A DNA stretch of 28,071 bases from a bacterium (GCA_046485285.1 JAWOHE010000044.1:1-28071); one strand, 5' to 3'. Shown: positions 1 to 28,071, counted from the stretch's first letter. Translations and numbers: made by a program. The notes: generated from the sequence alone by a model not told the origin.

Positions 1-154
1 AGAACTGCTGCCGCCACTTGTGCAGGGTGTTCTCGTTCACCCCCAACTCCCGGGCCACCCGGACGACCGTCACGTCGCCCGCGGTCGTCAGTCGGACTGC
101 GTTGAGCTTGAACTCACGCGTGTAGGTCTTCCGAGGCTCTCGCGCTTCTGTCAC
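1..154 (-). CDS. IS3-family transposase OrfA (HTH_Tnp_1-like), 3'-partial; not in the ORF track
   Basis: GTG at 154 with GGAGG at 161-165. Translates MTEAREPRKTYTREFKLNAVRLTTAGDVTVVRVARELGVNENTLHKWRQQF, matching the YTxEFK..AV..VARELGV...TLxxW pattern. Confidence 0.9.
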   Translation of the reverse strand, partial: MTEAREPRKTYTREFKLNAVRLTTAGDVTVVRVARELGVNENTLHKWRQQF

Positions 155-191
155 TGATTACCTCCGGTCTGATGCTACACCCGCCTTTCAA

Positions 192-218
192 GGTGTCTAC
201 CACACCGGGGGCACTCCA
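192..218 (-). repeat. Left terminal inverted repeat of the IS3 element
   Basis: TG-initiated sequence just upstream of orfA. The partner IR lies outside the window, so the IR length is approximate. Confidence 0.7.
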
Positions 219-776
219 GCGGGTGGCCTGAGACTCATTGAAGCTTGGGTTAGGGATGCGAACGGCACCCCGGTGCCGAATGCCTCGGTTGGGTTCTACA
301 AGGAAGGCGAAGGCGAGATACTGCACTCGGTGCAGACGAACTCCGCAGGGTACGCCTGCTGGACGGTTCACGCTCACACCCCAGGGGTCGTCCTGGTCAC
401 CGCATTCAAACCCCTGTACCGCACTGGTAAGCGCAGCATCCATGTCTATCATCCAGACGCCGTCGCCCCTGACGGTGGGCAGAGCAAGCCCGCCGGCATC
501 CCGCTCGAGTTCGCGGTCCGGATTGCCCCGGTCGTGAGAAACGCGCCCAGGGTCCGGGTTGACGTTCCCGGCCCGGCCAGGTTGCGCTTGACCATCCACG
601 ACGTTACCGGTAGGATGATTACGAAGATGGCTGATGTCAACCTTGCTCCGGGCAGGCACTGACTCGACCCGGCAACAGCCGCAGCCGGAGCAGGACGACT
701 CGCACCAGGTGCGTACTTCATCCGCTACCAGAGTGAGTACGGCCAGGGCCTGCTCAGGTTCACGCTGGTGCGCTGA
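219..776 (+). pseudogene. 3' remnant of a secreted protein (Ig-like domain resembling the gingipain/C25 C-terminal region, PDGGQS linker, sorting domain); IS-interrupted, with an internal TGA
   Basis: The frame is open from the IS end at 219 (AGGLRLIEAWVRDANGTPVPNASVGFYK...). After TGA at 660-662 the same frame continues LDPATAAAGAGRLAPGAYFIRYQSEYGQGLLRFTLVR* (774-776), completing the HDVTGR...GAYFIR sorting domain. Confidence 0.8.
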
Positions 777-790
777 AGGATGAGGTGGCG

Positions 791-2202
791 ATGATGAAAC
801 CGACCGCGGTGGTCCTGCTGATTCCGGTTCTGGTCTCAGGAGCCGCGGCCGGTACCCTGCGCTGGACCGAGCCGGCCGCAGTCTGGCCTGATACCGCGGG
901 CCACGATACCCTGTGGCAGGGCCAGCTTGACGTGGCTAGTGCCGATACCGTGCTCTGGGCTGCATGGTGGCAACAGCGCGGGTCGCAGATAGAAGACGGG
1001 GTAACGAAGGCTGCGCGCCATGATGGTATCAGGTGGCATGTTCCCGAATCCATCAGGCAGCCTGAGGGCTTGTCTACCGGTCTCAGCATAGCACTGGACA
1101 ACGAGCAAAACCCGTGGATAGCATACCGGAACTACGTCCTGCTCGAGGAAAACCGGTGCGCGTACACCCGTCGGACAGCCGATACCTGGACCCGCCCGGC
1201 CGTGTTCTACAGGTACCCGGGCAGTAGGACACGCCCACCGATTCTGGCCCGGCACCCGATACAAGGCGTACAGGCGGTGTGGATCAGTTTCTACTCGGAA
1301 GCCCATCTTCTCACGGCTCAAGGGACCGGGGATTCCTGGACCACCCCGCATATCGTGGATTCCTTCCCCGCCTACACTCAGGACCACCCCCCGGGTATCG
1401 CCTTGCTCAGCCAAGACCGGTTCATGTTGGCGTGGTCCTGTACTTCCCGTACCGCCGGATGGAACCTGTACACCAGCATCGGGTCGGGTGATTCCTGGAC
1501 CGAGCCGGTCCATGTTGTCTTCCCGTCTCCGCAGCAACTCCATCGAGACATGCCGCTGGTCTGGGCGGACCCGTCCGGGCCGCGCGGATTGCTTGGCAGA
1601 AGTATGAGTTTGAAGGAACATGGAGGTCTAGGTTTCACTCAGCCCGGTTCGACGGCAGTCAATGGGTGGAACCGGTACTGGTTGATACGGGCGGCAGGCT
1701 TGTCGGGTGCAATGATGAGGCCGGATGGGGATGGACACTGTATTTCAGGAGAGACGGTGGGAGCAGTGTGCGTTACCATGACGGAAGGAACTGGAGCCCG
1801 CCGATGCCCGGGCCGCCTGACTCCATCATCCCGATTCCGCGCATCGCGGTTGCCCACGGTCGCGTCTGGGTGTTCTGGGTGAGGCCCTCGGACACAAGGC
1901 GTCTGCTCTACTACAGCTCGGCAGCGCACCCGCTGGCGGTGGCCGAGCCGGGTCAAACCCCGGTCCGACAACCAGCCGGCCCGACCGTCGTGCGCGGAGT
2001 GCTGCACCTGCCACGGCTTGGGACACGATCCGAGTTGCCGGACAATTCGGTCATGTCCCGCGCCGCCCTGCTCGACATCTCCGGCCGGAAGGTGATGGAC
2101 CTCCAGCCCGGTGACAACGACGTCCGGCACCTTGCCCGCGGCGTCTACTTCGTCCGCCGGCAGGACACCGGCGAGTCGGCCCGGCTGGTGCTGGTGCGGT
2201 AG
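791..2202 (+). pseudogene. Secreted repeat (probable beta-propeller) protein with C-terminal sorting domain; frameshift near 1580 (~470 aa if repaired)
   Basis: Signal peptide MKPTAVVLLIPVLVSGAAAG and repeated 'W..P' blades. Coding sense moves from the 785 frame (..PLVWADPSG) to the 1666 frame (ARIAWQKYEFEGTWRSRFHSARFDGSQWVEPV..). It ends LLDISGRKV..GVYFVR..LVLVR. The frameshift could be an assembly error. Confidence 0.75.
2020..2059. repeat. Imperfect palindrome (GGGACA...TGTCCC) inside coding sequence
   Basis: GGGACACGATCCGAGTTG-CCGGA-CAATTCGGTCATGTCCC, with one mismatch, one bulge and one G.T pair. Confidence 0.75.
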
Positions 2203-2329
2203 AGCCCCGGCTGACCGGCCCGGACCCGGCCCGCACCTGTTGCCCGCATCGGCGCCGGTCCGGCCGCAACCGGCATCGCCGGCGACGGCCCGGGAGGACG
2301 CCGGCTCGCTTCAGGCCGGGCCGCGGGCG

Positions 2330-4057
2330 CTAGCCCGCTTCGAGCTCATCCTTGATGAGCTGGCGCTCGTAGAGCTTCCAGTAGAGGCCGCGCCGGGTGA
2401 GCAGTTCCGCGTGACTGCCCTCCTCGACGACCTTCCCGGCGTCGAGGACGTAGACCCGGTCGCAGGCCGCGAGGACCGAGAGCCGGTGCGAGACGATGAT
2501 GACCGTCGCCGCGCCGACCTCGTCGGTCAGGTGGGCGATGAGTTCCTTCTCGGTCTCGGCGTCGAGCGCCGAGGTCGCGTCGTCGAAGACCAGCACCGGC
2601 GGCCGGCCGACGAGCGCCCGGGCGATGGCGACCCGGCCGCGCTGGCCGCCGGAGAGCCGGGTGCCGTGCTCGCCGAGTTGCTCTTCGAGCCCCTGCCCGA
2701 TGGCCTCGAGGTCGCGCCGGAACCGTGCCGCCTCGATGACCCGGTCGAGCTCGGCCCGGGCGACGTCCCGGCCGAAACCGATATTGCCGCCGATCGTGTC
2801 CGAGAAGAGCATCGGCTCCTGGGGCGCGTAGCCGAACCGCGCCCGATAGGCGTCGAGGTCGAGCTGACGGACGTCGGTGCCGGCGAGCAGGACCCGGCCG
2901 GCCTGCGGGTCGGCGAGCCGGAAGAGCAGCCGGAACAGCGTGCTCTTGCCCGAGCCGGTCGTGCCCGCGATGCCGATGCGCGCGCCGGGCGGGAAGCGGA
3001 GACTGACACCCTTGAGCACCGGCTGCTCACAGTAGGCGAACTCGACGTCGACGAGTTCGAGCGCGCCGTCGCGCGGCGCGGCCGGCCGCTCCGGCGGCTC
3101 GACCTCGGGCCGGTGCTCCTCGAGCTCGCCGACCCGGCCCGCGGTGCCCTGCGCGCGCCGGCCCGCGACGAAGAGGTTGCCGATGTCGAACATCGGGCCG
3201 ACCAGCATCAGCACGTAGGCGTTGAAGGCGACGAACTCGCCGAGCGTCAGCCGCCCGCCGACGACCAGCGCCCCGCCCGCCCAGAGCACGAGCAGGATGC
3301 TGAACCCGGCGATTGCCGAGTAGAAGACCTCGATGCGGGCGTCGACCCGGACCGTGTCGATCGCCGCGGCGATGCGGTCGTCGAGCCGCTCGCGGAAGCC
3401 CCGGCCGAGTCGCTCCTCCATGTTGTAGCCCTTGACGAGCCTCAGTCCCGAAAAGGCCGCCTCGATGCGGTTGTTGGTCTCGGCGATCTTCTCGCGCCAC
3501 TTCAGGTGGCGGGTGTAGACCTGCGGCCCGAGCCGGGTCCAAACCCACACCCCGATGCCGACCGGCAGGATGCTGAGCAGCGTCAGCAGCGGGTTCATCG
3601 ACGCCATCACTGCCAGCACGAAAACGAGCGTCAGCGCCGCCGAGGCGAACCGGAAGATGCCCGAGCAGACGAACCAGGACAGCTCGCCGAGGTCGTGGTC
3701 GAGCCGCTCCATCGTGTCGCCGGTCGGGAACCGGTTGCTGAACGAGTGGCCCATCTCGAGCACGCGCCGGAAGACCCGGTTGCGCGTCAGCCACTCGAAC
3801 ATCATGTTGGTCCGGGCCCGGCCGTAGGGCAGGACGACCTCGGCGACCGCCCGCAGGAACCCGAACCCGACCAGCAGCAGGACGTAGCGGATGAGCGTCC
3901 GCTCGCCGACGCCGTCCTTGATGCCGTCGATGATGTAGCGCAGCAGGAACGGGAAGGTGAGGTTGAGCGCGGTCCCGACCGCGGTCCCGCCGAGCAGCAG
4001 CGCCGCCCAGCCCTTGTTGCGCTTCCAGAACTCGCCGACGACCCGGAGCCGCTTCAC
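2330..4057 (-). CDS. ABC exporter, fused TMD-NBD half transporter (MdlA/TM287-like, degenerate Walker B)
   Basis: N-terminal TM helices, Walker A GTTGSGKST, LSGGQ, Walker B VLVFDD and SHR. Its GTG overlaps the partner's stop. Confidence 0.93.
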   Translation of the reverse strand: MKRLRVVGEFWKRNKGWAALLLGGTAVGTALNLTFPFLLRYIIDGIKDGVGERTLIRYVLLLVGFGFLRAVAEVVLPYGRARTNMMFEWLTRNRVFRRVLEMGHSFSNRFPTGDTMERLDHDLGELSWFVCSGIFRFASAALTLVFVLAVMASMNPLLTLLSILPVGIGVWVWTRLGPQVYTRHLKWREKIAETNNRIEAAFSGLRLVKGYNMEERLGRGFRERLDDRIAAAIDTVRVDARIEVFYSAIAGFSILLVLWAGGALVVGGRLTLGEFVAFNAYVLMLVGPMFDIGNLFVAGRRAQGTAGRVGELEEHRPEVEPPERPAAPRDGALELVDVEFAYCEQPVLKGVSLRFPPGARIGIAGTTGSGKSTLFRLLFRLADPQAGRVLLAGTDVRQLDLDAYRARFGYAPQEPMLFSDTIGGNIGFGRDVARAELDRVIEAARFRRDLEAIGQGLEEQLGEHGTRLSGGQRGRVAIARALVGRPPVLVFDDATSALDAETEKELIAHLTDEVGAATVIIVSHRLSVLAACDRVYVLDAGKVVEEGSHAELLTRRGLYWKLYERQLIKDELEAG

Positions 4058-5838
4058 GACCGCCCCCCGACGTACTGGAGCCGGTAGAGCCGGGTGTAAA
4101 TGCCGTCGCGGGCGAGCAGCTCGGCGTGGCTGCCCTCCTCGGCGATGCGGCCCTTGTGGACGACGACGATGCGGTCGACCATCCGGATCGTCGCCAGCCG
4201 GTGGGCGACGATGACCGCGGTCCGGCCCGCGAGCAGTTCGGCGAGCCCCTGCTGGATGAGGTGCTCGGTGTGCGGGTCGACCGACGAGGTCGCCTCGTCG
4301 AGCACCAGCACCTCCGGGTCGCGCACCAGCGCCCGGGCGAAGGCGAGGAGCTGGCGCTCGCCGAGCGAGAAGTTGACCCCGCGCTCGATGAGGTTGGTGT
4401 CGTAGCCCTTCGGGAAGCGCAGGACCGACTCGTGGATGCGCGCCCGCTTCGCGGCCGCGATGACGTCCTCGCGCGGCACGCTGTCGTCGAGCATTCGCAG
4501 GTTGTCGACGACCGTGCCCGGGAACAGCACGACCTCCTGGGGCACGAAGCCGAACGCGGCGCGGAGCTGGTGCCGGTCGAGCCCGGCGAGGTCGTGGTCG
4601 TCGAACCGGAGCCGGCCGCGCTGGAGCGGGTAGAACCGCATCATCAGGTTGACGAGCGAGCTCTTGCCGCCGCCGGTCTCGCCGACCAGCGCGACCTTCT
4701 CACCCCGGCGGACTTCGAGGTCGATGTCCTCGAGCACGAAGTTCTCGCCGTCGTAGGAGAAGCCGGCCCGCTCGAAGGCGATGCGGTCGCGCAGGATCAG
4801 CGGCCCGGCCAGCGCCCGGCCCGCGGGCTCGGGCTCCTCGTCGAGCATCCCGAAGATGCGCTCGGCCGAGGCGAACGCCCGCTGCATCACGTTGATCTGG
4901 TCCGATATCATCCGGAGCGGGCCGAACAGCCGCGACAGGTAGGTCACGAACATGAACAGCGTCCCGAGCGTCAGCATCCCGCGCAGGGCCCAGGCGCCGC
5001 CGATGCCCAGCACCAGTCCGAACCCGATTATCTCGCCGAAGTCGACCAGGAACCAGACCGCGTACCAGAGCCCGGTCGCCTTGAGGTCGGCGCGGTACTT
5101 GCGCCGGTTGAGCCCGTCCATCTGCCCGGCGAAGCGGCCCTGCTGGCGGAAGAGCTGGACCACCGGCAGGCCCTGGAGCATCTCGGCGACAAGGCTGTTC
5201 AGGTCCCCGACCGCCCTGCGCACCTCGAGGTAGACCGGCCGGACCTTGCGCTGGAACACCCAGAACGCGACCACGAACGGCGGCAGCAGCGCCGCGACGA
5301 GCAGGAACAGCCGCCAGCTCGTCGTGGCCATCACCACGCTCATCCCGGCCAGCATCAAGAGGCTCTGGAGCAGGACGACCGAGGTCCGGGTGAAGAGCAT
5401 CTTCAGCGCCTCGGAGTCGCTCTCGACCCGGGAGATGAGCCGGCCGACCTGGTGCCGGTCGAAAAACGACACCGGCAGGTTCAGCAGGTGGCTGAACAGC
5501 TCCTGCTTGATGTCGGCCGCGCCCCGCTCGCCGACCTGGAACAGCCACAGCGTCTGGAGGTAGACCGCCGCCAGCGAGACGAGCTGGAGCCCGAGGAAGG
5601 CGAGCGAGGTCGCCGCCAGCCCGGTCAGATCGCCCTGCGCGATGTTGACGTCGATTGCCCGCTTGATGAGCACCGGCCCGAACACGCCGACCGCGGTCGT
5701 GACGAGGAGCATCGCGCCCGCCGCCAGCGCCCGGCCCAGGTACCGGCGGAAGTAGGGCCAGAGGCGCCGGATGTAGTCCGACGCCCGGCCCGTGAGCCGT
5801 GTCTCCTCTTCGCTCAGCGGCATCCGGCCGTGAAACAA
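4054..5838 (-). CDS. ABC exporter, fused TMD-NBD half transporter (MdlB/TM288-like)
   Basis: Walker A GETGGGKSS, degenerate signature FSLGER, Walker B LVLDE and AHR. TTG start with a GGAGGA RBS. Confidence 0.93.
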   Translation of the reverse strand: MFHGRMPLSEEETRLTGRASDYIRRLWPYFRRYLGRALAAGAMLLVTTAVGVFGPVLIKRAIDVNIAQGDLTGLAATSLAFLGLQLVSLAAVYLQTLWLFQVGERGAADIKQELFSHLLNLPVSFFDRHQVGRLISRVESDSEALKMLFTRTSVVLLQSLLMLAGMSVVMATTSWRLFLLVAALLPPFVVAFWVFQRKVRPVYLEVRRAVGDLNSLVAEMLQGLPVVQLFRQQGRFAGQMDGLNRRKYRADLKATGLWYAVWFLVDFGEIIGFGLVLGIGGAWALRGMLTLGTLFMFVTYLSRLFGPLRMISDQINVMQRAFASAERIFGMLDEEPEPAGRALAGPLILRDRIAFERAGFSYDGENFVLEDIDLEVRRGEKVALVGETGGGKSSLVNLMMRFYPLQRGRLRFDDHDLAGLDRHQLRAAFGFVPQEVVLFPGTVVDNLRMLDDSVPREDVIAAAKRARIHESVLRFPKGYDTNLIERGVNFSLGERQLLAFARALVRDPEVLVLDEATSSVDPHTEHLIQQGLAELLAGRTAVIVAHRLATIRMVDRIVVVHKGRIAEEGSHAELLARDGIYTRLYRLQYVGGRS

Positions 5839-5897
5839 GCGCTATCCTCCGTTCTGCTCGGTTATCTTGAGTTCTGGGTTCCGGGTTCCGAGCGTGC

Positions 5898-5926
5898 ATC
5901 ATACGCCTCGTCGAGACGATTGTCAA
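5898..5926 (-). promoter_or_regulatory. Sigma70-type promoter of the ABC operon
   Basis: TTGACA-N17-TATGAT on the minus strand. Confidence 0.7.
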
Positions 5927-5934
5927 CCACTGCC

Positions 5935-5962
5935 TTGATTCCCGGCCCGGCTTGAATACGCT
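5935..5962 (+). promoter_or_regulatory. Putative sigma70 promoter for the Fpg-like operon (near-leaderless)
   Basis: TTGATT-N16-TACGCT, 8 nt before ATG 5971, with no SD sequence. Confidence 0.5.
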
Positions 5963-5970
5963 TTCAGGCG

Positions 5971-6816
5971 ATGCAGGAACTGCCCGAGCTCGAGGTGACC
6001 AGGGACCGGCTCCGGCTCGCGCTCACCGGCCGGCTCATCATCGGCGCCGAGGCGCGCCAGCCGGCCTGCCTCAAGACCGTCGAGCCGCCGCTCGTGGCGC
6101 TTGCCGGCCAGCACGTCCGCTCGGTCAACCGGCTCGGCAAGTTCCTCGTCTTCGCCGCAGAAAACCGGCTCCAGTTCTGCGTTCACCTGATGCTCAACGG
6201 CCGGCTCGCGCTCGGCCCGGCCGGGGCGCCCTGGACCCGCCACCATCTCGCGGCCCTCCACCTCGACCGCGACGCGGACCTGCGCGTCATCGAGACCGGC
6301 ACTCGCCGTCGGGTCGAGCTTCACCTCGTCACCGACCCGAAGAACGTCGACCGGATTGCCCGGCTCGGGCTCGACCCGCTCGGCCCGGAGTTCACCCTGC
6401 CGCGCTTCCGCTCCGCGCTCGGCCGCCGTAACCACGTCCTCAAGCGCTTCCTGACCAACCAGGACCTCGTCGCGGGCATCGGTAACTGCTACTCGGACGA
6501 GATCCTGCTCGAGGCCCGGCTCTCGCCCTTCGCAACGACCGGGACGCTCAAGCCCGAGGAAGCCATCCGGCTCTGCGTCGCGGTCAAGAAGGTGCTCCAC
6601 GACGCGATTCTCCGACTCCGCCCGCTCGACCGCCTGCCCGAGCGCCGCGACCGCACCTTCCTGCGCGTCCACGGCCGGCTCGGCCAGCCCTGCGGCCAGT
6701 GCGGCGAGGCGGTCCGGCAGGTCAGCTTCAGCGACTCCGCCATCTACTACTGCCCGGCGTGCCAGACCGGCGGCCGGGTGCTGGCCGACCGCCGGCTGTC
6801 GCGGCTCCTGAAGTGA
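5971..6816 (+). CDS. Fpg/Nei-family DNA glycosylase/AP lyase-like protein (N-terminus MQELPE)
   Basis: xELPE start, RLGKFL, HLMLNG, LGLDPL, H2TH NQDLVAGIGNCYSDEIL and zinc finger CGQC..CPACQ. Confidence 0.9.
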   Translation: MQELPELEVTRDRLRLALTGRLIIGAEARQPACLKTVEPPLVALAGQHVRSVNRLGKFLVFAAENRLQFCVHLMLNGRLALGPAGAPWTRHHLAALHLDRDADLRVIETGTRRRVELHLVTDPKNVDRIARLGLDPLGPEFTLPRFRSALGRRNHVLKRFLTNQDLVAGIGNCYSDEILLEARLSPFATTGTLKPEEAIRLCVAVKKVLHDAILRLRPLDRLPERRDRTFLRVHGRLGQPCGQCGEAVRQVSFSDSAIYYCPACQTGGRVLADRRLSRLLK

Positions 6817-7625
6817 CGCGGCGCGTCCTGCTCGCGCTCCTGCTCGCGGTGCCGGCCCTCGCCGGATTCCATCCGCCCGACCGATCCGGGCCCTTCGCGC
6901 CCGAGGTCCGGCGGGTCATCGTGCCCCTGAGCTCCGGCCCGCGGGCCTCACTGCTCTACTTGCCCGGAGCCTCCGCCGCGGCCGACCGGCCCGGCGTTGT
7001 GCTCGGCCACGGCTTCCTCGCCCCGATTGCCCGCTACGACAGCCTCGGCCGCTGGCTGGCCGGCCACGGCTTCCGCGTGCTCGTCGCGGGCTACCCGGAC
7101 CCGGGCCTGGGCTACCCGCGGGCACGGATTCCCGCCGATCTACTCGCCGCCGCCGACTGGCTCGGCCCGGGCCCGGTCGCGCTGGTCGGCCACTCGATGG
7201 GCGGTGGCGGGGCCTTCACCGCCGCCGGCCGCGCGCCGGCCGGGCGCGTCGCCGCGCTCGCGGCGATGTCGCCCCACCGCGTCGCGCCGGTGCCGGAGAG
7301 CCTGCCGATGCCGGTGCTCGTCTTCGCCGCCGGCAGGGACGGCGTCTCGCCCGCCGCCCGCGTCCGCCGCGAGTTCTTCGAAGCCTGCCGGGCGCCCGGC
7401 TGGCTGGTGACCCTGCCGACCGCCGACCACAGCAGTTACCTCGACGACGCGCCCGGCATCGCCGGCGCCTGGGGCCGCGGCGACCGCCCGACCGCCCTGC
7501 GCGCCGTCCGCACCCGCCTGGCGGCGTTCCTGCGCGTACAGCTCCTGGGCGACTCCGCCTGCCTGCCCTGGGTCGTCGGCCGCCCACCGGCCGACGACTG
7601 CGCCGCCACGGTTGAAGGCCGATGA
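6813..7625 (+). CDS. Secreted alpha/beta hydrolase (cutinase/PETase/chlorophyllase-like)
   Basis: GTG overlaps the upstream TGA. Signal peptide, GPF, HGF, WLAGHGF, nucleophile GHSMGGGG, Asp in GRDGVSP and His in ADHS. Confidence 0.85.
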   Translation: MTRRVLLALLLAVPALAGFHPPDRSGPFAPEVRRVIVPLSSGPRASLLYLPGASAAADRPGVVLGHGFLAPIARYDSLGRWLAGHGFRVLVAGYPDPGLGYPRARIPADLLAAADWLGPGPVALVGHSMGGGGAFTAAGRAPAGRVAALAAMSPHRVAPVPESLPMPVLVFAAGRDGVSPAARVRREFFEACRAPGWLVTLPTADHSSYLDDAPGIAGAWGRGDRPTALRAVRTRLAAFLRVQLLGDSACLPWVVGRPPADDCAATVEGR

Positions 7626-8710
7626 CCCGGCTTCCTCCGCCCCGGTTCGTCGCGGTGTCGAGCGAGGTCGGCCGCGGTCATCCCCGGTACCTCGACTCCG
7701 TGCTCGAAGCACTCCGCCGCGAGGGCGTCGCCGACATCCCGAGGGTCGTGCCGCGCTGGCGGCTCGCCCACCTCGGCTACCGGCTCGGCGCACGGGGGGG
7801 ACTGCTCACCGCGCTGTACGACCGGTTCCGCTCCGGCAGGCCCTCGCGCATGCTTCTCAGCCTGCTTGACGAGGGCCTGCGCCGACGGCTCCGGGGGTGC
7901 GGCGCTACCGTGCTCGTCGACCACCCCTTGTTGGCCCATCTCCTCGGCCCGGTCTGCCGGGTCGGCTACGTCCACGGCGAGATTGCCGCCCCGCCCTCAG
8001 CCGCGGTCGCGACCGCCTGGCGCACCTTCGTGCCCCTGCCCGAGACCGCCGACCGGCTCGCCGCGGCCGGGGCCGGCCGCGAAACGCTCGTTCTGACCGG
8101 GCTCATCACCGAGCCGGGACTGGCCGACACCGCCGATGCCGCCTTCGCCGCCCGGCTCCGACGCCTCGAAAGCGACGCGCCGCTGACCGTCGGCTTCTTC
8201 ACCTCCGGCGCCTGCCCCCGGCCCCACCTCCGGCGGATCATCGCCGGGGCCTGTTCCTGCCTCGACGCCGGGCTCAACGCGACGGTCTTCTGCGGCACCG
8301 CCCCGCGCGTCGCGGACCGACTCGGCCGCGCGCTCGGCAATCGGCCCGGGCTCCGGCTCCTCTCGACGCGGACCCGGCAGGAAGACACCGCCCGCGCCGT
8401 CGAGCGCTTCCCGGAGCTGGACGTGATGGTCGCCGCCGCCCACGAACGCACGAACTGGGCCGTCGGTCTCGGCCTGCCGATGTTTCTCCTCGAGCCCGAC
8501 ATCGGCCCGTTCGCGCCGCTGAACCGGGAGTTCGCCCTGCGGGCCGGGGTCGCCCGCTCGCTCGGCGGCGCGGCCGGGGCGGCCGCGCTCGGCGCGACGC
8601 TGGCCGGCCTCCGCTCCGCCGGCGGCCTGCGGACAATGGCCGAAGCCGGCCGGGGTCGCCATCCGGTCGCCGGCGCGGCGGCGGCGGCCCGCTTCCTGCT
8701 CGCCGGCTGA
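7622..8710 (+). CDS. Hypothetical protein, probable GT-B fold glycosyltransferase-like (MGDG synthase/GT28-like)
   Basis: ATGA coupling. N-terminal SSEVGRGH and C-terminal GLPMFLLEP..LNREFALRAGVA resemble GT28-type motifs. Confidence 0.55.
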   Translation: MTRLPPPRFVAVSSEVGRGHPRYLDSVLEALRREGVADIPRVVPRWRLAHLGYRLGARGGLLTALYDRFRSGRPSRMLLSLLDEGLRRRLRGCGATVLVDHPLLAHLLGPVCRVGYVHGEIAAPPSAAVATAWRTFVPLPETADRLAAAGAGRETLVLTGLITEPGLADTADAAFAARLRRLESDAPLTVGFFTSGACPRPHLRRIIAGACSCLDAGLNATVFCGTAPRVADRLGRALGNRPGLRLLSTRTRQEDTARAVERFPELDVMVAAAHERTNWAVGLGLPMFLLEPDIGPFAPLNREFALRAGVARSLGGAAGAAALGATLAGLRSAGGLRTMAEAGRGRHPVAGAAAAARFLLAG

Positions 8711-8723
8711 CCGCGATTTCCGC

Positions 8724-8751
8724 TTGACAGGGAAGGCTATTCTGGTATTGT
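8724..8751 (+). promoter_or_regulatory. Sigma70 promoter of the Rrf2-hcp operon
   Basis: TTGACA-N16-TATTGT. Confidence 0.7.
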
Positions 8752-8763
8752 AATACCTGAATA
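8738..8763. promoter_or_regulatory. Putative Rrf2 operator (12-2-12 inverted repeat over the -10 box)
   Basis: TATTCTGGTATT-GT-AATACCTGAATA, 11/12 symmetric, AT-rich in a GC-rich background, directly upstream of the Rrf2 gene. Confidence 0.75.
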
Positions 8764-8780
8764 TCTAATTATGAAGCTCG

Positions 8781-9197
8781 ATGGCTGACCTCTTTCACGT
8801 ATCGGAAGCCGCCGCCCTCGGCCTGCACGCCGCGCTGCTGTTGGCCCGGGAGCCGACGGACGTCGTCCCGGTCCGTGCGTTGGCCGGCCGGCTCGCCGTC
8901 TCCCGCGCCCACCTCGCCAAGGTCCTCCAGTCCCTCGAACGCGCCGGCATCGTCGCCGGCGTGCGCGGCCCGACCGGCGGCTACCGGCTCGCCCGGCCGC
9001 CGCGCCGGGTAACCCTGCGCCAGGTCTACGAGGCGGTCGAAGGCCCGCATGAGACCGGGCGCTGCATGTTCGCCGTCCCGGCCTGCGGCGGCAACGGCTG
9101 CCCGCTCGGCGGATTCACCCGCTCGCTCGCCGACAAGGTGGTTGCCAGGCTTGACCGCACGCGGCTGTCCGACGTCATGATCCGGCTGGGAGACTGA
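8781..9197 (+). CDS. Rrf2-family transcriptional regulator (three Cys, probable Fe-S)
   Basis: HLAKVLQSL..AGIVAGVRGPTGGYRLARPP..VTL.QVYEAVEG; CMFAVPACGGNGC. Confidence 0.93.
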   Translation: MADLFHVSEAAALGLHAALLLAREPTDVVPVRALAGRLAVSRAHLAKVLQSLERAGIVAGVRGPTGGYRLARPPRRVTLRQVYEAVEGPHETGRCMFAVPACGGNGCPLGGFTRSLADKVVARLDRTRLSDVMIRLGD

Positions 9198-9198
9198 T

Positions 9199-10038
9199 AT
9201 GGCAAGACGCAAAGTCATCCGCATCGACGAAAGGTGCACCGGTTGCGGCGAGTGCATCCCCGGCTGCCCGGAGGGCGCCCTGCAGGTGATCGACGGCAAG
9301 GCCCGGCTGGTGTCGGACCTGTTCTGCGACGGGCTCGGTGCCTGCGTCGGCCACTGCCCGACCGGCGCGATGTCGGTCGAGGAGCGCGAGGCCGAGCCCT
9401 ACGACGAGGCCCGGGTGATGGCGAACATCGTCAAGGCCGGGCCAAACACCATCGCCGCCCACCTCGCGCACCTGAAGAACCACGGTGCGACCGCGTACCA
9501 CGAGGACGCAGTCGCGTATCTCGAGAAGCACGGCATCCCGGTGCCCCGGGAGCCGGTGACCGATCGCCTGGCATGCGGTTGCCCGGGTGCCGCGGTCCGC
9601 GAACTGCCCGCTCAACCGGCAGACGACAACCGCCCGTCGAGGCCTGAAGCGCGTCCCTCCCGGCTCCGCAACTGGCCGGTCCAGTTGATGCTCGTCCCGG
9701 TCACCGCGCCCTGGCTCAGGGGCGCCGAACTGCTGATTGCCGCCGACTGTGTCGCCGCGGCCGCGCCCGGCTTCCACGACGACTGGGTCCGCGACCGGGC
9801 GCTCATCATCGCCTGCCCGAAGCTTGACGATGCGGAGCATTACCTCGAGAAGCTGACCGCGCTGTTCCGGCTTGATGACATCCGCTCGGTGACCGTCCTG
9901 CACATGACCGTGCCCTGCTGCTTCGGGCTGGTTCAACTGGTCCGGCAGGCAATCGCCGCCTCCGGCCGGACCGTTCCCTTCGCTGAAGAAACCATCGGGC
10001 TCGACGGCCTGCCCGTCGCCCGGGGAAACAAGGAGTAA
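9199..10038 (+). CDS. 2x[4Fe-4S] ferredoxin-domain protein of the type commonly linked to hcp
   Basis: CTGCGECIPGCP and CDGLGACVGHCP; CGCPG; LRNWPVQL, AADC, CPKLD and VPCC. Confidence 0.88.
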   Translation: MARRKVIRIDERCTGCGECIPGCPEGALQVIDGKARLVSDLFCDGLGACVGHCPTGAMSVEEREAEPYDEARVMANIVKAGPNTIAAHLAHLKNHGATAYHEDAVAYLEKHGIPVPREPVTDRLACGCPGAAVRELPAQPADDNRPSRPEARPSRLRNWPVQLMLVPVTAPWLRGAELLIAADCVAAAAPGFHDDWVRDRALIIACPKLDDAEHYLEKLTALFRLDDIRSVTVLHMTVPCCFGLVQLVRQAIAASGRTVPFAEETIGLDGLPVARGNKE

Positions 10039-10041
10039 CCG

Positions 10042-11724
10042 ATGAGCATGTTCTGCTACCAGTGCGAGCAGACCGCCCGGGGCACCGGCTGTACGGTCCA
10101 GGGCGTCTGCGGCAAGGACGAACGGACCGCGATCCTCCAGGACCTCCTGATCCACGCGACCAAGGGCATCGCGGGGTACGCCCATCGCGCCCGCGCGCTC
10201 GGCGCGACCGACCCGGAGGTCAACGCCTTCACCTGCGAGGCGCTCTTCACAACCATCACCAACGTCGACTTCGACCCGGAGCGGCTCAAAGCTCTGCTCG
10301 ACCGGGCCGCCGAACTGCGCGACCGGGCGAAGCGGCTGTACGAGGACGCCGCCCGCAAAGCCGGGAAGCCGGTCGAGACGCTGGCCGGGCCGGCCGCCTG
10401 GCAGCCCGCCGCGGACATCGCCGGGCTGGTCGAACAGGGCCGTGACAAGGGCATCCTGAAGCGCCACGAGCTCTGGGGCGACGACGTCGCCGACCTCCAC
10501 GACCTCATCCTCTTCGGGCTCAAGGGCGCGGCCGCCTACACCGACCACGCCCACGTGCTCGGCCATGACGACGACGCCATCTACGCGGAGTTCCACCGCC
10601 TGCTCGACCTGCTGGGACAGGACCGGCAGGATGCCGGGACGCTGCTTGGCGAGGCGCTCAACACCGGCAAGCTCAACCTCAAGGCCACCGAACTGCTCGA
10701 CAAGGCCAACACCACCAGTTACGGCCACCCGGTGCCGACCAGGGTCCGCGTCACCCCGATCAAGGGCAAGGCCATCCTCGTCTCCGGCCACGACCTCCGC
10801 GACCTCGAACTCATCCTCAAGCAGACCGAGGGCAGGGGCATCAACGTCTACACCCACGGCGAGATGCTCCCCTGCCACGGCTACCCGAAGCTCAAGGCGT
10901 ACAAGCACCTTGCCGGGCACTACGGCACCGCCTGGCAGAACCAGCAGAAGGAGTTCCCCGCCTTCCCGGGCGCGATCCTGATGACCACCAACTGCATCCA
11001 ACGCCCGCAGAAGACCTACGCCGGCCGCATCTTCACGACCGGGCTGGTGGCCTGGCCCGGGGTCACGCACATCGGGCCGGACAAGGATTTCTCGCCGGTC
11101 ATCGAGTCCGCACTGGCCCAGCCCGGCTTCACCGAGGACGGCCCGGAGCAGTACATCACCGTCGGCTTCGGCCACGAGGCGGTGCTTGGTGTCGCCCCCA
11201 GGGTCATCGAGCTCGTCAAGGCCGGGAAAATCAAGCACTTCTTCCTCATCGGCGGGTGCGACGGCGTGAAGGCGGAGCGCAACTACTACACCGAGTTCGC
11301 CCGGAAGGTACCCAAGGACTGCGTCATCCTCACCCTCGCCTGCGGCAAGTTCAAGTTGGCCTCGGCGGCCCCTGTCGGGCAGTACAACCGGCTCGAGTTC
11401 GGCGACATCGAGGGCATCCCGCGCCTGCTCGACATCGGCCAGTGCAACGACTCCTACTCGGCCGTCCGGATTGCCTCAGCGCTGGCCGAAGCGTTCGGCA
11501 CGGACGTCAACGGCCTGCCGCTCTCGCTCATCCTCTCGTGGTACGAGCAGAAGGCGGTCGCGGTGCTGCTGACCCTGCTCTCGCTCGGCATTCGCGACAT
11601 CCGGCTCGGGCCGTCGCTCCCCGCTTTCCTCACTCCCAACCTCGTCAAGATACTCGTCGACAAGTTCAATATCATGCCGATAACCACCCCGGACGCCGAC
11701 CTCAAGGCGATCCTCGGCTCCTGA
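10042..11724 (+). CDS. hcp: Hybrid cluster protein (hydroxylamine/NO reductase)
   Basis: MFCYQCEQT..C..GVCGK, plus ligand motifs SGHD, THGE, TTNC, GGCD, LACG, GQCND and WYEQK. AAGGAG RBS. Confidence 0.97.
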   Translation: MSMFCYQCEQTARGTGCTVQGVCGKDERTAILQDLLIHATKGIAGYAHRARALGATDPEVNAFTCEALFTTITNVDFDPERLKALLDRAAELRDRAKRLYEDAARKAGKPVETLAGPAAWQPAADIAGLVEQGRDKGILKRHELWGDDVADLHDLILFGLKGAAAYTDHAHVLGHDDDAIYAEFHRLLDLLGQDRQDAGTLLGEALNTGKLNLKATELLDKANTTSYGHPVPTRVRVTPIKGKAILVSGHDLRDLELILKQTEGRGINVYTHGEMLPCHGYPKLKAYKHLAGHYGTAWQNQQKEFPAFPGAILMTTNCIQRPQKTYAGRIFTTGLVAWPGVTHIGPDKDFSPVIESALAQPGFTEDGPEQYITVGFGHEAVLGVAPRVIELVKAGKIKHFFLIGGCDGVKAERNYYTEFARKVPKDCVILTLACGKFKLASAAPVGQYNRLEFGDIEGIPRLLDIGQCNDSYSAVRIASALAEAFGTDVNGLPLSLILSWYEQKAVAVLLTLLSLGIRDIRLGPSLPAFLTPNLVKILVDKFNIMPITTPDADLKAILGS

Positions 11725-11740
11725 TCCTGCCTGCCTCCTT

Positions 11741-11769
11741 GCTGCGCCGCCCGCCCCGGGCGGCGCAGC
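11741..11769. terminator. GC-rich hairpin after hcp (terminator-like, no U tract)
   Basis: GCTGCGCCGCCCG-CCC-CGGGCGGCGCAGC, a perfect 13-bp stem. Confidence 0.55.
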
Positions 11770-11858
11770 GCTGTCACCCGGGTCAGCCGCCTTGCCAGCG
11801 GCGCCCGGGTAAGGGATAATGTACTGATGCTTGCTAACCGGCCCGCAGAGGTGATTCG

Positions 11859-13706
11859 ATGAAGAAGATGCTGCGCGCAGTCCGGCACTTCCTGCACGGC
11901 AGTTTCGCCTGGCTCGGCATCGGCTCGGTCCTCTGGCTCATCCTGCGCTCGGGGACGAAGCCCGACCGCCTGCGATACCCCTGCCAGCAGGCCGCGGCCT
12001 CGACCGGCGCGTTCTGGCTGTCGGCCTTCGCCCTGCCCGGCATCCTGCGCGGGCTCCGCGCCTGCGGAGTGAGACTGCCCGAGGCGAAGCTCGGCCGGCC
12101 GATCAGGTTGATACTCGTCGCCGGAACGGCTGCGCTCGTTGCGGTCCTAGTGGGCGAGCGCCTGTTCACGCCGCACTTCGGCCCGCCGCCGTCCCCGACC
12201 GGCGCCCATCTGCCGGTGTGGGTGTCCGACCGACCCCTGCCATCGCGTGTCTTCGTCGTCGACAGCATCCCGGTCCCGGACTCGAACTCGATCTACCACG
12301 AGGGCATCGACTCGCTGTTCGCCCTGCTCGCCGCCAACGGCACCTGCCTCTACCGCTCGCCCCGGCAACTGCCCTGGTGCGACACCGCCGGTCTCATCGG
12401 CCGCGACGACGTCGTCCTGATCAAGGTCAACGCCGAGTGGCCGGAACGGGGAATGACCTCGACCGACGTCATCAAGGGGCTGATTTCCCGCATCGTCGAG
12501 CATCCCGACACCTTCACCGGCGAGGTCCAGCTCGTCGAGAACGGCCAGTGGCGCCACTCCTGGGCCTACCCGCTCAACAACGCCGAGCGCAGGTCCCAGA
12601 CGATGCAGTCGGTCGTCGACACCTTCGCCGCCCGCGGCTTCCGGGTCGGCGCGTACAACTGGACCGCCATCGGCTACGGCAGCAACAACCGCTGGGTCGG
12701 CGAGTTCGGCTCCGGCGACACCCTCTCGGGCTACGTCCGCGAGGACTCAACCGGGATGACCTACGCCAAGTTCACGACCGGCTACGGCACCCGCGTCTCG
12801 ACCCGGCTCGGCGTCTGGAACGGCGCGGCCTACGAGCCGGACCGGCTCAAGTTCATCAACCTGCCGGTCCTCAAGTCGCACTCGCTGATGGGGGTCACCG
12901 GCGCGGTCAAGCACTACATCGGCTTCCTCTCCTACGCCGCCATCGGCTCGGGCACGATGCACAGCCGCGCGATGGCGCAGGGCCTGCTCGGCGTCAACTT
13001 CGGCAAGGCCCGGTTCCCGGACCTGAACATCATCGACGCGACCTGGGTCAGCGCCGAGATCACCACCGGCCCGAACGCGCCCTATGACCGCTGCACCCGG
13101 CTCAACACGCTGGTCGCCTCGCGCGACCCGGTCGCGGCCGACTGGTACGCCGGCAAGCACGTACTCCGGCCCGCGAGCTGGTGGAACGGCCATCCCTGGC
13201 TCCGCGACTACGGCCGGATGGACCCGGACAACCTCAACAACGAGAACCCGGGCAGTGGCCGCAGCTACTCCGACTCGACGCCCTGCAGCGGCTTCCCCTA
13301 CAACGCCTTCCACCAGATGCTCGCTTCCTCGCGCGACGAGATGCTCCGCTACGGCCGGCAGGTGACGATGGACTCCGCCGAGATGACGATTCATCGCTTC
13401 CGCTTCTCCCCGGTCGCGATCCGCGGGCGCTCGGGCACGCCGCCGCCCGCCCCGGCGCTGGCAATCACGCCCAGCCTGGCCGGCGGCCGCGTCACGGTCC
13501 GCTTCCGGCTCGCCGCGGCCGGGCCGGTCCGGCTGGTCGTGTCGTCCATTGACGGCCGGCGCGTTGCCGAGACGCGCCGGGAGACGCTTGTGGCCGGCGA
13601 GCAGGCCCTCGTGCTCGACCGCCCCGCGGTCGCGGGCGAGTACCTGCTGACGGTCGAGACCGCGGCCGGCCCGCTGAGTGGCAGGTTCATCGTCCCATCC
13701 CGCTAG
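11859..13706 (+). CDS. DUF362-domain protein with N-terminal membrane segments and C-terminal sorting domain
   Basis: RSGTKPDRLRYPCQQAA, DVVLIKVN, INLPVLKSH..GVTGAVKHYIG, LNIIDA and ASRDPVAAD. C-terminal SIDGRRV..GEYLL. GAGGTG RBS. Confidence 0.8.
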   Translation: MKKMLRAVRHFLHGSFAWLGIGSVLWLILRSGTKPDRLRYPCQQAAASTGAFWLSAFALPGILRGLRACGVRLPEAKLGRPIRLILVAGTAALVAVLVGERLFTPHFGPPPSPTGAHLPVWVSDRPLPSRVFVVDSIPVPDSNSIYHEGIDSLFALLAANGTCLYRSPRQLPWCDTAGLIGRDDVVLIKVNAEWPERGMTSTDVIKGLISRIVEHPDTFTGEVQLVENGQWRHSWAYPLNNAERRSQTMQSVVDTFAARGFRVGAYNWTAIGYGSNNRWVGEFGSGDTLSGYVREDSTGMTYAKFTTGYGTRVSTRLGVWNGAAYEPDRLKFINLPVLKSHSLMGVTGAVKHYIGFLSYAAIGSGTMHSRAMAQGLLGVNFGKARFPDLNIIDATWVSAEITTGPNAPYDRCTRLNTLVASRDPVAADWYAGKHVLRPASWWNGHPWLRDYGRMDPDNLNNENPGSGRSYSDSTPCSGFPYNAFHQMLASSRDEMLRYGRQVTMDSAEMTIHRFRFSPVAIRGRSGTPPPAPALAITPSLAGGRVTVRFRLAAAGPVRLVVSSIDGRRVAETRRETLVAGEQALVLDRPAVAGEYLLTVETAAGPLSGRFIVPSR

Positions 13707-13722
13707 CGGCGATACCGGGCGG

Positions 13723-13750
13723 TTGCGTCGGGAACGGCGGCTGCTATCCT
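13723..13750 (+). promoter_or_regulatory. Putative promoter for a leaderless GTG start at 13758
   Basis: TTGCGT-N16-TATCCT, 7 nt before GTG. Confidence 0.5.
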
Positions 13751-13757
13751 CTGCCTC

Positions 13758-14099
13758 GTGGAGACGCCCTGCTGGCAGGCCGCACCGGTCGACACCGCCC
13801 GCCTGCACTTCGGTGTCGTCCACTCGCTGTTCAAACAGACCGTCGCCCGGGTCGGCCTCGCGCGGGACGGCGGAGTCGTCGCGCTTGACTTCCTGCTCGG
13901 CGATGACCCCCAGGCCGCGGCGGTCCGCGCGGAGGTCGGCCGCGACCTCGCGGCCAAGCTCGGACGCCTGGCACCGGCCGCCGCTTCACTCGACGACCTC
14001 TTTCGCCTGCTCGTCGAGTCCTGCTGTCACCCGTCGAACCTCTACACCGAGGTCCACTGGCTGCCGGTGATTCCCGGCGCGCCCGAGCCCGGCTCCTGA
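13758..14099 (+). CDS. Hypothetical protein, 113 aa
   Basis: Host-like codon usage, fills the intergenic gap, and has a TGATG overlap with the dipeptidase. Confidence 0.7.
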   Translation: METPCWQAAPVDTARLHFGVVHSLFKQTVARVGLARDGGVVALDFLLGDDPQAAAVRAEVGRDLAAKLGRLAPAAASLDDLFRLLVESCCHPSNLYTEVHWLPVIPGAPEPGS

Positions 14100-15052
14100 T
14101 GACCGTCGTCATCGACCTCCACTGCGATTCGCTCGAAGCCCACGTCGAGGGCCGGCGCGACATCGCCCGGCGCTCGAACGCCGGCCACCTCGACCTGCCC
14201 CGCCTGGTCGAGGCCGGTGTCACCGCCCAGGTCTTCGCGATCTGGACCGACCCCCGCCGCTACCGCCCCGGCGCGCGCGCCCCGTTCGTATCGAGGACCA
14301 TCGCCGCATTCGACCGGCTCTGTGCCGGACCGGGCCCGCTCGTGCCCGCGCGCCGCCCTGCCGACGTCCGCCCGCGCCCGGGGCGGGTCGCCGGCATCCT
14401 CGCGGTCGAGGGCGGCCACGCGCTCGACGGCTCACTCGCCAGCCTCGCGCGCTTCCATCGCCGCGGGGTCCGGATCCTGACCCTCACCTGGAACAACTCG
14501 AATGAACTCGCCCGGTCCTGCCTCGCCATCGACGGTAACCGTCGCGGCCTCACCCGCCTCGGGCGGTTGGCAGTCGCCCGGATGAACCACCTCGGGATGG
14601 TCGTCGACCTGTCGCACGCCGGCGACCGGACCTTCGCCGACGCGCTCGACGCCAGCACCGCCCCGGTCATCTGCTCCCACTCCGGCTGCCGCGCCCGACA
14701 CGACTTCCCGCGCAACCTCTCCGACGACCAGTTGCGCGCCCTCGGCCGGCAGGGCGGCGTCGTCGGCATCGTCTTCCTGCCCTATTTCCTCACCCGCGCC
14801 CGGCGCCGGGCGACGATCGACGACGTCATCGACCACGTCTGTCACGCCGCCGCGGTCGCCGGATCGGCCGCGGTCGGGCTCGGCTCCGACTTCGACGGTT
14901 TCCGCGACCCGCCGCCGCGCGGCCTCGAGGACGTCACCTGCCTGCCGGCGCTCGCCGACGGCCTCCGCCGCCGCGGCTTCAGCGCAGGCGAAGTCGCAGG
15001 CATCCTCGGCGGCAACTTCCTCCGCGTCTGGCGTGCGGTCGCGGGCGCTTGA
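14099..15052 (+). CDS. Membrane dipeptidase (peptidase M19)
   Basis: DLHCD, GHLDLPRL, AVEGG, LTLTWN, DLSH, SHS, RNLSDDQ and GLGSDFDG. Confidence 0.93.
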   Translation: MTVVIDLHCDSLEAHVEGRRDIARRSNAGHLDLPRLVEAGVTAQVFAIWTDPRRYRPGARAPFVSRTIAAFDRLCAGPGPLVPARRPADVRPRPGRVAGILAVEGGHALDGSLASLARFHRRGVRILTLTWNNSNELARSCLAIDGNRRGLTRLGRLAVARMNHLGMVVDLSHAGDRTFADALDASTAPVICSHSGCRARHDFPRNLSDDQLRALGRQGGVVGIVFLPYFLTRARRRATIDDVIDHVCHAAAVAGSAAVGLGSDFDGFRDPPPRGLEDVTCLPALADGLRRRGFSAGEVAGILGGNFLRVWRAVAGA

Positions 15053-15076
15053 CACCGCTGGCACCGGGACTATTCT
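15049..15076 (+). promoter_or_regulatory. Sigma70 promoter for the CARDB-Kelch gene
   Basis: TTGACA-N16-TATTCT; the -35 overlaps the dipeptidase stop. Confidence 0.65.
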
Positions 15077-15161
15077 GTCTCTGCCCGGTCCCGGGCCGGC
15101 GAGAGCATCGTTCCTCGGAGAGCCAAGCCGGCGCGACGCATCCGGACGAGAGGAGACTGCA

Positions 15162-17813
15162 ATGAGACAGCGTGTCCTGCTTACGTCGGCCGGTTTCCTG
15201 CTGGCCGGTCTGCTATCGGCGCCGGCTGCGGCGCTGGAACCACAGCCCGCCGGGATCGTCGGCACGGCCGAACTTGCACTTGACGTCGGTGTAGAGCATA
15301 TCCTCCAACCGACCGGCGAAGTCCAGGGCGGCCAGCCAGTTATCCCAAGATCCGTTATCCGCAACTTCGGTTCAGAGCAGGCGTCGTTCTGGGCCTTCTT
15401 CGGTGTTGCCGGTGAGTTCATGGATTCCTCCTTTGTTACCGACCTTATGCCTGCGGCTGTTGAGACGTTGGCCTTTCGTTCATGGACGCCTGGGTTCCCG
15501 GGCGTTTTCATCGCATCAAGTTACACGCAGTTGCCAGGCGACGTGAACCCCAACAATGACCGGATTGACTCGATCTTCACTGTCGTCGTGCGCGACCTCG
15601 GCATCACCGCCATCATCTCACCTCCCGACACGCTTGATGTTGGCGAGCAGTTCCTGCCTTCGGTCCGCGTCCTGAACCTGAGCGACGAAACGCACCCGGG
15701 CGTTTGGTGTATTTTCACCATCGACGGCGAGCCGGCTGAAAGCACCGAGACGGGATCGCTCGAGGCGGGTCAGTTAACCGAGGTCGAGTTCGCGATCCGG
15801 TCTTACCCGACGCCCGGCGCCCGACGTGCCCTGTGGCGGCTCCGCATCGCCGATGCCAACCCTGCCAACGACACCGCCAGCCGGGTGTTCTTCGTCCGCG
15901 GCGGCGAGATCGTTGACGCCGCCGCCGTGGCGATACTCTCCCCGGTCGGCTCCGTGGCCGAGTCTGCCTTCGTCGCGACTCGCGCCGTGCTTGCCAACCT
16001 CGGTGGCGCTCAGGCAGACATCCAGGCCTCCTTCGCGATCCTCGATAGCACGGGCAGCGAGGTTTTCGTCGGCGAGTCGTTCGAGTCCTATCCCGCCCAT
16101 TCCGTGGACACGGTCGAGTTCGGCAACTGGGAGGCGCTGCCGAAGGGCCGGTATGCGGTCAGATTCACAGTTGCATCAATCGGGGACATGAACCGGTACA
16201 ACGACACGGTTCTCGTGTCGCTGCGCGTTACCGGTCGCATGCCCGATGTCGGCGTCGCCGATATCGTGGCGCCGGTGGGGACCATCCAGGAAGGGTCAAT
16301 CACGCCACGCGCCCGCATCGCGAACTATGGGGTAACGGTTGAGACATTCCGGACCGTCTTCCGCATCAGCCGTGACGCGAATTTGGTTTATGCCGACACG
16401 ATCACAGTCAGCAACCTCGCGCCCGGGGCGGCCATGACGACGAGTTTCGCCCGCTGGACCGCCGAGATAGGCAGTTATACATCACGCTGCTCGACGATGC
16501 TCGCCACCGACGGCGACCAGTCCAATGATGCCCGCTCCGGCGCTTTCGGCGTGGTCGCCCACATCCCGGACCCGGGCTGGGACGAACGCAAGCCACTTCC
16601 CACCGGTTCGGGCAGCAAGGGTGTCAAGTACGGCGGCGCCCTCGCCTTCACCGAGGGGCTGGACGGCATCGAAGTCTTCGCGCTCAGGGGCAACAAGACC
16701 AGCGACTTCTACCGCTATGACCCGGTCGGCAACGACTGGCACCAACTCGCGCCCGTGCCGGGCGGCTCGACCGGCAAGCCCGTCGCCCGGAGCGGCCAAC
16801 TCTGCTCCGACGGCCTGCGCTCGGTCTACATGACCAAGGGCAACAACACCTCCGAGTTCTGGCGCTACGACCTCGGTGACACGAGCTGGCACCCGCTGGC
16901 TGACGTCCCGCTCGGCCCCAGCGGCAAGAAGCTCAAGGGCGGCACCGACATGGTCTACGTCGAGGAAGGCGCGGTAGCCTGGATATACCTGCTCAAGGGT
17001 GGCAAGACCGACTTTCTCCGGTACAACGTCACCCTCGGGACCTGGGACGACCCGCTCCCGGCCGCGCCGACCGGGATCAAGGCGAAGTGGGACAAGGGCT
17101 CGTTCCTCGTCTACGACGGCGTCGGCACCATCTATGCCCACAAGGCATCGGCCTACGATAAGGGCATCAACCCGCCCCACCACGAGATGTGGGCCTACGA
17201 CCTCGCCGCCGGAACCTGGGGCACGGCGAGCCTCAAGGGCATGCCACTCCATGGCCTGCACGGCGGCTCGGTCAAGAAGAAGAAGTCCAAGGATGGCGGG
17301 TCCGGCATCTGGTACAACGACTTCATCGCCGCGCTCAAGGGCGGCAACACCCAGCAGTTCTTCAAGTACTTCCCGGCCGAGGACTCCTGGGTCGAGCTCG
17401 ACACGATGCCCACCAACGGCTCGACCAACAAGCGGAAGCGCGCCAGCTCCGGCGCCGACCTCGTCACGCTCGGCACCGGCACCGTCTACGCGCTAAAGGG
17501 CAACTCGACCTCCGAGTTCTGGCGCTTCCGGTTCGGCGGCGGCATCGGCGTCGCCGAGCCGCCCGGCCCGCGGCCGGTCGTCGCCGCCCTGACCCTGCGT
17601 CCGAACCCGGCCCGCCGGATCGCGACGCTGGCGTTCCCGGGCTCCGGCCCGGCCGAGGTCTCGCTCTACGATGCCGCCGGCCGCAGCCTCCGGGCCTGGC
17701 GGGTCGAAGGCACCGTCGCCCGGCTCGACCTCGAGGGCATCCCTGCCGGCGTCTACCTTGTCCGCGCCTCGCACGCCGGCCGCGAGCAGACCGTCAAGCT
17801 CGTCGTCCAGTAG
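15162..17813 (+). CDS. Secreted protein with four CARDB/Ig-like repeats, a Kelch-like propeller and a C-terminal sorting domain (883 aa)
   Basis: AGGAG RBS and ATG 15162 followed by a signal peptide. Repeats DVGV..I..P.G....D.NP.ND, Kelch-like LKGNxTxEFWRY repeats, and C-terminal PNP..LYDAAGR..GVYLVR..KLVVQ. Confidence 0.88.
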   Translation: MRQRVLLTSAGFLLAGLLSAPAAALEPQPAGIVGTAELALDVGVEHILQPTGEVQGGQPVIPRSVIRNFGSEQASFWAFFGVAGEFMDSSFVTDLMPAAVETLAFRSWTPGFPGVFIASSYTQLPGDVNPNNDRIDSIFTVVVRDLGITAIISPPDTLDVGEQFLPSVRVLNLSDETHPGVWCIFTIDGEPAESTETGSLEAGQLTEVEFAIRSYPTPGARRALWRLRIADANPANDTASRVFFVRGGEIVDAAAVAILSPVGSVAESAFVATRAVLANLGGAQADIQASFAILDSTGSEVFVGESFESYPAHSVDTVEFGNWEALPKGRYAVRFTVASIGDMNRYNDTVLVSLRVTGRMPDVGVADIVAPVGTIQEGSITPRARIANYGVTVETFRTVFRISRDANLVYADTITVSNLAPGAAMTTSFARWTAEIGSYTSRCSTMLATDGDQSNDARSGAFGVVAHIPDPGWDERKPLPTGSGSKGVKYGGALAFTEGLDGIEVFALRGNKTSDFYRYDPVGNDWHQLAPVPGGSTGKPVARSGQLCSDGLRSVYMTKGNNTSEFWRYDLGDTSWHPLADVPLGPSGKKLKGGTDMVYVEEGAVAWIYLLKGGKTDFLRYNVTLGTWDDPLPAAPTGIKAKWDKGSFLVYDGVGTIYAHKASAYDKGINPPHHEMWAYDLAAGTWGTASLKGMPLHGLHGGSVKKKKSKDGGSGIWYNDFIAALKGGNTQQFFKYFPAEDSWVELDTMPTNGSTNKRKRASSGADLVTLGTGTVYALKGNSTSEFWRFRFGGGIGVAEPPGPRPVVAALTLRPNPARRIATLAFPGSGPAEVSLYDAAGRSLRAWRVEGTVARLDLEGIPAGVYLVRASHAGREQTVKLVVQ

Positions 17814-17827
17814 CCCGCCCGACAACT

Positions 17828-17859
17828 GCGAAGCCGGCGGCACCTGCCGCCGGCTTCGC
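17828..17859. terminator. Hairpin between convergent genes (probable bidirectional terminator)
   Basis: GCGAAGCCGGCGGCA-CC-TGCCGCCGGCTTCGC, a perfect inverted repeat with no U tract. Confidence 0.65.
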
Positions 17860-17877
17860 CTGTTGCGGGACCCGGGC

Positions 17878-19128
17878 CTAGAGCCCGTACTTCTCGATTA
17901 TCTGTTCCTTGGTCTTGCCGAGGATGTCGTACTTCCGGCCGACCTTCTTGAAGGCCTCGATCGCCTTGTCGATGTGCTCCTTGTCGTGCGCGGCCGAGAG
18001 TTGGACCCGGATCCGGGCCAGGCCCTTGCCGACGACCGGGTAGAAGAACCCGATGACGTAGATGCCCTCGGCGTACATGTCGCGCGCGAAGTCCTGCGCC
18101 AGCTTGGCGTTGTAGAGCATTATCGGCACGATCGGGTGCACGCCCGGCCTGATGTCGAACCCGGCGTCGGTCATCGACTTGCGGAAGTAGTTGGTGTTCC
18201 ACTCCAGCTTGTCCCGGCGCTCGGTCGTCCGCGACAAGAGGTCGACGATCGTGATCGCCGAGGCGGCAATCACCGGCGGCAGCGAGTTCGAGAACAGGTA
18301 CGGCCGCGAGCGCTGGCGTAGGATCCCGACGATTTCCTTCCGCGCCGCGGTGAACCCGCCGGACGCCCCGCCGAGCGCCTTGCCCATCGTCGAGGTGATT
18401 ATGTCGACCCGGCCCATCACGTCGCAGTGCTCGTGGGTACCCTTGCCGTGCTTGCCCATGAACCCGGTCGAGTGGCTGTCGTCGACCATCACCAGGCAGT
18501 CGTACTTCTCGCAGAGACTGCAGATTTCCTTGAGCGGCGCGACGTCGCCGTCCATCGAGAACGCGCCGTCGGTCGCGAACACCCGGAACCGGGCCTTCTG
18601 CACCTCGTCGCTCTTGAGCTTCTCCTCGAGGTCGGCGAGGTCCATGTGCTTGATGATGTACCGCTGCGCCTTCGAGAGCCGGATGCCGTCGATGACCGAG
18701 GCGTGGTTCAGCGCGTCGGTTAGGATCGCGTCCTCCTCCTTGAACAGCACCTCGAACAGCCCGCCGTTCGCGTCGAAGCAGGACGAGTAGAGAATCGCGT
18801 CGTCCAGACCGAGGAAGTCGGCGATCTTGCGCTCGAGCTGGCGGTGGATGTCCTGGGTGCCGCAGATGAAGCGGACGCTGGACAACCCGTAGCCCCACTC
18901 ATCCAGTGCCTTGTGCGCCGACTTGATGGTATCCGGGTGGCTCGACAGCCCCAGGTAGTTGTTGGCGCAGAAGTTCAGCACCTCCTGCTGGGGCGCGCCG
19001 GCCGGGAACTCGACCCGGATTCCCGCGCCCTGCGGCCCGTAAATGAACCGCTCTTCCTTATAGAGCCCTGCCTCCCGCACGCCCTTGAGCTCGGTCTGCA
19101 GGAACTCCTTCATCTTGCCGTAGGCCAT
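17878..19128 (-). CDS. kbl: Glycine C-acetyltransferase (2-amino-3-ketobutyrate CoA ligase)
   Basis: [39 protein letters not shown] lysine in [30 protein letters not shown]. Confidence 0.95.
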
Positions 19129-19150
19129 TCGTCCTCCTTGTGGAGACTGG

Positions 19151-19822
19151 TCACTCCTGTCGGTCTGATTCGTCCGTCATTTGCCGAATTATCCTCACGC
19201 CCGAGCTCGTGCCGAGCCGGGTCGCGCCGGCCTCGACCATCCGCCTCGCGGCCGCCAGGTCGCGGATGCCGCCCGACGCCTTGACCCCGATTCTCCCCGC
19301 TGCCGCCCGGGCCAGCAGCGCCACGTCCTCGGCCGTCGCCCCGCCGGTCGAGAACCCGGTCGAAGTCTTCACGTAACTGCCGCCCCCGGCGACGACCAGC
19401 TCGGTCGCCCGGGCCTTCTCCCCACCGTCGAGCAGGCAGGTCTCGATGATCACCTTCACCGGCCGGCCGCCCGCGGCGCTGACCACCCGGCTGATGTCCG
19501 AGACGACCATCTCGTCCGCGCCGGCCTTGAACCAGCCGAGGTTCATCACCATGTCAATCTCGTCCGCCCCCAGGCTGACCGCGCTCGCCGCCTCGGCCGC
19601 CTTGGCCTCGCGCAGCGCCGCGCCGAGCGGGAACCCCACGACCGCGCAGACCCCGACCGGGTTTCCGGCCAGCCGCCTCCGGCACAGCGGGACGTGGCAG
19701 GAGTTCACGCACACCGTCGCGAACCCGAACTCCCGCGCCTCATCGCAGAGCCGCTCGACCTGCTCCGGCGTCGCGTCGGGCTTGAGCAGGGTATGGTCAA
19801 TGCGCCGGGCCAGTTCTCTCAA
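19151..19822 (-). CDS. deoC: Deoxyribose-phosphate aldolase
   Basis: [40 protein letters not shown] and RLGTSSG. Confidence 0.97.
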
Positions 19823-19852
19823 GGCGTATGCTCGCGGCTGGTTCCGGCCGCA

Positions 19853-19880
19853 ATTGTAGACGCCCCGGCCAGCCTGTCAA
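19853..19880 (-). promoter_or_regulatory. Sigma70 promoter for deoC-kbl
   Basis: TTGACA-N16-TACAAT on the minus strand. Confidence 0.7.
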
Positions 19881-19960
19881 GGCGGCCGGGCGGTGGCTCT
19901 CGACTCAGGGACCTGCCGCTGTCCGCGGCCGTCAGTCCGCTGGCCGCTGACCGGCCGGGG

Positions 19961-20740
19961 TCAGGCTGGCCGGTCCGGGTCGAAGACCTGGCAGGCCTCG
20001 CCGCTCGAGTCTCCCGGGCTCCAGGGCTGGCACTTGCCACTGTCGGTCCCGTCCGCCGGCCCCTCGAGCCGGAGCAGGATGATTGGCGTCATCGCATCGC
20101 CCTGGCCGGCCGGGTTGTCGGCCAGCGCCGCCTCGACCAGCTCCCGGTCGAGCCCGTCCGACGCGCCGACGACCTTGCAGCCGAAGATGTCGTTGGCGTC
20201 GACGATCGCCGTCTCGCAGCCGGTCTGCTCCTTGAGCCTGCGGGCGACGCCGTCCGGATCGAGCGGCCCCTTGATGACGCAGTCGTAGAACTCGCGGACG
20301 CCCGAGGTGTGGGCAGCGTCAATCATCGCCGCCTGCGGCCCGGCCACCCGGTAGAAGTCGCCGCTCCGGCCCCGCAGCCTGCCCCAGGCCCCGGCCAGCG
20401 CGGCCCTGAGTATCCGGGGCGCGCCGACCTCCTCGATCGCACACTGCATCGACCACGGGCTCCGGAGCCCGATGCCGTAGGGCACCTTCTTCACGAACCG
20501 CCACAGCACCCGGGCCCAGAACCCGGGCCGGATCTTCGCGACGGGAATCGCCCGGCCCTGCATCACCGCGACCGGGCTCTCGGCGAAGGTCAGGATGTCG
20601 CCCGGCTCCAGCGCGGGCCGGGCCGCGCGCTCGACGACCGACTCGATCCGGTCGCTAACGGCGATGAGCCCGGTGCGGATCGGCAGCCGCCGCACCCGCA
20701 TCCCGCGGGCGCTGACCGTCGCCGGCTTCTCGCGCGCCAC
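19961..20740 (-). CDS. Coenzyme F420-0:L-glutamate ligase-like (CofE-family) protein
   Basis: PIRT, GDIL.FAESPVAVMQGR, GDFYRVAG..A.ID, AIVDAND and DNPAGQGDAMTP. GTG 20740 chosen from promoter position (alternative ATG 20701). Confidence 0.75.
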   Translation of the reverse strand: MAREKPATVSARGMRVRRLPIRTGLIAVSDRIESVVERAARPALEPGDILTFAESPVAVMQGRAIPVAKIRPGFWARVLWRFVKKVPYGIGLRSPWSMQCAIEEVGAPRILRAALAGAWGRLRGRSGDFYRVAGPQAAMIDAAHTSGVREFYDCVIKGPLDPDGVARRLKEQTGCETAIVDANDIFGCKVVGASDGLDRELVEAALADNPAGQGDAMTPIILLRLEGPADGTDSGKCQPWSPGDSSGEACQVFDPDRPA

Positions 20741-20745
20741 GGGAG

Positions 20746-20804
20746 AATCTACCCGTCGCGGTCGGGAAATCAACTCTTGCCGAGTCCCGGCCCGGACCTA
20801 TACT
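20746..20804. promoter_or_regulatory. Back-to-back divergent promoters for the cofE-like gene and murJ
   Basis: Minus strand: TTGATT-N16-TAGATT, 5 nt before GTG 20740. Plus strand: TTGCCG-N16-TATACT, 6 nt before GTG 20811. Confidence 0.6.
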
Positions 20805-20810
20805 CGCCGG

Positions 20811-22439
20811 GTGACGACCTCGCCCGCCGACAGGAACGCCGACGCCCGCTTCACCCGCCGGGTCGGGCTCGTGACCGCGGGCACGATGATCTCGCGCCTG
20901 CTCGGGCTCGCCCGGGAGTCGGTCTTCGCCTGGCTGTTCGGCGCCGGCCTCGCCGCCGACGCCTTCAACGTCGCGTTCCGGATTCCAAACTTCCTGCGCG
21001 ACCTCTTCGCCGAGAGCGCCCTCTCGGCCGCGTTCGTGCCCGCGTTCGTCCGGAGCCTGCGCCGGGACGGGCCGGACCAGGCCTGGCGCTTCGCCGCGGC
21101 GATGCTCAACGTCCTGACCCTCGCCATCGGGCTCCTCGTCATCGCCGGGCTGGCCGCGACGCCCGGGCTGGTCCGGCTCGTTGCCCTCGGCTTCGCCGGC
21201 CAGCCGGAGAAGCTCGCGCTGACGGTCCAGCTCACCCGGGTGATGCTGCCGTTCCTGCTTCTCGTCGCCTGGGCGGCCTGGGCGATGGGGATACTGAACG
21301 CCTGCGGCACCTTCTTCGTCCCCGCGGTCGCGCCCGGCGCGTTCAACATCGTCTCGATCGCCGTCCCGCTCGCGACCTTCGGCTGGCTGCGCGGCATCGG
21401 CGTCGACCCGATTGCCGGGATGGCCTGGGGCGTGACGCTCGGCGCGCTCGTCCAGTTCGCGGTCCAGCTCCCGGGCCTGCGCCGCCACGGCTTCCGCTGG
21501 CAGCCGGTCCTCGCCCTTGCGCGCCCGGAGCTCCGGCGCGTCCTGGCCCGCTGGCTGCCGGTCGTGCTCGGCTTCGCCTCCTGGCAGGTGTCGGCGCTCG
21601 TCAACACCTTCCTGCTCACCTTCCTGCCCGAGGGCTCGGTGACCTGGGTCAACTACGCCTACCGGATTCAGCACCTCCCGGCCGGGCTCTTCGGTGTCGC
21701 CATCAGCTCGGTCGCGCTCGCCGAGTACTCGCACGAGGCGGCCGGCGAGGCCGGCGCGGCGATACGCGCCCGGTTCCGCCACGCGATGGGCCTGGTCGCC
21801 GCGCTGACCATCCCGGCCGCCCTCTTGATGCTGGTGCTCGCCGACCCGGTCGTGCGGCTGGTCTACCAGCACGGCCGGTTCACCGCGCTCGACGGCCGCA
21901 ACGTCGCCCAGGCGCTCGCGCTCTACTGCCTCGGCATCTGGGCCGCGGCCGCCGCCCGCAACTGCGCGGCGGGCTTCTACTCGCTCGGCAACACCCGCAC
22001 GCCGGCGGTCGTCGCGGCCCTGGCCGTGTCGCTCAACATCGCGCTCAACCTGCTACTGATGCGCCGGCTCGGCTTCCTCTCGTTCCCGCTCGCGACCTCG
22101 CTCGCCCAGTTCTGCTACCTCGCGGCGCTCTTCGCGCTCCTGCGCCGCCGCCTCGGCGGCCTCGACGGGCGGGCGCTCATCGCGCTGACGCTGAAAGTCA
22201 CCGCGGCCGCGGCCGGGGCGGCCGCGCTCGCCTTCGGCCTCGCCCGGGCCTGGTCGCTGGTCCCGGGCTCCGGCCTGCTCTGGCACCGGCTCGGCCACCC
22301 GCTTCTGCCCGCGGCCCTCGGCATCGCCGGCTACTACCTCCTGTCCCGCCTGCTCGGAATTGGCGAGGTCCGCGCCGCCTTCAGCCAGCTCTTCGCGCGG
22401 AAACGCGAAATCCCGGGCGCCGGGATGGCGTCTAAATAG
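20811..22439 (+). CDS. murJ: Lipid II flippase MurJ (MviN)
   Basis: SRLLGLARE..FGAG..ADAFNVAFRIPNFLRDLFAE.ALSAAFVP; YAYRIQHLP.GLFGVAI; GRFT; FYSLGNTRTP; many TM helices. Confidence 0.95.
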   Translation: MTTSPADRNADARFTRRVGLVTAGTMISRLLGLARESVFAWLFGAGLAADAFNVAFRIPNFLRDLFAESALSAAFVPAFVRSLRRDGPDQAWRFAAAMLNVLTLAIGLLVIAGLAATPGLVRLVALGFAGQPEKLALTVQLTRVMLPFLLLVAWAAWAMGILNACGTFFVPAVAPGAFNIVSIAVPLATFGWLRGIGVDPIAGMAWGVTLGALVQFAVQLPGLRRHGFRWQPVLALARPELRRVLARWLPVVLGFASWQVSALVNTFLLTFLPEGSVTWVNYAYRIQHLPAGLFGVAISSVALAEYSHEAAGEAGAAIRARFRHAMGLVAALTIPAALLMLVLADPVVRLVYQHGRFTALDGRNVAQALALYCLGIWAAAAARNCAAGFYSLGNTRTPAVVAALAVSLNIALNLLLMRRLGFLSFPLATSLAQFCYLAALFALLRRRLGGLDGRALIALTLKVTAAAAGAAALAFGLARAWSLVPGSGLLWHRLGHPLLPAALGIAGYYLLSRLLGIGEVRAAFSQLFARKREIPGAGMASK

Positions 22440-22446
22440 TTGAAAT

Positions 22447-23409
22447 ATGGCGATGACTGCTGAAGGCAAGCCCGTTGCCCCGGTGCCGGTGATGATTGCC
22501 GCCTGGCCCGGGCTGGGCAACGTTGGTGTCGGCGCGGTCCATTATCTCCGGAAGCACCTTTGTGGCGAGAACTGCGCCCGCCTCGACATCAGCGGCCAGG
22601 TGTCCCCGGAGGCGCTCGAAGTCAACCAGGGCATCGGTCGGCTCGCCGTCCCCGAACCCCAGCTCCTCTACTCCGTCGCCGAGCCCCCGCTCCTGCTCTT
22701 CGAGGGGTCGGTCCAGCCCGGCGGCGAGGCCGGCATCCGCGTCGCCGGCGAACTGCTCGACCTCGCCCGCGCGCGCGGGGTCAGGACGGTCTACACCGGC
22801 GCCGCCTTCGCCACGCCGACGAGCGCCCACGACGAGGTCCGCGTCTACGGGGTCGCGACCGACGACCACCTTCGCGCCGGCTTCGGCGCGCTCGGCGTCG
22901 AGCCGCTCGGCGAGGGCCGCATCTCCGGGCTCAACGGGCTCATCCTCGGCCTCGCCGCCGAATGCGGCCTCTCCGGTGCCTGCTTCCTCGCGACGATGCC
23001 CCAGTACGCCGTCCAGGCCCCGAACCCCAAGGCTTCCCGCGCGCTCGTCCGCGTCTTCGAGCGCATCCTCAACACGACGGTCGACTCCTCGGCGATCGAC
23101 CGCGAGGTCGAGGAAGTCGAGCGGCTGCTTGGCGAGTTCGAGAACCGGGTCAACGCCGCTATCAGGAACATCCGGCTCGAGGCCGCCGGCGAGCGGCCCG
23201 GCGCCGAACCCGGCAGCGACGACGACGAGAAGCCCGGGCCGGAACCGCACGAGGTCATCGGGCGCGTCGAGGAGATGTTCGAGGAGGCCGAGAAGGACCG
23301 CAGCAAGGCCGCCCGGCTCAAGGAAGCGCTCGACGCGTGGGGACTCTTCCCGCTCTACGAGGACCGCTTCCTCGACCTCTTCACGCCCCCGCGCCCGCCG
23401 ACCGACTGA
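22447..23409 (+). CDS. PAC2 (proteasome assembly chaperone-like) family protein
   Basis: AAWPGLGNVG, EGSVQP, VYTGAA, ISGLNGLILGLA and PNPKAS; C-terminal YEDRFLDLF. Confidence 0.85.
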   Translation: MAMTAEGKPVAPVPVMIAAWPGLGNVGVGAVHYLRKHLCGENCARLDISGQVSPEALEVNQGIGRLAVPEPQLLYSVAEPPLLLFEGSVQPGGEAGIRVAGELLDLARARGVRTVYTGAAFATPTSAHDEVRVYGVATDDHLRAGFGALGVEPLGEGRISGLNGLILGLAAECGLSGACFLATMPQYAVQAPNPKASRALVRVFERILNTTVDSSAIDREVEEVERLLGEFENRVNAAIRNIRLEAAGERPGAEPGSDDDEKPGPEPHEVIGRVEEMFEEAEKDRSKAARLKEALDAWGLFPLYEDRFLDLFTPPRPPTD

Positions 23410-23415
23410 CGCCGG

Positions 23416-24180
23416 TCAGTCCCCCGGCTCGAAGCCACGGAACGCCGCCCTGAGCCGTGCGATGTCACGGTGGTGGGTCATGTCGAGCTGGAGCGGCGTC
23501 ACGGAGATGAAGCCAGCGTAGACCGCCTCGAAGTCCGACCCCTCGGTCTTCGCGAACGAACTCTCGCCGTCGATCGTGTAGGAAGCGCCGCCGGGCAGGT
23601 GCGCCCGCACCGCCATGTCCCGGTAAATCCGGTGGCCCAGGCTCGTCACCCGCACCCCGCGCGCGCCGTCGCCGGCCGGGATATTGACGTTGAGCAGGGT
23701 CTTTGGCGGCAGCAGCCCGGATGAGAGCATCGGCACCAGCCGGCGCAGGAACGCGACCGCCGCGGACCGGTTGCGGCCCGCCTCGAGGTACGACACCGCG
23801 ACCGACGGCATCCCCAGCATCGCGCCCTCGATTGCCGCCGCGACGGTCCCCGAATAGAGCACGTCGTCGCCGAGATTCGGGCTGTCGTTGATGCCGGAAA
23901 GAACGAGGTCCACCTGACTGCGGAAGATGCCGTAGTGGGCGATGAGCAGGCAGTCGGTCGGCGTGCCCCGGACTGCGTACCACCGCGGCCGCAGCCTCCT
24001 CACCTCGATCGGCTTCCGCAGGCTGAACGAGTGGCTCGAAGCGGACTGGTTCACCGCCGGCGCGACGACGCGGATCCGGCCCAGCCCGCGCAGCGCGTCG
24101 TGGAGGTCGCGCAGTCCCGGCGCCTCGATGCCGTCGTCGTTCGACAGCACAATAAGCGGGCGGCGCTTCGCTCCGGGCAT
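23416..24180 (-). CDS. surE: 5'/3'-nucleotidase SurE
   Basis: SNDDGI.APG, VVAP..NQSASSHS, GTPTDC, SGIN..NLG.DVLYSGTVAAAIEG, LNVNIP and ISVTPL. Confidence 0.97.
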   Translation of the reverse strand: MPGAKRRPLIVLSNDDGIEAPGLRDLHDALRGLGRIRVVAPAVNQSASSHSFSLRKPIEVRRLRPRWYAVRGTPTDCLLIAHYGIFRSQVDLVLSGINDSPNLGDDVLYSGTVAAAIEGAMLGMPSVAVSYLEAGRNRSAAVAFLRRLVPMLSSGLLPPKTLLNVNIPAGDGARGVRVTSLGHRIYRDMAVRAHLPGGASYTIDGESSFAKTEGSDFEAVYAGFISVTPLQLDMTHHRDIARLRAAFRGFEPGD

Positions 24181-24225
24181 CGCAGACTTATACCGTCGGA
24201 TGCCGGGCTGTCAAATCGGCCGCGC
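24055..24225. repeat. Direct repeat copy 1: surE 5' region plus promoter
   Basis: 24055-24146 is identical (92 bp) to 27823-27914. It then stays colinear but diverged through the start codon and promoter. Confidence 0.95.
24187..24214 (-). promoter_or_regulatory. Promoter of intact surE (apparently leaderless)
   Basis: TTGACA-N16-TATAAG, 6 nt before ATG. Both boxes and the spacing are conserved in the second copy. Confidence 0.7.
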
Positions 24226-24318
24226 CCGCCGCGCCCGGCCCGGCCGCCGGGGGGCAGACCGCAGACCGTGCTGAAGCGCGGGCTGGCAACGGTGTTGTGG
24301 CGCAGGGGCTCCGGCAGC

Positions 24319-24346
24319 TTGACACCAGTGGCGGGCGGACTAGAAT
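24319..24346 (+). promoter_or_regulatory. Sigma70 promoter of the island operon
   Basis: TTGACA-N16-TAGAAT, with an AAAGGAGG RBS before ATG 24454. Confidence 0.75.
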
Positions 24347-24453
24347 CAGCCGAGCGTCGGGAGGGGCGGTTCGGCATGCGAGGCCTCGGCCGACAAGAGC
24401 CGGCCGGCAGGCCTCACGTTAGCGAGCTGCCCGAAGTCAACAAAGGAGGCAAC

Positions 24454-26164
24454 ATGAGATGCCATTCGACGCTCTGCGTCTTGGCTACGGTCGCCCTCGC
24501 CGCCTCGATGGCATTGGCCGTGCAGTGGCGGCTGCCGACGTGCGTCACTGAGGACGAGCCACAATGCGGCGACTTCCGCGCGCCGATGAACAACGCCTGG
24601 GGGGGGGCAGTCGTATGACGACCCCCAATGGGTCCACGTAATCTACTCGTACTATCCCACAGCGGGCCCGAACCAGTGCAAGGAGGTCAGGTATGCCCAG
24701 TCGCGGAGCGGAGGACAGGAGTTCCCGATGGAATACCGTCGGACCCTCTCCGACCCGGACGACGAGGACGATGCCTGGACCCCTTCAATTGCGGTCTACG
24801 GGGCAGGCGGAGACAACTACAACGTCATCACGAACTACTTCGATGTGGACACGGACGACGATGAGTACGAGCAGTATTCCATCTTCCAGCGCCGGTCACG
24901 TGACCGCGGCATCAACTGGCTCCCCCGCATCCGGCTCACAGAAGGGAGTGATGAGCTTGACTGCGCCTGGCCATCGCTGGCGGTGAGTCCGCACCCCGGA
25001 CAGCCGGCCGGCGAGTTCCGGGAACACCACCTCTACTGCGAAGAAGACGACTGCACCAACATGCAGGTTACATACCAGCGTATAGACCGCGACATGGACG
25101 AAGCCAGCCCGGACGCGGAGTTCATCACGAGAGCCCTCACTGAGGGTCCGCCTGACCGCGGCAATCCATGCGTGGCGTCGCAGAACGGAGCACTGGTCTG
25201 TGCAGTCTGGTCCGATGACTCGGCCCGCGCTGCGGACGACATCTGGCTGCGCCGCTCCACGAACCAAGGCACGACCTGGCTTGATAAGGTCAACCTCTCC
25301 AACACGCCCAACTACGAGTCACAGGCTCCTTGCATCACCATCGCCGGCAGCGCAGTGTTGGTGGCCTGGCAGGAAGAGAACCCGGCCGACAACCGGTTCC
25401 GGATTCAGTTCAGGCGCAGCGACGACTACGGCGAGTCCTGGTCGGACCCGGTATGCCTGACTGCCGACCTGCCCAGCGGACTCCTCCACAATCAGCCGCC
25501 CGAGTGCTTCACGCCTTCTCTGGCGACGTATAACAACCAGTATGCCTATCTCGTGTTTCAGGCAGGCTGGGACTCGCCGACGCCCGGCTACGGCATCATG
25601 TTCATGATGTCGCCTAACCTCGGCAACCAGTTCTGGCTTCCGGCCTGTGGAATCGGCGGCTGGACTGACGACGAACCGGACCTCGACGACGGAGACGAAG
25701 GCCTGTTCCCGACCATCAGCGTCGCCCAGGGGTCAAGCCCCCTGTACCCGGAGTATCTGAACGTCGTGTATTCCGGGAAACCCTCACCGGTCAGCAACTA
25801 TCAGGTCTACTACCTGCGCGGCACCGAGATCACCAGCACGACTCCGCCGGATGGCGGCCAGAGCACAGCCCGGCTCGGGCTGCCGTCAGGCGCAGGTCTC
25901 AGAGTGTGGCCGAATCCCGCCGAATCCGACATCCGTGCGGAAGTCGAGCTTGTTCGGCCGGGCAAGGTTGAGCTTGCGCTCTACGACGCCCAGGGCCGGC
26001 AGGTGCGGGAGTTGGCTGCGGACAGGGTCGGCGCCGGCCGGCATGGCTTCCGGTTTGACCTGACCGGCCGGGCCGGACAGCGACTGAGCGCCGGCACCTA
26101 CATGCTCGTGCTGCGGACCGCGGACGGAGCCGAGACCCGGCGCTTGCAGGTTGTCAGGAGGTAA
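24454..26164 (+). pseudogene. Secreted acidic BNR/Asp-box (sialidase-like propeller) protein with PDGGQS linker and sorting domain; frameshifted at a G9 tract (569 aa with G8)
   Basis: Signal peptide MRCHSTLCVLATVALAASMALA. Removing one G joins NNAW to GGQSYDDPQWVHVIY..FPMEYRR (the 24728 frame). Asp boxes RSRDRGINW, RSTNQGTTW and RSDDYGESW; C-terminal WPNP..LYDAQGRQV..GTYML. Confidence 0.85.
24599..24607 (+). repeat. G9 homopolymer at the frameshift site
   Basis: gcct-GGGGGGGGG-cagtcg. Confidence 0.9.
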
Positions 26165-26167
26165 CAC

Positions 26168-27817
26168 ATGAACCGCGCCCTTCCCGACGCTCGGTTCGGT
26201 GTCGTCTTTCTGGCGGCGCAGATGGCGCTGTGGTTGCTGGCTCCGGCAGGTGACAGGTTGCTGGCGTTTGAGCCGCTCTGGGCAAGCCGTCTGGTTGATG
26301 AAGGTGCGGGCGGCGTCGCCGCCGTTGCGGTAGACGGGTTTGGCAACACCTACATCACCGGCGGCAGACCGTGGACAGGGGCGTCCAATGCCACCGCCAT
26401 GTATGACCGAGACGGACATCTGGTCTGGGCCGCGCCGTGTACGCTCCCGGACCTTGAGTGGGTGGCCATTGGACTTGACTTGCCTGGCAATGTGTATGTG
26501 ACCGGAACCTCGTACGGCTCGGTCCAGCACATGCAGGTCTGCGACTACGTAGTGGCCAAGTACCGCCCCACCGGGGAGCAGGTCTGGACAGCCCGGTACA
26601 GCCACTGCCCCGACACCTTCCTCAGCTGGGATGGGGCCATGGCCGGCTGCGTTGATGCCGCCGGCAACGTACACGTGACCGGCCGGAGTTACGACACTGA
26701 GACAAGCTGGGACTGCGCCACGGTCAAGTTCGACTCCTCCGGGACTCTGCTGTGGTCAGCGCGGTGGGACGACGGGCTCAACAGGTCTGACGCGGGGAAC
26801 GCGATTACCACGGACCAGCAGGGAAACGTCTATGTGGCCGGCATTGCCAGAGGGACGTATTTCCTTCTCATCAAGTATTCCCCGGACGGTGACCTGCGCT
26901 GGGCTGTGGTGGACTTCGACTCCGACTCCATCTACGGGGACCTGATAGCCGTGGCTGTTGACAGGGCGGGCCATGTCTACGGCTTCGGCTCCGGCGGCCG
27001 CTACGAGCAGGGGCATTCGGACTACTACCTGGCCAAGTTCGACAGCACCGGCCGCAAGCTGTGGCATGCACTCTACGACTGTTACTGGGACGACGCCGGC
27101 TATGCGATGGTCCTGGATGACTCGGCCGGAATCTACGTCACCGGCCTGAGCGACGGCCCGGGCACCGGCTGGGACATCTGCACGGTCAAGTGGGACTCAG
27201 CCGGGAACCGGCGCTGGGTGGCCCGGTATGACCACGCCCGCTGGGGCGACATCGGCGAGGACCTCGCGACCGACGGCAAGTACGTGTACACGGTCGGGAG
27301 GTGCTCGGACCTGGATTCCATCACCTGGACGACAAGCATGTGCTTTGTCACGTGCGATGCCGTCACGGGCGCCATTCTCTGGGCCGCCCCATACCTCTAT
27401 CCCGGCGCTGCGAACGGCGGCGCCACCGCGGTCGCCATCGGGCCGGACGGCAACGTCCACGCGGCCGGTAGCTGCTACGACTCCACCACAGCGGACTATG
27501 TGACCCTGAAATACACACCGTCCGGCACCGGGGTCGTCTCCGAGCCGGGCGAGAGGCGAGAAACCGGGTTTGGCGTCACGCCCAGCCTGTTCAGGGGCGG
27601 GACGAGCATCAGGTATCAAGCACTCCGGCCAGGCCGGGTGCGGATTGCCGTGCTGGACGTGGCCGGAAGGACGGTTACCACGCTCCTCGACGCGGACGTG
27701 CCGAAGGGAAAGGGCGAGGTGACGTGGCAGGCGCGGGACCTTGCCGGCGGGGTCTACTTCGTCAGGCTTGAGAGTTCGGACGGCAGCTTCGGCGAACGGG
27801 TCCTGCTTGTGCGCTAG
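26168..27817 (+). CDS. Secreted SBBP-repeat beta-propeller protein with C-terminal sorting domain
   Basis: Repeats VD..GNVYVTG.S....D....KY...G...W.ARY; C-terminal [28 protein letters not shown] inside the upstream gene end. Confidence 0.9.
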
Positions 27818-27948
27818 GCCGTCGCCGGCGCGACGACGCGGATCCGGCCCAGCCCGCGCAGCGCGTCGTGGAGGTCGCGCAGTCCCGGCGCCTCGATGCC
27901 GTCGTCGTTCGACACGACGACCAGCGGCCGGCGCTTGGCTGAGGGCAT
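27814..27948 (-). pseudogene. surE: Truncated second copy of the surE 5' end (44 aa)
   Basis: Translates [44 protein letters not shown]. Its stop overlaps the SBBP gene stop (CTAG). Confidence 0.9.
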
Positions 27949-27993
27949 TTCAGACTTATAACGGCGGACGGCGCGCTGTCAAACCGGCCGTAC
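27823..27993. repeat. Direct repeat copy 2: surE 5' region plus promoter (TTGACA-N16-TATAAG at 27955-27982, minus strand)
   Basis: 92 bp identical to 24055-24146, then diverged but colinear. Confidence 0.95.
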
Positions 27994-28071
27994 CCGTCCG
28001 CCCGTCGCGCCTTCGCGGCCAAGTCCATTTCCGCTGCCCGTCACTCCGGCCGGAACACAGCGCAGTGGAGA

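Follow-up and report, generated by a model that had tools for sequence, protein, structure and literature searches.

Organization of the surE locus

The locus is carried by a contig from the high-GC chromosome of an uncultivated bacterium of the candidate division WOR-3 (GCA_046485285.1 JAWOHE010000044.1), and the window analysed here, 28,071 nt in length, is this entire contig. Close to its end, two surface-protein genes, hereafter g1 and g2, are flanked by an intact surE gene and by the truncated start of a second one. The unit comprised between the body of surE and the orphaned 5' end measures 3.77 kb (3768 nt) and includes a surE 5' end whose promoter is of the leaderless type, a divergent control region of 272 nt and the two-gene operon. 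Its features are the following:

23416..24180, minus strand: intact surE (5'/3'-nucleotidase), 254 aa, 5' variant A (MPGAKRRPLIVL...), from Pfam and NCBIfam
24055..24228: repeat copy A, surE codons 1-42 and 48 nt upstream, from repeat search and alignment
24055..24146 = 27823..27914: identical tract of the two copies, 92 nt, 0 mismatches in the alignment
24187..24214, minus strand: surE promoter A, TTGACA-N16-TATAAG-N6-ATG (-35 at 24209-24214, -10 at 24187-24192, ATG at 24178-24180)
24319..24346, plus strand: cargo promoter-like site, TTGACA-16-TAGAAT, 11/12 consensus matches
24454..26164, plus strand: g1, BNR/sialidase-like beta-propeller with signal peptide and predicted T9SS type A sorting domain, from Pfam and TIGR04183
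24599..24607, plus strand: G9 homopolymer at the g1 frameshift
26168..27817, plus strand: g2, SBBP-repeat beta-propeller with predicted T9SS type A sorting domain, full length, from Pfam SBBP and TIGR04183
27814..27948, minus strand: surE stub ORF, 44 codons, variant B, its stop codon overlapping the g2 stop
27818..27822: joint between the g2 stop codon and copy B, 5 nt, non-homologous
27823..27996: repeat copy B, surE codons 1-42 and 48 nt upstream, from repeat search and alignment
27915..28071: B-specific tail, 157 nt up to the contig end, the sole stretch that separates copy B from copy A
27955..27982, minus strand: promoter B, hexamers and spacing as in promoter A (-35 at 27977-27982, -10 at 27955-27960, ATG at 27946-27948)

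The left copy is predicted to encode a SurE 5'/3'-nucleotidase, as it matches the family over its full length, including the N-terminal DD motif: positions 1-188 of 189 of the Pfam SurE profile are aligned (E = 7e-52), the NCBIfam models TIGR00087 (166.8 bits for a cut-off of 135.1) and NF001490 are both above their cut-offs, coverage reaches 99% against a 253-aa homologue (P0001), and the SNDDG motif is present. The stub retains positions 1-35 of the Pfam SurE profile (31 bits for a cut-off of 22.1). The distance of 6 nt from the -10 hexamer to the start codon implies a putatively leaderless surE mRNA, and the same promoter architecture was retrieved in 11/11 WOR-3 relatives versus 2.2% of random 75-nt segments. 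If promoter B is active, transcription would cover the stub and then proceed antisense into g2, and the site scan revealed no terminator-like site on the minus strand downstream of this promoter before position 25396.

A Pfam scan of 26 contig ORFs (7 at the locus and 19 further) matched no integrase, transposase or recombinase family, and neither an excisionase nor a transfer gene was found among them. The contig carries no tRNA gene and has no match in Rfam, and the repeat search detected no inverted repeat pairing both ends of the unit. Nothing shows that the unit is a mobile element. An insertion sequence or transposon was rejected on the grounds that transposase and inverted repeats at the unit ends are missing and that the duplication, 174 nt, is not short.

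Surface-protein genes of the unit

The cargo promoter-like site is the only one returned by a consensus scan of 23300-28071 (shuffle mean 0.4). Matches of g1 include Pfam BNR_2, FlgD_ig and Por_Secre_tail as well as TIGR04183 (33.9 bits for a cut-off of 23), the latter model also being matched by g2 (25.8 bits for the same cut-off). According to these C-terminal sorting domains both products are predicted T9SS type A cargo, with the qualification that the Pfam Por_Secre_tail model stays below its own cut-off in the cargo scan. The first frame of g1 stops at 24616-24618 and its second frame is open from 24590, the frames being bridged in the orthologues P0243 and P0244. The contig has only two homopolymers of at least 7 nt, the longer being the G9 run situated at this frameshift. 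The C-terminus of g2 aligns to its end with four orthologues, g2 being full length up to the joint.

The cargo does not look exotic, judging from its composition and its recurrence in relatives. Its GC3 (0.80-0.82) is similar to the value of 0.83 obtained for the contig's other T9SS cargo gene, versus 0.90-0.97 for housekeeping genes, and the g1-g2 pair is present in three relatives (g1 85, 82 and 67% identical; g2 64, 80 and 68%), on contigs of 7,967, 16,736 and 10,627 nt, with a divergence about that of SurE. No surE was detected on these three contigs in an indirect comparison with the best 120 SurE matches, and the pair was found beside surE in 0/11 WOR-3 relatives; this indirect comparison suggests that the position of g1-g2 next to surE is derived.

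A direct repeat with a sharp breakpoint

The two surE 5' ends constitute a direct repeat of 174 nt (89% identity, 3768 nt apart). The window has no other long near-exact repeat, and the family that ranks next is a 129-nt sequence shared at 71% by two paralogous ABC-transporter genes. The mismatches between the copies are strictly partitioned: none occurs in the 92 nt that span surE codons 13-42 together with two bases of codon 12 and contain the SNDDG-coding motif, and all 19 fall in the remaining 82 nt, with 9 in codons 1-12 and 10 in the 48 nt upstream (0/92 versus 19/82, Fisher p = 1.8e-7). This split marks a switch between two diverged surE alleles, and their meeting at such a sharp breakpoint points to an exchange between lineages. 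Among 13 surE sequences (copies A and B of the window plus 11 relatives, 78 pairs), the 77 pairs other than A/B do not exceed 82% identity over codons 13-42, and the closest protein relative differs at 5/30 residues within this tract; the identity of A and B over 92 nt would therefore come from recombination and not from conservation. The switch point is located at the edge of the S13 codon, which is also the edge of the conserved SNDDG-coding tract, and a 23-nt stretch at this point is common even to a relative with an 81% identical SurE (L011). Such a shared stretch would be a place where exchange between diverged DNA can anchor.

The duplicated segment ends cleanly 14 nt past the -35 hexamer, the following sequence (27997-28071) having no similarity to the corresponding flank of copy A (24229-24727; alignment score 17 versus a shuffle mean of 18). 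The novel joint, leading from the post-g2 end to surE codon 42, and the spacing equal to the 3768-nt unit resemble a tandem-duplication junction, but in the second copy divergence amounts to 23% past the first 92 nt, and all resemblance is lost past 174 nt. A recent tandem duplication was rejected on the basis of the 19 mismatches in nt 93-174 and of the lack of similarity beyond. At the opposite end of copy B, alignment revealed no sequence shared between the g2-to-repeat joint and the left flank of copy A, and the joint is therefore not a graph join at a shared word and should exist in some real molecule.

The differences between the two alleles are not evenly distributed either. None of the 10 upstream mismatches affects the 12 hexamer positions (hypergeometric, p about 0.04), third positions of codons 1-12 differ in 5/12 cases versus 4/24 for first and second positions, and three residues are replaced (G/S, I/V and L/V). 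These patterns, drawn from 19 sites, hint that the B-specific differences were selected rather than decayed.

The initial annotation of the locus had described a two-gene cassette flanked by two surE 5' ends, an anatomy which the repeat search and the alignment bear out, as they do an identical 92-bp segment followed by diverged first 11-12 codons and upstream sequence. The TTGACA-N16-TATAAG-N6-ATG arrangement that it reported in both copies is indeed found on the minus strand in each of them, the repeat does begin 5 bp past the cargo stop codon (27815-27817 for the stop, 27823 for the repeat), and the scan of the 26 ORFs agrees with its statement that the cassette contains no recombinase. The start that it gave for the first cargo gene (24728) is corrected to 24454, which adds the signal peptide and places the break of the frame in the G9 run.

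surE loci in related genomes

The closest SurE in the database (P0001, 85% identical overall) matches variant A at 11/12 N-terminal residues and variant B at 8/12. The V12 residue of B occurs in 1/60 of the nearest SurE homologues, among which no B-type N-terminus was found. This evidence leans, if anything, towards the B variant of the stub as the odd allele rather than A. The 5' end of the intact gene had initially been considered foreign and the stub the old native end; the comparison with the closest relative, which A resembles more than B does, leans against this polarity.

A second surE start was found in 0/79 other surE loci, including 0/11 from WOR-3 relatives (within the flanks retrieved), and in 5/11 of these relatives an aminotransferase-IV and rpiB pair is located upstream of surE. 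The loci provided no empty site, donor or second example, and the earlier idea that surE is a hotspot for surface-protein cassettes is not supported by these counts or by those of the g1-g2 pair given above. Among the papers listed by a literature search, none was relevant to surE as an integration site.

Origin of the arrangement

Either the genome was rearranged in a single event, or the arrangement stems in part from the assembly. Our preference, tentative and a little short of an even chance, goes to a real one-off 'displacement' rearrangement performed by host recombination, and not to a self-mobile element. On one side, homologous exchange between two diverged surE alleles would have been anchored in the SNDDG-coding tract, where the DNA of the gene is most conserved, this exchange or the repair of its heteroduplex leaving 92 identical nt; on the other side, a non-homologous joint would have been formed 5 nt past the g2 stop codon. 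As an outcome, surE is intact and would be expressed from one promoter and N-terminus. The other promoter and N-terminus are retained in a stub of 44 codons, from which antisense transcription of the cargo operon may still start. Homologous recombination between the 92-nt direct repeats could, in principle, remove the unit again.

Homology-facilitated illegitimate recombination is expected to combine a homologous junction and a non-homologous one that often shows a few bases of microhomology; these would correspond here to a probable junction within or at the edge of the 92 nt and to the joint at 27818-27822, respectively. A plain single crossover of diverged alleles would not be enough to give both copies the same 92 nt, and heteroduplex repair or later gene conversion must therefore be added to it. 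Moreover, the process as described replaces DNA and does not duplicate the anchor, which makes it necessary to assume either an exchange between sister chromosomes or an intermediate in circular form. The initial annotation had proposed that incoming DNA was integrated by homology or by a trans-acting recombinase: the first route is retained as the core of the preferred reading, whereas the second finds no recombinase family among the 26 contig ORFs scanned to speak for it.

This arrangement appears to have published parallels in displacement systems. At Rhs, CDI and T6SS effector loci, gene ends are displaced and homology-facilitated illegitimate recombination is proposed (PMC5361080; PMC3240628), effector modules displacing old gene ends by means of a homologous junction on one side and an illegitimate one on the other (PMC5361080). 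As in these portrayals, a conserved stretch would anchor the incoming DNA at surE and the other end would join illegitimately, the old gene end would be pushed aside as an orphan with no integrase involved, and the cargo consists of surface or secreted proteins. The 3' variable end is the one displaced in those systems and orphans pile up downstream, whereas the present case concerns the 5' end and the promoter of a housekeeping gene, with one orphan only and with the anchor itself duplicated.

A chimera formed by co-assembly at the contig end is the main rival to this rearrangement, and we regard it as rather unlikely. The terminal 157 nt, with the B N-terminus, promoter B and 75 nt beyond, would then derive from the surE orthologue of a related population present at lower abundance in the same sample, the assembler having stepped over at conserved SNDDG-coding words after the second 92-nt copy, and the real genome would have either a perfect surE 5' duplication flanking g1-g2 or a tandem or circular 3768-nt unit. 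Such an artefact is consistent with a contig that ends 157 nt past the switch point, and with a switch placed where an 81%-identical relative shares 23 nt, since an entire assembly word could be common to a closer relative. Copy B also resembles a functional orthologue, with its hexamers kept and its changes mostly silent or conservative, and the absence of its N-terminus from the 60 nearest homologues would make the population in question an unsampled one. However, common read lengths and the largest words of common assemblers exceed the 92 nt of the repeat, and its path would normally be settled by reads that cross it; the joint between g2 and the repeat would still need a real rearrangement, only the presence of two alleles in one genome being removed; and the tandem or circular version needs two coincidences, a graph cycle and a wrong exit.

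Copy B ends 75 nt from the contig end, and the 157 nt specific to it amount to about one short read; a co-assembled relative would give the same picture, which counts against the displacement rearrangement.

A site-specific integrative element devoid of its own integrase is improbable. This would be a cis-mobilizable 3768-nt unit targeting the surE 5' end, providing a replacement promoter and N-terminus, using the 92 nt as attL/attR and a recombinase in trans, and excised as a 3768-nt circle; if it were true, surE would be a site for the swapping of surface-protein cassettes. In its favour, the repeats, the diverged 5' end of the same length, the cargo and the orphaned 5' end reproduce the layout described for the dusA- and prfC-targeting elements (PMC8409611), the unit keeps surE intact, and the repeat starts 5 nt past an intact cargo gene. 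In both cases, the target gene is intact, here with what would be a replacement promoter and an N-terminus of equal length, a second 5' end, here the putatively displaced one, lies on the far side of the insert and direct repeats of target-gene sequence flank it (here 174 nt, 92 of them identical). The dusA and prfC elements are of at least 22 kb, encode an integrase and a directionality factor and have a short core (PMC8409611), unlike the present insert of 3.8 kb, in which no recombinase gene was found and which lies on a contig whose 26 scanned ORFs yielded no integrase, excisionase or transfer gene. The 92 identical nt, silent sites included, far exceed what a crossover core needs, and the arrangement does not recur at surE (0/79 other loci for the second start, 0/11 WOR-3 relatives for the cargo). 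Both 5' sets possess a promoter and an N-terminus, but the set of the intact gene, supposedly that of the element, is the one matched by the closest relative. The presence of the cargo in three relatives without detectable surE on the same contig, with a SurE-like divergence, fits better with vertical descent, and its composition equals that of the other T9SS genes on the contig.

CIMEs are att-flanked islands without recombination genes which are moved by the integrase of a related element. The surE unit resembles them as a small, cargo-only unit bounded by direct repeats and lacking its own recombinase, but no helper element, att arm sites or second copy are known for it.

An old local duplication likewise has a slim chance of being correct. 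When g1-g2 inserted, 174 nt from the native 5' region of surE would have been copied in the manner of a very long target duplication, after which the orphan copy would have drifted and gene conversion from the intact gene would have kept only the 92-nt part identical. This scenario requires a single genome and no donor, gene conversion can occur between direct repeats separated by 3.8 kb, and the segment has a clean end past the -35 hexamer with nothing similar beyond. Yet drift should strike the hexamers and the ATG as often as other positions, and 0/10 upstream changes are found there; conversion would have no reason to halt at codon 12/13 while 23% divergence builds up next to it; and selection would probably be needed for a stub to diverge so far with its frame still open and its start codon preserved.

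It is very improbable that the surE 5' end of these WOR-3 bacteria serves as a recombinase-free landing pad for small surface-protein cassettes, each of which would carry its own leaderless surE promoter and first 42 codons, enter by homologous exchange in the SNDDG-coding tract, orphan the resident 5' end and be excised again as a 3768-nt circle via the 92-nt repeats. If it were the case, T9SS surface proteins would be swapped in a reversible and integrase-independent manner, in addition to an on/off switching at the G9 run of g1.

Organization of the surE region and its genomic context

The window is chromosomal DNA from a high-GC bacterium of candidate division WOR-3, a phylum that is, to our knowledge, known from metagenomes only. 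Along this contig, T9SS-sorted surface-protein genes are interspersed with housekeeping genes, the latter encoding two ABC transporters, Fpg, a hybrid-cluster protein, an M19 dipeptidase, an aminotransferase, MurJ and PAC2. At its right end, two T9SS-sorted beta-propeller genes, hereafter g1 and g2, lie between the 5' end of the intact surE (copy A, 24055-24228) and a second surE start reduced to a stub (copy B).

Features of the right end of the contig
23416-24180, minus strand: surE, intact, 254 aa
24187-24214: surE promoter of copy A, -35/-10 pair 6 nt from ATG
Between surE and g1: divergent control region, 272 nt
24454-26164: g1, BNR-like beta-propeller with signal peptide and type A sorting domain
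26168-27817: g2, SBBP beta-propeller with type A sorting domain
Between g2 and the second surE start: spacer, 5 nt
27823-27996, minus strand: second copy of surE codons 1-42 with promoter (copy B)
27955-27982: surE promoter of copy B, -35/-10 pair 6 nt from ATG
After copy B, up to the sequence end: terminal 75 nt

This layout had been correctly described in the initial annotation, apart from g1, for which a start at 24728 had been proposed; the true start is at 24454 and the gene is interrupted by a frameshift. PAC2 and surE are convergent, with 6 nt separating their stop codons (23409-23416).

The scan of a genome collection returned 79 surE loci, the nearest being 81% identical and none originating from the same species. 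Eight of the best 11 loci (69-81% identity) are WOR-3 records and the remaining three, which include the 81% top match, are bacterial MAGs. Synteny around surE is lost at the identity level of the nearest loci (at most 81%). MurJ-PAC2 is found near surE in only one of these 11 loci (L002, 2098-4841), where it is located upstream, i.e. on the opposite side, so that the surroundings of surE have undergone more than one rearrangement in this clade. A class IV aminotransferase gene and rpiB lie upstream of surE, in divergent orientation, in five loci (L003, L004, L005, L006 and L010), all of lower GC. This arrangement is absent from the window and from the three higher-GC relatives with a readable upstream flank, and the gene upstream of surE differs in each of the remaining readable loci.

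A mosaic repeat with a sharp breakpoint

Copies A and B constitute a direct repeat of 174 nt with 89% identity and a spacing of 3768 nt, and no other comparable repeat is present within the 28 kb. Alignment confirmed the 92-bp identity reported earlier (24055-24146 = 27823-27914), followed by diverged codons and a diverged upstream region: the 19 mismatches all fall in the following 82 nt, with nine affecting codons 1-12 and the 48-nt upstream part accounting for the other ten (0/92 vs 19/82, Fisher p = 1.8e-7). No similarity was detected past 24228 and 27996, the local alignment score being 17 for a shuffle mean of 18. The breakpoint is real and sharp. It coincides with the 5' boundary of codon S13, where the SNDDG-coding motif begins, and a 23-nt stretch at this switch point is common even to the relative L011.

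Conservation was ruled out as the cause of the identical tract, both by the comparison of 13 surE sequences (copies A and B of the window and the 11 relatives, i.e. 78 pairs) and by the differences observed in P0001, the closest SurE in the database. Over codons 13-42, A/B is the sole pair exceeding 82% DNA identity, and 5 of the 30 residues encoded by this tract distinguish the window from P0001, whose overall identity is 85%. The relatives L008 and L009 are 89% identical in codons 1-12 and only 73% identical in codons 13-42. Since the identity of the tract goes beyond conservation, copies A and B form a mosaic, one part of which has a single origin while the other comes from two diverged alleles.

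Promoter and N-terminus of the two surE alleles

Both copies contain the succession TTGACA, 16 nt, TATAAG, 6 nt and ATG, as stated in the initial annotation. None of the ten upstream differences between A and B falls in either hexamer (hypergeometric p ~0.04, calculated by hand). In codons 1-12, differences affect 5 of the 12 third positions and 4 of the 24 first and second positions, with G3S, I10V and L12V as amino-acid changes. These small numbers are only suggestive of a B-specific part resembling a working allele and not a decayed copy. Neither a terminator nor a stable hairpin was found between g2 and the stub (fold z = +0.98).

A -35/-10 pair with a spacing of 16-17 nt, ending 19-36 nt before the conserved Pro8 codon, is present in all 11 relatives and occurs in only 2.2% of random 75-nt segments taken from the same loci. 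This type of surE promoter seems to be under constraint in the clade. The surE mRNA is probably leaderless, because the ATG lies only 6 nt from the -10 hexamer. The promoter layout across relatives likewise suggests that a leaderless or near-leaderless surE mRNA is conserved, with a sigma-70-like consensus in this phylum. With a promoter abutting its start codon in all 11 relatives, surE offers a usable case of promoter architecture in WOR-3 and probably one of leaderless translation too.

The intact variant A had been considered as foreign and the stub, variant B, as the native 5' end. This polarity is disfavoured by the N-terminus of P0001 (MPGAKPRPLIVL), which shares 11 of 12 residues with variant A and 8 of 12 with variant B. 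A valine at position 12 was encountered once among the best 60 of the 120 SurE homologues listed, and these best 60 include no full-length SurE with a B-type N-terminus.

Search for a recombinase and for recurrent insertions in surE

The families of recombinases, integrases and transposases gave no match in the 26 contig ORFs scanned, and the earlier observation that the cassette contains no recombinase is thereby borne out. No tRNA gene was found as integration target and no Rfam match was obtained in 23300-28071. The proposal that surE is a recurrent site of insertion was not supported: in a search of the SurE N-terminus against the window and the 79 loci, which gave at least one match in 74 of these 80 sources, two matches were found in the window alone. 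Beta-propeller genes are located near surE in L001, L007, L010 and L011, at varying places and with no orthologue of g1 or g2 among them; these genomes are simply rich in beta-propeller genes. A limited literature search gave, among the publications listed, none on surE as an integration target.

Origin of the second surE start

No sequence is shared between the g2-repeat joint and the DNA to the left of copy A, and this joint therefore cannot correspond to an assembler step across a shared word. The g2 gene is complete right up to this joint, and some real molecule must contain g2 followed by surE codon 42. Since the window is the entire contig, every feature separating copy B from copy A is confined to its last 157 nt.

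Our leading explanation, held tentatively and at slightly less than even chances, is that the B tail belongs to the same genome and that the locus results from a displacement-type rearrangement by host recombination. A homologous exchange between diverged surE alleles would have been anchored in the conserved tract, the 92 identical nt would result from heteroduplex repair or later conversion, and an illegitimate join after g2 would have occurred on the opposite side. This scenario is weakened by the anchor being duplicated, not replaced, and by the extra mechanistic step that the identical tract demands. In the main rival explanation, which is less likely, the B tail would derive from a related population and would have been attached by co-assembly. 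This would explain why copy B looks functional, as well as where the switch and the contig end are placed, but 92 nt are usually spanned by single reads. The case serves as a warning: when a structural claim depends on 157 nt at the end of a metagenome contig, only the reads can separate it from strain co-assembly. The layout would also fit a site-specific, integrase-less cassette, which fails on the recombinase, recurrence and polarity evidence and is improbable. An old local duplication with partial conversion leaves the preserved hexamers and the fixed conversion boundary unexplained, and we give it similarly little credence. An IS or transposon and a recent tandem duplication were both rejected for this locus.

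Elements targeting dusA and prfC supply a replacement promoter and N-terminus (PMC8409611), a layout that the surE locus would parallel under the leading explanation. For gene-end displacement at T6SS/Rhs loci, a mechanism has been proposed that relies on homology at one end while the other end is joined illegitimately (PMC5361080), a combination that the surE locus would likewise parallel. The dusA/prfC class carries an integrase, whereas none was found at the surE locus in the scan of 26 ORFs, and membership of this class was rejected. By analogy, the surE locus would work like gene-end displacement. A replacement gene end accompanied by an orphan stub is usually taken as the mark of a site-specific element; if real, the surE rearrangement would indicate that host recombination alone can build such a layout. 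It would then be the equivalent, at a 5' end, of the displacement known from Rhs and T6SS loci, and also an equivalent of the dusA and prfC elements devoid of integrase. Its novelty would then reside in an integrase-free displacement of a 5' end, promoter included, in a housekeeping gene of an uncultivated phylum, as a single instance at a contig end.

The g1 and g2 genes

The three orthologues of g1 identified in the database are 85, 82 and 67% identical and those of g2 64, 80 and 68%. The g1-g2 pair is conserved, and about as diverged as SurE, because orthologues of both genes fall on contigs of the same three lengths (7,967, 16,736 and 10,627 nt, respectively). None of these lengths is represented among the best 120 SurE matches, an indirect hint that g1-g2 and surE are not neighbours in those relatives. 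In a large protein database, g1 and g2 of the window are present at 100% identity, while its SurE is absent, the best SurE reaching 85%.

The GC content of the insert is 0.62-0.65, against 0.70-0.745, and its GC3 is 0.80-0.82. The T9SS gene at 15033-17813 has a GC3 of 0.83 and the ORFs at 785-2202 of 0.69-0.79, against 0.90-0.97 for the housekeeping genes. Foreign composition was rejected as evidence on the cargo, low GC and GC3 being common to T9SS genes elsewhere on the contig, and the cargo does not look exotic. The split between T9SS cargo genes (0.69-0.83) and housekeeping genes (0.90-0.97) is class-wide and not specific to the insert.

The first frame of g1 (24454-24618) is broken inside a G9 run (24599-24607), just past the signal peptide; the contig has just one other homopolymer of at least 7 nt, and it is shorter. 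Among the three g1 orthologues, the signal peptide is in frame in P0243 only, P0244 beginning right at the equivalent "GGQSYD" and P0242 having an unrelated start. The frame break could mean that a surface protein is phase-variable or that g1 is a pseudogene, or could stem from a consensus error in the homopolymer. A second BNR-like gene (~700-2202) is apparently frameshifted near 1560-1600, with no long homopolymer at the break, its signal peptide being in ORF 785-1882 and its C-terminal sorting-type tail in ORF 1666-2202. If this break is real, both frame breaks noticed on the contig affect surface-protein genes. No BLASTP match between g1 and this second gene was obtained at E = 1e-3 or better.

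The 5' untranslated region of g1 (24350-24368), downstream of a predicted promoter (24319-24346), is linked to codons 3-9 of g2 (26176-26194) by a 19-nt inverted repeat with 95% complementarity. The rough chance expectation of this repeat is ~0.1 in this 6-kb region, and its two arms may pair within a g1-g2 transcript.
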